Source of the DNA: Trypanosoma brucei
Taxonomy: Eukaryota
Reading direction: 5' to 3'
Assembly (NCBI GenBank): GCA_000002445.1
Contig: CM000208.1
Span: 3,296,001 to 3,360,000, forward strand
DNA: 64,000 bases
The translations under genes were made by a program, and so were the position numbers. Every line of letters starts with the position of its first letter. The stretch's first letter is position 1. Positions 1 to 64,000 of this stretch are shown here, one piece after another. The notes beneath the pieces are model-generated. The model did not search any database. It saw nothing but the letters and a program-made list of their open reading frames with translations, and had not been told where the DNA came from.

Positions 1-396
1 CCAACACCACATGCCTCCATTTCCCTCTTCTTGTTTAACCAGTCGGGTTTCTGCTTATCCATTTATTGAATTATATCAATGGTTGATATAAACAAGGGAA
101 ATATATATATTATCTTCATCTTGCTTATTAACTGTCTCAGAAACTCCTGTGGATGTAAAACAGAACGGAGCGATGAAGGAAATGAGCAAACAAACAAATT
201 ACGGTCACCATCGACGCCTTATCATCGTCTCTCTCTCTCCCTTACAGGTGCTGGTTATTATTATTTCCCTCCCCCTTCGTTTTTCTCCCTTCTTTTTTTC
301 TTTTTGTAGAGAAAATATACATTTATCCCACCTTTTATAACTTCCTTTCTGGGAGAATTCTCATGGCATCAATTTTACCTACCCACTTTAACCCAT

Positions 397-2439
397 TTAC
401 GCGTTGCGAACACCTTCAACTCGCGCGTAGATAATTTCACTTGGCTGCGTGGTCCCGTTCTGCATGGCAACACCGAAGGGCAAGCAGACGTCACACCCGA
501 ATTCCAAGAGTTCCACAACCTCCAAACGGAGGTCTTGCATTTCCTTCAGAAAGTTGGCCATGATCTCGTCCCCTTTCGTCCTTTCCAATACAACGTTCAC
601 GGCGTCTTCGCCCTCTTTGGTATTCACACCGGCGGCCTCCCGTTTGAGTAGCTCTTGCTGCATATCCTTCGCCCACGCAGCAGCTTCTGCACTGGCACGG
701 ACAATGTCGCGGGGAATGTCGACAACGGGAGCGCATGCACCAATTCGCGCCTTCTCGCCCTTGTGCTTCTCTTCCACAGTCATCATGCCACTATTTGGCG
801 CGTACGGACGGAAGATGTCAATGACTATCTCAGAGAAGTTTTTGAGAGCGTAGTTAATCTTCAGCCGTGGTGAAGCAAGGTGATCGATAACGCCCGTGCG
901 CAGAGACGAGGGCAGTCGGCTGTTGCTGCTGAAGGCATTGTTAAGCACCTCAAGCATCCGTGTTGGCATACGCCGTAGCCAAAGCACAGCATCTGCCGCT
1001 GCTGGATCGGTTAACGAAACGGCAACATCTTGCCGTGGGGGAAGAAGGCGTTGCAAAAAGGCTTTTGCAATGTTGAATGCGCTCCGCTTCGCGTCCTCCA
1101 AATCCTTCAGATCGCCAAGGTCAGGAACAGCGCACTCTAGCTCAATGCGCGTCCCCAGAAGGGACATTGCAAGAATGACGGAATGCATAAAGCCGATTAG
1201 CTGCTCCGGTTGGGATGCCGAAGGGCGGCCCGATTTGCTCTTAACCGGGGATGTAGGTTCAAAGAAGTGCTTCCCTTTTGTCATTCTCACAAGGGCGTCT
1301 ACAGCCTTGAGACCGACGGTGATACCATGGTCAACTACACCATCCACTCCAAATAGTTTGGCGATGCGTTTAATAGCCGGCTTGATGAGACCCTGAAGCA
1401 TATATTCACGGTCCCGCTCATTTCCCCACAGTTCCACAAACGGTTGCAACGTGGAGAGGAACAGTGGTGAGACGACAAAAACGTTGATCTTCATGGGAAC
1501 ATGGTTGCTTCCCCCAACGTTGCCTCCGTTTTTCGGTGGAATCACGAAAACCTCGACACGTGTGTCAATGTTGTGTAGCAGCATTTCCACGGCGACTGCA
1601 AACTTCTGGCCGTCCTCACCATCTTCGCACCACGGAGCTTTCTTGGCCGCCTCCCTTGCGTTCTCCATCTCCTTCCGAACCCACTCCACCACAAGGGCGG
1701 TTATTTTTGCGGCGACCTCTCTCGGGTTGGTTATCTGCTCACCGCTTTGACCCTGAACATTAACCACAGCGGAAATCCTCATAAGTTCCAGAACTGTCCC
1801 ACTACACGGCTCCCTACGGAAGCACAGCGATAGGGAACGAAAGTTCTTTCCGGGAATGCAACGCAGGTTCGGCGCAGAGGCATTACCCTTAATGGACTTG
1901 CCCTTGTCTGTTTTCTTTGGTGGCTCCCACGGCCTCGGCCTCCCATTCAATTCTCCGCAAGCGGTGCACTTCTTGCAGTGCTTCTTTACCCACTCGTGTG
2001 TTCCCCGTATCTCGTTGCGGCTGATAACAACAACATCTGTCGTCCGTGTCGCGGAGCTACTCGAGCTTAACGTGGAGGGTTTCTTGTCGCCACCAGGAAC
2101 AACAGCTTGTACCGCGGCCGCCAAAATCTTCCCCAAAACAACGCTGCTTTTGCCTGTAGAAGTTTCAAGTCCCTCCTCAATGGAGTAAAGAATGTCATCC
2201 ACAGCTTTGCAACCGGTGTCAATCTCCGCAAAGTTAGGTGCGGCATTACCAGCCAGCATTTGTTGACTCTTCCGCCCACGAAGCTCAGACACACGCATGA
2301 TAATATCCTGTGTGTACTGTTGCTGCTCCGCGACTACGGACGCAAGTGACTCACGCTGGGACCGTAACTCTTCCATTGCTTGCTCATGTTTCTCCTTCTC
2401 ATCACGTATCGCCTGCTGCAACTCCGCTATGGTTGCCAT
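397..2439 (-). CDS. conserved hypothetical protein with N-terminal coiled-coil (681 aa from first ATG)
   Basis: Long uninterrupted minus-strand ORF. The N-terminal ~90 aa is heptad/charged-rich (ELRSQRESLASVVAEQQQ) and there is a Cys/His cluster (HCKKCTACG). The track start at 2466 is TTG; the first in-frame ATG is at 2437-2439 (plus 'cat'). No family recognised. Confidence 0.6.
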   Translation of the reverse strand: MATIAELQQAIRDEKEKHEQAMEELRSQRESLASVVAEQQQYTQDIIMRVSELRGRKSQQMLAGNAAPNFAEIDTGCKAVDDILYSIEEGLETSTGKSSVVLGKILAAAVQAVVPGGDKKPSTLSSSSSATRTTDVVVISRNEIRGTHEWVKKHCKKCTACGELNGRPRPWEPPKKTDKGKSIKGNASAPNLRCIPGKNFRSLSLCFRREPCSGTVLELMRISAVVNVQGQSGEQITNPREVAAKITALVVEWVRKEMENAREAAKKAPWCEDGEDGQKFAVAVEMLLHNIDTRVEVFVIPPKNGGNVGGSNHVPMKINVFVVSPLFLSTLQPFVELWGNERDREYMLQGLIKPAIKRIAKLFGVDGVVDHGITVGLKAVDALVRMTKGKHFFEPTSPVKSKSGRPSASQPEQLIGFMHSVILAMSLLGTRIELECAVPDLGDLKDLEDAKRSAFNIAKAFLQRLLPPRQDVAVSLTDPAAADAVLWLRRMPTRMLEVLNNAFSSNSRLPSSLRTGVIDHLASPRLKINYALKNFSEIVIDIFRPYAPNSGMMTVEEKHKGEKARIGACAPVVDIPRDIVRASAEAAAWAKDMQQELLKREAAGVNTKEGEDAVNVVLERTKGDEIMANFLKEMQDLRLEVVELLEFGCDVCLPFGVAMQNGTTQPSEIIYARVEGVRNA

Positions 2440-2675
2440 TTGTAAGGGGTCCTCAGTAAATGCCAAAGAACGTGTACTGATAAGCGAATGAATATGTACC
2501 TATTGTGATATCACACATTGGACAGAGAACAAGGGGAAAAGGATTCGTTTGTTTTTCGAATGAAAACAATACCACACCGAAAAGGGATCAGAAAGGACAG
2601 GGACGCGCACAATCCTTGTGCATAAAACACACACCAAATTACCAAACCACACAGCGCATATACACATAGTGGTGG

Positions 2676-2695
2676 CACACACACACACACACACA
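2676..2695. repeat. (CA)10 microsatellite
   Basis: Perfect dinucleotide run read directly in the sequence, in the spacer upstream of the 397-2439 gene. Confidence 0.9.
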
Positions 2696-2725
2696 ATACA
2701 AGACAATTTTTCTCTTACGTGTGTC

Positions 2726-2752
2726 GTTTTGGTGGGAAGAGGGAGGAAAAAA
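2726..2752 (-). promoter_or_regulatory. polypyrimidine tract (as read on the minus strand), putative trans-splice/polyadenylation signal for the 397-2439 gene
   Basis: gggaagagggaggaaaaaaaaaagggg on the + strand is a ~27-nt pyrimidine run on the transcribed minus strand, ~290 nt upstream of the ATG. Such tracts are known to direct SL trans-splicing in trypanosomatids. Confidence 0.35.
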
Positions 2753-5237
2753 AAAAGGGGTTCCCGTCCAATCGTAATATCAGCGGGCGCACAGGTGCAA
2801 CTTGGGTAACGGAGAAGTTATAATTATTATTGCAGTGAAAAATACCGCGGAGAAGAGAGGAGTTAAGTGAACCACTCCCATGCTTTTCTCTTCGAATACC
2901 TTTGCCTTTCCTCCCCCCCCCTTCACCTCCATTTCCCCCTCATTTTCATTCCCTCACGTACTTTGCCGCCCCGTAGTCTTTCACCTTCCCCCCTCCCCCA
3001 TACGCGCGCACACACTTGCATCGCTTCATCCTCTTTCATTACTTCTTCTCTTAATGGTTGAACTTATTAAATAAAAATTTACTCAGAGCTTACCGTTTTC
3101 ACACAAGCATGGGCACCTTTCCCACTTAAAGTTCACGTTAATCTTAAACCCTCCTAAAGGTTGACATATTAGACGCAGGTTACATCACACCCAATGAGAG
3201 GAACTACGAAAATGAGAAGGAAAAACAGACGAAAGAACCTCCCCTCTCTTGCCCCCTTACGTCTCGGTTGATAATGATAGAAATATATATGTATATGAAT
3301 ATATATAAATATGTATATGCATACGCATACACATGCTACATATATATATATATGATGACACAACTCTAGTGGAGTATGCCTCTTCGCCTTCTCCAACCGC
3401 ACAAACTGCGCACCCACACGAAGAGGCGAAAGGAAAAAAAAAAGGAAAGCTACCAAATCAAAGAAAAGCAGAAATCAAAAACAGTCCGTGCGGGATGATC
3501 ACCACCCGCATAATTAAAATTTAATAAAGCAGTGTTGATGAACTTAAAAGGCACATGCGAGAGAGGTGTGATGGCAACAAAAGAGCTGAAAAGGATTGTA
3601 GTTACGCAAACACTCACGGGTACAAATGTGCATCGGCTTCTTTTCCCCAGCACTGATCTTCACAGCATTGTATTCACCGCATTAAAAGAAAGAAAACATT
3701 TCAAAAAGATGAACTAACATAGAGCAAAGGGCAAAGGCGAAACTTACAAGAAGCTCATCTGCAGCGACCGCCGTCACGCAGCGGTGCCGAATTTCCCCTC
3801 GGTTTTGTTCCTTTTTTCATTGCCTCTCCATGGTGAGTGGTATACATACTGCGTACTGCGTCCATAAGATAAACACGAAACACACCCGTACTACACATAC
3901 AAACAGAGAGATAAAGGCTTGATAATATATTTATATAATATATAACACAACAGAAGCACGTGTGTCATCAAAGATACACGCCGACTGTGAGATCACGTGA
4001 ACCTATCGTGTTGTCTTCTCTTTCGCGCTTTTCCGCACAAACGCGTGAGGTCTTGGTCCCCCCTTCCCCTTCCATATTTAACCCGGTTACCTCCTAAACG
4101 CACATGAAACCAATTTTTTTGCCCACTGGCATTCTGCCCCCATCCCTTATTTATCCGCAGATAAACATAACTCAGGTCACAGCGCCCACAAGACCATATC
4201 CGGAATCAACCACTCTAGAATGTAGGAACATTATCTTGCACAAAAATGCTGTTACTTCCCTTGCTCTCTTCCTTTTGACCGTCTTTTTATTTACTCCCAT
4301 TGCCTCTCAATTCGTTGAATTCTGCTACTTCAGCTTCTAAGTGAATCATGAAAAGAAAGAAAACCAGAGGAAAGCGCGAGGAGACGCGTCGCGCGTAATG
4401 AGGCATACCAGACACGCACCTCCCCTCTTGGGAACCGACGGGCAGCTGCTCTCCCTTCCTTTCTCCACGCTCTGCTCATCGCTTCCAACATAAAGCACGC
4501 ACACACCCACAGCAATGTGACAACACCGGTCTCTCCTGCTCCTATGCGCCTCTTCATCGCCCTGATTTCCTAGCTCTACTTAGTTTTCGCTAGTTCTCCG
4601 TCCATTTTTAAAAAAAATTTTAATGAATCATTAAATGTGTGTAGTCCTATCCCTCTCCCCTCCCGTCCCGTTTATCCCACACTCCGTTTCCGTTTTTTTT
4701 GCTCCAAACTTTACCCCCCCCCCACACACACACACATCAGTGAGGGGGGAGCTTGAACCATCCACTGTAACCTTACACCAGGATCACAGCCCTTCCCAGC
4801 TCCTACAACAGTCGAAGCGCCGAGTTTTGCAATGGCAAAACATACAAGAGAATGTTCCTCCCCCACTTGCTTATGAACACGCGATCGGCCGAACTGACAA
4901 GTTTGTGAAAACACCTCATAGGGAATCCCTTTAAGGTATGCACAACTCCTCAGGAGCGGCATTGACATGAAATAATAAAGCTGAGCTCAGCCAGTGCCAA
5001 CGACATGGCTGCGGAGAGACTGGGTGGTTGCACAGCTTGGGAAAATACACTCATGTACATTCCTGAAGTGAGGGCTAAAGAGATGACAGTGCGTGAACAT
5101 CATCAGAACGGGGTAAATCAAAGGGCATGAAGCAAAAAAGTTCACGCCGGACACCAATACACACATCACAAGAGAGTAAAGGTGCAGAGTACGGCCATAT
5201 CATCACTCCAGGGTTGGCCATAACAGCCTTTGTATCT

Positions 5238-6533
5238 CTACTGAGAACAATCGGCGTTGGCTGCCTCGCCCGAGGTTTGGGCAGGTGCCGCGGTGTACTT
5301 TTCGCGGACCTCGTCTATCTGAATGCGTGACCCTCCAGACCCCTTCTTTCCCTTGCTCGACTCTAACAATTTTGCCACCGTTGCCTTCACATTACCACCC
5401 GCCTCTTTTATGGCGTCGTGATCCAACTGCACGAAGGAAAAGGTGCGTATAACGTTGGTGTCCTTCTTATCATTTTGGGAAAGTAATTTCACAAGCTTAA
5501 CGGGGGCCATTGGCTCCACCAGGTCGCGTACAGTTTGCTCCGTTGCAGTGGGAGGCAAACCCTTCACAATGACGTCATAAAAAACCACGAAGCGACTAAG
5601 CGTCCGCCCCTCCGCATCCTTCCCCTTGCTGCGATTGGGACCCTCCCTACCGTTTGGTTTGCCTGAGGACCGGTCACTCGCTTCTTTTCCGTTCTTCTCA
5701 CTGCCATCGCGCTTTTTCGCCGTCGCACCCTTCTTTGCCCCCGTAGAATCCTTAGTCAGCGCTTTTGCGCCTTCTCGCTGGGGTTCGCTCGCTTTCACCC
5801 GAACTGGAGGCTCCTCAGCGTGGTCTTTGACCCCCTTCGCCACAACGAGTCGAGGAGCCACCTGACTCGCATTGCTACCTACTTGTTTCCCTAACTTGAT
5901 GGCTTCCGCAAAACTTTTCGGCCTCCGTGTCTCTGCCTCAGCATCGGGAACAGCGGGTGCACCAGAGTCAGCCGGTTTCTCCACCGCAGCTTCGGCCGCC
6001 GGTTGAGTCGTTGAACTCACCCTCTGGGCGGCGACCGCAGCCCTCGACGGAGCCAAGTCCTCCATGGGTGGTAGTTCCTCCTTCGGTGATTCCTGAGCAA
6101 ACATTGGCGGTGTCTCGAGCGCCCACCGCTTCTGTGCTTCTTCTGACGGGTTGTTTATCCGCCTGTCACGCACCACCCCGAAACTTCCAGGATGAGCTTT
6201 GTGTTCCATGAGCACAACTTCGTGGGTAAAGTTGTGGCTGAGGGTTGGCGATACGGTGAGCACCCCCTGTATTGTGAGAGAAATATTTCCATCGCTCCCC
6301 ACCTCCGATGAGAGGCTGACGATATTCACAACGGCGTCAACCAGAACGGGGTACAACCGGTCAACAGCCTCCCGTATCGCCTTTACGCCGGTGGCTTTGT
6401 GCCCAAGGTGCTCAAATGAAGCGTCCTGCACGTAGAAGTTTGGCAACTCACTCGGTTCCCGCACCAACTTCGTGTAGTACTGTTGAGTGAAACTAGCGCC
6501 AACACGCCGATGACGGTCGCTAGCCTCAGACAT
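5238..6533 (-). CDS. NTF2-like domain + C-terminal RRM-like domain protein (G3BP-like architecture)
   Basis: ATG confirmed at 6531-6533. The N-terminus (FTQQYYTKLVREPSELPNFYVQDASF) matches the NTF2 fold signature. Charged, low-complexity K/E/G/A linker. C-terminal RFVVFYDVIVKGLPPTATEQTVRDLVEPMAPVKLVKLL resembles an RRM. Confidence 0.7.
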   Translation of the reverse strand: MSEASDRHRRVGASFTQQYYTKLVREPSELPNFYVQDASFEHLGHKATGVKAIREAVDRLYPVLVDAVVNIVSLSSEVGSDGNISLTIQGVLTVSPTLSHNFTHEVVLMEHKAHPGSFGVVRDRRINNPSEEAQKRWALETPPMFAQESPKEELPPMEDLAPSRAAVAAQRVSSTTQPAAEAAVEKPADSGAPAVPDAEAETRRPKSFAEAIKLGKQVGSNASQVAPRLVVAKGVKDHAEEPPVRVKASEPQREGAKALTKDSTGAKKGATAKKRDGSEKNGKEASDRSSGKPNGREGPNRSKGKDAEGRTLSRFVVFYDVIVKGLPPTATEQTVRDLVEPMAPVKLVKLLSQNDKKDTNVIRTFSFVQLDHDAIKEAGGNVKATVAKLLESSKGKKGSGGSRIQIDEVREKYTAAPAQTSGEAANADCSQ

Positions 6534-6585
6534 TTAAATGTCACCTCTTCCCCTTCAGAAACTTCCCCTAATCCTCCCCAAACGG

Positions 6586-6611
6586 AAATGATAATGAGAA
6601 AAAGAAAAAGG
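6586..6611 (-). promoter_or_regulatory. polypyrimidine tract (as read on the minus strand) upstream of the NTF2/RRM gene
   Basis: The + strand reads gaaatgataatgagaaaaagaaaaagg, pyrimidine-rich on the minus strand, ~55-80 nt upstream of ATG 6533. Confidence 0.35.
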
Positions 6612-6891
6612 CTACGCGGGCAGATTAGACAACAATTCAGTTCAAGCGCAGTTGGCTACATCATAACTGGGTGATGATGTCAGTAGCAAAGGAAAGAACA
6701 AGTGTTCAAAAATTTACCCTTGAACGCATCCCTCGGTCAACACAGCCACCAAATCCTGTGGCTTCCGCCCCCAAAGTACACCTGTAGCCTTCGAAACCCC
6801 TTCACACGAACATCCACAAAACGTTCGTGAAGTGCATGTTTAACATAACAATCACAACGGCGTCTTCACTTGGCACCACACTTCCCTGAAG

Positions 6892-7233
6892 TTAATTCGA
6901 TGTTCCGGACGACGGTTCTGCCCTACTCCCCGCGCCCGGCCACAGTAGCGCAGTCCGTTCCTCCGGGGTCATTACTAGTTTTGCATCTAGAAATTCTTGA
7001 AAGTCCATTACAGTCCAATGGGAGTGAACGCGCGCACACTTGTCGCAGCGGCAAGTCACCAATGTCCCAGTCAACCCCGTGCAGTCACGTCGCTCACGGT
7101 GATAACTGCGGCAGTGTGCGTCCGAATCAAAAAGAATAGGGTTGGGAATGGGCTTGTAGCCCTTCGCGTACCTCTGAATGGTTTGGCAGTTACCACAACG
7201 GATAAAATACTTTTGGAAAAAGCGACTAGACAT
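6892..7233 (-). CDS. Yippee-like zinc-binding protein (113 aa)
   Basis: ATG confirmed (7231-7233). Two CxxC pairs ~45 aa apart. FIRCGNCQTI and LTGTLVTCRCDKCARVHSHW line up with the Yippee/YPEL signature (FSCANCDTIL ... [21 protein letters not shown]), compared from memory. Confidence 0.5.
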   Translation of the reverse strand: MSSRFFQKYFIRCGNCQTIQRYAKGYKPIPNPILFDSDAHCRSYHRERRDCTGLTGTLVTCRCDKCARVHSHWTVMDFQEFLDAKLVMTPEERTALLWPGAGSRAEPSSGTSN

Positions 7234-7515
7234 ATTAGCGGAAACTTGCTGTGTCCTGTAAAACAGGTACTACACTAACCGCTGTGACGAAGCCACTGGA
7301 AATTAGTGGCAATAAAGGAAGGCAAATAAACGAGTGATGAGCAGTGCAGTAGGAGTATGGTTTTTATTCACAAACACAACACAACACAACTCACAGAATG
7401 CAAATACCCACGAAGAGGCACTGCGAACTGCTGGGTATCCGCACGGTTATAAGAAATACAGAAGGGAGAACAACCGAAACAAAGAAGAAGCGAAGGTCAA
7501 GTAACTAAACACCGC

Positions 7516-8301
7516 TTAGCAAGCCAACCTCTTCCTCCGCGGGATGGGTAGTTGTTTGCCCCGCTGTCCACCCAACTCTTCCATGGATCGCTCCAACCCA
7601 AGGAACTGACCACTGCGCGAGACTTCCTCTGCGATGGGAACCATATTTGGTCTCCACGAACATGACGGACAGTATGCCGACCAAGCCACAATGTCAGGGT
7701 GCAAAGTACATTGCCCTGCCTCTACTTGCCCCGTACGACTGCGAATAGTTGACCTGTATGACCCGCCACAACCGCGGCAAGTCCACTCCGCATAAAATTT
7801 GCTTGTTACTGCTAACGTAGCCAAATTATCCCGCTTGCCGTTGTCCACGAGCTGCTCAGTTAATTCAGGAGCCGCTTGCGATACGGGCGGGCTTCCGTGC
7901 TGCTCCCCACGCACCTCTGACGGATATTTCTTCTTGCAGAAGTTACAGCCTGCGTGATATTTGGTTCGAACAGAAACGTTTTTACGATAACTGGAACCAC
8001 AAAAAGAGCACTTCCAGTAGATCCGTCGGTGGTCGTTCCAACGTATGTCCGACAGAGCGACATTCAGTTCCTCCTCCGTCCGTTTCACGTCGATGTCGGA
8101 GATTACAGCACTGTACCTGTTGGAAAAATTCAGTAAGCGATTCGAGTCTCGAGTAACCCAGTTGACACCCTTCATTGGAAGCTTCCTTCCCACGCTGTAG
8201 CTGAGAAACATGGACCCATAGCGCATGTTCGGCCATACACTGGACCAACGGGACTTCTGTTTGAACTCCGCAGCTCGGAGAATAAAGTTACGGTTGAACA
8301 T
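7516..8301 (-). CDS. hypothetical protein with duplicated zinc-ribbon (W-x-C-x2-C-G-S-Y-R ... C-x2-C) modules, 261 aa
   Basis: The track start at 8376 is GTG; the first ATG is at 8299-8301 (MFNRNFILRAAEF). Internal repeat YWKCSFCGSSYRKN...CNFC and WTCRGCGGSYRST...CPSC. Confidence 0.55.
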   Translation of the reverse strand: MFNRNFILRAAEFKQKSRWSSVWPNMRYGSMFLSYSVGRKLPMKGVNWVTRDSNRLLNFSNRYSAVISDIDVKRTEEELNVALSDIRWNDHRRIYWKCSFCGSSYRKNVSVRTKYHAGCNFCKKKYPSEVRGEQHGSPPVSQAAPELTEQLVDNGKRDNLATLAVTSKFYAEWTCRGCGGSYRSTIRSRTGQVEAGQCTLHPDIVAWSAYCPSCSWRPNMVPIAEEVSRSGQFLGLERSMEELGGQRGKQLPIPRRKRLAC

Positions 8302-9530
8302 TGCCGTACTTCTCCGTTGAAAGTGTGGCTCCCTACCGCAGACCTCCCTCTCCCCTACAACCTTACTTCCCTTCACTCCTCCGTCAAACGGCTACCACAC
8401 TAAAGATATTACGAACGGCCCCACTACGGATATATGTTGCTAAGAACGAAAAATACCCAAACGTATTCTGCAAGGTCAGTGGAGTCCCACCGTCAACCCT
8501 ACCTAGCGCTCTTGCCTCTCCGCGTCCGATGACGAAGAGTTGGACAACAGAGCCGCTAACTTAGGCACTATTTACCCTATTCGTTGCTCCGGTTTATTTT
8601 CAGTCGGAGGATAACGGCGCCTCCTTGTCCGTTGTGGTGAATAATGGTGGAAATGCAAGAAAAAAGAAAAACGCAGTTCACCCAACGGGTGTGCACATGC
8701 GTAAAAAAAAAAGCATAAGAATACATTTCAAGACGATGTTGCAAGCGATAAAATTACAGTAATAAAAAAAAGTGGGTGGAGTACCTACACAAACACTCAG
8801 TTACACACTCCCTGTCACTACAAGTTGGTGGAGGACCTTCGCTTGTGTACCCATCCACGTGCTAGTGAGTATTCGAAGGCACATGTTCTTGTTCAGGTTT
8901 TCCACACAACAAACATGGGAGTGGGCAATAAATATGTGACGCGGTCAAATAAGTGGCAGGGAGTAGATAGGGTTACACCTACTGGGGAAATGGAAGGTAT
9001 GTAGTGGTAACAAGGTACACGAGGAAATATGCTTCAAACAATAACAGGTGAAGGAAACACTGTGAAGCAGACATCACACGATACAAACACAAAACGTGAG
9101 TAGCCCAAGACGTAGCATATATCATATACGTGTATTCATATATATATATAAACATATGCAACCTGTTTCAGGCAAAATTAACGCATCTGATTAAGTACTT
9201 CTCCCACCGGATGTGAGTACACTTCAGTAGCACCGATGAGGTTATGTGGCAACACACACATTCTTCCGTTTGACCCCGTATCGCACCCCTTGTAGCATGT
9301 ACTCCGTTGGCGTTGCTACCGCTGCTACTCTCCCTTTACCTGCTCATAACGGCTGGATGTGATTGACGACAGTTAGGGACCGGGTAGACAGAAATGCGCG
9401 CCAACCTGACACTACCTTAATTGTAAGACCCCTCCTTGCCACACCACAGGAAAAGCCAGTGGACACGAGACTGGATGGAGCCGAAAGAAATATTCCGTTT
9501 GTGTTGTTTCACCGATGGCACCACTTTGGC

Positions 9531-10253
9531 TCATGCAACAAGTGAGTTGTTCATGAGCGGCTTCGGTGGAGGTGGTTTCCTGGGCTCTTTTGGCATCGGT
9601 GCCCGTCGCACCGCCTCGTGCCGCGGAGGGAAAAGCATGAAGAGAACAATACGCAGCGTCACGAACAGGGCAGACCACATGAGGATAACCCGAAACCATG
9701 CCTGGAAGAATTCTTCATTTCCTGCGAATGCTCTGCGGCGTGGATCCTTGGATGTAGCCTCTTCAGTCCCGTCGTCATCACCAAACGGATCTTTCCTCAC
9801 TTTGCCAGTATGCATTTCCTCGTAGAACTCGTCGTAACTAATTCTGCTCTTATGTTGCCGCGTGGTAAAGCGGAAGTTGCTGTAGCGGTTGGCGTTGGTC
9901 GTGCCTCCTGCACCGTCAGTACCACCATTCGAATCCTTGGGTATCCATATCCCGCTCTTTACCTGTTCATACGCCATTTGGATTTCCTGAAACTTTTCAT
10001 GGGAACCACCCGGTGCGTCAGGGTGATGTTTTCTGGCAAGCACGCGATACGCCTTCTTAATGTCCTCCTTAGAAGCTCCTTGCTTAACGCCAAGCACAGT
10101 ATATGGATTTTTCACTTCACTGGCGAGGCGGAGCTGAACGAATAGCGGAGCTGCGCCCATCGCACCGGCTGCCATCCGCCTTGAGGAAGTTGGCGTCAAC
10201 AGCCTGCGGCAGGTCCTACCACCTACAAACAAACAGCACTGACTACGCCACAT
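9531..10253 (-). CDS. DnaJ/J-domain protein with C-terminal transmembrane anchor
   Basis: J domain [33 protein letters not shown] with an HPD motif. Hydrophobic C-terminal stretch [22 protein letters not shown]. The track start at 10310 is GTG; in-frame ATGs lie at 10253 and 10175. Confidence 0.75.
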
Positions 10254-11753
10254 TTTACAGGCCCAGGAATAAACAAGTGGGTCGCGCAGGCTCCCTCCTC
10301 CTTGTTGCACTGTGTGCTTCTCTCACTTGCTCCTTTAAAGGGGGAAAACTATCGTTCGCTGATACTGTGTTGCAGCCGCCACCGTGTTACAGACTTATCT
10401 GGTATTAGTGTGTGATCGTTAAATCTTTTCTTAGATGTGTTTTGAATAAACCTTATGGAGGTCACCTGCCTTCTGCTCCCCTTTTATTTTGTTAACCTGC
10501 TCCTAACACCACTTTGTCCGCCAACTTTCTGGCAAACCTTCTCTTAACAATTATCCTCGTCGATGGTAACCTGTTACTGCGAGGCACTTACACGGAGGGA
10601 TTGCTGTAACAGGCAGAGTACAAACCGCACGTGCAACGCAGTCGGAGCCACAACTGGTCTCAAGTGGTCTCTCCGAGTTCTCACTTCCTACGACGTAATA
10701 TTTTGGAAAGAAGCAATAACAAGAATGAAAGTAATATAAGGGGGAAAAGAAGTCATGTTCGCTTATCTCACTTCCTTCTACCACTCACACGCAGCTACTG
10801 TTGTTGATTCACGTTTATATGTTAGTTTATCCACCTCTAAACGGCAGAGAAGACCGAAAGCAATGCGCAAACTCTGCATCATACCCACACCCTCACCACA
10901 CTCACGTATTTTCCATATTGATGGATCTTTTGAGTGGAGGAGAATGCAGCAGCAAGGAGGGAAGAAGGACATAGTATACATATTAGCGGAACCGCACGTG
11001 ACCGGATTGTTTTCCGGCACGCACAACCATATTCCAGCAGTAAGCCAAGCTAAAGCGTACGTAACGGGGGTTCGAGGCCTCTGGGAAAGAAAAGTAAAAA
11101 AAAAAAGAAAGAGGAAACAAAAAAAGTGGACCGGAACGGAATAAAAAGAGAAGAGAAATGAAAACGGCCCCCCCCAGTAGAAAAATATGGACAACGATCA
11201 CGATATGTGTTGCTTTAAACTCCCGTACTTACCCTCTTCGAATGTTACGCACCAAATGTATCTTTTATTGGTTTACCCCACCTTATATTGTACCGCACAT
11301 AACGCGAAGGTCGCAACCCTGCCACCACCACCTCCCTCCATCCCCAACGACGTGACGAGTAATGTTTCAGAGCAATCCCTTCAATGAGTTGCTCTTTACA
11401 CCATTGTTGGCACTGTTACTACTTTTACCGGCACATACTCACATTACTATACGAGGTCGGGGGATAAAATAACACAAACCAGTCAACAGTGGGGGTGACG
11501 GTCCGCTCTCACCACCACTTCCTTGGTATGCACGATGACAGACAGGCAAAATGGTGTAAACAAATCGCTCGAGAATGGGGTGTGCGTTTGTAACGGTAAA
11601 AAGTGTATTGGAGGGGGCACCGGAGGGAAGGAAACAGGAGATAAGAAAAAAAGACGGCGTTGAAGCAAAAAGATGTGGGGAAAGACAAATTAAGCCCACT
11701 CGCAGGTACCCGATGAACCCCCCCCTTCCATGTCTATGGGCACATCTTATACA

Positions 11754-12782
11754 TCAAACACGTGCTTTGCCACAGTTTGAACAAAACTTGCTTTGAGGAG
11801 AACGAAATATAGCTGCGCAACTGCCGCAGTGTGGTGGCAGCGGCTGAACGGGGGTGGGTGCCGAAGCTCGAATGCTCGGCAGCAGTCCTTGCTGTGGTGA
11901 ATTATTGTGCGAAATCGCACCTCTAGATGATCCGATGCGGGGGGTACATTGGCCTTGCTTTCTGTCACACGTGGGGCCACTCAACACCATCTCCCGCACG
12001 GACCATTCAACGTTGCCGAGGGGAAAGAACTCCTCCCGAACCGGTAGTCCACGCTTGATGCGGTCCCCCTCCAACTCAAACACCGTCTCGTGAGCCTCAC
12101 CATTGCAATCGCAAACTACACACAGGAAATGGCTTTCGAACATTCCGCAATAACAGTCCTTGCAACGCCGGTTTTGAGGGTCATGCCTCAAATGACCGTG
12201 GCCACATCGGCACTTTGCAGACCACTGCGATGGGTTCCAGCCGGACCTGCGCGTCAGCCACCCCTCACCTATCTCCTCCGGCTCATTTGGCATATAAACA
12301 TAATGAGGGCAAACACATGAACCACATTTAGGGGCCACCAGCCGACCGCGTGACTGTCGTGGCTCTTCGTGTTCATCTAGTGTATGACCGCAGAAACATC
12401 GATGCTTACCACCAATACGAGCACAGAAATCAGTATTGGCACCGGAGAGCTTGGGTTTCTCACATCTCCATAGCACGTACACTCCCGTCGTCAAAGCTTT
12501 CTTTGCCGCATCGTTCTCCAACCTTAACATTTTCTGAGACTGAGCGGACGGACCAAAGCACTGGATGCCCTGAAGCACCTGCTTTTCAGATGTCGCGTGC
12601 TTCTGGAAGTTCTCTTGTATTATGTTCTTGGCTCGACTTGCGAGATCACGGATTTGCTCGTGTACTTCATCGCTGTTGGCCACCTCTCCGTACCGAGGGG
12701 TGTTCGTCATTTGGAGGGACCCCCGCGGGTCCGTTACCTTCCCACAACCACTAGGGTTACCCGCATTAGACAAAAGACTCAT
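11754..12782 (-). CDS. cysteine-rich hypothetical protein with C-terminal zinc-ribbon (342 aa)
   Basis: The track start at 12794 is GTG; ATG at 12780-12782. Many Cys/His pairs (CFCGHTLDEH, CGSCVCPHY, CKDCYCGMF, CVVCDCNGEAHE) and a terminal CGSCAAIF...CSNCGKARV ribbon. Confidence 0.55.
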   Translation of the reverse strand: MSLLSNAGNPSGCGKVTDPRGSLQMTNTPRYGEVANSDEVHEQIRDLASRAKNIIQENFQKHATSEKQVLQGIQCFGPSAQSQKMLRLENDAAKKALTTGVYVLWRCEKPKLSGANTDFCARIGGKHRCFCGHTLDEHEEPRQSRGRLVAPKCGSCVCPHYVYMPNEPEEIGEGWLTRRSGWNPSQWSAKCRCGHGHLRHDPQNRRCKDCYCGMFESHFLCVVCDCNGEAHETVFELEGDRIKRGLPVREEFFPLGNVEWSVREMVLSGPTCDRKQGQCTPRIGSSRGAISHNNSPQQGLLPSIRASAPTPVQPLPPHCGSCAAIFRSPQSKFCSNCGKARV

Positions 12783-13341
12783 CAGCAGCCGCACGAATTA
12801 TCTCCAGGTTGAAGGATGGAGTGAACAGAATATGTACGTCCGTGCAAGCACGAAGGATACTGAAAACGATGCACTCGGTTCTGATGTTGCACCTCTGGTA
12901 AGCCAGAGAACCTTCAAATAAACAAATAGAAAGAAAGAAAGAAGTAAATTTGCTACAAATTCAACTAGAATAACGTCGCCGTTCGGCTACACCACACCGC
13001 GGAACCCTCATATACGGTAAAGTTCCCTCCTGCGAGGGAAGAAGAAAGCCCGATATTTCGTTTCGCACACTCACATGAGGGGCGCCTTTAACATGCTTCT
13101 TTTTTCTTGAGGACGGGGACCCGCTCCCCTACCTCCACCGGGAAAATAATAACAACAGTTAATCAATTACCGTATACCAAGATATTCGATAAGCCGCGAT
13201 TTTCTCCAACTGTGGAACTACCAAAAAAGAAAAAAAACACTGTTGCTGGAGAAACCCCCTAAGGTCACAACCAACGCCTGGATTAGTCCATATAATTTCT
13301 TAGCATAAGGAGTGTCACGCCAAAAACAAAGACCGCTGGGA

Positions 13342-14484
13342 TCAAATAACCTCTTCTAGAAACGCAGACCGGGGCACCTCAAAACATTTAGAGAGGGGCA
13401 CATCTTTCATTAGCTTCCACGTCACTGCTGCTGCACACAGTTTCGTCACCACATCCGCGTCACGGATGTCGTGATAGCCCTCGATAATCCCTTCGGTGCG
13501 TGTGTTATGTCTTTCCTCTGCTCGGTTTATCGATAATGCCGTCGGAAGATCGACGATACCGTTAAACACTGCAAGGGGCAAAATGAGGCTACTGGTAAAC
13601 TGCGCCGCTACACATAGTGCGACTACCTGGTACGGGTTCATAGACATCGCTAGAAGTGCGTCACGAACTTTGAAGGTCGCTCTCGGGGGAATTAGAGGGT
13701 GCCCAATGCCCACAATACGTGGCACACTCACCTCGAACGCGTGTGAAAACCACTCCGTAACGGGGTTGATGGTACGGTCCTGTTCTTCCACTATAGGGGG
13801 CGATCGAAAGTACATGTTGTCATTCTGATAGAAGGACATTAAGTAGTCGATGCGAGGTGTGATCATTTGCGGCGCGACAGTCAGAGCTCCGCTGCACATG
13901 TCACTCAAAGGCATCAAAAGTTTGTTCAGATAATCCTTTTGTTCTGAAAACTCACGGGCGCATGCATACGCCATGGCCTCGCTGGGAATCGCCAAAACCC
14001 CCCTGGACTCAAATGCCTTTACCTTACGGCCATCCACGAGCACAGTGTACCAACCTTCATGCTCTTCGTCCAGTTTCCGCACATCAACGTCCTTCCAAAA
14101 AACGCGAACTGCGGCGCGCGATGACTCACGAAGGGAGATGTCCATTTGATAAAGCGAATCCTCCTCTAGCACTCGACTTTCCTCCTTCTCCTGTTTATCC
14201 AGTTGTTGGAACAACTTCTCCAGCTCTTCTGGCTCCATTTTAGACCACTCCTCCACCTTGCGCTCTAGTTCAGCTGTAGACAATTCAGCGTGCGCACCAG
14301 GGTCACGGGGAATGCTCTCAAGAATGGCAGAAGTGTCAATGCCCGCGCTGATGCGCCGCTTTGGTTTCTTCGGCGCTACATGAAGTCCGCAGCCGTCATG
14401 TGCGGAAGAACAGAGACGTTGAGGACCGCCGGATAGGCACCAGTGTGCTGCAAGAAAGGTATGAGGCCGTAAAAACTTTCGCAT
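13342..14484 (-). CDS. ATP12: ATP synthase F1 assembly factor 2 (ATP12/ATPAF2 homolog), mitochondrial
   Basis: WYTVLVDGRKVKAFESRGVLAIPSEAMAYACAREFSEQKDYLNKLLMPLSDMCSGALTV matches the ATP12 core (..V.LDGR.LKTP....L.LPSE.LA.AIA.EW..Q...I....MPLT.L), compared from memory. N-terminal MRKFLRPHTFLAAHW looks like a mitochondrial presequence. The track start at 14493 is GTG; ATG at 14484. Confidence 0.7.
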   Translation of the reverse strand: MRKFLRPHTFLAAHWCLSGGPQRLCSSAHDGCGLHVAPKKPKRRISAGIDTSAILESIPRDPGAHAELSTAELERKVEEWSKMEPEELEKLFQQLDKQEKEESRVLEEDSLYQMDISLRESSRAAVRVFWKDVDVRKLDEEHEGWYTVLVDGRKVKAFESRGVLAIPSEAMAYACAREFSEQKDYLNKLLMPLSDMCSGALTVAPQMITPRIDYLMSFYQNDNMYFRSPPIVEEQDRTINPVTEWFSHAFEVSVPRIVGIGHPLIPPRATFKVRDALLAMSMNPYQVVALCVAAQFTSSLILPLAVFNGIVDLPTALSINRAEERHNTRTEGIIEGYHDIRDADVVTKLCAAAVTWKLMKDVPLSKCFEVPRSAFLEEVI

Positions 14485-15101
14485 GACAAGCACTACCTCC
14501 TCCTTTTCGAAATGCTAACTGTGTACCCACCAGTAACAACAGGCAGCTGAAAATGCTATACTGCGACTCGTTAAGTGGGCTGGGGCCCTTTCCTCCTAAG
14601 CATGGAAGAAGCACGTTTATAGTCACAAAAGAGTCAGATTCACAATTATAATTAGGTTGGTTCCAGGGAGAGAGAGAGACAAGGTATATGCCAAAACAGA
14701 ACTCAGGTTTGTTGCACGTGACTACAATATTGTTATAATTATTTTTTTTCGTCCTGCCCCGACGGTTTAACGATGCCGGACAGCCGCCCCGCGTAAGCCG
14801 GTAGGAATAACAGAAGGAGGTGGGGTGCCGCCCCGAAGAAAGGAACGCAAATTTGAGAAATATTTCGTATGTACAAACGGAGAAGGACAGCCACATAACA
14901 GGCACAGACACAGCCGCATAATTGGCAGCAAATATTGTCGTGCTGTCATCGCGCAGCAGTAATATGTTCCCCTCATGTTACTTTCACCCTTCCTCTTTCT
15001 CTCTCCTCCATCCCAGATAGACACCGAGAGTCAGTTTCAGGAAGGAAGTTCGTTTTTCTCCTTCCAACTGATGGGACATACCCCCCTCGGTTTTGGTGGA
15101 A

Positions 15102-16061
15102 CTAGAACAAATCGTAACGTAACTCTACTGGGATCTTATCCCGATCCTGCTCACAGAAAAATTCGTCCATTTTCCACTCACGGACTGCGTTTGGACGGTT
15201 CACGGCATCGAAGTGCGCGGGTTCAGAGAGTGGTTGGGGCAAACTCAGTCTCTCTGGACCGTAATTGAAGTCATAAAATGATTTCTGGAGCAGCGTTACT
15301 TCCCCGTTTTCTGGCCGACATTTCGAGTCCTTGAGCACCTCAAGGAACTCAAACGTCCAGCGCGTGATGACAGTGAAGCCTGATGGGGGGTCAAGGTGGT
15401 GCGAGTAGCTATCCAAATGCGCTTCGGAAGAGGCGAGGCAAACGACATTTGGTGCTTTTATCTCAAGACACAAGGAAAGCGCACGGCATGTGTCAACAAG
15501 AAAAACTAGTTTACGATATCGTCGCTGTTCCCACATCATCATGAGGGTGTCCGCAATGTCTGTTGAGCTCATGAACTCCGAGTCCTGAAACTTGAAGAAT
15601 TTCTCAGCTGAGTGGCCAGCAGCGTAAATGATTATGTTCGAGTTCTCGTCGGTGTCGAGACGCCGTGAAGGAGGAGTATTCTCATCATATCGGCCCTGCA
15701 GGACGCCAAGGAACCGGCGAACACCGACATCGTAGCTCGCGTAGTCCACTCTAATATTGCAGCCGTATAGATTCGGTTGCTCCGCTTGGGCAGGTGCTCC
15801 GTAAATTGTCGCTGGGTTGGGTTTGCGGGGATCGCAGGCGTAGCTATCGCTAAGAAAGACAAGGATGTGGTCGTCATCCATCCCGTGTTTTCGACACAAA
15901 TGGTACATGGCCAGCGCATTCGTTGTATGACGGAGATTAAAGAAGTAACGGGAGGAGGACAGGATGACGGCCCAGGTGTTGGTTTTATTCATACCATGAA
16001 AGCCTTCCGCGGCCGGCGCTAAGAAGAGGTTGGCCACGAGCCACAGTAACATGGGCAACAT
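15102..16061 (-). CDS. GPI8: GPI-anchor transamidase catalytic subunit GPI8 (C13 cysteine peptidase), 319 aa
   Basis: WAVILSSSRYFFNLRHTTNALAMYH plus the C13 His/Cys catalytic context. Signal peptide MLPMLLWLVANLFLAPAAEG. The track start at 16118 is TTG; the first ATG at 16059-16061 gives the 319-aa length I recall for TbGPI8. Confidence 0.9.
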   Translation of the reverse strand: MLPMLLWLVANLFLAPAAEGFHGMNKTNTWAVILSSSRYFFNLRHTTNALAMYHLCRKHGMDDDHILVFLSDSYACDPRKPNPATIYGAPAQAEQPNLYGCNIRVDYASYDVGVRRFLGVLQGRYDENTPPSRRLDTDENSNIIIYAAGHSAEKFFKFQDSEFMSSTDIADTLMMMWEQRRYRKLVFLVDTCRALSLCLEIKAPNVVCLASSEAHLDSYSHHLDPPSGFTVITRWTFEFLEVLKDSKCRPENGEVTLLQKSFYDFNYGPERLSLPQPLSEPAHFDAVNRPNAVREWKMDEFFCEQDRDKIPVELRYDLF

Positions 16062-16370
16062 CACCTTCCGGTTGCAAAAAACGAATGCTGGAAATAAATA
16101 TGCAAGCGCCTGATCCAACTAATCGGATACTATGTACTCAACCTAAGTGCCGTCGGTTTCTCCTTCCACGTCAGCACACTTCAGGTTAATGCAACCCTTT
16201 ACCAACTCTTCCCTTGCCACTTGTTTGAAACCTTTGTGCCTATCCTCGTCCGTGCTGGTGCGAACCCAGTACTCGGTGATGGGGACTACAACTTAAATTT
16301 CTTATTTAACTTGACTATCTAACACTTTTCTTCGTGTCACTATGGTGGGAAAACGAGGATTTTCTTTTTA

Positions 16371-16400
16371 AAAAAAAAAGCGAACGAAGGTGAAGCAAGC
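16371..16400 (-). promoter_or_regulatory. polypyrimidine tract (as read on the minus strand) upstream of GPI8
   Basis: The + strand reads aaaaaaaaaagcgaacgaaggtgaagcaagcg, i.e. T10 plus a pyrimidine run on the transcribed strand, ~310 nt upstream of the GPI8 ATG. Confidence 0.3.
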
Positions 16401-16721
16401 GGTACCTACTGTTCGACGCTCAAAATGAAGCGGATCAAACACCGCAACCTCGGAACTGTTCCCATCGTACGGAACCCAACCAAACACAAACGGGTATGTA
16501 TCTAAGGATCTTAGACTGCACATTTTGATGATATTGCCACCAATGCTGAGAAACGGGCACATGCCGACTCATTCCGGTCCCCCCCCCTCGCAAGTGGCTA
16601 CGAGTGGGGCACATATCACTCACCCGCAACGAATGCTCCCACAAGGGAAAAGTGCGCGCGAATACACTGACGCCCCACCAAATTCTCCGTATTTTCTTAC
16701 TGTTTTAAGGGCTGACAGCTA

Positions 16722-18026
16722 CTACGTCAGAAGGCGCTCACTGCTATCCATCTGCTGCAGCCGCGGAGGCATCCGCATATGGGTGATGGGTATTTCATAC
16801 TCGTTGGCGCAACCGAGAAACGAATGGGCCGTCGAACACCCTTTCCCGTCACTGCCTGCCGAAGACCCCATGGGGCCGTTCCGCCAAATCATATCAAACC
16901 CACCGACACGCACCTCGTCGCCCGTTCTCCGTTTCTCGAGGTCAACAACATTGAACATATCCTCAAGCAGGTTAAACTTCAGGTGGTAGTCGGCAGGCGT
17001 TTCGGCTGAGAGTGATGGCGAAGCATTCGTTTCTATAAGCCACGGATGCAAATCACTGTCAATCATGATATCGTAACCGTAAAGTTCAAAGCAGTGTTTG
17101 TCCTGGACAATTACCCTCTGCACAGCATTCAAGGAACGGAGAATCATATTCTGTATGTCGTCAAAAAGCTTCTGCGCCACCTGGACCCCACACGACGCTG
17201 TAATGTACTGCCTCAGGTTTCGAAGCCCATACTTGCACCCAGAGGAGGGTGTATATTTCGGGTTCGTTTTCTGCACGGCAACATTTGTTACGTGAATAAA
17301 TGTGTTATCAATATCTTTGAGGGAAAACCGCTGGTGGCAGAAGCGAGCAAAACCCGTGCGATGCAACCACACTGTCAGAGGCGAGTAGGAGGTTACGAGA
17401 ACGTACACACGCAGGTCATACTTCTTTCCACCGACCAAATGAGGGTTCTCAATATAACGCTGTGCTAGGTACGGTTCCACTTGCTCTGTGCCGTACGTGG
17501 AGCCACACTTTTCACCGTTAAGGCCGCCCTGTCGGGCCTTGTATTCCCTGCGCCACTCTGATATCTGAGATATTTTTGAGAAAAGGAATATGCCTTTTCC
17601 CTGTGCCTTCGCGGGGGGCTTCATAATCCAAACCGCATTGGGCTGACGCCGGAATTCCATCTCAAAAAGTCCGTAGTCCTGTGGAAGAGAAAAAGTTGTG
17701 GGAAAGAAATCGAACTCCGTTGCCTCCTCCGACCGGCCCTCACGCTCCAAGGTCTTGCGCATCCGCTTCAAATTCTTCACCATGAGATCCTTTCGCGTTA
17801 GTTCAAAGTGATTACGAAAGTGATTAATCCGCTGTGCATCGTCCAAACGCACATGGTCATACGCTTCACGGATCCAGCACACGTCAGCCCAAAAGAGGTC
17901 CCAGGCAAGTTCACTATCCGTCTCCAGCCAACCACGACTGCGCATCACGTCAAGCACTGTATTGCGCAGAAATGTACGGAAGCGTATTGGACCTACCCTG
18001 CCCCGGCGCTCCCCTACCGCCGGCAT
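16722..18026 (-). CDS. TTLL9: tubulin-tyrosine ligase-like protein (TTLL9-like)
   Basis: ATG confirmed. FRTFLRNTVLDVMRSRGWLETDSELAWDLFWADVCWIREAYDHVRLDDAQRINHFRNHFELTRKDLMVKNLKRMRK and WIMKPPAKAQGKGIFLF...YLAQRYIENPHLVGGKKYDLRVYVLV match the TTL ATP-grasp core and the human TTLL9 N-terminal region, compared from memory. Confidence 0.85.
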   Translation of the reverse strand: MPAVGERRGRVGPIRFRTFLRNTVLDVMRSRGWLETDSELAWDLFWADVCWIREAYDHVRLDDAQRINHFRNHFELTRKDLMVKNLKRMRKTLEREGRSEEATEFDFFPTTFSLPQDYGLFEMEFRRQPNAVWIMKPPAKAQGKGIFLFSKISQISEWRREYKARQGGLNGEKCGSTYGTEQVEPYLAQRYIENPHLVGGKKYDLRVYVLVTSYSPLTVWLHRTGFARFCHQRFSLKDIDNTFIHVTNVAVQKTNPKYTPSSGCKYGLRNLRQYITASCGVQVAQKLFDDIQNMILRSLNAVQRVIVQDKHCFELYGYDIMIDSDLHPWLIETNASPSLSAETPADYHLKFNLLEDMFNVVDLEKRRTGDEVRVGGFDMIWRNGPMGSSAGSDGKGCSTAHSFLGCANEYEIPITHMRMPPRLQQMDSSERLLT

Positions 18027-18621
18027 TGAAAATGTCCTGCCCTCCAGCTAACAAGCGAAGCCTGGGTATAATAAATAAAATTTCTTCACTCACACCCGCA
18101 CACAAAACGCACCAAGTGCGCAGTGTTTCCGCTTAGAGAATCCTCTGCGATGGACTAATATATGAGTGCGAATATACCTTTCTGTGTGTTGCGGTCCGTA
18201 CGCTTATGTTGTGAGTGGGGAGGGAAACAAATAATAGAACAATCAAAAAATAATACGACAGGGGAAAAAGATAGAGCATCAATATGCTAAAACAACAAAC
18301 GGAGCAGCGACTCCTACTGGTGGGTGCCTACGCATGATGTCCAGCATGAATGCACACCCCCCACACACACAAAAGCAGTGAGTGTAATGACGACAAGCTA
18401 ACAAAACCATGCTGTTAGGTCAGCACATTTTGCCAACTAATCGAGCACACAAGCCTCCCCATGGTGTTCACAACCTCATGTCAACACTCTAAGACCAATT
18501 GATCCCGCACCGGTGGCGCGCCGAGTGACGTGTAAGACATCACAACCAGCACACGACTGCACGCGTAAGGGGGAGGGGCAGTGTAAGGTATACCGTCAAC
18601 TTTCATCGAAAGCCGCAGCGT

Positions 18622-21600
18622 TTACCAAGCCGATAGAGTTTGAACCTTAGAGGTTAGACCAAAAACCTGCACGTAAGAGTGGAGCACATCCCCCCTTCCC
18701 GAACGAAGTAGCGTGTGAATGTGACGCAAACGCACGCGATGATACGCGGAACAAAAATCTAGGAGCGCACCCATTCTTGCTGAACACAGGGAAGGAGACC
18801 ACTCGAAGCATGTAGTGAGCATCTTGAAGCACAACTCAGATTCACTTTCCTCCATAGAAGGGCAACCAGCAACGTGCACTGCCACTTCATGAAATATGTC
18901 ACCGATAGTCTGTTCTTCTATAAGGGGCACACTCCCATCGTAATCATCTTCATGATTTAGAACCGTGTCAACCGTTGCGAGTATCTCTAAAAGAAATGTG
19001 TTACCAAGGCATCGCACCAGGTACGTTAAGAGGAGAGTCCAGCAGTTACCGGCATTCAGCTGCGCTCGAATCTGTGCTCCAAAGTACCCCTTCGATGAAA
19101 GAGCAGCCGTGATAGTATTAAACACAGTTTTGCGCCGCTTGGTGTGCGACATGATCAACTCAACCGGGGTAGATATTACAGCCACCAGGAACTGATAGAA
19201 CCTTGAGAGGAATTCCTCGTTGTACACCAGCACAACACCCAAGTTGCACCACTCGCCATCAATCAGACTACTCATAATACTGGACATGTTGTACACCAAA
19301 AGTTCGTTACTCTGTGAAAAGGGCGGCGACTGCAAAAATAACTCGGAATTTGTTTCGGTAATGCCATACGAACCTACGCCGGCACGCAAGGCAAATGTGG
19401 CGAAACTAAACAAACTATAATGTGCTTCACACGCCTTGTCGTCATGTAATAGTCCCTTCGCCAAATCGCACAACCTCGCACACAATTCCACCAACAGAGG
19501 CACAATCGTGGCATCCGCACACAACAGATCTTCAAATATAGCGTGACTTTCACTAACGGCATCAAGGAGCCAATAAAGGGGTTCTGGCTGATGAATACCC
19601 TCAGCAACAGCGATAAGGTCCCCAATTAGAATATGCGAATTCGACACTTGCCGGGCACCCTCAATTATGTTGGCGACGATGCGCGGAAACAGGTCAAACG
19701 TCGGGAAGCCAGCATAGTGGCGCGACTCCACAAAGAATGTCAGGGCGGTAAATAGCCCCGACCTCGCTGCCCTCTCCTCTTTAGGAAAATCACCGCCAGT
19801 CGTACGCAACAGGAAAATGCGGTCCTCTTTGACTGCTGTTAAAAGTGACGTCATCTTACCTGAAGACAAAAAGCAACCGCGTACACCCTGCCCTAGAACT
19901 TTCATTAAAAGGTTGTTCGCATCGGAAACAAGAACGGCCTTGTCACTGTGGTACATATACACATAACGCACAAGACTTGCTAGAATCTCATAAAACTCTC
20001 GGTACCCCTCGTGTTGCGACTCGTACACGCAGCCACAATAGAAGAAGAGAGAACGCAGTACCCCCACGTGAATCTTCGAGTTGCTCACCCCCCAGTCGGT
20101 AACATCACTATTGAAATCGCCCTCGCACACGTTACCAACAGAAGCACCGTCTACGTCTCCACTATCCATGTCCATGAACGAAAGTCCTTCTAAAAATGCT
20201 GTTGTGAGGGTGTCTGTGGCAGTCACGAGACCCTGTGCAAACTGTCCGATGATATCAATCACTTTGTCACCGTTCCGCGCCGTGTCGTTAAGCATAGCGA
20301 TCGCCACGGCAGCAATAATGACAGAGAGACGAGAAAGGCAGACGTGTGTGATAAAAAGAAACACATTTGTTTCCTTCAAAGCACAGGGTAGTGCATCTTG
20401 GTTGATTGCAAGAGACAGCATAAGTTCGCCCAGTCTCTCCTTATCACCCGACCCACGCAGCTCTACGCATGCTTCATACTGCTCAATTGTGGTGACTAAT
20501 CGCTCCACGATTAAACTGTACAAATCTATTTGTTCACAAAAAAACATTTCCGCTATAGGGAGTAGTGTCTTCTCGTTGTGTAACATGACACCTACATCCG
20601 ACCGAAGTTCATTGGAATCCTCCTGTAAATGGGCCTTGCTAACAACGTTCTCAAAGTAACACTGCCCAACCCGGAGAAGTGTTGATGCAAGCGGTAACGC
20701 CCGTGGATCCTCGCATCCTTGACCATTTAAGGCAACTACGCGCGGAATTACCCGATCACCGAATAGGTAGAAGAGATGCATGACCTCCCGCCGGATTTCC
20801 TCCTCATCATCATCCCAGCGGTCTAGCAACCCCTGAGCAGCTCCCGCCCACATTTCAATCAACTGCGGACGGTTGTACAAGTACACTGACACCTTCCCCT
20901 CATCGCGGTCGAACACGTTAACAAGTAGCGTGCAACTTAACTGTAGCAAGTGAGTGAGGCCAGTAGAAGTATATAAAGTCAACAGGTCACCGGTAAGTTC
21001 CAGAAACATGTCGTTTAACGCGTTTCGTGCGCTGAACCATTCTGGATCAAGACAAACAATAGCTGATACCACGCGTAAAAGCTGCGCGCACTGCCCACCT
21101 AACTCCATTGTCGGATCGGCGAGCAGCGCCCGCCCACAACTCTGGGCAGCGACCGTTAGAGCGGGAAACCAGCCGGATGCGTCCTCCAGAAAAACGCTGT
21201 CGTGTGTGGTCAGCCGCACAGTGATCAAAGGCTCTGCTGGGGAAGAAGGAATCGACTCGAGGACCGCACAGCAGACCTCCAGTGCGGTTCGCCCATGCTC
21301 GGCGATATGTCCTACTCCTAGTTGAAAGAATGACGGAAGGATGTCGTGGACAAACGCCGTGCGAAGGTAGCCTAATGTTCCTTTGGATTCCTGCTCTGCA
21401 ATATGGTTGATCACTACTAACGCACACTCCAACACATCCTCTGTGGGGAAATGTCCAGTAAGTTCTTCAATAATGTGATCGCCGATCCCCTTTGAGCCCG
21501 CATCGAGCGTGACTACCGTTAACCGCCAATTAATATAAAAGGCAGCCGCATAGATCGCGTACAACTCGTTCCTCACATATGACGGGAGCGCCTCCTCCTG

Positions 21601-21882
21601 CTCTCGAATCCTATTAAGGTAACTCAAAACGTAACTCTGCATATCCCTTCTCTCTTGAGGGCCAAGCTCATTGCTCACAATATACCGCAATGCCTTCCCG
21701 ATGATGAACCGCAAATAATTACTAGTAGCCTGCGGTAGCAGCAGCTTCAAGGCTTCATAGTTGTCATAGCAGCTCATGGTACGGAGCCGAGTCGCCGCAC
21801 GATCCCGGACAGTTTTATCCGGTGCCTTTAGCATTTCTTCGGCAAGTTGGGAGAGCACCCCAATATTCATCTGATCCATCAT
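18622..21882 (-). CDS. importin-beta family nuclear transport receptor, exportin-like (~1086 aa, XPO7-sized)
   Basis: HEAT/ARM-type helical repeats throughout. The N-terminal importin-beta-like region and the length match exportin-7-type karyopherins. The track start at 21885 is TTG; ATG at 21880-21882. Confidence 0.7.
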   Translation of the reverse strand: MMDQMNIGVLSQLAEEMLKAPDKTVRDRAATRLRTMSCYDNYEALKLLLPQATSNYLRFIIGKALRYIVSNELGPQERRDMQSYVLSYLNRIREQEEALPSYVRNELYAIYAAAFYINWRLTVVTLDAGSKGIGDHIIEELTGHFPTEDVLECALVVINHIAEQESKGTLGYLRTAFVHDILPSFFQLGVGHIAEHGRTALEVCCAVLESIPSSPAEPLITVRLTTHDSVFLEDASGWFPALTVAAQSCGRALLADPTMELGGQCAQLLRVVSAIVCLDPEWFSARNALNDMFLELTGDLLTLYTSTGLTHLLQLSCTLLVNVFDRDEGKVSVYLYNRPQLIEMWAGAAQGLLDRWDDDEEEIRREVMHLFYLFGDRVIPRVVALNGQGCEDPRALPLASTLLRVGQCYFENVVSKAHLQEDSNELRSDVGVMLHNEKTLLPIAEMFFCEQIDLYSLIVERLVTTIEQYEACVELRGSGDKERLGELMLSLAINQDALPCALKETNVFLFITHVCLSRLSVIIAAVAIAMLNDTARNGDKVIDIIGQFAQGLVTATDTLTTAFLEGLSFMDMDSGDVDGASVGNVCEGDFNSDVTDWGVSNSKIHVGVLRSLFFYCGCVYESQHEGYREFYEILASLVRYVYMYHSDKAVLVSDANNLLMKVLGQGVRGCFLSSGKMTSLLTAVKEDRIFLLRTTGGDFPKEERAARSGLFTALTFFVESRHYAGFPTFDLFPRIVANIIEGARQVSNSHILIGDLIAVAEGIHQPEPLYWLLDAVSESHAIFEDLLCADATIVPLLVELCARLCDLAKGLLHDDKACEAHYSLFSFATFALRAGVGSYGITETNSELFLQSPPFSQSNELLVYNMSSIMSSLIDGEWCNLGVVLVYNEEFLSRFYQFLVAVISTPVELIMSHTKRRKTVFNTITAALSSKGYFGAQIRAQLNAGNCWTLLLTYLVRCLGNTFLLEILATVDTVLNHEDDYDGSVPLIEEQTIGDIFHEVAVHVAGCPSMEESESELCFKMLTTCFEWSPSLCSARMGALLDFCSAYHRVRLRHIHTLLRSGRGDVLHSYVQVFGLTSKVQTLSAW

Positions 21883-22639
21883 CAACTATCGCTTCCCACC
21901 TCCCTACACCACGTCCGAAGATTGCACTTTTTACTTCCTCCCTTCCACCTTCTCTGTTCTTGTATTTTTCAGCTTTTTCTCCGTACAAATATGTGGAATT
22001 CTGTCACTAATTGTTTCGGTGGTGACGTAGAATCAAGTAAAAAAAGGACGTACGCACCGACCTTAGAGGATTAAAAGATAACAAGAACAAACAAGTTTTG
22101 AGTATTCGGCAGCATGTCAGGTATTTAAGTCCCTCAATGAGATGGAGACTGGCAGAGCGGTGAAGTGGAAATATATATTATACTCACCCTCAAACTTATG
22201 CAACGCAACTTCCCACCCCACGCTGCAGTCTCACTAAATCTATGCACAATCCTCATTTTACATGTTGTGCCGTGTCGGGCCTCATCCTGGATATTCATTC
22301 GTACAGTGCACCTCCCTACAAGCTCCACCGATATACAGATAATGGGTAGGGCCCACTCCGTAATATGGGTTACATCTGGAGTCGGCCAAAACAAATTTTC
22401 ATTCAGTTTTGTGAATGGTGGAAGTGTGGAAGAACGCCAACAAACAAAATGATAAGAGTTTTCCCACGTATACGATCTATTATAAACACAGAACAAAACT
22501 AGGTGACACTCACGACCCGCTCCATCGATACAACAAATAAAAAATAACGTGGACACCTAGAGAAGGTGGAAATAACGTCAAAACCAAAAGCTGGCGCCCT
22601 CATGTGCAGCACATCGATTGGGTAAAACCTTCCTGTACA

Positions 22640-24463
22640 CTAAGTGTGTTGCCTTATGGGTGATCTATCCGGTTCATCACATCTCTTGTCTAACCGATAT
22701 AGACCAAACCTGCGTCCCCTTGGACTCGGTATGGAGGTGGATTCATCACTGCCGCTGTACTTTGTGAGGGGCTCCGCGGGAGGCACCACAAATCGGGTAG
22801 GCGCGGCAAATGCGCCGCGACACTTCCAGACACTGTCATCGACGGTAAAATGCCTTGGAGGTAACTCGGTTCGTGGGCGCACGGGCGAAAGTGTCAGTGG
22901 CGTGTGAGACGCTATCATGGCGGCCATGGGAGGCGATTCCATCACTCGCCCTGACGTCGACACACGCGTTGGTTCATAAAGTTTTCGCCTGTGCCAAAGA
23001 TGGGCTGCCAGCATCCAAAGTACGCGTCCATAGGAGAGCGTAACGGCACAGTTAACCTGTTGCTCTCGGAAGTGTGCCGAGACTAACACGAATATGACCC
23101 AGTCTACTCGGCTCGCAAACTCCAACACCACAAGCCTACCTGCCTTCAGAGTCTCTGCACATTCTGGATCTATACCACAGCCGCCAACATTAACATGATT
23201 AGGGGAATTTATTAGAAATACGCGATATGGGCGGCTCATTCCCTCAACGAACGCCGAACACGAATGACTAATTAGTAACCGCCGCGCTGCAGAACCGCAC
23301 ACTACACAGCCAACGTTCAGCGAGGTATTGGGGCCTATCACACCATAAGGACACAACAAAACTACCTGGGACATCAAAATGCGGTGAATCACCGGGCCTT
23401 GTCGCGTTTTAGCTCTTGGCAAATACCCACGCCCCTCGGTCCACTCCTGTTCTGTATCTTTCTGACATGGCCGCTGTGATTTCGAATTCCGCGCCCAAGT
23501 TTCAACCGGAGATGTAACTACAGCATCTGCAGATTTTGATGCAATCGACGCCTCTTTCGCCCCGGTTGTTAAGGGAACCAACTCCCACTGATCTGACAAA
23601 AGGTAAAGCATCTTCAACTGGGGGGGTTGGCCCTCCGGTTGAATAATGCTCACGATCAGTCCATGCTTCTCAGCCATTATCACCGCCTGCGTGACAAACG
23701 GTAGTGATAAGCTAGTCGAGCTGCCGCATGTGAGATTGTGGCTTTCACACGATGAAGGAAGCTCAATCGGAGGAGCGGGAATAGGGCACCTCTTTGTACG
23801 GCGAGTGGAGCCCTCCACTTCATCAGGGCTACTCATTGGCGACAAAGATATCTCAGGTATGCTAATGGTAACTTTTGAACGCTCCCCTGATCGGGTGTAA
23901 CGCCGAAGGGTTGGCCCACTGGCCATTAAGGTGGTGACGCCGGGTGAGGTGACTCGGGGAGGGGTCGAAAGGCAACTTCTACCGTTGAAGTGACGAAGCG
24001 AGGGGGAAGAAAATTTGTTGCACGGGGATTTTGCAATGTAGACCCTCTCGGGGGTATTCATCAGCATTTCAGTGTTGGCGAATTCACGTCGGTTTTGGCT
24101 CACCGGTGAACTATACCGACTCCCTAAGTACGGCCCTCCCGTTTCCGCCTCCTCTGAACAGTAACATTGCGGGGCTTTTCTGCGTGGTACCACACCCGCA
24201 CGAAGTTTGGCTGCACGCCTAGTGCTGGTACTGCTACACGGTGCAGGAACGCGCGGAGAGGACTCACCCGGTGGCTCCTGCAACAGTAGTGACGGATATT
24301 TCCTATCCAAGGCCTCGTACACACTGCACCTGTTAGCATAACTAGTGTCGTCACGCTGACGAGACTGTTCAAGTGTTTTATTGATCTCTTCTATAAAGCC
24401 ACCTAGACAACACTTAAAGTGACTCGCAAACTCGTCGTATGGTGAACCCATTCGTGGACGCAT
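22640..24463 (-). CDS. conserved hypothetical protein (607 aa) with Ser/Pro-rich centre and a C-terminal globular domain containing a C-x5-R motif
   Basis: ATG confirmed. A low-complexity S/P/T-rich middle region is followed by a hydrophobic-core domain (VVLLCPYGVIGPNT...VGCVVCGSAARRLL...VNVGGCGIDPECAE). No confident family assignment. Confidence 0.55.
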   Translation of the reverse strand: MRPRMGSPYDEFASHFKCCLGGFIEEINKTLEQSRQRDDTSYANRCSVYEALDRKYPSLLLQEPPGESSPRVPAPCSSTSTRRAAKLRAGVVPRRKAPQCYCSEEAETGGPYLGSRYSSPVSQNRREFANTEMLMNTPERVYIAKSPCNKFSSPSLRHFNGRSCLSTPPRVTSPGVTTLMASGPTLRRYTRSGERSKVTISIPEISLSPMSSPDEVEGSTRRTKRCPIPAPPIELPSSCESHNLTCGSSTSLSLPFVTQAVIMAEKHGLIVSIIQPEGQPPQLKMLYLLSDQWELVPLTTGAKEASIASKSADAVVTSPVETWARNSKSQRPCQKDTEQEWTEGRGYLPRAKTRQGPVIHRILMSQVVLLCPYGVIGPNTSLNVGCVVCGSAARRLLISHSCSAFVEGMSRPYRVFLINSPNHVNVGGCGIDPECAETLKAGRLVVLEFASRVDWVIFVLVSAHFREQQVNCAVTLSYGRVLWMLAAHLWHRRKLYEPTRVSTSGRVMESPPMAAMIASHTPLTLSPVRPRTELPPRHFTVDDSVWKCRGAFAAPTRFVVPPAEPLTKYSGSDESTSIPSPRGRRFGLYRLDKRCDEPDRSPIRQHT

Positions 24464-25130
24464 CTATATAAGGATCTAAAAAAAAAATGTATGTATATCT
24501 ACGTATGCAGTTTAAAAAATGTAATGAATATTTCCCACCCACCACACTTCTTGCCTATATATCTTTCCCTTCCCCCAAAATCTCCACGACGGTGAGGTCC
24601 GCAAGACAGTAAATACTTGATGTTTGGGCTTCCCTTCCCCCCACTACCTCTCGGTCTCACAGTTCGTTAGTTAATATTATATTCCTACCCTTCTATAAGC
24701 CCGCCCTTGCTTTTGGGGCGGTGACGACAAAAAAAATATGTGCACCACCCGTCTATTCTTCGATACCGTTTCGTTCCGGTCCTAAACGGGGAAACTCCAA
24801 GGCAGAACCAGCACCAAACGAGGGGAATCAAAAAGAGGGGAAAAGAAAAGTTACGTATATGTACGGAAGGAGAGAAGCACATGCGGCAAATCAGCAAGAA
24901 GAGAAGCACTTCACAATGCAAGAGAGAAAATCGCAAAAGTACACGAGCTGGTAAGACCAAGTTACGGTTCTTAAGTTATAAGTCGTTCCAAGCGCTAGAA
25001 GTGCTCAACCCCCCTCCTCCCAGTTGTGATACGCGACCTTCACAAAGAGGAGCCGCTGTAAGCAAGATCGAGTTTTCAAAAACCCAGAGCGATCACAAAA
25101 ACGCGGTTCTCACGCGACACCAACTTTGCA

Positions 25131-25134
<4 letters not shown>

Positions 25135-25175
<41 letters not shown>
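25135..25175. repeat. (CA)~20 microsatellite
   Basis: 41-bp perfect CA run whose last base is part of the stop codon (cta = TAG on the minus strand) of the nucleotide-sugar transporter gene, so the 3'UTR begins with (UG)20. Confidence 0.9.
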
Positions 25176-25178
<3 letters not shown>

Positions 25179-26254
25179 TGATGTTCCTCTCCTTTCGAAG
25201 TTTGCCCCGCTGCTGTATGATGCGCATGCGAATCGTACTTGTTGTACAGCACTGCCGACAGAGTTATCAGGGTAGCCCCCACGATAAATAGCAGTGTCAT
25301 GGGCGTTTCCCAGATGAAATATGATGCGATGCCGCTTAATATCACTGCGCCCCCTGTAGCAAATGTTTTGAGAATGTTATCGGCATACTTCATCGCCGCG
25401 GAAACGAGCAACCCACCGAGCGCATTCAAGCAAACAAGCGCAATAGTAAGCCACTGGTCGTATCCCTTCCAGAATCTGAACGGCTCGCGCCCCTGACCCG
25501 CATTGCTCCCATATGAGGGGAGCACGTCAAAAATGAGCATGGCTAATGCAGCGAAAAGAATACCGAACCGAGAAAGCTGGATGTTTCGGGTTGCCAGAGA
25601 TGGTTTCGTTGTTTTGGCAAGCTTCTCGAAATACACTGATGCGTAACTTGAAGATAATGCAGAAATGAGGCACGCCAGTGTCCCAACCACTGGACGCTGA
25701 GTAGCGGTGGTAGCTGTATGTCGCGGATTAGATCCCTGCGCCTGCGTTAACAGAACACCGATTGAAAGCAAAAGCAACGAAAGCCACTGCATGGACGACA
25801 AATGCCGTCCCAACATGTATTTCGACAGTAGTGCGGTAAACGGAAGCTTCGTCTGTGATAACACCTGGAATGCTGATGCCTCCAGGTTGGCAAGACTGAG
25901 AAAGATTAGGTAGTTCTGCGACACGAAGAGGAAAGCGGGTACAAGCAACTCACGTGCCTCTTTGCAGAAGCAAACACCCCACAGCACCGTAAGAAATCCA
26001 CCACCAGAAGGAGTGTTCATGCACGCCGCGTTGGGCAGAGCCGTCGAGCACTTGCCACCCTCCTGTGATAAAAGGAAAAGACACACCACCATTTTCAAAA
26101 TTTCTTGATTCAGCACAAGCGTAGAGGTGTGGTAACGTTTCTCTGGAGGGATGTTAATTCTAGAGTATCGTGTTAGCACCACCAACAAGCTATTTTGCAA
26201 CATTAGTACCACAAGACTGATTGACGCAGCCGAAAGCCATTTAACGGAAGGCAT
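25175..26254 (-). CDS. nucleotide-sugar transporter (UDP-Gal/CMP-Sia transporter family), 359 aa
   Basis: ~10 predicted TM helices. LPFTALLSKYMLGRHLSSMQWLSLLLLSIGV and GGLLVSAAMKYADNILKTFATGGAVILSG are typical NST (SLC35) motifs. The track start at 26257 is GTG; ATG at 26252-26254. Confidence 0.85.
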
Positions 26255-27075
26255 CACCGGTTTAAAGTTTGCAAGCAGCTTTCACACCTCGAATCCAATT
26301 TTGAAACACGCAACAGGTCTGAAATTCCCTTTCAACAGAAGGAAGAGCGACCGGTACAGTTTCCCCCCCCCCTCCCTTTTGGGTTTCTTGGCGGTGGGGA
26401 GCGACGACTACACCTCTTCCTTTTTGTATTCCTGTGAAACACCGTCCCTTGGTACTACTGTATGCTCGACCACAGCGAGGTAAAGCCACTGAATAAGGTG
26501 GGCGTAAAGATCAAAGACACCTAGTCGAATGCGTCCAACACATAAACACAAACACGAACACATACGCTCGTGGGTACACAAAAATAAAAACACACATGTA
26601 TTGGGTTTAAAGTTCACGCTTTCCCCTCTTCCGCACAGAGTTTGGCGGCCTAACACTGCATCTCAACTATTACGTGCATGCCCTACACGTCCTTCGTGTT
26701 CTTCATAAAACACTCCCTCCTTCCTACCCGTAACATTATAAAGAACGCAAATCCTCACCGTCCTCACAACGGCCAATAACGATCTGCGCAAAAAACAAAA
26801 AGAAAGATACCGTTTTCATTACTTTGAAAATGGCAACCACGACCTGCTGCACTCATCTAAAACATAGCCTTAACTACTTTACCTCTACCTCCGCTGACAA
26901 AAAAAAAAGCTCGGAGTCGCCGCGGTGTCGAAACGTGACACCCCTTGCGCCCCATGGCGCCACGTCGAACGATCTCCGCATCACCACACTAACGTCCTTT
27001 CGTCTCCCCACCATGCCGAACTGTACTAGACTATGCGACTAAAGTAATGATTCACCTTTCCCACTCATAATATCA

Positions 27076-27678
27076 TTACCACTGCTTCTTAATTTCGGGA
27101 GGCACCGGCTTCTTCTCCCAAGGTGTATACTCCCTTTCATATCCATTGCTATTGTCGCTAACAATCTTACGATGATCATTAACACGTTTGTGCAACCACT
27201 CTGAGAGTTCGACTACGTCTGTTGTTGCCTCCCAACCTGGGCGTTCCCGCACTGGCCGCTTGCCCTCGGCGTAGTCCCTCGTTTTCATTCGTGCTTCACA
27301 CCTTTTCTTCTCAGCTATATTCGCTGCCGCTATCCCGCTGACCGAAGTTGTTTGTTTTCGGGCGTGTTCAAGCGACGACTTTACGCCAGCAACAAACGAC
27401 GCTGCGGCCCGGGCGGTTGGACGCGGGACATCTAATTTGTGCGGGGGTGGAGAATCCATAGATATCACTTCCAATGTATGAATATGCGGTTGAAGCAGTT
27501 GCCATTTGGACCCGCTTTTCGTGCCGGTTTTGTGAACCGTGACATAACATTTTCCGGGGCCTGGTGGGGGCGGAGGACGGCGCTCCATCACCCACTGAGG
27601 TTCAAGATGGGCAGCAGCCTTCGAGGTGGGGAACAACTCGCCGCCACCACCACCCAGGCGGAGAAATGTCCTACGCAT
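27076..27678 (-). CDS. hypothetical protein (200 aa), possible mitochondrial presequence
   Basis: The track start at 27696 is GTG; ATG at 27676-27678 (MRRTFLRLGGGGG...). Pro-rich N-terminal part and a charged C-terminal part. No family recognised. Confidence 0.5.
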   Translation of the reverse strand: MRRTFLRLGGGGGELFPTSKAAAHLEPQWVMERRPPPPPGPGKCYVTVHKTGTKSGSKWQLLQPHIHTLEVISMDSPPPHKLDVPRPTARAAASFVAGVKSSLEHARKQTTSVSGIAAANIAEKKRCEARMKTRDYAEGKRPVRERPGWEATTDVVELSEWLHKRVNDHRKIVSDNSNGYEREYTPWEKKPVPPEIKKQW

Positions 27679-27984
27679 ATTGGATGAACTGTGCACACAA
27701 AAATGTAAAATAGTAGAATTTAAAGGTAGGGAAATTAAAAAAAAAAACTCGTTCGCGTGGGGGTATCAACAGTCAGCGCCGTGGAAAGACGTGGAGTTGT
27801 AAGTAAAAGAATTAACGGAAACCATAACGATGACAACGCGAGTGCAACAGTGAGCGAAGAAGTGATAACGTGCAGGGTGGCAGCTAAAACAATTTGGGGA
27901 ATGAAACTCAAATACGCAGCGACAGCTCCACACATACACAAACGTACCAACAGTAAAGGCAATGGAGTAGCCACACTGGGGACG

Positions 27985-28356
27985 TCATCCTTTTCTCATT
28001 GCATGATTGCCCGTTTCGACAGCCTCGTTAAGTGTATGAACGCTTATTTGATCTTCTGTACTCTGAACCTTTATGCGCCGCCTCATGCCGTATTGCCCTT
28101 TCACGTAACTATTATGGGGGAGGGGCGCAGGGACGTTGGGTGTTCGGGAGTAGAGCTCACGCTCAGCCCTCTGCTCCTCCTCATATCGGGCGTCCATCTC
28201 AGCTCGGTAGGAGCGAAGTTTTTTCAATGGCTCGATCCCCTCCTGTAGTTTCGGTGGGGGAGGGCCACCTTGCACAAAGGATCGACTTGCAGCCTCCGTA
28301 ACTGTCGCAGCGTCCGACCGCAACAGACGCAGTGCAGGCGACGAAAAGCACCACAT
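27985..28356 (-). CDS. small hypothetical protein (123 aa)
   Basis: ATG at 28354-28356 (MWCFSSPALRLLRSDAATV...). The charged middle region (RSYRAEMDARYEEEQRAERELY) looks protein-like. It sits alone in a 2 kb spacer on the transcribed strand. Confidence 0.3.
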   Translation of the reverse strand: MWCFSSPALRLLRSDAATVTEAASRSFVQGGPPPPKLQEGIEPLKKLRSYRAEMDARYEEEQRAERELYSRTPNVPAPLPHNSYVKGQYGMRRRIKVQSTEDQISVHTLNEAVETGNHAMRKG

Positions 28357-29661
28357 CCACACGCACTTCGTCTCTGACCTTTTAGCAGTGATTGTTACAC
28401 CCTACAGAGCACGGGGAAAAGCGGGAGTTCTGGAACAGTGACTCCATGTGGCCCCAAGTGGGGTAGAGACATGGAACAAAACCATCAAAATCCACATCAC
28501 TCGAAGGTGCAACGAAAGCCACACTCATGAAACCACATTCTTTAACCCCCTTTTCCGCAAACGAAGCCAACGGGAGGGGGGGAAAAAAACAACAGCCAAC
28601 TGCTGCTGCTCTTCCAAACCGGCAGGCACACAAGTATGTATCCTCTGTAATTTGTGGACGTCAGCGGCCTTAATGTACCTTTGATGGTTAATTATTCCCT
28701 TCCACAGCCCCTACCCCCTCCAACGTGGAAGCGTAACAATAGGAAAGGGGGGAAAACCCTACAAACTGCGGAGTGTCTGCACGATGCCACCGCGGCCGCC
28801 AACCCTCCGAATCTTGCGAAGTTAGTTGTTGCGACCGCACTACGAACAGTACAAAACAACAGCACACGAGTACTAAGCGTTGCTGGAAGCACCACGCAGC
28901 CCTGTGCTGGGACCACGAGCGTTCTTACTGGTTAGCATCATAACAACACCTTTTTTGAGTACTCATTTGTGCCTCACTTCGCGTTTGGAGTCCAAAAGAG
29001 CTGTACCCTTTTCCCGTGGGTAGCTCTTCCATACAGCGTAGAATGGAACGTCGTACAGTCAGTTGGGGACACGCGAGGGAAGACCACACGACAATGCCAG
29101 TATTCAACAAACAATGTACACTTGGGTGCATGGCTCCACTACCACCACCACCGGTGCCTCAAACTTTCGACTCATGTGGGCGGCCGCTGACAACTTTCCA
29201 ATTTAAACTGCGTTTGCAAATGGGACATGAGACGGCATTCGACGTGGTGCTGAGAATTCTTTTGTGGCAAACGGTCCCGGTAACGCCGCGGCGCAAATTG
29301 GGCACCGCGGATGTGACGGCTGGAGGTCTCTCCACCCAACAAAAGGCTCAAATCATGTCTGGCGAATAAAAAATAAAAAGAAGAGAACGAGCAACGGCAA
29401 ATTTGTGTGATATTACTTTAAGGGGGAAAAAAACTCACATAGCGAATCAAAACCGCCCTTACAATAACGAAAAGAAGTTGCCAGTCATTTAACATAGACA
29501 AGACACACATTCCACAAGAAAAAGATAGAAATACATGTTTTTTTTCTTTTTAAAGTGTGGGAGGACATCCCAACACCTTTTTCAGGGACTCCCCACGAAA
29601 TTTTCTAAGCAAAACAGAGTTGCTAGAAAAAAAAATTGTACCATGAACCGGAGAGAACTGC

Positions 29662-30660
29662 TCAAACAGTATCATTGTCGTTTGGCGATCCGCTACGGCG
29701 GCGGGGCGGCTCCAGACGGCGGGGCACTAGATAGCCTTCACCACTTCTCACACGGAAGAAAATATTAACAGAGAAGGCACCGATGACCAGACCGATGACG
29801 CTTCCACCCAAAATATCGGAAAAATGATGACGATTGTCACGGGTCCTTGAGGCCGCAACACATATCGCAAGATAAATTGGAAACATGCTTAGGATGATAC
29901 GCCACACGGGGCCGCTGTTAAAAGCACGTGATAAACCAAGGAAATACATTGTCAGTGGCGTAAATGCAGCAAATGCGCAGCTGCTGTGACCTGAAGGAAA
30001 TGACAGACGGCCTTCTCTGGCGAGGCTGCACGCATTTGACGGCGGCGATGTCGCATTAAAGCCCTCACGCCTCAACCGATCAAGGAAATCGGGACGAAGT
30101 CTTCCAGCGTAAATTTTAAGTACATCGACAATACCAAGCGAAAAGAAAAAGGCGAAAACCACTGAAAGAATCCACAGGTTAATCACCTGATCGACAATAA
30201 ACTTTCGCTGCACCTTCCTCTCAAAGGAAGGAGCTGGTGGTAGATTTTCCAAGCCATTGCGTTCCCTCACAGAAGCGCCGCCTCTGTTGGCGGCTCTCTC
30301 TTCCGACAAAACGTTCGTAGAAGACGTGATGGAATTAGATGATGGTTCAGGCAATTGCTCGTCCATATACCACTCCCCTACCGGGGAGTAACGCTCACGC
30401 ATTTTCTCGATTATAAAGATAAATAAACATGATACAAGAGCCATAACTACGAGACTCCAGTCAGGGAAAGTCTCCTTCTCGGCAAATGAGTTGTTGATAC
30501 TCAGATCGTCCCACGAGAATGTGCGGCAGTATGGGCGGATCAGTCTCCCGAGGAGAAATCCAGTTGCACCGAAACAGAAAGCGACAAGGTAATCCAACAA
30601 CCGAAGCACTTTCGCATAGTACAAGTAAACGGCAAAAGAGGAACGACCTCCAGTGGCCAT
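29662..30660 (-). CDS. PAP2-family lipid phosphate phosphatase (multi-pass membrane)
   Basis: ATG confirmed. The three PAP2 signature motifs are present: KIYAGRLRPDF (KxxxxxxRP), PSGHSS (PSGH), and SRTRDNRHHFSDILGG (SRxxxxxHxxxD). Six hydrophobic segments. Confidence 0.8.
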   Translation of the reverse strand: MATGGRSSFAVYLYYAKVLRLLDYLVAFCFGATGFLLGRLIRPYCRTFSWDDLSINNSFAEKETFPDWSLVVMALVSCLFIFIIEKMRERYSPVGEWYMDEQLPEPSSNSITSSTNVLSEERAANRGGASVRERNGLENLPPAPSFERKVQRKFIVDQVINLWILSVVFAFFFSLGIVDVLKIYAGRLRPDFLDRLRREGFNATSPPSNACSLAREGRLSFPSGHSSCAFAAFTPLTMYFLGLSRAFNSGPVWRIILSMFPIYLAICVAASRTRDNRHHFSDILGGSVIGLVIGAFSVNIFFRVRSGEGYLVPRRLEPPRRRSGSPNDNDTV

Positions 30661-31816
30661 TTTCGCACTTCTTGAAATGATTAATTACTCCCAAGAACTA
30701 CGACTTGTATCAAACACGGGGGAAAGCAAGATGTAGAGAGCACTAAAGGAAGACAACAAACTCGGAAAGAAAACACCAGGCCAGAAAATAGGCGGTCTTT
30801 CACTACCACCAAACAGCAAACATCACACAACCATACCGTCTGCAAATGCATTATTATGAAACTCAGTGCGCTGCGCCACATTGGCACGGTAACAAGAGGC
30901 ACACGGCACAAAAAAAGACCATACCACACAACTGCCACCCACAATAACATCTACAAGCCGACAACACGGGGCTCAGCTTTAACGATACTGACAAGTGCAC
31001 TCCGGTAAGTGTAGTGATATTTTTCAAGAAGCATAACATAAGCCTCACTTCTACACCACCGATAACGCGTGCAAATAAGCCTGGCGGTGAAACTCCAACG
31101 CAAGTACGAGCAAGCACAACAAACACCTGGTGGCACAATAAGGAATATCACAGGGAAGAAACTAGAAGAAAGGAGGATAGGCGGTGTGTACACAAGGCAC
31201 CGACATACTCGCCTCGCCTCTTGGAAAGCCACCACCCACAACGCACCACCAAAAAGGCATGCCGTGGCTACGGGCCTCCTCAGAAATAGAAGGTAACACT
31301 GAAGAAACAGCAATGGGGGAAATTACTGCAGGTACGTGTCAGTCAAATACAGCACTCTCGCTGAAAGCGTTGGTATCAATCAGCACTAAATTGTCACTCA
31401 GTCGCGCACTACAACTTCTGTCCTCATACACAGCCATGCAGCAGAACATCTCCGCCACATGTATCACCCCACAATGCATGCAAAGCACGGTGTGGGGCGG
31501 TTGTATGGGCGTCGATACAGCAACAGTGAATAAAGATGCAGTGTAAACACACATGGCAGGAAGGAGTTAGGGACGGTAAATGCCGGTACAATCAACACCG
31601 CTGCTCAACATTTGTACACATTCAAGAGTCCTCATTGGGTGTGTCGGTCCGCCTGTCGTTAGACAGTTTCTCATCGTCGCAGCGGTGTCGTGCCCATAAC
31701 ATGTCACATTTCGCATAGTCCAATGATCCAAGAGTCAAAAGAGAAGGGGAAAAAGAGTAACGAGGGGAAGAAGGGAGGAATCAGATAGATTGGTAAACGC
31801 AAAGTTGGTTTCTCGC

Positions 31817-32197
31817 TCATGATGGGTCGTCAGTGCGCATTACGACCGTTCTTTCCACTGCATGCTTGAAAAAGGAAAGATCTTCAAGCTCATTTTGTAA
31901 TTTCAGTGCGGCCGCTGGGATGAACACTATCCTTGGTGGTGTCTCCCCTTTTGCGGTGTGGCAATTCCGTATACAGAGCAATGGACGACGAATCTCGACG
32001 TACCAAACGGCGTCAGTTTGTGTGGTTACCGATTCGTAGCAATTATTTATGAACTGCCGCTTCCTCTTGACAAGCAACTCCACAAATCTTTCTCTCGCCA
32101 CACCCGCAATGCCCGCGCAACGTTGCAGCTCCTGACTGAAGTAGATTATTATTGGCGGTAAGGCACAATACCAGATGCAGTAAAAAGTACAGCACAT
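31817..32197 (-). CDS. small hypothetical ORF (126 aa), coding status uncertain
   Basis: ATG confirmed at 32195-32197. On the transcribed strand in a 2.1 kb spacer with mixed composition. No motifs recognised. Confidence 0.25.
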   Translation of the reverse strand: MCCTFYCIWYCALPPIIIYFSQELQRCAGIAGVARERFVELLVKRKRQFINNCYESVTTQTDAVWYVEIRRPLLCIRNCHTAKGETPPRIVFIPAAALKLQNELEDLSFFKHAVERTVVMRTDDPS

Positions 32198-32798
32198 ATG
32201 CTCTCCATATCGAGTCCTCTCACAGTTTTAGCCGCGGTGCTAGCTTTATCTCACACTAATGAAACCACAATTTAATGGCATGCGCGACCTATTCTGACTG
32301 CGACGGGGGTCGACAGGCGGTAGAAACATTCATTTCCGACGGATCAGGTGGAAAAGAACGATGAGGGACCGCAGCAGAAGGTAGACGACATTCGAAGGTG
32401 TGTGTTAAGCGAGGAGAGGAGGAAGAGTGCCGGTTTGACAGATTGAAGTAGATGTGCATCGCTCGAAACACCATTCCACCGGTGCGTAAAACGGTGGGAA
32501 ATACGGGCCGCAACAAAGGAGACCCACAACATGATGTCTGAGGGTTATGATACCTTTTTTCGTCCTAAGTCGTTTCGCAACGGTCGACATGTGTGCTTGG
32601 ACACTGTCGCTTTAAAATGCAAAATCAAGAAGTGATCGAAAGTATATCCGCAAACAGATGCGTGCGTGGACACTTTCCAGCAAATAGGGGGTAAAAGAAA
32701 CATCAGAGGGTTTTGTGACACATTCCGTCCTGACAGCCACCTAATCGGCCACTCAAATAGAGTGCAGTCACCCACACAGATATTAAATTAATGCCCTC

Positions 32799-33497
32799 TT
32801 AAAACACCTCCGGGGGAAAGTCACCAACATCCACTTGGTCTGGACGCAGGAAGCCTCCGTAGTTCGGCTGGCACTGGAACACACGTGTTCCCTTCACAGT
32901 ACCATCCCCCTTACCAACCGGCTCATCGAATTCGACACCAACCCAATAGCCAGGTTTAAGTGATGCAACTCGACCGACGAAACGCACTGAGCCAAGGCGG
33001 TCCCCAGGGCGACACAGGCAACGGTCCCCCACATGTATTGTCTCTGCTTTTTCCTTGTAACTGTCATCATCGAGTTCCTTTGGAAGTTCAATGCCCTCAC
33101 GCTCGGCCTCAGCACGTTGTTGAGCAATCATACGCTGGCGAAAAGCCCTAGCATTGTCTTCCCGCTTGCTGTACGCCTCTTCACTTATCTCATATTTCTC
33201 CACTTGGGAGACGTCATCGAAGTTTTCCACCTTCGCAGATGGTTGGAGATCCACTACGTGTATGACGAATTCATCACGGCACTGATAGTACCCTAACTGC
33301 TTGTCATTCGCCATGTTTTTCTCTATTGTGATGCCGCGGTCGTCAATAAGTTGAAGTTGCATGTATTCCGGAGGAGTGGCAAAGTGAGTAAATACGTTTT
33401 CCTTTATACTTTCAATTGTTTGTGCGAGTCCGTAGCGCTTCTCAGGGACTCGCATCCTACTAGCGGAATGCGTAAGCGATACTTTAACAACGGACAT
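32799..33497 (-). CDS. TBCB: tubulin-folding cofactor B (ubiquitin-like N-domain + CAP-Gly C-domain), 232 aa
   Basis: C-terminal CAP-Gly domain: GDRCLCRPGDRLGSVRFVGRV...GYWVGVEFDEPVGKGDGTVKGTRVFQCQPNYGGFLRPDQV. N-terminal ubiquitin-like beta-grasp. The track start at 33536 is TTG; ATG at 33495-33497 (MSVVKVSLTHS). Confidence 0.85.
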   Translation of the reverse strand: MSVVKVSLTHSASRMRVPEKRYGLAQTIESIKENVFTHFATPPEYMQLQLIDDRGITIEKNMANDKQLGYYQCRDEFVIHVVDLQPSAKVENFDDVSQVEKYEISEEAYSKREDNARAFRQRMIAQQRAEAEREGIELPKELDDDSYKEKAETIHVGDRCLCRPGDRLGSVRFVGRVASLKPGYWVGVEFDEPVGKGDGTVKGTRVFQCQPNYGGFLRPDQVDVGDFPPEVF

Positions 33498-33966
33498 GTT
33501 CTTAGACCACGGAGTGTGACCACCAGGTAGATTCAATTGTGCTTTCTATCCTTCCCTGTTTATTTGGCTACTACAAGGTAATGGAAAACTGTATTGCGAA
33601 AGCGAATTAGAAGCGAAGATCGGTGTCTCGACACACCAGAGCACTATGTATTACGTCAAACAAAATATTATTTTCCCTCTTTTGAGTACTTACGGTACCA
33701 AAGTGGAGCACATCACCCTACGGAGGAAACCTAAACACCCGATGTGTATCATCACCTGCTTCAAAATCAATTTCGAGGTAATCTACATGATGATCGGCCA
33801 AATATTTCCATGTGTGAATGAAATCTCTTTCACTCCTTGCCTTTCGACCTTCCAGCACCACTCACAGTTGGGGTTGGATCTATTTTGCACACTACAAGTG
33901 AGCACAGAACATCTGTTGGCGTATAGGATTGTACATGGATATGGGAATAACACTCTAATTTCTTAC

Positions 33967-35736
33967 TCAGCACCAGTACCTCACCACGCCATCACTCCCA
34001 CCACTTACTATAAAGGCGTTGGATGACCAATCAAATACGGCGCATTGCACACCATCTTCATGACCAACGAGCTCCGTAACGGTGGACTTTGTTACATCAA
34101 TGAGTTTAATATTTGTGTCATCGCTTGAGACAAGCAGGTACGTACCATTGCGGTCAGATGCTATATGATTGGCTGGATATGGACCGCACGCAACCGTAAG
34201 GTGCTGTTCCATGCGACGGGTGTCCCATAGCATCACAACACCATCTGCGTCACAGGTCGCCACATTGGTGGTTGGACCTACTGTAGTTACCGACTGCACT
34301 GCGTTCCGATGTCCGTATAGTGTTTGTGAGCAGCAGTTCGCCCGTACGTCCCAAAGAGACACTGTTTTGTCGCCGCTTACAGTGCAAAGAGTGTTGGTGT
34401 ACTGCCTCCAGGCCACACCATTCACAGCATCAACATGCCCACGAAGCGTTTGCCGGCACTTGCCAGTGGTAACATCCCAAACGCGAGCGGTTTGATCAAG
34501 TGAACCACTGGCCAGGAGAAGACCCGTCTCTTGAAAGTCCAGACACCACACACCATCACAATGAGCCTTCAAAGTTAACCTGCAGCCATTTTTGGCGAAA
34601 TCCCACAACTTCACCGTTTTATCGCCGGATGCTGTGGCAACCATGGTCCCAGTGGGGTGCATAACGACGGATGACACCCAACTTTTGTGACCGTCACCTG
34701 ACATCACAAGTTCGCCTTGCGGGAGCGCCGAAAGCCGCCAGGTTCCGTCATCACTAGAAGTGACGACAGCCGGCTTCTCCGGGTGCATGGCTATCTTTGT
34801 AACAGGCATGGAATGTGCCTTAAATGAGGACTGACATATCCACGATGACGGCTCAGTCGGGGCAAGGAAAGCGCCAGAAGCATTGGCGGGCCGCCGTCTT
34901 TCGTCCGGTGGCCATCGGAAGGTGTCAGCCGCGGCATCACCGGCTCTCGTCGCCGACTTGCCCCCCTTTGTGCCCGATTTTGTACCGTCTACCTTAGCCA
35001 CTTGCTTATCCCTTTGTCTTGGACTGGGTTCCTTGGTGCGGGTTGTTTCGTGCAACTTTAACTGTTGCTCCAAGGATTCTACCTGCTTCTCCAGCTTCAG
35101 AACCTTGGCCTCTAGTTTATCCCTCTCTATTGAAAGCATTGTCTTACCCTTGTGAAGCGCCTCGCATTTCTGGCGAAGTTCATTGAGTGTTGGATTAAGG
35201 TCTTCAGCATGGCTTTGCGCCTGGCGGAGGAGCTTTAACAGTTTATTCTTTTCTTGCACCACACGGTTATGGTTGGCTCGATGAAAGTCACGTTCTTTCT
35301 TTGACTGAAGAAACTGCTTTGTGGTTTTCGTGGTTAACTCCGCATGTTGGCGGAGCTGATTCTCCAAAACGTCGATTCGATTGTGGAGTGCGGCAGTTTC
35401 GAGATAGTTGTCCGCGAATACCGGTGCGTCTTTCAGAGGCTTGGACCCATATTTCTCGTACCACTCAATTTCAAATATGTCCATGGTTCGGTGCATTCCA
35501 TTCCGAAGAAAAAAATTTCGAAGAAAATCATCTGATGACTCGGGGACCCGCTTAAGAACGGCTCGGGGTGGTGGTGGCATTCCACGCTCGCGGTTCTTTT
35601 GCACCACTCGCTGAAATGAGTCATAGTCCATGTCATCAACCTTTGCATATGCCTCACCACATGCGGTCGCCTCCCCCCGAGTCCACTCGTCGTCGAGCGT
35701 CACGGTGCCCGTGGAAACCTCGCCGACCTGCGCCAT
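33967..35736 (-). CDS. PF20: PF20/SPAG16 central-pair apparatus WD-repeat protein
   Basis: ATG confirmed. DFLRNFFLRNGMHRTMDIFEIEWYE and KERDFHRANHNRVVQEKNKLLKLL match the human SPAG16 N-terminal region (DFLCNFLIKMGMTRTLDCFQSEWYE; KERDFHRMHHKRIVQEKNKLI), compared from memory. Coiled-coil middle region. Seven WD40 repeats at the C-terminus. Confidence 0.9.
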   Translation of the reverse strand: MAQVGEVSTGTVTLDDEWTRGEATACGEAYAKVDDMDYDSFQRVVQKNRERGMPPPPRAVLKRVPESSDDFLRNFFLRNGMHRTMDIFEIEWYEKYGSKPLKDAPVFADNYLETAALHNRIDVLENQLRQHAELTTKTTKQFLQSKKERDFHRANHNRVVQEKNKLLKLLRQAQSHAEDLNPTLNELRQKCEALHKGKTMLSIERDKLEAKVLKLEKQVESLEQQLKLHETTRTKEPSPRQRDKQVAKVDGTKSGTKGGKSATRAGDAAADTFRWPPDERRRPANASGAFLAPTEPSSWICQSSFKAHSMPVTKIAMHPEKPAVVTSSDDGTWRLSALPQGELVMSGDGHKSWVSSVVMHPTGTMVATASGDKTVKLWDFAKNGCRLTLKAHCDGVWCLDFQETGLLLASGSLDQTARVWDVTTGKCRQTLRGHVDAVNGVAWRQYTNTLCTVSGDKTVSLWDVRANCCSQTLYGHRNAVQSVTTVGPTTNVATCDADGVVMLWDTRRMEQHLTVACGPYPANHIASDRNGTYLLVSSDDTNIKLIDVTKSTVTELVGHEDGVQCAVFDWSSNAFIVSGGSDGVVRYWC

Positions 35737-36047
35737 GTAAACGTGACAAAAGACGTGAACCCCCGGGCGGCACTAATTCTACTAAACCTCAGGTAACTTT
35801 TACACTAGTGAAGGAAACACCGTGAGAAAAAATAACTGCTATGTTACAACCATCAACAAATACACGTAAACCCACAAATATGTGTGTGCATATACATAAA
35901 TATCTTCAGGTTCTGGAGCAGTTGTATTAAGCTATGCTTTAAATCCTGGAACAAAGTAAAATATTACGAACTAAAAGCTGTGGAGTAAGTAAGGAAGCAG
36001 CAAAAATGTATAGTCCCTCAACAAAAGGGAAAGTAAGCTGACCAAAC

Positions 36048-36941
36048 CTACTTTCCCTTACTGAGGCATACGGGCAGCTTCCAGTCTATGGGAGAAAGCT
36101 TCTTTTCTACGAGAGCTGTGTTGCATTTTGAAAAGGGACGAGATCCCCACCACTTGGCGGCACTTAGAGGGGAAGGGTGAGCGCATTCTATGACCACGTG
36201 GCGTTTTCGATCTATCAACGAAATTTTTCGTTTGGCAAAACCTCCCCAAAGCAAAAACACAAGCGGATTTTTGTGTTTCTCCGAAAGCAGGCGAATGACG
36301 TCATCGGTAAAGGTCTGCCAACCACATGTGGCGTGAGAGTTAGCCTTGTGTATTTCTACAGTAAGTGTCGCATTAAGCATCAACACCCCCTGTTCCGCCC
36401 AATGTTGTAAGTACCCGTGCTGCGGCGCCACAAAGCCTGGAATATCAGTTGCCAATTCTTTGTACATGTTGATTAAGCTCGGCGGCGGTGGCACTCCAGG
36501 AAGAACGGAGAAGCACAACCCGTGTGCTTGACCAACATTGTGGTAGGGGTCCTGCCCAAGCAGCACGACCTTCAGCATGTCAAGTGGCGTGCTGTTGAAG
36601 GCCGAGAAAATCATTTCACGTGGGGGGAGTATCGTTTTTCCTGCATTCAATTCCCCCTCCAAGAACTTCTCTATGCGTTCAAAGTTGCTGGAAGTAGTAA
36701 GTGGCTTGAGAAAAGCCTCCCATCCAGGATCAACAATAAGGGAAGCGAGGGCACCGTTATTCTCTTTCGCCACCCTCGCCCTGGTCAAGTTGCTTGCACC
36801 ACCGTTCGCTACTTGATCCTCTGCGGTCCGCTTCCGCGAAGAAGCCGAGGGTTGCCCGGATTCCGTCTTGCTGCCCACTTCCTCTGTGGTTGCATTGTCA
36901 CCTTTCTTAGAGACGAAGTCAAACAGTGTCCGTTGCACCAT
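36048..36941 (-). CDS. UNG: uracil-DNA glycosylase
   Basis: ATG confirmed. UNG family motifs VVLLGQDPYH (water-activating loop), GVLMLNATLTV and HPSPLSA (Leu-intercalation loop), with an N-terminal low-complexity extension. Confidence 0.9.
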   Translation of the reverse strand: MVQRTLFDFVSKKGDNATTEEVGSKTESGQPSASSRKRTAEDQVANGGASNLTRARVAKENNGALASLIVDPGWEAFLKPLTTSSNFERIEKFLEGELNAGKTILPPREMIFSAFNSTPLDMLKVVLLGQDPYHNVGQAHGLCFSVLPGVPPPPSLINMYKELATDIPGFVAPQHGYLQHWAEQGVLMLNATLTVEIHKANSHATCGWQTFTDDVIRLLSEKHKNPLVFLLWGGFAKRKISLIDRKRHVVIECAHPSPLSAAKWWGSRPFSKCNTALVEKKLSPIDWKLPVCLSKGK

Positions 36942-37445
36942 TGGTGGGCTTCACTACCTTGCAAGAGGGGAAAAAGCTAGTCCCTCTGATTACTCTTCGA
37001 CACAGGAAGGGGAAAAGAGCACCATCCACTGGCATCCGGTGGCTAAAGGGTCTCAGAGTCCAAGCGGGTAAGCGAACAAGAGGTTATAAATGAAGGTTCC
37101 ATCCGCCAAAAAGATCGTACACACGCTGAGCTCACACACCCAGCAATGGCTCGGCAGTACTAGCGTTTCTTGCTGCCCAATTTCCCAAGGCTCCGAGAGT
37201 GCTGCTCGTGGAGCGCCGTTGTTGCGTTGAAGACGGTATGCAAGAGTGACATGATCACACCTGCAGCTGCTGGACCTCCCCTGCCCCCTGCAGTTGCAGG
37301 TGCGACAAAACACATACTCATCGCCCCCATAACCTCATAGGGGAGGAAAAGGGAGGGAAAGATAATAACAAGAACAATCCAGGAGAATCCAGTGCGTTAT
37401 AATGTTAAACCACTCTCATCATGAGAGATTGCAAGCTTTGGCTCC

Positions 37446-38072
37446 CTACGATGGTCCGAGACTTAGGTGTAGTCTACCCTCCTGTTCATTCCAATGTTGA
37501 ATGATGTAGCCGTATGCTGAAAGCAATATAGTGATTAATTCGTCAATCGTAGTCAACACCTTTCCCTGGTAGCGCACCTCTTGCGAGCCCTCGACGGGCT
37601 CCAACGCAGGGAGCTGAGGTTCGATGATAACTCCGCTATTAGTGTTGCCAGCAGAGTGCCAACGCACAAAAACAGCCTGTGGAAGAGTGCGCCGGAACAC
37701 ACAGCGCTGATATTCAAAGCACCCCAATATGGCCTCTTCCATCTCTGGTAGCTGATAGTACCGGACGTCATCGAGCAGTTGGTCCCACTCATCAAACCCC
37801 TCTGGTAAGTTAAGGGTGCCGGACCGAAGGAAGTTCAAAACATAGCGGAATGTCAACCCATCGCGATCAATAATGAATGAACCGTCCTCACCTTGTCTCC
37901 CCGTACCACTGAACATTGGACCGAATAACTGGTGGTCACGGAGCTTGCGAAAGGTTTCACGTCGAGTTAGGTACAAGACCCCACCAACGTTAAGTGACAA
38001 CTGCTGTGCCATCTCACCCGTAACATCTAGTCCCAAGTTTTGCTGTATCCAACTCATGGCGATCATCGACAT
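37446..38072 (-). CDS. BTB/POZ (K+ channel tetramerisation T1-type, KCTD-like) domain protein
   Basis: ATG confirmed. VLYLTRRETFRKLRDHQLFGPMF...DGSFIIDRDGLTFRYVLNFLRSGTLNLPEGFDEWDQLLDDVRYYQL matches the T1/BTB fold signature. Confidence 0.7.
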   Translation of the reverse strand: MSMIAMSWIQQNLGLDVTGEMAQQLSLNVGGVLYLTRRETFRKLRDHQLFGPMFSGTGRQGEDGSFIIDRDGLTFRYVLNFLRSGTLNLPEGFDEWDQLLDDVRYYQLPEMEEAILGCFEYQRCVFRRTLPQAVFVRWHSAGNTNSGVIIEPQLPALEPVEGSQEVRYQGKVLTTIDELITILLSAYGYIIQHWNEQEGRLHLSLGPS

Positions 38073-38408
38073 TCAGCTGACTTGCGCCGACACCTGGCAA
38101 TGCCCTGCACGCAGGCTTCCTAGAAACAATAACTCAAAAAGGATACTTGGTTGATGATGTTATTTTGTCGGAAGAGCTATATTTTTCAAAGCGGGGGAGA
38201 AAAGTAGTTATTCTCGGCACGCGTCAATGCATTCTAAGAGAGAAAACAACCCCACATTACTAACGAAACATGTGCATCAGAACACTAACATAAAACGCTA
38301 CCGCACCGTGACACGACACAAGACAAGGTGGCCCCTGTAACTAAACATAGACCGATATGACCCCGATACCGGGCATTCACGCAACTACGAGTCGCAGCAA
38401 CGTGAAAC

Positions 38409-39494
38409 CTAAAAGCGCCAGCGGCGCTGACGGTACTTTTGCTCGGACCATACGTGAATCAGGGCGGCATACGCAGCCGTTATTTCCTCCCTCTCCAATG
38501 CAGGTAGTCGTTGCAACACCTCACACGCTAGCCTCTCCTTTCCACTTTGATCAAGCACCGACAGCAATGTTGCGTACGTTACTACATTGGGTTGGGGTGG
38601 TTGCAATTTAGGGATTTCAGCGTCCTCTTGCGATTCATCAACTGCCACAGGGGTTCCCACTTCTGTCAATGCCTCACAAACTGGTGCTGAGGACGGCAAG
38701 GTCGCTAACTGCAAAGAGTTCATATCGAGTTTTTGCAGAGGATTGGGACCCATCAACCGGACAACAGCAAGGGCCCCTTCCCAGTCTAGTGCCTTTTCGC
38801 ACGCAGACAGGCATGCATTATACGCCTCCACCGGCTGCTCCTCAAGCGGAATACGATCCCGAATAAACTGAATTGCGCGTTGCCAACCGTAGTGCCCATC
38901 CACTACGTCGTCGCGCCTAGTATTTGCCAGCAACGCCACCGCATCGGTTAGTACCTTCGGTGTGTGGCCTCGAAAAATCTCTCCCAGCTGCTCCACCAGG
39001 TGCCACTGCCCCGCCCTAGCGCATGTTTCAAGAAGAACAGTAATGTGAGCCACGTTAGCGGTCACACCCGTACCTTTATCGCCACTACAAGTGGAGGGGT
39101 CATTTTGTTGCAAGCTGAGGAATACAGTCCCTTGTTCATCCAACTGGCTTACCTTTAGGATTCTAGTTACATCGCTAAAAGATTTCAATGCATCTTCCCA
39201 TGCACGCATACGCTTTGCGACCTGTAAATAGGCAAGAAGATCCTGGCCATTGCGAATGAGGTTGTTTGATTGATGAATGGACGGACGACCAGCTGCAACG
39301 GCCTCATCCCGTTTTTCAAGGAGCGAAAACAGCGATGATACATCGTCGCCACCGTGTGCTGTTTTACCTACACCAAACTTCGGTGATACCCCTAAGGATT
39401 CACCGCTCGATGCACCGCCGGCTAACTTTGTTCCAATTCGGCGTGGGAGCCGCATGGACCGCGCAAGGACCTGTTCAAGAGTAAGAGGTGGCAT
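38409..39494 (-). CDS. pentatricopeptide-repeat (PPR) protein, probably mitochondrial
   Basis: Repeated ~35-aa helical hairpins (AYNACLSACEKALDWEGALAVVRLM; TYATLLSVLDQSGKERLACEVLQRL; HITVLLETCARAGQWHLVEQLGEI). The track start at 39503 is GTG; ATG at 39492-39494. Confidence 0.65.
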   Translation of the reverse strand: MPPLTLEQVLARSMRLPRRIGTKLAGGASSGESLGVSPKFGVGKTAHGGDDVSSLFSLLEKRDEAVAAGRPSIHQSNNLIRNGQDLLAYLQVAKRMRAWEDALKSFSDVTRILKVSQLDEQGTVFLSLQQNDPSTCSGDKGTGVTANVAHITVLLETCARAGQWHLVEQLGEIFRGHTPKVLTDAVALLANTRRDDVVDGHYGWQRAIQFIRDRIPLEEQPVEAYNACLSACEKALDWEGALAVVRLMGPNPLQKLDMNSLQLATLPSSAPVCEALTEVGTPVAVDESQEDAEIPKLQPPQPNVVTYATLLSVLDQSGKERLACEVLQRLPALEREEITAAYAALIHVWSEQKYRQRRWRF

Positions 39495-40053
39495 ATTTGA
39501 CACGGAAAGGTCACGAATACCACAGCCAACTTCACCCCACTTTCCCCCTATTCACTGCAAAGGAACACAGTCACTGTTCTGGCCACCATTTACATTTGTT
39601 TACGGCAAATGAGCGGAGGAGAGTTGCACATGCAAATACGGTCAGAGAATTAAATGCAAAGCAAAATGGGTAAGAATGAAGTTAGCGACCAAAAGCCTCT
39701 GAAGGGCTCCCCCCTGCGGGTGTGCAGAACAAAAACAGTCGTAGACACAGGTGGAAAGTTTAACGCACAAAACTCCCCATCACGAGGCAGTTGCAGATCA
39801 AACTCGTTTGCTTACTATATTAAGCAGGGAAACCACTGCGTGTCACCATTACGTCACGTCGGTCCTACGCCGCGGTTACGTGCTGAAGCATGAAACGTTC
39901 CTCTTAGATGACCAGAAGGAACGAGCAACGAACGTCGTCCTCGTTGGCAGCAGGTTCCTCAAACCTCCCGCTTTAAAAAAAAAAATGAGCAGAAAAAATA
40001 CTGGTCCAGAAGCCGACGGCCCCGACCTGCAGTACAAATGCAGGGCAACATCT

Positions 40054-40064
40054 CCCCCCCCCCC
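40054..40064. repeat. C11 homopolymer (G11 on the transcribed strand)
   Basis: Read directly in the sequence, in the 2.6 kb spacer between the PPR gene and aconitase. Confidence 0.85.
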
Positions 40065-40152
40065 GTAGCCCGAGTGGAAACAAACGCAGCGCCCAACAAA
40101 TGCAAGCGGCGCTGGTCACTTCGGAGGTTGTTCACGTGGCGGTATATTACGT

Positions 40153-40168
40153 AAAAAAAAAAAAAAAA
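40153..40168. repeat. A16 homopolymer (U16 in the minus-strand transcript)
   Basis: Read directly in the sequence; same spacer. Confidence 0.85.
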
Positions 40169-40309
40169 CACTCGTTTTCCATTTACGAATCGCACCCCGC
40201 TGGTCCCGCACCAACAGTTCTCTCACGCATTCGCTTCACCGGGCAAGCGCGTGCCACATGAGGCACTTCCGGCATGATGGCAAGCAATTCACATGTTAGA
40301 TTAGTCCGA

Positions 40310-40339
40310 AATATATATATATATATGTGTGTGTGTGTA
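40310..40339. repeat. compound (AT)8(TG)7 microsatellite
   Basis: atatatatatatatatgtgtgtgtgtgtat, read directly in the sequence. Confidence 0.85.
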
Positions 40340-42142
40340 TGTTCACACCGAAATGATGAAATGTCAGCGTCCACACATTTGCAGCCTAAACTTAATATTT
40401 TTATTGGTAGAGAAAGAAAAGAACAAGCCTGTAGTACAAAGTTATCATCAAAGCCATGGGTGGTCCACTAAATGAAGTCGGCACTGCACACTCTGGTAAC
40501 GCTCCCCTCTTTTGGAATTGGCTCAGAGAAGGTAAAAAACAAAACAATAATAACAATATTAATAACAATAACAAATGAAGAAAATGGAAAATGGAAAAAA
40601 AAAAAGACACACATCTGCTATACACACTCGTAGGTAAGCGGTACGCTAGACGTGGGAACAGAAAATAAAACCCAAAAAGGGAAGCGAACGATGCGCTCCC
40701 CACATGAAATAAAAACAAATAGCGCCTGAGGTTGAAGAAGGGAAAGGTTAGTCCCGGATAGCGGCATACGAAACAGTGTCGTGACTCTGGTGGTGTGGTA
40801 CCCACGAAACCGAACTTAGAGAAAAAAAAGCTTGCCGCTCTCTTGTCTGTATCCCCTTCCCCTTAAGGTGCCGGAATTACACTCCTCATCATTCCCCCTC
40901 CCCCGCCGTTTCCACCAGCATTTTTATGCTTTCGCATGCAGCCACGTGGAGAGGAGGTAGATAAACCAAGCGACTTCCAAGCACATGTAAGTTCCTTCAA
41001 AAAGAAAGAATAGAAATGAATCCGGTATCAACAACGGCAGTGAGAGGATGCGATACTGATAACTGACCGATAAGTAAAAACGCGGCTACGCACAACACAA
41101 GTAGTTGTGGAGTTAAGTTCACATGGAGAGGATGAAGGGGCCACCAATGGGGCACCACCGTCCACACAAACATACACACGCACGCACTTTTATACCCGCA
41201 GGTTCCATCCCGCAGTAACAAACAAAGGAAAAAAAAAAGGAAGTACTCCACACTCCTCATCACACATAGTTCCCTCTACCTTATGCCGTTTTTTTTTTTT
41301 GCACTCCCCTCTTTTGCCTTCCTCACATGGAAATCAAACAAATACTAAAATAAAATAGGATGCACTAATATGCATCTTTCCCAATATCATAATTTTAAGA
41401 CCTTGCATTACGTCTTTTCACACCTCCCTTCCTTTTGCCCTGCTCTCAGGCGTGTATGAGTGAAGTTAATAAATAAGTAAATAAGCGAATTAGCACCTAT
41501 GCGGCGTAAATGAATGCAAAAGCGCTTCAAATTGGACAAAATACCCGACCTTCACATGTTTAGCGGAAGCTAAAAGTCATCCAACCACTCCCTCTCTACC
41601 CCTCTCCTGGCTCTTTTTTTTTTTGTTCGTTGCCCGCTAAAAGTTTGCTTTTTCGGGGGAGGGGGCGAGGGGTGTTGCGACCGATCCAGAGCCTTCCATT
41701 GTTTTACGCATCGTCCACGTTCACCGACAAAGGTTTTTGTCACCATTAATATCCATAGATCCCCTTTTCCCGTTTTGCTTCCTCAAAAAATAAATAAATA
41801 AATAACAATAACAATAACGTTCTGATCTCGTTAAGCCGTCGCCATAATAGCGTCGTCGAACCTCGTTTTTACCTCTTTTTTTTTTTTTGCATCCTCTTCA
41901 ACCCTCGTTGGAACAAATGTGCGGCATGGCACCAAGTCAGCTGGCCAAAGGGGAGACAGTTAAACGGCGCTTCTACCTCGTCTCACGATGTGGCGGTAGT
42001 AGCCGCCCCACACACCCAACCATGTACCAAATATGTAGTTAGCAATAACGATGAATACGGAAGCGGTAAACAAAGATATCCCTTGCTACGCCCCTCACTA
42101 ATTCACAGGCTTATTCTCTGAGGAACAGGTTTCGGTGTTCCG

Positions 42143-44836
42143 CTACAAATTACCCTTGATTTTCTCGCGGAGCACATACTGCAGGATGCCGCCGTGTTCC
42201 ACATACTTTACCTCCATCTCTGTGTCAATGCGGAGGATAGCACTGAAGGAAGAGCCGTCATCTTTCTGGACAGTCACTTCCTGTCCGGGATGTATGCCGC
42301 CGGAGAAATCAAAGTTGAAGCGCTCCCTCCCAGTGAGTCCAAGTGACTCCACACTTTCACCTTGACGGAACTGCAGGGGCACAATCCCCATCCCAACGAG
42401 GTTGGAGCGGTGGATGCGTTCAAAGCTCTCGGCAATTACAACCTTTACACCCTGCAAAAATGGGCCTTTCGCCGCCCAGTCGCGGGAAGAGCCACTCCCA
42501 TATTCCTTTCCGGCGAGAATAACAAGAGGTGTATTCTCCTCTGCGTATCTCATGGCGGCATCGAATATGTAAACCTTCTCATTGGTCGGCCAATGAATGG
42601 TGAAGGGACCCGTTTGCCCCTCACCAACGATGCGGTTACCAAGTCGGGTGTTGGCAAATGTTCCACGAACCATTACCATGTCATTTCCGCGACGCGCGCC
42701 GTAGGTGTTGAAGTCTTTCCTTGCTACCCCAAGCCCTTGCAGAAATTGGGCGGCCGGTGAATCCTTGGCGATATTTCCGGCCGGAGAAATATGGTCTGTG
42801 GTTATGGAGTCGCCGAACACTGCCAAGCACGCGGCATTCTTAAATACCACGTTTGGTGTGACCTCCATGGTCATTTTCTCGAAGTACGGTGGTTTGTGGA
42901 TATATGTGGATTCCTGCCATTCATACTGGGTACCCCCTTTCACCTTCAAACCGTTCCACTGTTCGTTAAGTGTTGTGATCGATTTATAAACAGTTTTGAA
43001 AAGGTCCGGCGTGACATGTTCCCGCACCACAGCAGAAACTTCGTCGTTCGTGGGCCAAATGTCCCGAAGATACACATCGTTGGCAATCGGCTCGGTCGCA
43101 AAATCGATGTTAACTCGCCCAGCCAGGGCATACGCAACAACAAGAGGAGGCGAAGCCAGGTAGTTTGCAGCCGTTTGGGGATGAATTCGTGCCTCAAAGT
43201 TACGATTACCCGATAGCACAGCAGCCGCGACAAAGTTATTATCGTTAATGCACTTCGATACGGCGGGATCAACATCACCCGCATTCCCGATGCATGTCAT
43301 GCAGCCGTACCCCGTTGTATGAAAACGCAATTCGTCAAGAAAACTTTGCAGCCCAGAGTTTTCAAGATACTTGGTAACGACATGCGACCCCGGGGAAAGA
43401 GAGGTTTTAACACCTGCTGGGACTTTTAACCCCTTTTCGACGGCCTTTTTTGCCAATAATCCTGCTGCAATAAGAACATTCGGATTCGAGGTGTTTGTAC
43501 AGGAAGTAATAGCAGCAATGACGACACTTCCGTGGCGCATAACCGCTTCTTTCCCGTCAACCGTGTATTTTACCTCCTTCTTGTGTTCCCCATCGGGAAT
43601 GCCAAACCCCTTGAAGCCCGTCTTGGCGCCAAGGCACGCTTCGAAGTCTTGCTTCATATTCCTCAATAAGATGTGATCATGTGGACGTTTGGGCCCGGCA
43701 AGTGATGGTTCCACTGTAGAAAGGTCCAGCTCAATATTCTGCGAATACGAAATTTTTTCGTCACCTGTACGGAACATTTTCGTGGCTTTGGTATACTTCT
43801 CAATACGTGCAAGGTGCTCTGCATCTCGGCCCGTGCAACGGAGGTAGTTGAGTGTTTCTTGGTCAATTGGGAAGAAACCCGTGGTGGCCCCGTACTCTGG
43901 TGCCATGTTCGCTAGTGTTGCGCGATCAGGCAGTGAAAGAGTATCGACGCCGGGTCCATAAAATTCAACGAATTTCCCCACAACACCCAGCTTCCGTAGG
44001 TTCCTCACAACTGTCAGCACCAGGTCGGTAGCTGTGCAACCCTCCGAGAGTTTACCAGTAAATCTGTAGCCCACCACCTCCGGAAGCACCATAGAGAGCG
44101 ACTGCCCCAACATGCCCGCTTCCGCCTCAATACCACCGACGCCCCAGCCGATTACACCAACACCATTAACCATTGTCGTGTGCGAATCAGTCCCTACAAC
44201 GGAATCAGGATACAAAACTCCGTCGTTATTGAATACAACTCGGGCAAGATACTCAAGGTTCACTTGGTGAACGATCCCAGATCCCGGAGGGACAATTAAC
44301 AGATTGTGAAATGCCTCAGACCCCCACTTAAGGAATTCGAACCGCTCCCGATTGCGCTGCATTTCAATGTCCTGATTAAGCTTTGCTGCTTCCGGAGTCC
44401 CATAGCTGTCCACCTGAACAGAGTGGTCAACCACAAGTTCCACCGGAATCTGGGGATTGATCTTGTCAACATCACCTCCCAAACGCTTCGTTGCATCACG
44501 CATGGCGGCCAAATCCACAACGCAGGGAACGCCAGTGAAGTCCTGGAGCACCACGCGCGCTGGTTTGAAGGGGATTTCAATACTCTTGTGGCAGTTCTCG
44601 CTCCAACTCAGTATATTTTCAACTGCTTTCGATGTGATATCGAACTCATCACAATTTCGGACGGCTGATTCAAGGAGGACGCGAATCGAAAAGGGTAAAC
44701 CATCATATCTGGGGTCAATTTCGTGTAGTTTGAAGTACTGTGCCTGACCTCCGTCCACGCTCAGGGTAGCGATGTATTTTAGAAATGGGTTGTTTGACGG
44801 CAAGGAGGCCTTCAGTAACTTCATCGTGCTGAGCAT
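42143..44836 (-). CDS. ACO: aconitase (aconitate hydratase, cytosolic/mitochondrial dual-localised in T. brucei), 897 aa
   Basis: Full-length aconitase/IRP family member, including the Fe-S cluster cysteines ([10 protein letters not shown]; CIGNAGD), domain 4 [12 protein letters not shown], and [19 protein letters not shown]. The track start at 44842 is TTG; ATG at 44834-44836 ([18 protein letters not shown]). Confidence 0.95.
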
Positions 44837-46815
44837 ACACAAGACTCCCTCTTCTTACCCTTTCGCTTGTGCAGTATATACCTTTCCTATTATTTTGGCA
44901 GTGTAGTCGATGTAAACCTTATTTTTATAACCTTACTAATGCAAAAAGTATAAACACAAAGGCATGTAAAATAGAATGCCACAGAAAACCCCCGCCCAAT
45001 GCGGCTACAAGTAAGAAACTTTGTTTGACCTGCAAAATGTTTGGTAGGCACCTCATACTGACTGTGTGCCCACCTTTCGGGTGGCCCGTGGATGCTCCGT
45101 CAACTGCGAAAGAAGAGTAGAAAGCAAGAAACCGTTCGTTGTCCACACAAACGTTCAGCCACTTCTGTAGGTTTCATTTCACATAGACGCGCTTTCCTGG
45201 CAACAACCATATTGCACATATTGTGTGTGTGTGTGTGGGTATATGATCCTCGATAGCCATCCACAAATAACAAACCTAAGAGAGGTACACGGAACGGTGC
45301 GACAGGGCGAAAATTGAAGGCTGGACCAAGACCCCACGCACGCACTTTCCACCAAAAGAACAGCGGATCACCGTCAACTGAGCGAGTCATCGATTGACAG
45401 TCGTCACGATCCCCTGTTCTACGCACATCAGGCTATGCTACTATCGATAGAGTAAGAGAGACTGACCTCCAATAACAAAAGAAAGAGGGACCCGCCACCA
45501 CACCACACCTCTTAACAGCGGCTGCCAGTCCTCACTCCCCTTCCTAACATACGATCCCCGTTGGCATCTTCGTGGCCTGCGGACGCAAAGTTAACATCCC
45601 ATAAACGTAACCGTCCACTCCAAGGGTGAAAAAACTTAGAGCAGTCACACCACAAAAAAAAAAAATAGCAGGAGTAACTACAGCTGCTCTGCACAAGCTG
45701 GATGCCAACGCAAACGGGGGATCGGAGGGACACACGTGACGCAACGCGGTGGGGTCTCCGCACTGAGGGCTAAAAGAACAAATCTAATCCAACAGCAGCC
45801 TCACCCCGCCAGGAGTTGTGCTTGCTGACTCACCGCAACTTTAATATTTTGTGCTTCCACTGCTGCTGTCCAGCGGCAGAGGCTCCCGAATGCGGTTCAC
45901 ACTTCTGGCTTGTGTCCCTTGCCATATAGTGCCGAGACTTCCACCACAATGCGTTTACCACCGCGGAGACGGGCAAGCGCATCCACACATATGGTGAACC
46001 AGCCGAGGAAACATCAAACAGGTTTAATCCCAGCGGAAAACTACGGAAACCATGACATCACGGATGATATACATCGTGACCGTATGTAATGTACACTATC
46101 TTTATTTGTGCTTGTGGGGAACATTATTCTTTGGTCCCTGTGAAGCTGAAAGCGGAAACTATGGAAACCAGGTGCACGTCAATAAAAACAGCATCATACT
46201 CACATATATGACGACTGCGACATCACATTCAAACGGGAAACAGCACAGCCCGCGAGTCTGAGACGACTTCCCCAGCTGCACGTCGCTGGGTCACGTGAAA
46301 AATGGAACAAAGTCAATTGTTTCCTCTATATTGATATCCCCATCGCACACGTGCAGGCAGATCCTTCATTTATCATCAAAATAAAAAGTCCGAAAATGAT
46401 GTAAAAGGGGGAACAGCAGTTCAAAAAAAGAAAAAAGAGATGTGCACTGTAATGCAATCGCCGTGTACCATCCCTGCAATGTCTTGTGGTGCAAGTAAAT
46501 TTTTTCATCACGAAAAAAGCATACTGTACATGACGACTTCAAAACATCCATATTCCCCCTCCCTGTGCCTCCTTCCCGCTCCCCGCGCTCCTGGTGGAGC
46601 ACTTGCGTCACCAAATTCTTTCTGCAAATCCCACTTATCCCTCTACTGATCAGTGTAAGAAGCGCAGAAAAGGAATTTCGTGGGGCCAGTGACTACATAC
46701 CAAAGGAAGCACAGAGTTTGAATAGAAAAATGGACACCGCGTAAAGTGTGGTTTACAGTGTGGAGGTAGTAATGCATTGTAGAAAACGACCTTGTCGCCG
46801 ATACCGCCATGTTAC

Positions 46816-48207
46816 CTAAAAGTCGTCACTGTCATCGTCGTCGTCATCTTCGGACTTCTTGTCACTTTGAGAATCGTTCTCGTCCTCGTCTTCGTCATCG
46901 TCAAAAGAAGAGTACGAGCCATCCAGAGCGTCTCCAGTGGCCGCGGCGGGGGCTGGAACGGCATCATCCTTACGCGAATGAGGGGTTGTAGGAGCTGACG
47001 AATCGGACCTTGAAGCCGATTCAGGAGGGGTTGCCTCCTTGCCGCGTTCGGGACTGCTGCTTTCTTTGTTCCCCGTCCATTCTTCTGCACCCGTTTTTAT
47101 GTTGTAGCTTTTGTTATGTCCTGACTCGGAGCTGGCCGCTGGCCCAAGGCGGCCAGCGAGGAAATCTTCGATTTCCTGCGGACAGTCCGGTTTCCCCTTT
47201 TCACCACAAAGGTCTTTCATACAAAGGCCGTGGCCCTTATACGTAACAGTAAAATGGGGTTTAGGAAGCTTGGGATCATCCTCAGTGAAATCGTAAACGT
47301 GCACGAAGCGGTTCGTTTTGGGGTCGAGACGGGCTGACTTGAAACTGGCTTGGAGACCGGGGAGCCTTATGTAGAAAGGCTTAAAATTAATATGATGGCT
47401 TGACTCCACGACAGGGTCCGTTGTTGCGAAGATGTGCAGGGTTATATATTCACAGTCGCGAGTGCGTAGTTGTTTGCAGGCCACATGAACTGTCATATTT
47501 TTACAATTCCGGAGGAATACACTGCCTTCGCAAGCGGCAATGATGAGCTCGCCACCCTCGCAATCATCCACAGTTATGCTGTCCAGCGGATCCAGAACAT
47601 AAACAGTGCAGTTTGTGAGGTACTCCAACTGTACTTGCTGACCACTCACTTGCCCTCCGGACCGATAAAATGTTCGACCAGACCACTTAGAAATAAAGTA
47701 AGTGGTATCTTCACCATCTTCAGTTTTAGTCTGAGCAACAGGGGCGCGAGGGACAGGCGCTGATTCTGGGGTAGTGGTAGGTAAACCAATATTGTCCTTG
47801 GAGACCCCGCTATTGGCACCCGCCGCGCCCGGTGCCCCCATAATCGTCGTCAGGATGGGACCAGAACCCTCAGGGAGTCCTAGCTCGCGAACAATGTCCT
47901 GGCGGCTTTGTAGTGCACACTCAGTTAAAGCAGCCTCTTGCTTCAGAACGCTCAGTGTGTAATTCAGTCCCATGTGCTCCAAATATTCCATAACAACAGA
48001 AAGCGACTGGCGGCCCTTCGCAGACTCTTTCTCGGCCTTGAGACGTGGTGTGGGAGAAAACAGCCTGGATTTTATGTTCGGGTCCTCGGAAAGTGTCTTC
48101 AAAGCAGTGTCCACTATCATGGCACGCATCCTGGCCAGTTCACCCGACACCTCTAGCTTCTTTCGAAGGAACTCCTCCGTAACAACTTCCTTCGCTTGGT
48201 AGGTCAT
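46816..48207 (-). CDS. RP2: RP2-like TBCC-domain protein with N-terminal TOF/LisH motif and acidic C-terminal tail
   Basis: ATG confirmed. N-terminal LisH-like SVVMEYLEHMGLNYTLSVLKQEA. Central TBCC/C-CAP beta-helix (LTNCTVYVLDPLDSITVDDCEGGELIIAACEGSVFLRNCKNMTVHVACKQLRTRDCEYITLHIF). C-terminal poly-D/E tail. This architecture matches the basal-body RP2 I recall being described in T. brucei adjacent to aconitase. Confidence 0.75.
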   Translation of the reverse strand: MTYQAKEVVTEEFLRKKLEVSGELARMRAMIVDTALKTLSEDPNIKSRLFSPTPRLKAEKESAKGRQSLSVVMEYLEHMGLNYTLSVLKQEAALTECALQSRQDIVRELGLPEGSGPILTTIMGAPGAAGANSGVSKDNIGLPTTTPESAPVPRAPVAQTKTEDGEDTTYFISKWSGRTFYRSGGQVSGQQVQLEYLTNCTVYVLDPLDSITVDDCEGGELIIAACEGSVFLRNCKNMTVHVACKQLRTRDCEYITLHIFATTDPVVESSHHINFKPFYIRLPGLQASFKSARLDPKTNRFVHVYDFTEDDPKLPKPHFTVTYKGHGLCMKDLCGEKGKPDCPQEIEDFLAGRLGPAASSESGHNKSYNIKTGAEEWTGNKESSSPERGKEATPPESASRSDSSAPTTPHSRKDDAVPAPAAATGDALDGSYSSFDDDEDEDENDSQSDKKSEDDDDDDSDDF

Positions 48208-48555
48208 AGCGTATGTCGGTTGGTAAGTGAACGCACTACTTCAGCGACGTCAAGAGAATACCTTGAACAAATTTAAAACAGCTGGAGAAGAGGGGCAACT
48301 TTTGCACCGGTAGATGTTAGCAGCATAAGTTCATTAGTGAAGGCAAGAAGAGAACTATATGGCGGACAAAAATGACGGCAGGGGCGTCGGAAGTGAGAAC
48401 CTTACGACGAGTTTTACTTCCTTGTTCTGTAATCCCACCACTTAGGAAATGGCGCAATACAACATACATTCCACAGTGCACCCTGGTCACACGCACGTAC
48501 GAACGTGATTGACCTCGCAGAAACGGGCTTCCGCGGTTAAAGCACCTAAATTGCT

Positions 48556-49845
48556 TCATTCATACTGTTCAGTGGGTGTTAAGATCTCTCCGCCAGCAAT
48601 CCTCGATATGACATATCGAGACCGATGATCAAGTTTGTCAGGATCATAGTCGTACTGAAAAATTAGAAGCACAACGGAGAAAAGGTACAACATGAATATG
48701 GAGCTTTGACGTGGATACGGTAGCCTCCCAAATTGACATTGAGTCAAAACAAACGATCGGATGGCATATATGAGACAGTAAAACGCCAAATCTGCTCGCC
48801 TCCCTTTAGGCTCAATAAGCGTACTTATCCCCGCAAGTGAGCTAGCAATTGCAAACAAAAGACCACCACGTATGTTCCTCTGCGCTGCAAGGCAAGCGTA
48901 CCTGGTGCTGCAAACCGAATACAGAGCCAAGAACAATGTACTGAAAAACACCGACCGAGCAGCCCGGCACAGTGACTGCAATGGTTTGCGTATCAACTTT
49001 TTGTACTGGACGACGATAGTGGCCACCTTTAGTGGTAGATACAATGGTAGACCGACTTGAACCATATTTTTACAGAAGAGCATAAAACAAAATTGATTGC
49101 ATGTCAAACCCTCGTGGGCGTAGGAACAACAGACACTAAGGTGTTCGCTGGGGTCATGAGGAAGCCTGCGTCCCCTTTCGACGCACAACTCAACAAGTTC
49201 AGGTGAAATTTGGTGTCGTGTAAGCCCCGCATAACTCCGAACCACGCGCTCGTCGAGCATTGATGTTTTAGACAGAAAGCTCAGGTATGAAGGTGGCATT
49301 GTGTATGGTGCAAACACGAACCCGTAAAGTATTTGCGACGCGCTAAGGCACATTACTACAATATCATAGTGCTCGAAATCTCTGAACACCTTAGGAAACA
49401 GAGGCAAAACACAGCTTGTCCCTACTACCTGAAGAGCCCGGACGAGAACATGGAGACAAAGTTCGACCCTTGTTCCTCTCTCCATTACCATAACTGGTAG
49501 AACAGATATAAAGCCCGCGACTACATAGGAGAATTTCTCGGGTATCGACAAATGGGAACATAGTTTCGATGCAATGTGCTTCAAAAGTCGAAAACAAGAT
49601 AGTCCCGCCGAAAGGAATGCCCATTTGAGAGGATCAGCGGATAGAACCTCTCTTAAAAATACTTTGTGTACGCCGGTCCGCAGGCCGCTCTTCAATAAAC
49701 CGGTTACCACACCAAAGGCGAGTCGTCCCGCAGCCGCATACAGGGCATTTCGGGACGCAGTAGATACTGTGCGTTTAAGTCCACTTACCACCAAAGCTCG
49801 GTCATCCCTTTTAGCTCCGTATGGGGAACAGTCCGCTTCTGCCAT
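48556..49845 (-). CDS. multi-pass transmembrane protein (tentatively TMEM135-like)
   Basis: ATG confirmed. About 8 hydrophobic helices. VLPVMVMERGTRVELCLHVLVRAL resembles the TMEM135/Tim17-like ILVERKSRRGLLTIYMANLA segment from memory. The family assignment is tentative. Confidence 0.55.
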   Translation of the reverse strand: MAEADCSPYGAKRDDRALVVSGLKRTVSTASRNALYAAAGRLAFGVVTGLLKSGLRTGVHKVFLREVLSADPLKWAFLSAGLSCFRLLKHIASKLCSHLSIPEKFSYVVAGFISVLPVMVMERGTRVELCLHVLVRALQVVGTSCVLPLFPKVFRDFEHYDIVVMCLSASQILYGFVFAPYTMPPSYLSFLSKTSMLDERVVRSYAGLTRHQISPELVELCVERGRRLPHDPSEHLSVCCSYAHEGLTCNQFCFMLFCKNMVQVGLPLYLPLKVATIVVQYKKLIRKPLQSLCRAARSVFFSTLFLALYSVCSTRYACLAAQRNIRGGLLFAIASSLAGISTLIEPKGRRADLAFYCLIYAIRSFVLTQCQFGRLPYPRQSSIFMLYLFSVVLLIFQYDYDPDKLDHRSRYVISRIAGGEILTPTEQYE

Positions 49846-50095
49846 TTTTCAGTGACACTAGAAAATGACTTTCAAATAGAGTGAAACGATCCAGAGAACG
49901 TCAGGACTATTTGACAAACAACAGTGACACCGGAATGCACCTAATAAAAATGAAAGCGGAAGGAAAGGGGGGTATAGTTAGAATAACAAAGAAGGGTCAC
50001 ACGCCACAGCCACATTTAGAAAATGTGATAGCAACTTTGAAAATACGGAACCGAACCCTGATATTTTTTTTAAAAAAAAAGGAATAATAATAAAA

Positions 50096-51445
50096 CTACC
50101 AGAAAAACGCTTGTTTTTCTAAATCGACCAAATCTGGGTCGACTTCTCGCACAACAATCATTTCACCGTCTTCGGATAACCTAGAAACAGCAATTTTAAT
50201 GTTCTCTTCATCGGTATTCTGGAATTTCAAAAGTCTCTCCTGTTCCCGCCTAAGTTTCTCCTCCCTTTCCTTTTGCTTTTTTTCTTCCAAGTCTCTCAGA
50301 TATTTAAGCCTCGCTTCCTCTCTCTGTTTAGCCTCCTCCTCGAGTTTTCGCAATTCCGCAAGCCTTTCATTTTTCTCCTCTGTGTCATCAATGAGCAGAG
50401 TAAGTCCGACAACAGTTTTCCGCTTCGTGGTAGTGGAAACAAAACCAAACAATGCAGTCATGTTGCCTTCGCGAGTTCTCATAAGTGCAATGTGAGAGGT
50501 TGTCAAGCAAGGTAGCTCATTATCGCACCCCAAAGTAAAATTGTCCGGTATCTGGCTTGCATTTGTCACATTCTTGTACAAATCTACAAGTGAAACAGAC
50601 TTCACCTTCGGCTTCCCCTCCACTAACCCTGCCAATTCCAACAAACCGGATTTATTAGTGATACCGCTTTCAATGGAAATACCATTTCCAACAGCGAGCG
50701 CTGCAGGTCTACTCTCTGTGTCCACGTAGTGTACGGAACCCCACCATCTGCCTTGATACCCGGAGGAAACGACGTAATGGTGACTTGAGTTATAAGTCGA
50801 TACCATCAACCTGTTCCGACCCCTCAACATGAGTTCCGCGTTATCGAGGGGATCTAAGGGTATCTTGCTTCGAACACTCCATATATATCCATCATCTGAC
50901 TGAAACAACACGTGAACCAAGGAGGTGTTTCTTTTCACGACAGCATTCATTAAATAGATTTGGTCATCAGTTAGGAAAAGGGTGTTTCCTCTGAACTCGA
51001 TATCTGTCACTTCCTCCCCAGGTATGTAAGAAAACGTCATTGTTGTGTTTTCTTCGTTTTCTAAAAGCGAAACATTTCCCTTGTATGACACAACTGTTAT
51101 GTTGATTACATTCTGACTTACGTTATCAACTTTTAAGGGACAGTGCAAAGTGCCTCCAACAACGACACCTCGATGAGCACAAAAAGGGTATTTCGTTTGC
51201 TGGACCGAGAAACTTTTACCACCATCAAAAGTGCATACCGCTGTGAGTTGGTGCTTACACTCGGCGCACGGCTCCTGATAGGCCTGAGCACAGATTACAC
51301 CCTCCTGTAGCGTGACAGCACCCGATGGCATCCATAAGCCATTTCCTGTGCTAAGGTGGGTCACATTTAGAGGCAAAACCTCAAATGATTGCGACTCGGT
51401 AGCCATCAGCAGGAAAGCTAAAAGAAGAAAAGTGAGGCTGAGCAT
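50096..51445 (-). CDS. hypothetical secreted/lumenal glycoprotein with C-terminal charged coiled-coil
   Basis: ATG confirmed. N-terminal signal peptide (MLSLTFLLLAFLLMATESQS). At least 12 N-x-S/T sequons. C-terminal KKQKEREEKLRREQERLLKF charged helix. No convincing transmembrane segment. Confidence 0.55.
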   Translation of the reverse strand: MLSLTFLLLAFLLMATESQSFEVLPLNVTHLSTGNGLWMPSGAVTLQEGVICAQAYQEPCAECKHQLTAVCTFDGGKSFSVQQTKYPFCAHRGVVVGGTLHCPLKVDNVSQNVINITVVSYKGNVSLLENEENTTMTFSYIPGEEVTDIEFRGNTLFLTDDQIYLMNAVVKRNTSLVHVLFQSDDGYIWSVRSKIPLDPLDNAELMLRGRNRLMVSTYNSSHHYVVSSGYQGRWWGSVHYVDTESRPAALAVGNGISIESGITNKSGLLELAGLVEGKPKVKSVSLVDLYKNVTNASQIPDNFTLGCDNELPCLTTSHIALMRTREGNMTALFGFVSTTTKRKTVVGLTLLIDDTEEKNERLAELRKLEEEAKQREEARLKYLRDLEEKKQKEREEKLRREQERLLKFQNTDEENIKIAVSRLSEDGEMIVVREVDPDLVDLEKQAFFW

Positions 51446-51760
51446 TTCCTTTAACTACGCTTATTATGATTGGATTCTAATGCTCCTCTTCAGCCCGTGC
51501 ACCTCGAAGAAGCTACTGCAGCTTTTTTTTTAAAAAAAAAGAGAGAGTACAAATAAAACAGTGAGCACTGATTCCAGTAAGCAAAACCATTTGTTAAGGT
51601 CCAACAACGCCAAGCCCGTACGGAACATCACCGAAAGAGGAGCACTACCAACAGCATATATACGCACACATATATATGCGTGTTTCCGAAAAACAAAAAA
51701 AGAGAGCAAGAGCCGTATGTACCGCAATAAATAAAACCCGACTCGTAATGTCTGTACCTC

Positions 51761-52903
51761 CTAACACCTTTGCAAATTGGTCATCTTAATAGAAACATAC
51801 GGGTATTCGTATTGCAGGGACCCGTCTTCCACAGAAGAAGTGTTTGAAAAAGGAACACTCAAATCAGGGTACAGCTGTGATATTTTCTTTCTTATTTCTG
51901 CTTCCTTTCTCTTGTCAACCTGTAGGAATATCGATATGCATCGTGGAGGCAGCCCATATTTCAATAAACTTTCCACAAAAAGTCTCACCGCCTTTAGGTG
52001 AACCCAAGCAACATAGCAACCAGTGTACCTTTGACGAAGTACCAAGCCGAAATTTTTCTTCTCGCTTTCGGCTCTTTTAATAAAATCGTTTAGATCCCTT
52101 ATCGACGGTTCGTCGGCTGCATCCGAATCTCGTACAATATACCTCCTCTTCCGGCACGCCAGCTTCACATCCTCCAACACTCGACGAAAGACGACGATGC
52201 TGTTTAGCACAAACTCGCTATCCTCTGCAATGATACAGTTCGAATCGGGGCAAACGAAATCGTTGAGGGACCAATATTCATTTAGCCACTCTCTCTTCGA
52301 ACTTAAGGGCACTGCGACGAAGAGGTTAGTGAGCAATTCAGTATCAACAATGAAGGGATGGCTCCGGTTTTTCATAGTCACCAGTTCCCTAATAGGTTTG
52401 ACCGAGAGATTGCCCTGAGCTTTTCTTGTCACAGTAGTTAATTTGTTCCGCGTTTCATTATACTTCGTCATCACCAGACGAACACCTTCCTCGGTTGTTG
52501 CGAAATAATTTGCAAACTTTTCCACCAGGCCCAAAATACTTTCATTGCTGTCAAACTGTGCTGAACTCCACTGAAACCCTTTGACGAATGCTGCTGGGGT
52601 CATCTCCTGTGTTTGGTTGAATCGTAAGGTCGCAACGACATCACGTGGCTCTTCACATATCTCTTGCATTATCGTAATCTGCTTTTCCAAGCTGTTCTCC
52701 ACCTGTAAATCCAGTTTTGCCAGCTCGTCACTTGCTTCAATGAGAGAGTCAAGTGTTCCTACCTTAAAGTTCGGGACAGCGAATGAACAAACGTCCTTTC
52801 CCGCAGCCCCAAGGAGGGATACGAGGTTTTTGTATTGAAACGCGAAGGAGTCCGCTCCTGTCGGAAGGAAAGGAAGCCCCAAAAGGAGAAAGTGCTCCGA
52901 CAT
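51761..52903 (-). CDS. V-type H+-ATPase subunit C
   Basis: [29 protein letters not shown] and [25 protein letters not shown] align with V1 subunit C (human ATP6V1C1 [23 protein letters not shown] ... [23 protein letters not shown]), compared from memory. The track start at 52918 is GTG; ATG at 52901-52903. Confidence 0.85.
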   Translation of the reverse strand: [380 protein letters not shown]

Positions 52904-53249
52904 TTTACACTGCTCCACCCCTATGCTTACCTAGAAATAAAGAACCGTAGTGTGTTTTCCAAACAGGAGTAGAAGGCGGCGAGCACTGACACACGAAAAA
53001 CAGGTAGCAATAATGCCGTAAAACGCCGACCAGTCCATAAGACTGTCGATTTCGAAATCCATGAGCAAAACTATCTTCAGACACAGTAAATGACACTGAC
53101 AGGAAGCCATCCGAAAGTAAAAAAAGTGAATGAGACTAAGATAAATAGAGTGCTAAACCCCCACGCGGTAGTTTAAAGAAAAAATAGGGGCTAGCGTGCG
53201 ATGCCAAAAGCTACAAACAAGCTGACAGACAAAAAAATGGAAACGAACA

Positions 53250-56200
53250 GGATGCGGACATACCCGTATTACACGAGGGGTCGCAGCACAACGATAAGCG
53301 GTGCACCCCAATTGGCCCATCATCCATTCCCTTTCTCTGCCTCCCACCCCCACTTCCTAACAGCAGGTTGTCCCACCCTAAGGCAACAGCACCCGCCCCG
53401 CGCACCCTCGCCAACCAGACCCGCATGGTACGCGTGCGAAAAGGCCCCACCGTAGAGGGAGCAAATCCATGCCTCCAGAGCACCATCAGCACGGCCGCCG
53501 ATTTCACGCACCCGAGAAGCGTTCGGGCTGCGCAGCTGCAAGTCCAACGGCGCAGGTCCCAGATGCTCCGCTCTCTCCTCCCCTTTCTAGAACCCCACAG
53601 CATTGACAGGGGCTCGCGGCTTCCACTGCGAGCGGGGGCATTCGGCACGGCACCGTTACCTACATGGGGGAGTTCTCTCCAATTGAAAAGGGTAATGGCG
53701 GGGGAGGGGGCCCTCTCCACTCAAAATAGGAATTAGGGTACCTCCCCGGCTGCCGCAGCATTATGTGGCGGGTCGCCCTCCAACTCGCGGTGGTGGCAAG
53801 AGCCTCTTCACAGTAGCAACGTGGCTTCTCTTCGCAAATGCCACCGCGGGCGCGCCCACGCCGGAAAGTCTAATGCATTGAAGGGCTTCCGGCTGCACAG
53901 AGACCCTTCCTGCACAAAAAGTACGTGGATTGTGGTTGCGACGTTCCGAAGGCGAAACCTCACGACGGCGACCCAGCGACGCTTCATGCTTACACAGAGT
54001 GAACGGGCACCTGCTTGCAGAGCTCAAATGGGTCACCGGAATTTTTTACACTTCTTGCAGCCCAGTGGGTGCTCGTTGCTCTTTAGTTTGTTACCTCCTT
54101 TTCCAAATTTCTTTCTCACGATTTGCGACGCCTTCCCCTTGCCCCGACTGCGTCCACCATTTCCGGCACCCATTTATTGCCCCTTGCCCATCCGGGCCCT
54201 CACCAAACACCACACCACCGTACTCTTCGTTTCTCCCCGGTTCTGACAGCGCAGGGCTTTGCTGCCGGCGCCTATTCAGCGAAGTTGCCTCTAGACTGGG
54301 AATGCGCCCTGGGCGCTTTTCTCTTCGGCACCCCGCAAGCGAGCATCCGCGGCATCCCCTTCTTCACGCTGAATTGGAACAATTCCACCCCGCTGGTTAA
54401 AAACCCGCACCCATCCTACCTGAATTACTTACCCATTGGCTGGTATTTGCGCCCCTCGAGCGTCTTTAATTTGAGGGCACCTCCTCATTCGTTACATGAA
54501 CAGCTCCCGCTACCAATAGGGTCTGCGCTCGCCGTTCCCGCTACTCTTTCGAGACCAAATTCGGCCTCACACACATATCGCCCGCAGCAGTTGCGGTGGT
54601 TCCCCTGCTTCCTACATGCCCAAGCGCCGCTTTTCTTCCCGACACGCTCCGTTCTGAAACATGTTTGAGCCCGCCGCGGCTGTTGGGTTCTACCAACCGC
54701 ATCCTATTCGATGCCCTGTACCCCTTCCATTTTCCTCCTGTTGCGATTCGGCAAAGTTCGAGGGAGGGAACGCATCATATTCCGTGCTTGGCGCAAGGCG
54801 TGGGTCAGCAAGCCATCAATCGAAAATTTGATGTGCGGCTCCAGCCCATCCTCAGCCCCCGGTCTGGTGGATGACGTTTTTCGTGTCGGAGGAGAGGCCC
54901 CTCAGGCTACACTCACCGGAGGGTGCATTTTTACGAAAATTGTATTTGGAACCGCCTCGTCCCCATGCTATGGTTAAGTTGGTGGTGAGCTTTCAGCCGT
55001 GAAACTGAATGCTCCACGGCGTCGTTGCACCGTAGCGGAGCCTCTGGCTTTTGTGCAGGGGTAGGCATCCCGTACCGGACGGGAGAAGCTGGCCATTACT
55101 AAATCTCCATCGGGTGCGGGGAAAAGCGGAACGGCAAACGTACTACGTTTGTCGTGTGGGTGGGGTGAGGAAACTGTACTCCAGTTTCGGACAGAAGGAA
55201 TTTGCAAGCATGAAGTGACGCTCCCCAACGGTAGATGGGCTTAGTTGATGGAAACGTGTCCCTTCCGCACTGGACTCCATACGCCCTCGCCCTCGCTAGC
55301 CGGCGCACGAAAGTCCATTCCATTGACAACTTGGTATGTGGAAAACCGCACTTCGGGGGAGGGGCGCAGTGGGAGGTACCCCTTCCGCTGCCCAATGGCG
55401 CCGAAGATGGGGAGGGACTTTCTGTTTGAGTTCCCCACCTACAGGAAGCAGTTGCGGCGGATGGCCAACAAGGGCCGCTTTCAAGTGCAGGAAGAAAAAT
55501 AATTCCCCCCGTCACACTCCGGAGGTGATGGCATTGGTGACCGACCTTGTTCCACTCGGTGGTGGACGCTCTGCCGCCCTCGAGAAGAAAATATTAGAGT
55601 GCGTGCATGCGATTCGCTTTCGGTAAGCACAAGCGGCAACGGAACTGGATCACAAGGTCGAATAAGTTTGGTACCCCCGAAGGCGGTTGCAACCTCAGAG
55701 TAGTTCCTTTTCGCTTCACTTTCTCCTTTTCCGTCGTTTGAGGGAAGGCGAACTTCCGCGACGGTTGGCGAGCAGAGTGGGGTCTACACTCATTCCCATA
55801 GTGCTTCCCCGACGCGCTGACAACGATCTACGGTGACACGGTGCTGCGCTTGCCAACAAACTAGGGTAAAGGAACTGTGCTTGAAAAATGATTGGCAACT
55901 AAAGGCTATTTTCCTAGAGGCCTCTTGCCGGAACTTGCGGGTGCGAAGTGGTGTGCAGTTGGCGGGATGAGCCCCCGGAAAAGGCGCACACTTCCAAGCA
56001 TGTCGTCCTTTTAGGCGCCGGCCTTGCGACCACACCCTCAAACGTTGCTCCGCGTTGTGCTTGTGCGCGTTTCGGTGACCTTGGTGGTCGTGATCTAAAC
56101 AAAAGTGTACAATAAGAGTAAATTCTGGCGTATGTTGAGTGTGCCGCTTCCAGCGCCTTTTTCATGCACTCTGGTGACGTTTTCCACCGCATCGGGAGTG

Positions 56201-57640
56201 GGATGCGCAATGAAGGTGGCAACGGTGGAAAGCGCTGCGAAGAGGATTGGGGTAGAGGAAGTGCCAGAGGGATACGACGAAGGAATAAGAAAATGAGGCT
56301 CTGCTTAGTTCAAGAAACGGACCCGACATGGGATGAAAAGTGTACAAGTGGTGGCGGGATAAAGGAACACGGGAACGCCGAAGATGACGGGCTGCACAGG
56401 GAAGGGAGGAGCAGATGGTGGGGAAACCGCATGAACTTACCACCCTTCAATTTTCACAGCCACGTGGCGGGCTCCGGTGGGGTTGGGAGGGGCAAGGGGG
56501 ATGGGGAATAAATATCGCAGAATTACCGCACCCCTCGTCCTGGATGAATCCGGTTCCTTGGCCACGTTGGAACGTTGAACCGAATAGACCGTGTAAACTG
56601 CGCGCCATCAGGCGGCTCGAGGCTACAGCACTTTCAAACACAGCGAAAGTGGCGATCCCGAAGCAGACAAGGGATTTGTTCTGCAAGGAATAAAAGGAAT
56701 TCCACACCTCGTTACACAAAGTGGCGTCTCCACCTTCCACACCCGGGGAAAGTAACTTTGGGGCGCCGGAGCATCACTGCTTTTGCGCTGCCTCAGTTCC
56801 ACCCGCTTTCTCACAACGTCTCCGTGGTAAACATATTTCGTAACCCGCTATCCCTGCTGATGCTCACAGCTGCATCGGCCTCCAAAGGATGGAGGTTGGA
56901 ATGGGCTGTTGTAAACTCTCCTCCGCCTGTAGGGTCCCAAATTCGGAAAGATTGAAGTCTCAGTGGTCTGACCCAACGTAATATCTGCATATGCCCCCCT
57001 TCGGTGATTTAGCGGCACATTGGGTAGGAGAGACTGATTGGACGACTACAAGCTCCAGCCAACGAATTCGATTGGATTTGGTGGCCGTAAGGGCTCTAAT
57101 TGCCTGGAACAATTGCTTTAGAGAGCTTTTTGGGAAAATGCCTCCCTAACCCCAACGACATCAAACTACGCACGGGGAGGGGGAAACTATTTACGGCGAA
57201 AGCGGGCTCGAGAGTCACTGGCTTTGCGAATAGCAGTTCACACCTGCCCTGCGGATGTGCATGATTTGGTGGGAAAGGTGGAAAGTTGGAAATGCTGCCA
57301 CTATGCGGTTCGAGGGTCAGGAGGATCCGCTGTCATATGATCAAGTGATGTGTCTGAGAAGGAGGGAGAAGGGGAAGGGGATGCCAGAAAGGCCGATTCG
57401 CCGCGGCCCACGCGCTGCAACATGAGAACTCTTTGCTCAAACAGCGTGGGACCCGCAGTGAGAAAGTATGGTGGGAGGGTGGGCTTTGGTTTTTCCAACT
57501 TCCTGCGAAGAGATCGACCGTTACAACTTTGTGTCAATCCATCTGGTGCCGACCTACTCTTATTAACATTTCCGCCGTTTCGGTTTGTCCTCACTACTTC
57601 TGATGAGAGAACAACCGCAAAGGGCATTGACTACGCTCCA
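53250..57640. other. GC-rich (~60-67% GC) non-coding island with a strand-skew switch; function unknown
   Basis: No ORF above 181 aa on either strand. The longest ORFs are Pro/Gly/Arg-rich composition artefacts. 53.25-54.95 kb is strongly C-skewed on the + strand (for example C=30 vs G=8 in 54181-54240). 54.95-56.55 kb is G-skewed on the + strand (G=30 vs C=9 in 56461-56520). It is flanked by normal AT/purine-rich spacer. Confidence 0.6.
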
Positions 57641-58000
57641 AATGAAAGATAATTAAAAAAGAGAGCACAGGGAGAATGAAATGCAGCGACGGGCACTGTG
57701 CGGAACAACCGCCACTGCCGCATTCGTACCAATATATGCGTAATTTGAGCAATGCTACTCCAGTGGAAGGATGAAGGGAGGGGAGAAGGTTTGTTCCCCA
57801 CCACCTCCACCGGTCCGTTACTCAAACACAACGTCCCGAGGACAGCTATGTTTGAAAGTAAGAAAATGTCGATAAATGGGGTTAGATGGATCTTAACAAC
57901 ACATAAAGAAATAAATTACGGGGGAATAGGAACTGGAGCATTAGTCCCAGCCAAATACCCCCATATCGTCACCCATTTCCTTCATCCCCCGCAGTACTTC

Positions 58001-59149
58001 TCATACCCGAGGTGGAATGAGTGACTCGGAGGGGCCGAGATACTTCACCCCACACCCGACAGGGGACTGCAGTAACATCTCAAACGGCTTCTTCGGGTGG
58101 TCAATCAGCTTCTTATATTCGTCGGGAAGCGATACAACCTTGACTTTCTCAAGTAACTCGCGGTCTCCGAAGAAAAACTTCTCGAATGGTGTTGGGAAGT
58201 GCTCCATGAGCATAGCCACGGCTTCAGGAAGGTCCTCCTTAAGAACAAACAAGAAACAGTTCGCCCCGGCATCGAAGGTGTAAGCCAGTGCTGTGCGGCC
58301 CTTCTTCGCATTGTAGGCTTTCACGAGGCGGATCATCGCGTAGCTGTCCTCCGTCGCATACGTAATCTTCGGTTCGGTGGTCGCGCATATCTCCTGCAGG
58401 TCGTCCGATTCAAGCATTGCAATCTCTGCAAAGGTTGCGAAATCCCTCGCCTTTATAGCTCTCGAGGCAATTTTCATGCGCTCCGGTACAGTTTCTGAGA
58501 TGCGCTTCTTCATCAAAGGCGACGTTTTGAGGGACTGCTGCATGCCCTTGGTGCTGGAGACATCCTTCTGTGCCCCTTTAAGGACAGCGCACATCACCTG
58601 TATCTCGGGCCAATGCGTTTCGTCAACAAATTGTGTGGCCACACAGTCGCTACCATCAGGTTTCTCCCCCTTGTTCCATATAACGAAACCCCCAAAGGCA
58701 CTGCGGCAGGCGCTGCCAGATCCAAGGCGAGCAAGCATTGAGACGTTAGTGGTGGACTTGAAAGCACGGATGAGCGCCGCCGACATGGCGCAGTAGCCGC
58801 TAGCGGAAGAGGCCATCCCAGCGGCAGTTGGGAAGTTGTTCTCCGATACGATGTTCACCTTTTTGTTTTTCAGGTCTTCGGGGCATGTGCTCCTGAGATG
58901 AAGGAGCATCGACTGGACCCGTGGAGTCTTTCCCACATCAACCTCGGTGCCGTTCAGTCGCAACGTGTCTGTCTCGATGTCGTCCCTGAGTTCCACGGAG
59001 GTTTTGCTACGAAACGGGCTTGCGGAGAGCGTGATGCTAAAAGAGTCATTTGTGGGGAGTATCAGCGTCTCTCCACCCTCACGCTTACCCCAGTACTTGA
59101 TAAAAGCGATGTTGATGGGTGCCTCGACGGTGGCACACTGGTCGGACAT
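58001..59149 (-). CDS. MVD: diphosphomevalonate (mevalonate-5-pyrophosphate) decarboxylase, 382 aa
   Basis: GHMP-kinase fold with the MVD signature APINIAFIKYWGKREGG and the NDSFSITL region. The track start at 59257 is TTG; ATG at 59147-59149 (MSDQCATVEAP...). Confidence 0.9.
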   Translation of the reverse strand: MSDQCATVEAPINIAFIKYWGKREGGETLILPTNDSFSITLSASPFRSKTSVELRDDIETDTLRLNGTEVDVGKTPRVQSMLLHLRSTCPEDLKNKKVNIVSENNFPTAAGMASSASGYCAMSAALIRAFKSTTNVSMLARLGSGSACRSAFGGFVIWNKGEKPDGSDCVATQFVDETHWPEIQVMCAVLKGAQKDVSSTKGMQQSLKTSPLMKKRISETVPERMKIASRAIKARDFATFAEIAMLESDDLQEICATTEPKITYATEDSYAMIRLVKAYNAKKGRTALAYTFDAGANCFLFVLKEDLPEAVAMLMEHFPTPFEKFFFGDRELLEKVKVVSLPDEYKKLIDHPKKPFEMLLQSPVGCGVKYLGPSESLIPPRV

Positions 59150-59351
59150 GGCGCCGCTTTGCCACGCAGCAATTAATCCTTCCCTCGCTTTACCTACGCT
59201 GAGGTCAGTAAGAAAGGGGAAGTAAGTACTGAGGAGAAAAAGTGATTGAGAAAACAATTTAAAAGCTACAAGCTCCGTTCACATTACGATTTCCCCCCTC
59301 TTTTTGCGGATAGGAAACGCCACGCCTGGGTCGAATCTGCGACCCGCAATG

Positions 59352-60377
59352 CTAGGCCACACTCCGGCAGGAACGCAAGATGGTGGCCACCCTGTTATGT
59401 GCGGCGAAGGAGGCTTGTGGTACACTTGGCGGGGTCAGCGGAGCCACCGAGGCCTCAGCCTCCCAACCAAATCCTACAAGAGCCGCTAACGCATCTTCGG
59501 CATCGGCGTGCTTCTCCGTGCTTTTTGACACCATGCGCCGACCTGTCAGCAGGGCCAACGCAAAGTCGGCATCGTCAGGATGGAACAACTCCACGACTGT
59601 AGCGAATGAGCCACCGTTGGAAGCAAAACTGAAAGCGTAATCCGCAACGGGACCAACGTGTCTGGTGAGTTTCGATAGCAGCCCCGCGGGGTCGCAAGTG
59701 GACAGCGGCACCGGCACCGCGTTTCGTATCCGTGCGCTCGCTAGTGGGGTATTGCCCTGCACAAAGCCTTCACTAGATGGGCCGCTAACGTCGGTGGCTG
59801 CCGTTGTTTCACCACGAAGCAGTGCCGTCAACTCTCCATCCGTCTCACGAATGCCTTCCGTCGTCCTCTCCAACGATTCTTGCGCGCGGCAGTACGACTC
59901 CTGGAGCTCCAACAGTCTTTGCAGCAACTCCCCGCCCTCAGCCGCCTGCTCGCTAGTTTCCAACATTTCCGGAATGGCACGTACAAGCAGCTCATCCATT
60001 TGCAAGTCGCGGGGCATCAGGTGGTTCTTTGGGAGATTTGGATTCATTTCCAACTTAGTTTTCTCCTCTTGTACGCCCCCCGCGGCGCCCTCTAGAGTAG
60101 CCACTGCAGCCGTTTGTTTCTTGAACACGTTGGAGTGTATTTCGATGGCATGATTCTTCAGCCGTTCGCCATCAAGGTGGTCTACCGCCAGCCGCGCCGC
60201 TGAACTCTGGTGGAAACGAACCCAGTAAAATGACCGTTGCCGGGAAGCATCGTATCGCATTTTCAACTCATCAATGTCCCCAATAATACGCAACCATTCG
60301 TGCACATCTTCAGCGAGTACCGCCGAGAGGTCATCAACAAAGACGTGCACAACCCTTGCGTCACCTCGATCGGCCAT
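59352..60377 (-). CDS. hypothetical protein with two RRM-like modules (putative RNA-binding protein), 341 aa
   Basis: The track start at 60491 is TTG; ATG at 60375-60377 (MADRGDARVVHVFVDDL...). N-terminal VVHVFVDDLSAVLAEDVHEWLRIIGDIDEL...SFYWVRFHQSSAARLAVDHLDGERL and C-terminal ADYAFSFASNGGSFATVVELFHPDDADFALALL both resemble a beta-alpha-beta-beta RRM topology. Confidence 0.55.
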   Translation of the reverse strand: MADRGDARVVHVFVDDLSAVLAEDVHEWLRIIGDIDELKMRYDASRQRSFYWVRFHQSSAARLAVDHLDGERLKNHAIEIHSNVFKKQTAAVATLEGAAGGVQEEKTKLEMNPNLPKNHLMPRDLQMDELLVRAIPEMLETSEQAAEGGELLQRLLELQESYCRAQESLERTTEGIRETDGELTALLRGETTAATDVSGPSSEGFVQGNTPLASARIRNAVPVPLSTCDPAGLLSKLTRHVGPVADYAFSFASNGGSFATVVELFHPDDADFALALLTGRRMVSKSTEKHADAEDALAALVGFGWEAEASVAPLTPPSVPQASFAAHNRVATILRSCRSVA

Positions 60378-60786
60378 TGCTTTCAGGAACAGGGAAGGAG
60401 AGGGATTGTCGCGCACACGGGCAGGGAGAGGGGCAACAGTTGGTTCACAGAAAGACGTACAGAACAACGGAGGCCCGCAGTACGTGCTCAAACTGGCATA
60501 GGGACCATACGTTTAAGAACACCAAATTGAAATAAAGGAAACAAAAAATAAAATAAAATAAAGGTGATCGTTATGTACCCGATAAAATGATGTGCTTTAT
60601 ACTATTGCGGAGGATTGGGGGAATGATAAACTTGCCGCTGAGCTACTAAATTTCATGCGTTTTGTGCCAGTTACTCTTACGACAAACGATGGCGATTTCG
60701 CCGCAGATGCAGTTAAGAAACGATAGTCCTATTTATTTATTGTTAGAAGTGAAAGTATCTCGAAGTATCCCTTCTAGAGAGGAAAG

Positions 60787-62370
60787 CTACAAAGTGTCTT
60801 TGCTTCTTTCCGCGGGTGTTTGGTCTCCCACCAACCTTCTATCTTCGCTTGCGACTCGGGAGTGAGGTGTACTCGCCTCACGTGACAGTATGTAGTAGAC
60901 GGCAAGCCAGCACGGAATTGCAAGACCAAGGAATGCGAATATCACAAGAAGAGCATTACGTAGCTGATACTTGCTGACGCAGTGTCCATCCGTGCTATTA
61001 CCCGTTTTGTTTATCCACTTGCATAAATTGTCAATGTCGTTTCCGCACTGGGTGTTATTACCATGCGCCGGACATCCTCTCGAGAAGGCATTGTCAGAGA
61101 GATAACCAGCAAGTGTTGGTGACGGGAAATCGCCTAGCAAGTGAATAAGAAGAACGGAGTAACTCACGGCATATGCCCTTTGATCCCATGGGACCACTGT
61201 TAGTATTGCTGAGTTAATGGGTGCTGTGACTGCAAAGAGAGTAAACACCGAAACCACCAGAAGCGATGTAAACAGCCAAGTAACTTCCATGAACAATGCA
61301 GCAAGTCCTGCGGGGACGCTGACGGCAATCATGACGACGCAAAAAAGCTGACACTTCATAGTGCCTGAAGAGCCAAGGCTCCCTCCAAGTTTGTCCACTA
61401 CAACGCCTCCGACGATGGATCCAATGATACCGGTAAGTGCTGTGGTACCGCCCATGATCATTGATGCCGTCATGTTGGTAAGCTCCATCGGCCCATCAAC
61501 TAGAAAAGGTATTGACCATACCGAGAGGCCGCCGATTACGAAGCAGTACATTGCGTAACCGAAGACAACAAGGAGATACCGTGCGTTCGTGAAAATGTGA
61601 AAAGTGGCCTTATGTATCGGGAGGTATTCGTTGTCGCGTTTCTGGCGCATGTTGTATCGTTTGGGGAGGAATACGATAAGTAGCAAAATCGGAATGGCGG
61701 CGATCGCAAGGGAGAGAAAGGTTACACGCCAGCCCTCCAGACCCCCTACGGAACCATACGCACCCATCACACCACCGGCAGCCATACCAACCGCTGTCCC
61801 GACGGGGATCATAGAGTAGAACGTGCCTATCCACGATGTCCGTGACTCGGGTGGTGCAATGGCATCAATCACCGTCACTGTGAAACCAACAAAGGCGGCC
61901 TCTCCCACCCCATCAAAGATTCTGCAGGCGAGAAGGAACTCATACGAGCGTGCCAGGCCGGTTCCAACTAAAGCAGCAGCCCATGCAATGATGCCTACGG
62001 CGATGATCCACTTGGATTGTACGACACCTCCGAGCCCAGCGAACAGGGGACAGGCGACCATGAAGCCAATCATGAAGCCTGAGAAAAGCAAGCCGGCCTT
62101 CGTATCCGTCAGAACATTCGATGACCCCGCGATGGTCGGATCACCCTTAATGACGACTAAACAACCGGCAATGGCTCCGCGGTCGTAATACGTGACGAAG
62201 TTGAGAAGCGTGAAGATGGAAAGAACAATGCGAGGTGTCATGAGCCGCCCCCACCGTGATACAGGTTCCTCGGCAGTAGGATCAACCTCCTCAGGTGTAG
62301 TTTGCACTTCTTCATGTTCGTTCGTTTCGTGGGGATCGTTCCTTTGCGTTTTATCTTCGGAAGCCATCAT
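60787..62370 (-). CDS. major facilitator superfamily (MFS) transporter, 12 TM
   Basis: ATG confirmed. 12 hydrophobic helices. MFS motif-A-like RIFDGVGEAAFVGF, GAIAGCLVVIK and FMIGFMVACPLFAGLGG. Confidence 0.85.
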   Translation of the reverse strand: MMASEDKTQRNDPHETNEHEEVQTTPEEVDPTAEEPVSRWGRLMTPRIVLSIFTLLNFVTYYDRGAIAGCLVVIKGDPTIAGSSNVLTDTKAGLLFSGFMIGFMVACPLFAGLGGVVQSKWIIAVGIIAWAAALVGTGLARSYEFLLACRIFDGVGEAAFVGFTVTVIDAIAPPESRTSWIGTFYSMIPVGTAVGMAAGGVMGAYGSVGGLEGWRVTFLSLAIAAIPILLLIVFLPKRYNMRQKRDNEYLPIHKATFHIFTNARYLLVVFGYAMYCFVIGGLSVWSIPFLVDGPMELTNMTASMIMGGTTALTGIIGSIVGGVVVDKLGGSLGSSGTMKCQLFCVVMIAVSVPAGLAALFMEVTWLFTSLLVVSVFTLFAVTAPINSAILTVVPWDQRAYAVSYSVLLIHLLGDFPSPTLAGYLSDNAFSRGCPAHGNNTQCGNDIDNLCKWINKTGNSTDGHCVSKYQLRNALLVIFAFLGLAIPCWLAVYYILSREASTPHSRVASEDRRLVGDQTPAERSKDTL

Positions 62371-62644
62371 TCACTACTGTAGTCGAAAAAAGAGGCGGGG
62401 TATGGGAAGCTTTGTCCGCTGCTTAGCGGTAAGCGTAGCAATGGATTGAAACAAATGAGAGGGCGAGGTGGGTGTTGTGTGAAAGGCGTGGCGCTTTGTT
62501 TTCACTTTCTGTTAATAAGCGGTTTGCACAAATGAATCTAAGTGTATTGTTGATCAACAACTAAAGGAAATAAATAAGTCACGAACGAATAACATCAAGG
62601 GAAGCTCCCATGAACTTGAAAGAATTATCTGTCAGTTGGGCAGG

Positions 62645-63064
62645 TCAGCAGCCTGTGATCCCTCTCAGCGCATGTAGGGCAGAGACAACACGGTGTGTTG
62701 GAGGGAGAATGTCAACCAGAGCCCAGGCAGCACGCGCCCACTCACCCTGCTTTTCTGTATTGTTGATGTGAAGATAGAAAACGGAATTGTTCCACGCCTC
62801 GACCGTAAAATATTCCAAAAGGAGTAGGGCGAAAGCGGAGGAGTTATTGGCGGTTACGCCCCTTTCCCCAACCGCACCGTAGCGCCCAAGAAAGGTGCCG
62901 ACGGTAATACCCATCACGGGAAGAGAAAGGAAACTCATGAGGTGCTGCACTACGCACATTTGCTCTTTTCTGTCGGATCCCAAAGTGAAGGCTCTGTACA
63001 GGCAAGAGAGGTTCTTTGTAAGGGTTTCAGCAACCGCTTCCTCTTCACCCGCTTGCGTGAGCAT
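62645..63064 (-). CDS. small hypothetical protein (139 aa); may be the remnant of a disrupted longer gene
   Basis: ATG confirmed at 63062-63064. The same reading frame as ORF 63260-63670 is open upstream, interrupted by a TGA at 63110-63112. A third frame (62950-63240) overlaps. Confidence 0.3.
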   Translation of the reverse strand: MLTQAGEEEAVAETLTKNLSCLYRAFTLGSDRKEQMCVVQHLMSFLSLPVMGITVGTFLGRYGAVGERGVTANNSSAFALLLLEYFTVEAWNNSVFYLHINNTEKQGEWARAAWALVDILPPTHRVVSALHALRGITGC

Positions 63065-64000
63065 TGAGAGGAGATAATTACGTTACCCTTAATGAAGAAG
63101 TTCCTTGCATCATTGTCTTCCGTAGTGTGCAAGTGTGGCAGAGCCATATGTATGATCATTTCCGTGTCGCTGAAGTTTGCACCTTCTGCTTGACAAGTCG
63201 TGAAGCAGCATGGCAGACCCAAATGTTGGGAGCGCCGCACTGCTGACGTTGGCGGCGGGTTAGGAACGTAACGAATACTGCCAACGTTGCGTATTTGTAG
63301 CTAACGTCCCTGAATCCGACATATAGACCTGCTGGTGGCGTTGCAGCGTAATAATACCGTTATTATGATCACTGCAGCGGCACAATGAAGCCATGTGAGC
63401 TGCGGCAAATAATTGGTGGCGAAGCAAGTTAACTAACGGCTCTATGTGTGAGTGGTCGTGCTCACGGCAAAATCTGAACCCCCCTTGAACACAGAAGGGG
63501 AAGTCGTTTCTGATAAATGACAAGACCGAGGGGGAGGGCGAAGCCGCAAAGGAGTCCCGCTCACCGTTGTTGTGGGTTGCAAACGATGATATATTGCACG
63601 AATGCTCCAAGAGCGGAATGGCGTCACAAAAACCTACCTCTGATCGCAGATGCCCATTCCCTCCAACCAAGAAAAAAAAAGAGCAGAAGAGACGATTTCA
63701 CCGACATGCAAAAAGAAAACAACATCACGTTAACATCATCTTTCCCTCACAAACCAGCTTGCTCACCCATTCCCGCTGCATAAAACTAGAGTATTTCCTA
63801 CCTTTGTTTCACAAGCACACCCAAGTTTGTTCTTCTAGCTCACACCACTGGTCAGTGCTCCCTCGCCATATGATACGCGAGAAGTTTGCATACTACACAC
63901 GTGGGTATAATTTCCTCTCCGCCTTCTTGCCCAGCAAAGTACACAACCGACAAAGAAAATGAGGGAAAACTATAAGGCAAACACGAGAAGTTAAGTGCTT

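What the first reader, a model, noticed from the sequence alone, without database searches (positions are those of the whole stretch)
53250..57640. 4.4 kb GC-rich, ORF-free island with a C-to-G strand-skew switch inside a unidirectional gene array
Other spacers in this window are 0.25-2.7 kb, AT- or purine-rich and microsatellite-bearing. This block is ~4.4 kb, ~60-67% GC and CpG-rich, with no protein-like ORF in any frame. Its left half (53.25-54.95 kb) is strongly C-rich on the + strand, so G-rich on the transcribed minus strand. Its right half (54.95-56.55 kb) is G-rich on the + strand with long G-tracts (ggggaggggcgcagtgggagg, tgggtggggtgagg, ggggttgggaggggcaagggggatgggg). G-tracts diverging from a central point are reminiscent of what I recall being reported at trypanosome Pol II transcription start regions (GT/G-rich promoters with H2A.Z deposition). 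So this could be an internal head-to-tail transcription boundary or cryptic bidirectional start between MVD and V-ATPase C. Alternatives are a degenerate ingi/DIRE-type retroposon, a decayed pseudogene, or a long ncRNA locus. It is the only element in the window that the gene models do not explain.
Basis: partly seen in the sequence, partly recalled or inferred. Interest (0 to 1): 0.75.

Follow-up and report, generated by a model that had tools for sequence, protein, structure and literature searches.

The report
Known internal transcription boundary in T. brucei
The gene-free, GC-rich block between the MVD and V-ATPase C genes on Trypanosoma brucei chromosome 10 is where one long RNA polymerase II transcription unit ends and the next begins; this boundary was already listed in a 2010 transcription-start map, and it was created by an ancient inversion plus a 7.7 kb duplication.

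Summary
The window is T. brucei TREU927 chromosome 10, v4 coordinates 3,296,001-3,360,000.

**Observation: real but overstated.**
- The spacer (52919-58000) is the longest and most GC-rich in the window.
- GC is 55.6%, not 60-67%.
- CpG is not enriched.
- The C-to-G skew switch near 54.9 kb is the strongest in the window (z about 4).

**Interpretation: supported, and already published.**
- Kolev et al. 2010 (Table S14) end one Pol II unit at this MVD copy. They start an 'Internal' unit at V-ATPase C.
- Kieft et al. 2020 show the centre of the block is silent. It rises about 14-fold when the termination factor PNUTS is depleted.

**Added here.**
- In T. theileri, T. vivax and T. cruzi, V-ATPase C opens a unit at a divergent strand switch, and MVD closes a unit at a convergent one.
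- T. brucei inverted that whole unit of about 103 kb.
- It then copied a 7.7 kb block (MFS, RBP27, MVD and 2.6 kb downstream) in front of V-ATPase C.
- So the island is composite. 55369-57746 is duplicated post-MVD sequence, and 52904-55368 is the old promoter side.

No retroposon, pseudogene or RNA-family signal was found. A direct comparison with ingi/DIRE sequences could not be run.

The parts
51761..52903 (-). V-ATPase subunit C gene (Tb927.10.14040 = Tb10.61.2840), the first annotated ORF of the 'Internal' Pol II unit
   Evidence: Pfam V-ATPase_C, E 8e-94. 100% identical to the TREU927 protein. The ID is given in PMC5790291. Kolev Tables S6 and S14.
52904..53250 (-). 5' flank of V-ATPase C with several polypyrimidine tracts followed by AG on the sense strand; probable trans-splice acceptor zone (inferred)
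   Evidence: Sequence read on the minus strand. The sense-strand G+T fraction is 0.63 at 53000-53499, against a window mean of 0.532 (sd 0.038).
53211..53603 (-). Annotated 130-aa ORF (Tb10.61.2830; Tb927.10.14050 by position), probably not a real protein gene
   Evidence: Exact match to TREU927 EAN78776.1, labelled 'T. brucei spp.-specific protein' in T. b. gambiense. Listed in Kolev Table S2 as having no detectable transcript in procyclic forms. TPM 21-26, unchanged by PNUTS RNAi, in bloodstream forms. Weak codon score.
53250..54950 (-). Arm that is G-rich on the sense (minus) strand; candidate initiation zone for the V-ATPase C unit. The TSS is inferred to lie between about 53.6 and 55.1 kb.
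   Evidence: GC skew -0.163 on the plus strand. C4+ run density 11.2 per kb, the window maximum. Three of the window's nine minus-strand G-quadruplex motifs lie at 53306-53351, 53392-53422 and 54169-54199. RNA is present at 53211-53603 but absent at 55099-55323.
54900..55000 (.). GC-skew switch point
   Evidence: Largest skew contrast in the window, z = 4.0. It lies inside the unique part, about 400 bp from the duplication breakpoint.
55099..55323 (-). Annotated 74-aa ORF Tb927.10.14060 (Tb10.61.2800); a marker of the silent centre of the boundary
   Evidence: Exact match to TREU927 EAN78777.1. Listed in Kolev Table S2 as having no transcript. TPM 0.12, 0.11 and 0.49 rise to 2.7, 3.8 and 4.3 after PNUTS RNAi; log2FC 3.84, p 1.4e-6.
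55368..55369 (.). Distal breakpoint of the 7.7 kb segmental duplication: unique sequence to the left, duplicated sequence to the right
   Evidence: L011 9830-15009 aligns to window 60548-55369 at 99.7% and then stops sharply. T. b. gambiense has the same breakpoint.
55369..57746 (-). Non-coding distal part of the duplication: a copy of the sequence that follows the ancestral MVD copy. Candidate termination zone (inferred). C-rich on the sense strand.
   Evidence: 99.7% identical to L011 12632-15009. One plus-strand G-quadruplex motif at 56469-56506. The downstream unique ORF is silent and PNUTS-sensitive.
57747..58000 (-). MVD 3' UTR, with the major poly(A) site at 57747
   Evidence: Kolev Table S13 places the Tb10.61.2745 poly(A) site at 3,353,747 with a 254-nt UTR. 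The window offset is 3,296,000.
58001..59149 (-). MVD, duplicate copy (Tb10.61.2745; Tb927.10.14070 by position), the last ORF of the upstream Pol II unit
   Evidence: Pfam MVD-like_N and MDD_C. 100% identical to EAN78778.1. A second TREU927 copy is EAN78728.1, given as Tb10.05.0010 in Kolev Tables S6 and S14.
55369..63052 (-). Whole 7.7 kb segmental duplication: 3' fragment of a 943-aa gene, MFS transporter, RBP27, MVD, and 2.6 kb downstream
   Evidence: blastn of L011 (T. equiperdum, the ancestral end of the unit) against the window gives 96.5-99.7% identity.

Best explanation
The block is a head-to-tail boundary between two RNA polymerase II polycistronic units on the minus strand.

**How it works (model)**
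- Pol II coming from the upstream unit (... MFS, RBP27, MVD) makes the MVD mRNA, whose poly(A) site is at 57747.
- It then terminates somewhere in 57746-55369. This is inferred.
- The centre, around 55.1-55.3 kb, is transcriptionally silent. This is shown.
- Pol II starts again in the arm that is G-rich on the sense strand, roughly 53.6-55.1 kb. This position is inferred.
- That start drives the unit of about 103 kb that begins with V-ATPase C and ends with the other MVD copy.

**Origin: the block is composite**
- The left 2.5 kb (52904-55368) is the promoter side that V-ATPase C carried with it when the whole unit was inverted. In relatives this gene sits at a divergent, bidirectional strand-switch promoter. 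That promoter has a GC-rich core and the same C-to-G skew polarity.
- The right 2.4-2.6 kb (55369-57746 and the MVD 3' UTR) is the tail of a 7.7 kb segmental duplication. It copied the end of that same unit, including its post-MVD sequence, in front of V-ATPase C.
- The skew switch is therefore partly the old bidirectional promoter core and partly a junction of two unrelated sequences.
For: **Published maps**
- Kolev 2010 Table S14 lists the unit 'Tb10.61.1810 to Tb10.61.2745, minus, Divergent'. It is followed by 'Tb10.61.2840 to Tb10.05.0010, minus, Internal'.
- Tb10.61.2840 is V-ATPase subunit c. Tb10.61.2745 and Tb10.05.0010 are both mevalonate diphosphate decarboxylase.
- The table rests on 5'-triphosphate RNA tags that coincide with histone-marked sites.
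- The window maps to Tb927_10_v4 with an offset of 3,296,000.

**Silent centre**
- In Kieft 2020 Table S4, the ORF at 55099-55323 has TPM 0.1-0.5. It rises to 2.7-4.3 after PNUTS knock-down (log2FC 3.84). Flanking genes stay at 10-450 TPM.
- That paper places most such core genes at the flanks of transcription units.
- No poly(A) site is listed between 3,347,629 and 3,353,747.

**Synteny**
- T. theileri L005 and T. cruzi L007 have a CFAP74-like gene divergent from V-ATPase C, followed by the same downstream genes.
- T. theileri L006 and T. vivax L001 have MVD convergent with SSNA1, SRP19 and PK.
- In T. brucei, SSNA1 lies upstream on the same strand. CFAP74 follows the other MVD copy on the same strand.

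**Duplication**
- L011 7285-15009 matches window 63052-55369 at 96.5-99.7% with sharp ends.
- TREU927 and T. b. gambiense each have two MVD and two RBP27 proteins.

**Composition**
- Sense-strand G-tracts are at the window maximum in the left arm.
- The T. theileri and T. cruzi divergent regions have a core of about 62% GC with the same skew polarity.
- G-quadruplexes are reported enriched at T. brucei start and termination sites (PMC13316426).
Against: - No chromatin data (H2A.Z, H2B.V, H4K10ac, H3.V, H4.V, base J) and no read-level 5'-triphosphate data for this locus could be inspected.
- The exact start and stop positions inside the block are inferred. They rest on two ORF-level RNA-seq values and on composition.
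- The PNUTS effect rests on low read counts (1, 1, 4 against 24, 30, 37).
- The 10-mers enriched on the coding strand of T. brucei start regions are not enriched. There are 3 sense-strand hits in 5 kb, against 1.25 per kb across the window. There is no poly-G run longer than 6.
- Kolev names V-ATPase C, not the two short ORFs, as the first ORF. The start could therefore lie closer to V-ATPase C than proposed.
- The right part is 99.7% identical to its paralogue. Short-read maps there are ambiguous.
Confidence: 0.85

Rival explanations
1. All or part of the block is a degenerate ingi/L1Tc-related retroposon (DIRE), inert or co-opted, of the kind that accumulates at strand switches and inversion breakpoints in trypanosomatids. 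This is not exclusive of the boundary function.
For: - A review reports that retroposons in T. brucei are about 60 times denser in strand-switch regions than inside gene clusters, and that they sit at inversion sites (PMC5814959).
- T. cruzi carries a multicopy element with a weak Pfam reverse-transcriptase match (E 7e-4, below the curated cut-off), plus a degenerate copy, directly after its MVD.
- The block is GC-rich and about the size of such an element.
Against: - Six-frame Pfam scans at E up to 10 gave no reverse transcriptase or endonuclease hit. The test is weak, since even the intact T. cruzi ORF only scores E 7e-4 against RVT_1.
- There is no similarity to the T. cruzi element by tblastn or tblastx.
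- There is no residual codon signal on either strand.
- There is no HDV-like ribozyme or any other Rfam match at E up to 1.
- There is no A-rich tail, target-site duplication or internal repeat, and no copy elsewhere in the window.
- The only other copy is part of a gene-carrying segmental duplication.
- The longest ORF has no real homologue among 1.84 billion representative proteins.
- TREU927 annotates two 'hypothetical' ORFs here, not a retroelement.
Confidence: 0.1
2. The block is decayed remains of the genes that flanked the ancestral junctions (CFAP74-like, SSNA1, SRP19, PK) or of another lost gene.
For: - The composition is closer to coding than to other spacers (GC 55.6% against 45-49%).
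- The skew polarity matches the coding-strand G excess seen across the window.
Against: - tblastn of all these neighbours from T. theileri, T. vivax and T. cruzi against the block gives only chance matches (best E 0.03-1).
- These genes are intact elsewhere in T. brucei.
- There is no codon-usage signal and no Pfam hit.
Confidence: 0.03
3. The block is ordinary read-through spacer, or a long non-coding RNA locus inside one continuous transcription unit, with no termination or initiation.
For: - Steady-state RNA is present over 53211-53603 in bloodstream forms (TPM 21-26).
- Trypanosome spacers can be silent at steady state simply because unprocessed RNA is degraded.
Against: - Kolev's map splits the array here into two units with an 'Internal' start.
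- The MVD mRNA ends 254 nt after its stop codon, and no further poly(A) site is listed in the block.
- The centre responds specifically to loss of a termination factor.
- Synteny shows both flanking genes were unit ends in the ancestor.
- There is no Rfam match.
Confidence: 0.04

Closest known systems
Internal (non-divergent, head-to-tail) Pol II transcription start and termination regions of T. brucei: 'Internal' in Kolev 2010, 'ndTSR' (n = 57) in Wedel 2017, 'HT sites' in Kieft 2020
   Same: - It lies between two same-strand units.
- It is listed as 'Internal' in Kolev Table S14.
- It has a silent, PNUTS-sensitive centre.
- It has G-rich tracts on the sense strand ahead of the first gene.
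- It is several kb long and gene-free.
   Different: - It is not next to a tRNA, snRNA or rRNA gene, unlike many such sites.
- It lacks the long poly-G and GT-repeat 10-mers typical of start regions.
- Its upstream half is a 99.7% duplicate of another boundary.
Divergent strand-switch (bidirectional) Pol II promoter of trypanosomatids
   Same: - This is the ancestral state of the V-ATPase C promoter in T. theileri and T. cruzi.
- It has a GC-rich core with G-rich sense strands on both sides, the same polarity as the island.
- Kolev reports bidirectional 5'-triphosphate reads at all start regions.
   Different: - In T. brucei no gene is transcribed in the other direction. The former partner, CFAP74, now sits behind the other MVD copy.
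- The T. brucei region is 2.5-5 kb, against 0.75-0.9 kb in the relatives.
DIRE / ingi-type degenerate retroposons at strand switches
   Same: The location (a synteny breakpoint or unit boundary), the size range, and the absence of an intact ORF.
   Different: No reverse transcriptase or endonuclease remnant, ribozyme hallmark, A-tail, target-site duplication or dispersed copies were detected with the tests available. A direct comparison with ingi/DIRE sequences was not possible.
Mammalian CpG-island bidirectional promoters with GC skew (analogy drawn by Kolev 2010; skew and R-loop link from general knowledge)
   Same: Broad, dispersed initiation; positive GC skew in the direction of transcription on both sides of a centre; potential for G-quadruplexes or R-loops.
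   Different: There is no CpG enrichment here (observed/expected 0.88). The unit is polycistronic. The chromatin marks are kinetoplastid-specific.

Membership tests
T. brucei internal (head-to-tail) Pol II start region | Primary (5'-triphosphate) transcripts start between two same-strand gene arrays | tested here: met
   Taken from the literature, not from reads. Kolev 2010 Table S14 types the unit starting at Tb10.61.2840 (V-ATPase C) as 'Internal', after a unit ending at Tb10.61.2745 (MVD).
T. brucei internal (head-to-tail) Pol II start region | Broad peak of H2A.Z/H2B.V, H4K10ac, H3K4me3 and BDF3 | not testable with these tools
   No ChIP-seq tracks or peak lists for this locus could be reached. 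The supplements searched held none.
T. brucei internal (head-to-tail) Pol II start region | G-rich or GT-rich sequence on the coding strand at the upstream edge | tested here: inconclusive
   Sense-strand G fraction is 0.30-0.36, against 0.264 (sd 0.031). G4+ run density is at the window maximum. But only 3 of the Wedel 10-mers fall in 5 kb, and no run is longer than 6.
T. brucei Pol II termination region (single, head-to-tail type) | H3.V, H4.V and base J upstream of the next start, with read-through in termination mutants | tested here: inconclusive
   The marks could not be tested. Read-through is supported indirectly: Tb927.10.14060 at 55099-55323 rises about 14-fold after PNUTS RNAi. It is not listed in the held supplements of the H3.V/J study.
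T. brucei Pol II unit boundary (evolutionary criterion) | Flanking genes are the terminal and the first genes of units in related species | tested here: met
   MVD is last before a convergent switch in T. theileri and T. vivax. V-ATPase C is first at a divergent switch in T. theileri and T. cruzi.
ingi / DIRE retroposon | Remnants of AP-endonuclease, reverse transcriptase or RNase H coding sequence | tested here: not met
   Six-frame Pfam scan at E up to 10 found none. No match to the T. cruzi RT-bearing element. No codon signal. Sensitivity is limited, because no ingi protein was available.
ingi / DIRE retroposon | Pr77 / HDV-like ribozyme hallmark at the 5' end, A-rich 3' tail, target-site duplication | tested here: not met
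   Rfam scan at E up to 1 found nothing. No flanking direct repeats. The Pr77 consensus itself was not available to search with.
ingi / DIRE retroposon | Dispersed multicopy distribution in the genome | not testable with these tools
   No T. brucei whole-genome database was available. There is no copy elsewhere in the 64 kb. The one known second copy belongs to a gene-carrying segmental duplication.
Structured or long non-coding RNA gene | Match to an RNA family, or a discrete processed transcript | tested here: not met
   No Rfam match. No tRNA. Kolev lists no poly(A) site in the block and lists both short ORFs as lacking a transcript.

The most novel reading that the evidence does not exclude
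The two 'Internal' start regions that bracket the V-ATPase C-to-MVD unit of about 103 kb may be the separated halves of one ancestral bidirectional strand-switch promoter.
- One is this island. The other is the 5.5 kb gap between the other MVD copy and CFAP74.
- They would have been split when the whole unit was inverted in place, after the T. vivax lineage branched off.
- The 7.7 kb duplication then carried the 2.6 kb post-MVD sequence to the new junction. There it may act as a portable Pol II terminator that insulates the old promoter from the upstream unit.
- If so, the locus is a natural experiment. The same candidate terminator sits in two contexts, and each half of a bidirectional promoter works alone.
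Probability: 0.45. Interest if true: 0.45.

Novelty: already known. Interest (0 to 1): 0.3.

Why it matters
The boundary itself is already in published genome-wide maps, so it changes nothing for the field.

What may be useful is the history recovered here.
- It shows how a head-to-tail boundary that is not tRNA-associated can arise. A whole transcription unit is inverted with breakpoints in its two strand-switch regions, and a small duplication follows.
- It gives sharply defined sequence modules: a unique 2.5 kb promoter side, and a duplicated 2.4-2.6 kb post-gene module present at two boundaries. These could be tested directly in reporter or deletion assays for promoter directionality and for termination. 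Both remain poorly defined at the sequence level in trypanosomes.
- It flags a practical trap. 55369-63052 is 96.5-99.7% identical to its paralogue (99.7% over RBP27, MVD and the post-MVD segment). Short-read ChIP and RNA signals, including MVD and RBP27 expression values, are ambiguous there.

Tried and rejected
**Tests that found nothing**
1. Six-frame Pfam scans of 53101-57900 at E up to 10 gave only one chance DUF hit.
2. tblastn of ancestral neighbours (CFAP74-like, SSNA1, SRP19, PK, RRM, Arf, ECH) and of the T. cruzi RT-like ORF against the block found nothing.
3. blastn and tblastx of the block against syntenic loci of T. vivax, T. theileri and T. cruzi matched only the MVD end.
4. The codon-usage scan showed no coding signal.
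5. Rfam at gathering and permissive thresholds, and ARAGORN, found nothing in the block.
6. Tandem, direct and inverted repeat searches, and blastn against the rest of the window, found nothing meaningful.
7. blastn and tblastx of the unique left part against the 5.5 kb MVD-to-CFAP74 gap of L011 showed no shared element, in either orientation, that could have mediated the inversion.
8. HMMER of the longest ORF (193 aa) against 1.84 billion proteins gave only a compositional match to a bacterial repeat protein.
9. An RT motif regex gave one chance 'LVDD'.

**Searches that did not deliver what was needed**
10. The third homologue search, with the T. cruzi RT-like ORF, returned only T. cruzi copies. 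It gave no ingi sequences, so no direct ingi/DIRE test was possible.
12. Exact look-ups of the window MVD and of the 108-aa ORF found no contig.
13. Supplements of Staneva 2021, the SPARC paper and Reynolds 2016 held nothing on these genes.
14. Siegel 2009 is not held.

**Model rejected**
15. A staggered-break model for the duplication was rejected. It predicts inverted copies, and the copies here are direct.

Full report
**Where the window comes from.** Two trypanosomatid snoRNAs (TB10Cs4H3 and H4) lie at 31.2-31.5 kb. The MVD and V-ATPase C proteins are 100% identical to T. brucei brucei TREU927 proteins on a 4,054,025-bp contig. Two short ORFs in the block match TREU927 entries exactly. Their coordinates in Kolev et al. 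2010 fix the window as Tb927_10_v4 3,296,001-3,360,000. All 26 ORFs of at least 200 aa are on the minus strand.

**Checking the observation.**
- The spacer between V-ATPase C (51761-52903) and MVD (58001-59149) is 5,082 bp ORF to ORF. That is twice the next longest.
- GC for 53250-57640 is 55.6%. This is the highest 4.4 kb stretch of the window, against a window mean of 49.5% and 45-49% for other spacers. It is not the 60-67% claimed; only 53250-53999 reaches 60-62%.
- CpG observed/expected is 0.88, against 0.94 for the window, so there is no CpG enrichment.
- GC skew is -0.163 on the left and +0.121 on the right. The contrast at 54.9 kb is the largest in the window, z = 4.0.
- C-tracts in the left half are at the window maximum (11.2 per kb against 3.8). 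G-tracts in the right half are near the top (8.1 against 3.0). Three minus-strand G-quadruplex motifs lie on the left and one plus-strand motif on the right.

**What is not there.**
- There is no coding signal on either strand.
- No Pfam family appears in any of the six frames at E up to 10.
- There is no Rfam family even at E up to 1 and no tRNA.
- There are no tandem, direct or inverted repeats of note, no target-site duplication, and no copy elsewhere in the window.
- The longest ORF (193 aa) has no genuine relative among 1.84 billion representative proteins.
- The two annotated ORFs (130 aa at 53211-53603, 74 aa at 55099-55323) are labelled T. brucei-specific. Kolev lists both as giving no detectable transcript.

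**Synteny.**
- In T. theileri and T. cruzi, V-ATPase C is the first gene of a unit. A CFAP74-like gene lies 0.75-0.9 kb away on the other strand, and the downstream genes largely match the window's (442/440-aa proteins, TBCC, aconitase; the window lacks one 449/452-aa gene between TBCC and aconitase).
- In T. theileri and T. vivax, MVD is the last gene of a unit and faces SSNA1, SRP19 and PK.
- In T. theileri both genes are on one contig, about 110 kb apart on the same strand, with V-ATPase C upstream.
- In Leishmania martiniquensis the two locus tags are 55 genes apart on one chromosome.
- In T. brucei, SSNA1 (with SRP19 and PK) lies upstream of the window's MFS-RBP27-MVD block on the same strand.
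- A T. equiperdum contig (L011) shows the other end of the unit: zf, 158 aa, 943 aa, MFS fragment, RBP27, MVD, a 5.5 kb ORF-free gap, then CFAP74 on the same strand.
- The simplest reading is that the whole V-ATPase C-to-MVD unit was inverted in place in the T. brucei lineage. That turned one convergent and one divergent strand switch into two head-to-tail junctions. T. vivax, T. theileri and T. cruzi give the polarity.

**The block is composite.**
- TREU927 and T. b. gambiense each have two MVD and two RBP27 proteins.
- L011 7285-15009 aligns to window 63052-55369 at 96.5-99.7%, with sharp ends.
- So a 7.7 kb segment was copied in front of V-ATPase C. It holds the last 126 codons of the 943-aa gene, MFS, RBP27, MVD and 2.6 kb beyond MVD.
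- The breakpoint, 55369/55368, is the same in T. b. gambiense.
- The right part of the finding (55369-57746) is thus post-MVD sequence from the other boundary.
- The left part (52904-55368) is unique. It shares nothing with the rest of the L011 gap.
- The skew switch (about 54.95 kb) falls inside the unique part, 400 bp from the breakpoint.
- The divergent regions of T. theileri and T. cruzi have a 150-bp core of about 62% GC with a C-to-G switch of the same polarity. The unique part plausibly retains the old bidirectional core.

**Published functional data.**
- Kolev et al. 2010 (PMC2936537), Table S14, lists 'Tb10.61.1810 to Tb10.61.2745, minus, Divergent'. It then lists 'Tb10.61.2840 to Tb10.05.0010, minus, Internal'.
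- Their Table S6 names Tb10.61.2840 as V-ATPase subunit c. It names Tb10.61.2745 and Tb10.05.0010 as mevalonate diphosphate decarboxylase.
- The table summarises sites where 5'-triphosphate RNA tags pile up. These coincide with histone-marked sites and gave both sense and antisense reads.
- The MVD poly(A) site is at window 57747 and that of V-ATPase C is at 51629. None is listed in between.
- Kieft et al. 2020 (PMC7055916), Table S4, gives Lister 427 coordinates that track the window with a near-constant offset.
  - The 74-aa ORF has TPM 0.12, 0.11 and 0.49 without PNUTS RNAi and 2.7, 3.8 and 4.3 with it (log2FC 3.84, p 1.4e-6).
  - The 130-aa ORF stays at 21-26, V-ATPase C at about 200, and MVD and RBP27 at about 10.
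  - That paper reports that up-regulated core genes cluster at unit flanks.

**Model.**
- Shown: the array is split here in a published start-site map. The centre is silent and sensitive to a termination factor. Both flanking genes were unit ends in the ancestor. The right part is a duplicate.
- Inferred: termination occurs within 57746-55369. Initiation occurs within about 55.1-53.6 kb, on the arm that is G-rich on the sense strand. Polypyrimidine tracts at 53250-52931 serve trans-splicing of V-ATPase C.
- G-quadruplex enrichment at T. brucei start and termination sites (PMC13316426) fits the tract asymmetry, but was not tested at this locus.

**Comparison with known kinds.**
- The block belongs to the class called 'Internal' (Kolev), 'non-divergent TSR' (Wedel 2017, n = 57) or 'HT site' (Kieft).
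- It differs in three ways. It has no adjacent tRNA, snRNA or rRNA gene. It lacks the poly-G and GT-repeat 10-mers of Wedel's Dataset EV1. Its upstream half is a near-identical copy of another boundary.
- The retroposon alternative has a fair prior, because such elements concentrate at strand switches and inversions (PMC5814959), and T. cruzi has an element with a weak reverse-transcriptase match right after MVD. It has no positive evidence here. A direct ingi/DIRE comparison could not be run.

**Verdict.**
- The added value is its history (unit inversion plus 7.7 kb duplication) and the sharply bounded modules it offers for testing promoter and terminator function.
- Interest is low to moderate.

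Noticed in passing
window 62648-63025 (-): A 126-aa 3' fragment (99% identical to residues 818-943) of the 943-aa gene that precedes MFS at the paralogous locus. It is a truncated pseudogene piece marking the proximal edge of the 7.7 kb duplication, whose breakpoint is at 63052/63053.
   Followed up: partly
L009 and L008 (T. b. equiperdum CM010681.1), breakpoint at window 53001: This assembly carries an extra tandem copy of about 15.6 kb: PK, SRP19, SSNA1, the 943-aa fragment, MFS, RBP27, MVD and the island down to window 53001. Many genes in it are frameshifted, so it may be an assembly error rather than a real duplication.
   Followed up: partly
L010 1-610 (T. b. gambiense) against window 63053-64000: In T. 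b. gambiense the duplicated block matches the paralogous locus for at least 610 bp further upstream than in TREU927. The proximal edge of the duplication therefore differs between subspecies or assemblies.
   Followed up: no
window 58001-60377 (MVD, RBP27): Both genes show low TPM (about 10) in the PNUTS data set, and Kolev lists the two MVD IDs on one line. Because the paralogues are 99.7% identical, these values may reflect multi-mapping reads rather than low expression.
   Followed up: no
L003/L004 12883-15717 and 17428-18074; L002 13348-13593 (T. cruzi): Directly after MVD, T. cruzi has an intact 945-aa ORF with a weak RVT_1 match. It belongs to a T. cruzi-only multicopy family that sources name 'TOR kinase' or 'rab1', which do not fit an RT-like ORF. 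There is also a degenerate frameshifted copy. SSNA1, SRP19 and PK are not within 10 kb.
   Followed up: partly
window 44843-46815: T. theileri and T. cruzi have a gene of about 450 aa between TBCC and aconitase. The window has a 1,973-bp spacer there, and tblastn finds no trace of that gene anywhere in the 64 kb.
   Followed up: partly
L011 12378-17896 (T. equiperdum): The paralogous boundary between MVD and CFAP74 is also a 5.5 kb ORF-free stretch with 51-53% GC. Its CFAP74-proximal 2.9 kb is strongly T-rich on the sense strand (AT skew -0.27). By position, CFAP74 is probably Tb10.05.0270, the first ORF of another 'Internal' unit in Kolev Table S14.
   Followed up: partly
window 31219-31281 and 31448-31513 (-): Two H/ACA snoRNA genes (TB10Cs4H4 and TB10Cs4H3) lie in a spacer of the same minus-strand array.
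   Followed up: no

What the first reader, a model, noticed from the sequence alone, without database searches (positions are those of the whole stretch)
54900..55100. Strand-skew inversion point inside the GC island
Counting bases per 60-nt line shows strong C excess on the + strand to the left of ~54.95 kb (for example 53341-53400: C=33, G~10). To the right there is G excess or parity (55141-55200: G=21, C=8). This is an abrupt inversion over <200 bp. Such inversions mark divergent transcription or replication switch points in many genomes. It is unexpected inside a region where all annotated genes are co-directional.
Basis: seen in the sequence. Interest (0 to 1): 0.55.

Follow-up and report, generated by a model that had tools for sequence, protein, structure and literature searches.

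The report
Trypanosome transcription-unit boundary, head-to-tail
The base-composition flip is real, but it marks an ordinary, already mapped spot on Trypanosoma brucei chromosome 10 where one long multi-gene transcription unit stops and the next one starts on the same strand.

Summary
The window is T. brucei TREU927 chromosome 10. All genes lie on the minus strand. A 5.1-kb gene-free, GC-rich island (52.9-58.0 kb) separates the MVD gene from the V-ATPase subunit C gene.

The skew flip exists. Cumulative G-C reaches its 64-kb minimum at 54,738, about 150-350 bp left of the flagged interval. It is the largest step in the window at the 2-kb scale and unexceptional at 1 kb or less. It does not continue into the genes beyond 58 kb.

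In four other trypanosomatids V-ATPase C is the first gene of a unit, at a divergent strand switch. In T. vivax and T. theileri MVD is the last gene of a unit, at a convergent switch. T. brucei joined these two ends head-to-tail, by an inferred inversion plus a mapped 7.7-kb duplication (window 55,369-63,052).

Published tables place a BDF3-defined head-to-tail site 226 bp from Tb927.10.14060. That gene is probably the 74-aa ORF at 55,099-55,323. It rises 12.5-fold without base J and H3.V, and about 14-fold after PNUTS knock-down.

The flip therefore separates a termination zone from a start region whose sense strand is G-rich. This is a known kind of feature. I found no support for a replication switch or a retroposon junction.

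The parts
51761..52903 (-). V-ATPase subunit C gene (EAN78775, Tb927.10.14040). It is the first gene of the downstream transcription unit.
   Evidence: It is 100% identical to the TREU927 protein. It is the first gene at a divergent strand switch in T. cruzi, T. theileri, L. infantum and T. grayi. The gene ID comes from PMC5790291.
52904..55368 (-). Single-copy half of the island (2.46 kb). It is the proposed start region of the V-ATPase C unit and contains the skew flip.
   Evidence: It has no match in the paralogous copy or anywhere else in the window. It is 99.5% conserved in T. b. gambiense.
53211..53603 (-). Annotated 130-aa ORF (EAN78776, 'T. brucei spp.-specific protein'), probably Tb927.10.14050.
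   Evidence: An exact-sequence look-up found it. Its accession lies between those of V-ATPase C and the 74-aa ORF.
53250..54750 (-). Zone where the sense (minus) strand is G-rich. There are two tracts, 53,250-53,600 and 54,000-54,750, each with plus-strand skew about -0.27. The 54-55 kb bin has 13 runs of four or more C and no runs of four or more G on the plus strand, the highest C-run density in the window.
54738..54972 (.). Skew switch point: the cumulative G-C minimum (54,738) and the positions of the largest step (54,750-54,972, depending on flank length).
55099..55323 (-). Annotated 74-aa ORF (EAN78777, old name Tb10.61.2800), probably Tb927.10.14060. It is silent normally and de-repressed when the termination machinery is removed. 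It lies in uniquely mappable sequence.
   Evidence: Exact look-up and accession order. Expression 0.42 to 5.26 in cells lacking base J and H3.V, and 226 bp to a 3' head-to-tail site. log2 fold change 3.84 after PNUTS RNAi.
55369..63052 (-). 7.68-kb segmental duplication. It holds the last 138 codons of a 943-aa gene, an MFS transporter gene, an RRM-protein gene, MVD, and 2.63 kb of spacer downstream of MVD. The other copy lies upstream of the CFAP74-like gene.
   Evidence: 97.8-99.7% identity, with the same two end points in T. b. equiperdum and T. equiperdum. T. b. gambiense reproduces the left end point and shows the same break between its own two copies. Both TREU927 MVD proteins are on record, EAN78728 and EAN78778.
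55369..58000 (-). Duplicated half of the island: the spacer downstream of MVD and proposed termination zone. Its sense strand is C-rich, with plus-strand G-rich patches at 56,100-56,560 and 57,000-57,450. A G-quadruplex-type motif lies at 56,469-56,506 (plus strand).
56164..56511 (+). 115-aa ORF, annotated twice in T. b. gambiense as 'hypothetical protein, unlikely'. It served as the handle for fetching both copies.
58001..59149 (-). Diphosphomevalonate decarboxylase gene, second copy (EAN78778). It is the last conserved gene of the upstream unit.
   Evidence: MVD is the last gene before a convergent strand switch in T. vivax and T. theileri.
62657..63070 (-). Truncated relic (residues 819-955) of the 943/958-aa gene. 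It marks the far end of the duplicated block.
   Evidence: tblastn. The full-length gene sits upstream of copy 1.

Best explanation
The flip lies inside a head-to-tail boundary between two RNA polymerase II polycistronic transcription units of T. brucei chromosome 10.

Transcription runs right to left in window coordinates. Polymerase that has transcribed the MFS, RRM-protein and MVD genes terminates in the right part of the island, roughly 58.0 down to 55.1 kb. This termination depends on base J, histone H3.V and the PNUTS/PP1 complex. A new unit then starts in the left, single-copy part, roughly 55.1 down to 53.0 kb, and V-ATPase subunit C is its first gene.

The sign change at about 54.75 kb is where the composition typical of the transcribed sense strand (G over C) begins. 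To its right the sense strand is C-rich.

Shown here: the flip itself; the synteny break; the duplication boundaries; and the published behaviour and head-to-tail distance of Tb927.10.14060.

Inferred: that the 74-aa ORF is Tb927.10.14060; that initiation takes place in the G-rich tract; and the order of the evolutionary events. Those events are one inversion that turned an ancestral divergent and an ancestral convergent strand switch into two head-to-tail junctions, followed by insertion of a 7.7-kb copy of the MVD block in front of V-ATPase C.
For: 1. Identity and layout. The window is TREU927 chromosome 10. All ORFs of 200 aa or more are on the minus strand, and a 5.1-kb gap lies between V-ATPase C and MVD.

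2. V-ATPase C opens a unit at a divergent strand switch, opposite a CFAP74-like gene, in T. cruzi, T. theileri, L. infantum and T. grayi. MVD closes a unit at a convergent switch in T. vivax and T. theileri. The island therefore joins an ancestral unit end to an ancestral unit start.

3. Published function. Schulz et al. 2016, S6 Table (PMC4721952), lists Tb927.10.14060 at 0.42 in wild type and 5.26 in cells lacking J and H3.V, and 226 bp from a 3' head-to-tail site. Those sites were defined as BDF3-bound regions that are not divergent switches. Kieft et al. 2020, S4 Table (PMC7055916), lists the same gene with log2 fold change 3.84 and q = 1.4e-6 after PNUTS RNAi.

4. GenBank accessions run EAN78775 (V-ATPase C, Tb927.10.14040), 78776 (130-aa ORF), 78777 (74-aa ORF at 55,099-55,323) and 78778 (MVD). 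This order puts Tb927.10.14060 at 55.1-55.3 kb, next to the flagged interval and in single-copy sequence.

5. Sense-strand G runs are concentrated at 53.25-54.75 kb. Wedel et al. 2017 (PMC5579346) report G- and T-run 10-mers enriched on the coding strand of start regions, orientation-dependent promoter activity, and a known G-over-C coding-strand skew.

6. The paralogous junction (MVD copy 1 to CFAP74) has an unrelated promoter-proximal sequence. It shows the same polarity switch about 1.1 kb upstream of the CFAP74 start codon.

7. In T. cruzi and T. theileri the cumulative-skew minimum of the 21-kb locus falls in the strand switch just upstream of V-ATPase C.
Against: No chromatin or nascent-RNA track could be read here, so the positions of termination and initiation inside the island are inferred.

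The assignment of Tb927.10.14060 to the 74-aa ORF rests on accession order and numbering in steps of ten. I could not look it up directly.

The GT-rich signature of the published synthetic promoters is not evident. Eight-mers made only of G and T on the sense strand number 11-13 per 500 bp, against a window mean of 7.3 and sd of 7.4. The 54,000-54,750 tract is G+A-rich on the sense strand rather than G+T-rich.

The G-rich tract upstream of CFAP74 in the sister junction is much weaker.

At flank lengths of 1 kb or less the step is not statistically exceptional.

Why the termination zone carries the opposite skew is not explained.
Confidence: 0.75

Rival explanations
1. Historical accident of juxtaposition. 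On this view the flip is only the seam between DNA pieces of different origin, brought together by the inversion and the 7.7-kb duplication, and has no present role.
For: The island is composite. There is a sharp duplication boundary at 55,369 in three genomes and a synteny break relative to all other trypanosomatids examined. The ancestral inversion breakpoint could lie anywhere in the single-copy 2.46 kb.
Against: The flip (54,738-54,972) lies about 400-630 bp from the only mapped seam, inside single-copy sequence. The stretch 54,750-55,368 already has positive skew. The sister junction shows the same polarity switch in unrelated sequence. This view is also compatible with the boundary being functional.
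Confidence: 0.3
2. Fossil or cryptic bidirectional promoter. On this view the island keeps the V-shaped skew of a divergent strand switch. The plus-strand G-rich side would still fire antisense, rightward transcripts that base J, H3.V and SPARC normally suppress.
For: V-ATPase C sat at a divergent switch ancestrally, and in T. cruzi and T. theileri the skew minimum lies there. Start regions give about 4:1 sense to antisense primary transcripts. Antisense reads at head-to-tail sites rise most in cells lacking J and H3.V. Of 54 unidirectional promoters, 14 become bidirectional without SET27.
Against: Most of the plus-strand G-rich DNA (55,369-57,450) is duplicated spacer from downstream of MVD. 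It is not the old CFAP74-side half of the divergent switch, which stayed with CFAP74. No locus-specific antisense data were available. The only plus-strand ORF is annotated 'hypothetical, unlikely'.
Confidence: 0.2
3. Replication origin or fork-direction switch. On this view the skew flip reflects leading-strand and lagging-strand mutational bias.
For: ORC1 binding sites coincide with transcription start sites in T. brucei (abstract of PMC6344857), so ORC1/CDC6 binding at this boundary is plausible.
Against: The inverted sign lasts only about 2.7 kb. The genes beyond 58 kb have skews of -0.00 to -0.06, and cumulative skew is flat from 58 to 64 kb. Gene-level skew follows the coding strand throughout the window, as already reported for trypanosomatids.
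Confidence: 0.08
4. Degenerate retroposon (an ingi, RIME or DIRE relic), with the flip arising from the element's own internal composition.
For: Synteny breaks in trypanosomatids are often associated with retroelements (my own background knowledge). The island is specific to T. brucei and richer in GC than its surroundings.
Against: Six-frame translations of 53,000-57,990 give no Pfam match better than E = 0.24 (the only one, DUF5661, scores 12.2 bits against a 27-bit cut-off) and no reverse-transcriptase or endonuclease match. There are no tandem repeats and only short direct or inverted repeats of chance size. Nothing similar occurs elsewhere in the window or in the other fetched loci.
Confidence: 0.04

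Closest known systems
Head-to-tail (non-divergent, single) transcription start regions with an adjoining termination region in T. brucei. About 54-57 are described (Siegel 2009; Wedel 2017, PMC5579346; Schulz 2016, PMC4721952; Staneva 2022, PMC9566855).
   Same: It lies between co-directional gene arrays. It contains a few kb of gene-poor spacer with only short 'hypothetical' ORFs. A BDF3-defined site lies next to Tb927.10.14060. A silent ORF just upstream of the start region is de-repressed when base J, H3.V or PNUTS is lost. The sense strand of the start side is G-rich.
   Different: Nothing fundamental differs. Local details are that half of the spacer is a 99% identical segmental duplicate, so short reads multi-map there, and that the published GT-rich 10-mer signature is weak.
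Divergent strand-switch regions (bidirectional start regions) of trypanosomatids.
   Same: The cumulative GC skew has a V-shaped minimum just upstream of V-ATPase C, as at the orthologous divergent switches of T. cruzi and T. theileri. V-ATPase C is the first gene of its unit.
   Different: In T. brucei the neighbour on the other side is the end of a co-directional unit, not a diverging unit. The orthologous divergent switches are 0.55-1.9 kb long, and the T. cruzi and T. theileri ones are AT-rich. This island is 5.1 kb and GC-rich.
Coding-strand compositional skew in kinetoplastids (McDonagh 2000 and Siegel 2009, as cited in PMC5579346).
   Same: There is G-over-C excess on the transcribed sense strand, so the sign of the skew tracks transcription direction and changes at unit boundaries.
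   Different: Here the sign changes without any change of coding strand. The inverted stretch is noncoding and only about 2.7 kb long.

Membership tests
Head-to-tail polycistronic-unit boundary (termination region plus single start region) of T. brucei | A gene-poor spacer between two gene arrays on the same strand. | tested here: met
   All long ORFs are on the minus strand. A 5.1-kb gap at 52,904-58,000 holds only short ORFs.
Head-to-tail polycistronic-unit boundary (termination region plus single start region) of T. brucei | The downstream gene begins a unit and the upstream gene ends one, judged by independent evidence. | tested here: met
   V-ATPase C is the first gene at a divergent switch in four species. 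MVD is the last gene at a convergent switch in two species, and second-to-last before the chromosome end in L. major.
Head-to-tail polycistronic-unit boundary (termination region plus single start region) of T. brucei | Start-region chromatin (BDF3, H2A.Z, H2B.V, H4K10ac) over the downstream part. | tested here: met
   This is indirect. A published table puts a BDF3-defined head-to-tail site 226 bp from the start of Tb927.10.14060. The gene-to-ORF assignment is inferred from accession order. The raw tracks could not be read with these tools.
Head-to-tail polycistronic-unit boundary (termination region plus single start region) of T. brucei | Termination dependent on base J, H3.V and the PJW/PP1 complex upstream of the start region. 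| tested here: met
   Tb927.10.14060 rises 12.5-fold in cells lacking J and H3.V and by log2 3.84 after PNUTS RNAi. This carries the same caveat about the gene assignment.
Head-to-tail polycistronic-unit boundary (termination region plus single start region) of T. brucei | Strand-asymmetric G- and T-run elements on the coding strand of the start region. | tested here: inconclusive
   The G-run asymmetry is strong: in 54-55 kb there are 13 runs of four or more C against none of G on the plus strand. Sense-strand GT-only 8-mers are within one sd of the window mean.
Divergent strand-switch region | Two transcription units leaving the region on opposite strands. | tested here: not met
   Conserved genes on both sides are on the minus strand. 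The condition is met only in other species.
Replication-associated skew switch | Inverted skew persisting through flanking genes over tens of kb. | tested here: not met
   Genes at 58.0-62.4 kb have skews of -0.00, -0.06 and -0.01, and cumulative skew is flat after 58 kb. Only 6 kb lie to the right of the island, so the test is limited.
Replication-associated skew switch | Origin activity (an MFA-seq peak, ORC1/CDC6 binding). | not testable with these tools
   No replication data are accessible. ORC1 is reported at start sites in general.
Retroposon relic or junction (ingi, RIME, DIRE) | Remnants of reverse transcriptase or endonuclease coding sequence, or multiple copies. | tested here: not met
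   The six-frame Pfam scan found no reverse-transcriptase or endonuclease domain; the only hit was a chance-level DUF5661 match (E = 0.24). No similar sequence occurs elsewhere in the window or the fetched loci. DNA consensus sequences of the elements were not available.
Segmental-duplication junction as the cause of the flip | The skew change coincides with the duplication boundary. | tested here: not met
   The boundary is at 55,369. The flip is at 54,738-54,972.

The most novel reading that the evidence does not exclude
The island may be an intrinsically bidirectional, dispersed promoter. Its composition would still carry the V-shaped skew of the ancestral divergent strand switch. Its antisense (plus-strand, G-rich) arm would be kept silent only by the termination chromatin of the incoming unit. 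If so, a skew flip could be used to pinpoint the centres of trypanosome RNA polymerase II promoters from sequence alone, even where no strand switch exists.
Probability: 0.15. Interest if true: 0.45.

Novelty: already known. Interest (0 to 1): 0.22.

Why it matters
The result removes an apparent anomaly. A skew flip among co-directional genes in a trypanosome is what a head-to-tail transcription-unit boundary looks like, and this boundary is already in published BDF3-based lists.

Three small additions may be useful. First, there is a concrete history for how this boundary arose: an ancestral divergent and an ancestral convergent strand switch were converted to two head-to-tail junctions by one inversion, followed by a 7.7-kb duplication. 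Second, 55,369-63,052 is 98-99.7% identical to a second copy about 100-150 kb away, so short-read ChIP-seq or RNA-seq signal over the termination half of the island is ambiguous. Only 52,904-55,368 is uniquely mappable. Third, two independent junctions show the same skew polarity switch 1-2 kb upstream of the first gene. That could be tested genome-wide as a sequence-only marker of start-region edges.

Tried and rejected
- tRNA scan of the whole window: none found.
- Rfam: at gathering threshold only the TB10Cs4H3/H4 snoRNAs at 31.2-31.5 kb. At E up to 1 over 52.7-58.2 kb, nothing. No structural RNA gene explains the island.
- Tandem repeats and direct or inverted repeats in the island: only short, chance-sized matches.
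- Six-frame Pfam scans for retroelement or pseudogene relics: no retroelement or pseudogene domain; the only hit was a chance-level DUF5661 match (E = 0.24).
- tblastn of all neighbouring genes from other species (CFAP74, ECH, SSNA1, SRP19, PK, PPR and others) against the island: no hit better than E = 0.06, so no pseudogene relics.
- DNA comparison of the island with the intergenic regions of T. cruzi, T. theileri, T. vivax, T. grayi and Leishmania: only the MVD coding edge aligns.
- Exact look-ups of the TREU927 V-ATPase C protein failed because that assembly is not indexed.
- The apparent tandem repeat of the whole island in T. b. equiperdum, ending at window 53,001, abuts a run of about 100 N. 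I discounted it as an assembly gap.
- Sense-strand GT-only 8-mers as a promoter signature: not enriched.
- Papers not held: Cordon-Obras 2022 and Siegel 2009.
- No mention of the locus genes in the supplements of the SPARC paper or of Kim 2021, nor of neighbouring IDs in full-text search.
- The bacterial promoter/terminator scanner and the phage, plasmid and E. coli collections were not used, because they are irrelevant to a trypanosome.
Full report
**What the window is**

The window carries two H/ACA snoRNAs named after T. brucei chromosome 10, TB10Cs4H3 and TB10Cs4H4, at 31.2-31.5 kb. The ORF at 51,761-52,903 (minus strand) is 100% identical to the V-ATPase subunit C of T. brucei brucei TREU927, which lies on a 4,054,025-bp record. 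All ORFs of 200 aa or more are on the minus strand. A 5.1-kb stretch, 52,904-58,000, has only short ORFs. It lies between V-ATPase C and a diphosphomevalonate decarboxylase (MVD) gene at 58,001-59,149. GC content there is 0.53-0.64, against about 0.49 for the window.

**The observation**

Cumulative G-C falls from base 1 to a global minimum at 54,738 and is then roughly flat.

Segment skews on the plus strand are as follows:
- 53,250-53,600: -0.275
- 53,600-54,000: +0.02
- 54,000-54,750: -0.274
- 54,750-55,100: +0.09
- 55,100-56,100: +0.06
- 56,100-56,560: +0.27
- 56,560-57,000: -0.09
- 57,000-57,450: +0.21
- beyond 58,000: about 0

The largest upward step lies at 54,750-54,760 with 0.5, 0.75 and 2-kb flanks, and at 54,972 with 1-kb flanks. 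With 2-kb flanks it is the largest step in the window, and only 3 of 200 block shuffles reach it. With 750-bp flanks it ranks second, and 33 of 200 shuffles reach it.

The flip is therefore real. It sits slightly left of the flagged interval. It is notable for the length of the positive stretch rather than for its sharpness. The three genes to the right have skews of -0.00 to -0.06, so the inverted sign does not extend beyond the island.

**What is not there**

- There are no tRNA genes and no Rfam match, even at E up to 1.
- There are no tandem repeats and no meaningful direct or inverted repeats.
- No Pfam domain of a retroelement or any other recognisable gene appears in any of the six reading frames; the only match up to E = 1 is a 12-bit, chance-level DUF5661 hit.
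- There are no relics of the genes that flank the orthologous regions in other species.
- Nothing similar occurs elsewhere in the window.

**Synteny**

I fetched the loci around the V-ATPase C orthologues. In T. cruzi, T. theileri, L. infantum and T. grayi this gene is the first gene of a unit at a divergent strand switch. Its neighbour on the opposite strand is a CFAP74-like gene of about 1,050 aa, only 0.55-1.9 kb away. That gene is absent from the window.

Around the MVD orthologues the picture is the opposite. In T. vivax and T. theileri MVD is the last gene of a unit at a convergent switch, facing SSNA1, SRP19 and pyruvate kinase. In L. major it is the second-to-last gene before the end of chromosome 18.

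The genes upstream of MVD (the MFS transporter and RRM-protein genes) are conserved in the window. The island therefore joins an ancestral unit end to an ancestral unit start.

**The duplication**

Exact-sequence look-ups showed that TREU927 has two MVD proteins, EAN78728 and EAN78778. They also showed that a 115-aa ORF of the island (56,164-56,511, plus strand) is annotated twice in T. b. gambiense.

Fetching both gambiense places, and the first MVD copy in T. b. equiperdum and T. equiperdum, gave the following:
- Window 55,369-63,052 is 97.8-99.7% identical to a second copy, with the same end points in T. b. equiperdum and T. equiperdum. T. b. gambiense shares the 55,369 boundary and shows the same break between its own two copies.
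- In the equiperdum genomes the other copy sits in the order zinc-finger gene, 158-aa gene, full-length 943-aa gene, MFS, RRM, MVD, 5.5-kb spacer, CFAP74-like gene, all on one strand.
- In T. b. equiperdum the window's copy is preceded by pyruvate kinase, SRP19, SSNA1 and a truncated 3' piece of the 943-aa gene.

**The simplest history (inferred)**

1. The ancestral layout was CFAP74 pointing left, a divergent switch, then V-ATPase C through the 943-aa gene, MFS, RRM and MVD pointing right, a convergent switch, then SSNA1, SRP19 and PK pointing left.
2. One inversion of the V-ATPase-C-to-MVD unit made everything co-directional. It created the junctions SSNA1 to V-ATPase C and MVD to CFAP74.
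3. A 7.68-kb copy was then inserted between SSNA1 and V-ATPase C. It holds the last 138 codons of the 943-aa gene, MFS, RRM, MVD and 2.63 kb of downstream spacer.

The right half of the island (55,369-58,000) is thus duplicated spacer from downstream of MVD. The left half (52,904-55,368) is single-copy. The skew flip lies in the single-copy half, about 620 bp from the seam.

**Published functional data**

GenBank accessions run EAN78775 (V-ATPase C), 78776 (130-aa ORF at 53,211-53,603), 78777 (74-aa ORF at 55,099-55,323, old name Tb10.61.2800) and 78778 (MVD). V-ATPase 'subunit c' is Tb927.10.14040. Numbering in steps of ten makes the 74-aa ORF Tb927.10.14060. This is an inference.

Schulz et al. 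2016 list Tb927.10.14060 among genes changed more than fourfold. Sense expression is 0.42 in wild type and 5.26 in cells lacking base J and H3.V. The gene start is 226 bp from a 3' head-to-tail site. Those sites were defined as BDF3-bound regions that are not divergent strand switches.

Other genes in that table that lie close to head-to-tail sites likewise have small distances to the 3' site. I read this as meaning that they sit just upstream of the next start region.

Kieft et al. 2020 list the same gene as up by log2 3.84 (q = 1.4e-6) after PNUTS RNAi.

Two independent studies therefore show that this ORF is kept silent by regulated polymerase II termination. Because the ORF lies in single-copy DNA, its reads are not confounded by the duplication.

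**Mechanism**

Polymerase II coming from MVD terminates in the right part of the island, and a new unit starts in the left part.

The sense (minus) strand is G-rich over 53.25-54.75 kb. The 54-55 kb bin has 13 runs of four or more C on the plus strand and no such runs of G, the highest C-run density in the window. Wedel et al. 2017 found G- and T-run 10-mers enriched on the coding strand of start regions, mostly at their 5' ends. They also found orientation-dependent promoter activity, and they cite an established G-over-C coding-strand skew.

The flip is then the point where sense-strand composition begins. Two observations support this:
- The sister junction, MVD copy 1 to CFAP74, has an unrelated promoter-proximal sequence. 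Its sense-strand skew also turns from negative to positive, about 1.1 kb upstream of the first gene.
- In T. cruzi and T. theileri the locus-wide cumulative-skew minimum falls in the strand switch just upstream of V-ATPase C.

Weak points:
- GT-only k-mers are not enriched.
- The 54,000-54,750 tract is G+A-rich on the sense strand.
- The sister junction's tract is weaker.
- I could not inspect any chromatin or nascent-RNA track.
- The opposite skew of the termination zone remains unexplained. It could be an antisense promoter arm, an inherited property of the old convergent switch, or nothing.

**Rivals**

- A pure juxtaposition seam is not excluded for the ancient inversion breakpoint, but the only mapped seam is 620 bp away.
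- A replication switch is not supported, because the sign does not persist. ORC1 binding at the boundary is nevertheless plausible, since ORC1 sites coincide with start sites.
- A retroposon relic has no support.
- Chance cannot be excluded at the sub-kb scale.

**Verdict**

This is a known kind of feature, a head-to-tail transcription-unit boundary, and the site itself is already on record in the literature. The locus history and the multi-mapping caveat are modest additions.

Noticed in passing
window 55,369-63,052: This is a 7.68-kb segmental duplication holding the MFS transporter gene, the RRM-protein gene, MVD, the 3' fragment of a 943-aa gene and 2.63 kb of spacer. It is 97.8-99.7% identical to a second copy upstream of the CFAP74-like gene about 100-150 kb away. 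Divergence between the paralogues is about the same as between T. brucei subspecies, which suggests a recent duplication or ongoing gene conversion. Short reads will multi-map here.
   Followed up: yes
L008 16,830 versus L009 16,887 (T. b. gambiense FN554973.1), compared with window 63,052 and with L013/L014: In the DAL972 assembly the far flanks of the two repeat copies are swapped relative to TREU927, T. b. equiperdum and T. equiperdum. There the V-ATPase C copy continues into the longer 943-aa gene homology, and the CFAP74 copy continues into SSNA1 and SRP19. The gambiense genome paper reports a 110-kb 'segmental inversion' on chromosome 10 at 3250-3350 kb (PMC2854126). That may be the segment between these repeats. 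It could be a misassembly or a real rearrangement.
   Followed up: partly
L011 about 10,605-10,705 (T. b. equiperdum CM010681.1): A second copy of the whole island (window 53,001-60,548) lies about 15.6 kb upstream of the V-ATPase C copy, but it ends at a run of about 100 N. This may be a scaffolding artefact or a real 15.6-kb tandem repeat of PK, SRP19, SSNA1, MFS, RRM, MVD and the island.
   Followed up: partly
window 62,657-63,070 (-): An unannotated relic of the last 138 codons of a conserved 943/958-aa gene, 47% identical to the T. theileri protein. The full gene sits upstream of the other repeat copy.
   Followed up: yes
window 56,469-56,506 (+): One of only two plus-strand G-quadruplex-type motifs in the 64 kb (GGGCTCCGGTGGGGTTGGGAGGGGCAAGGGGGATGGGG). 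It lies in the duplicated termination-side spacer. A 2026 G4 ChIP-seq paper reports G4 enrichment at start and termination sites (PMC13316426).
   Followed up: no
window 27,340-27,400 and about 4,810: Skew steps as large as, or larger than, the flagged one at the 0.5-1 kb scale. The step near 4.8 kb lies in the ORF-free stretch between 2,466 and 5,238. The step near 27.4 kb lies inside the 206-aa ORF at 27,076-27,696, just right of a C-rich (plus-strand) ORF-free stretch at 26,258-27,075. Neither extends over 2 kb.
   Followed up: partly
window 31,219-31,281 and 31,448-31,513 (-): Two H/ACA snoRNA genes, TB10Cs4H4 and TB10Cs4H3 (88 and 86 bits), in the gap between the ORFs at 30.7 and 32.8 kb.
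   Followed up: no
window 2,676-2,695 and 25,135-25,175: Perfect (CA)n microsatellites of 10 and 20.5 repeats.
   Followed up: no
window 53,211-53,603 (-) and 55,099-55,323 (-): The two annotated ORFs inside the island (130 and 74 aa) are identical or nearly identical across T. b. brucei, T. b. gambiense and T. equiperdum. They are labelled 'T. brucei spp.-specific'. There is no evidence that they encode proteins, and hypothetical ORFs inside start regions are a known annotation pattern (PMC9566855).
   Followed up: partly
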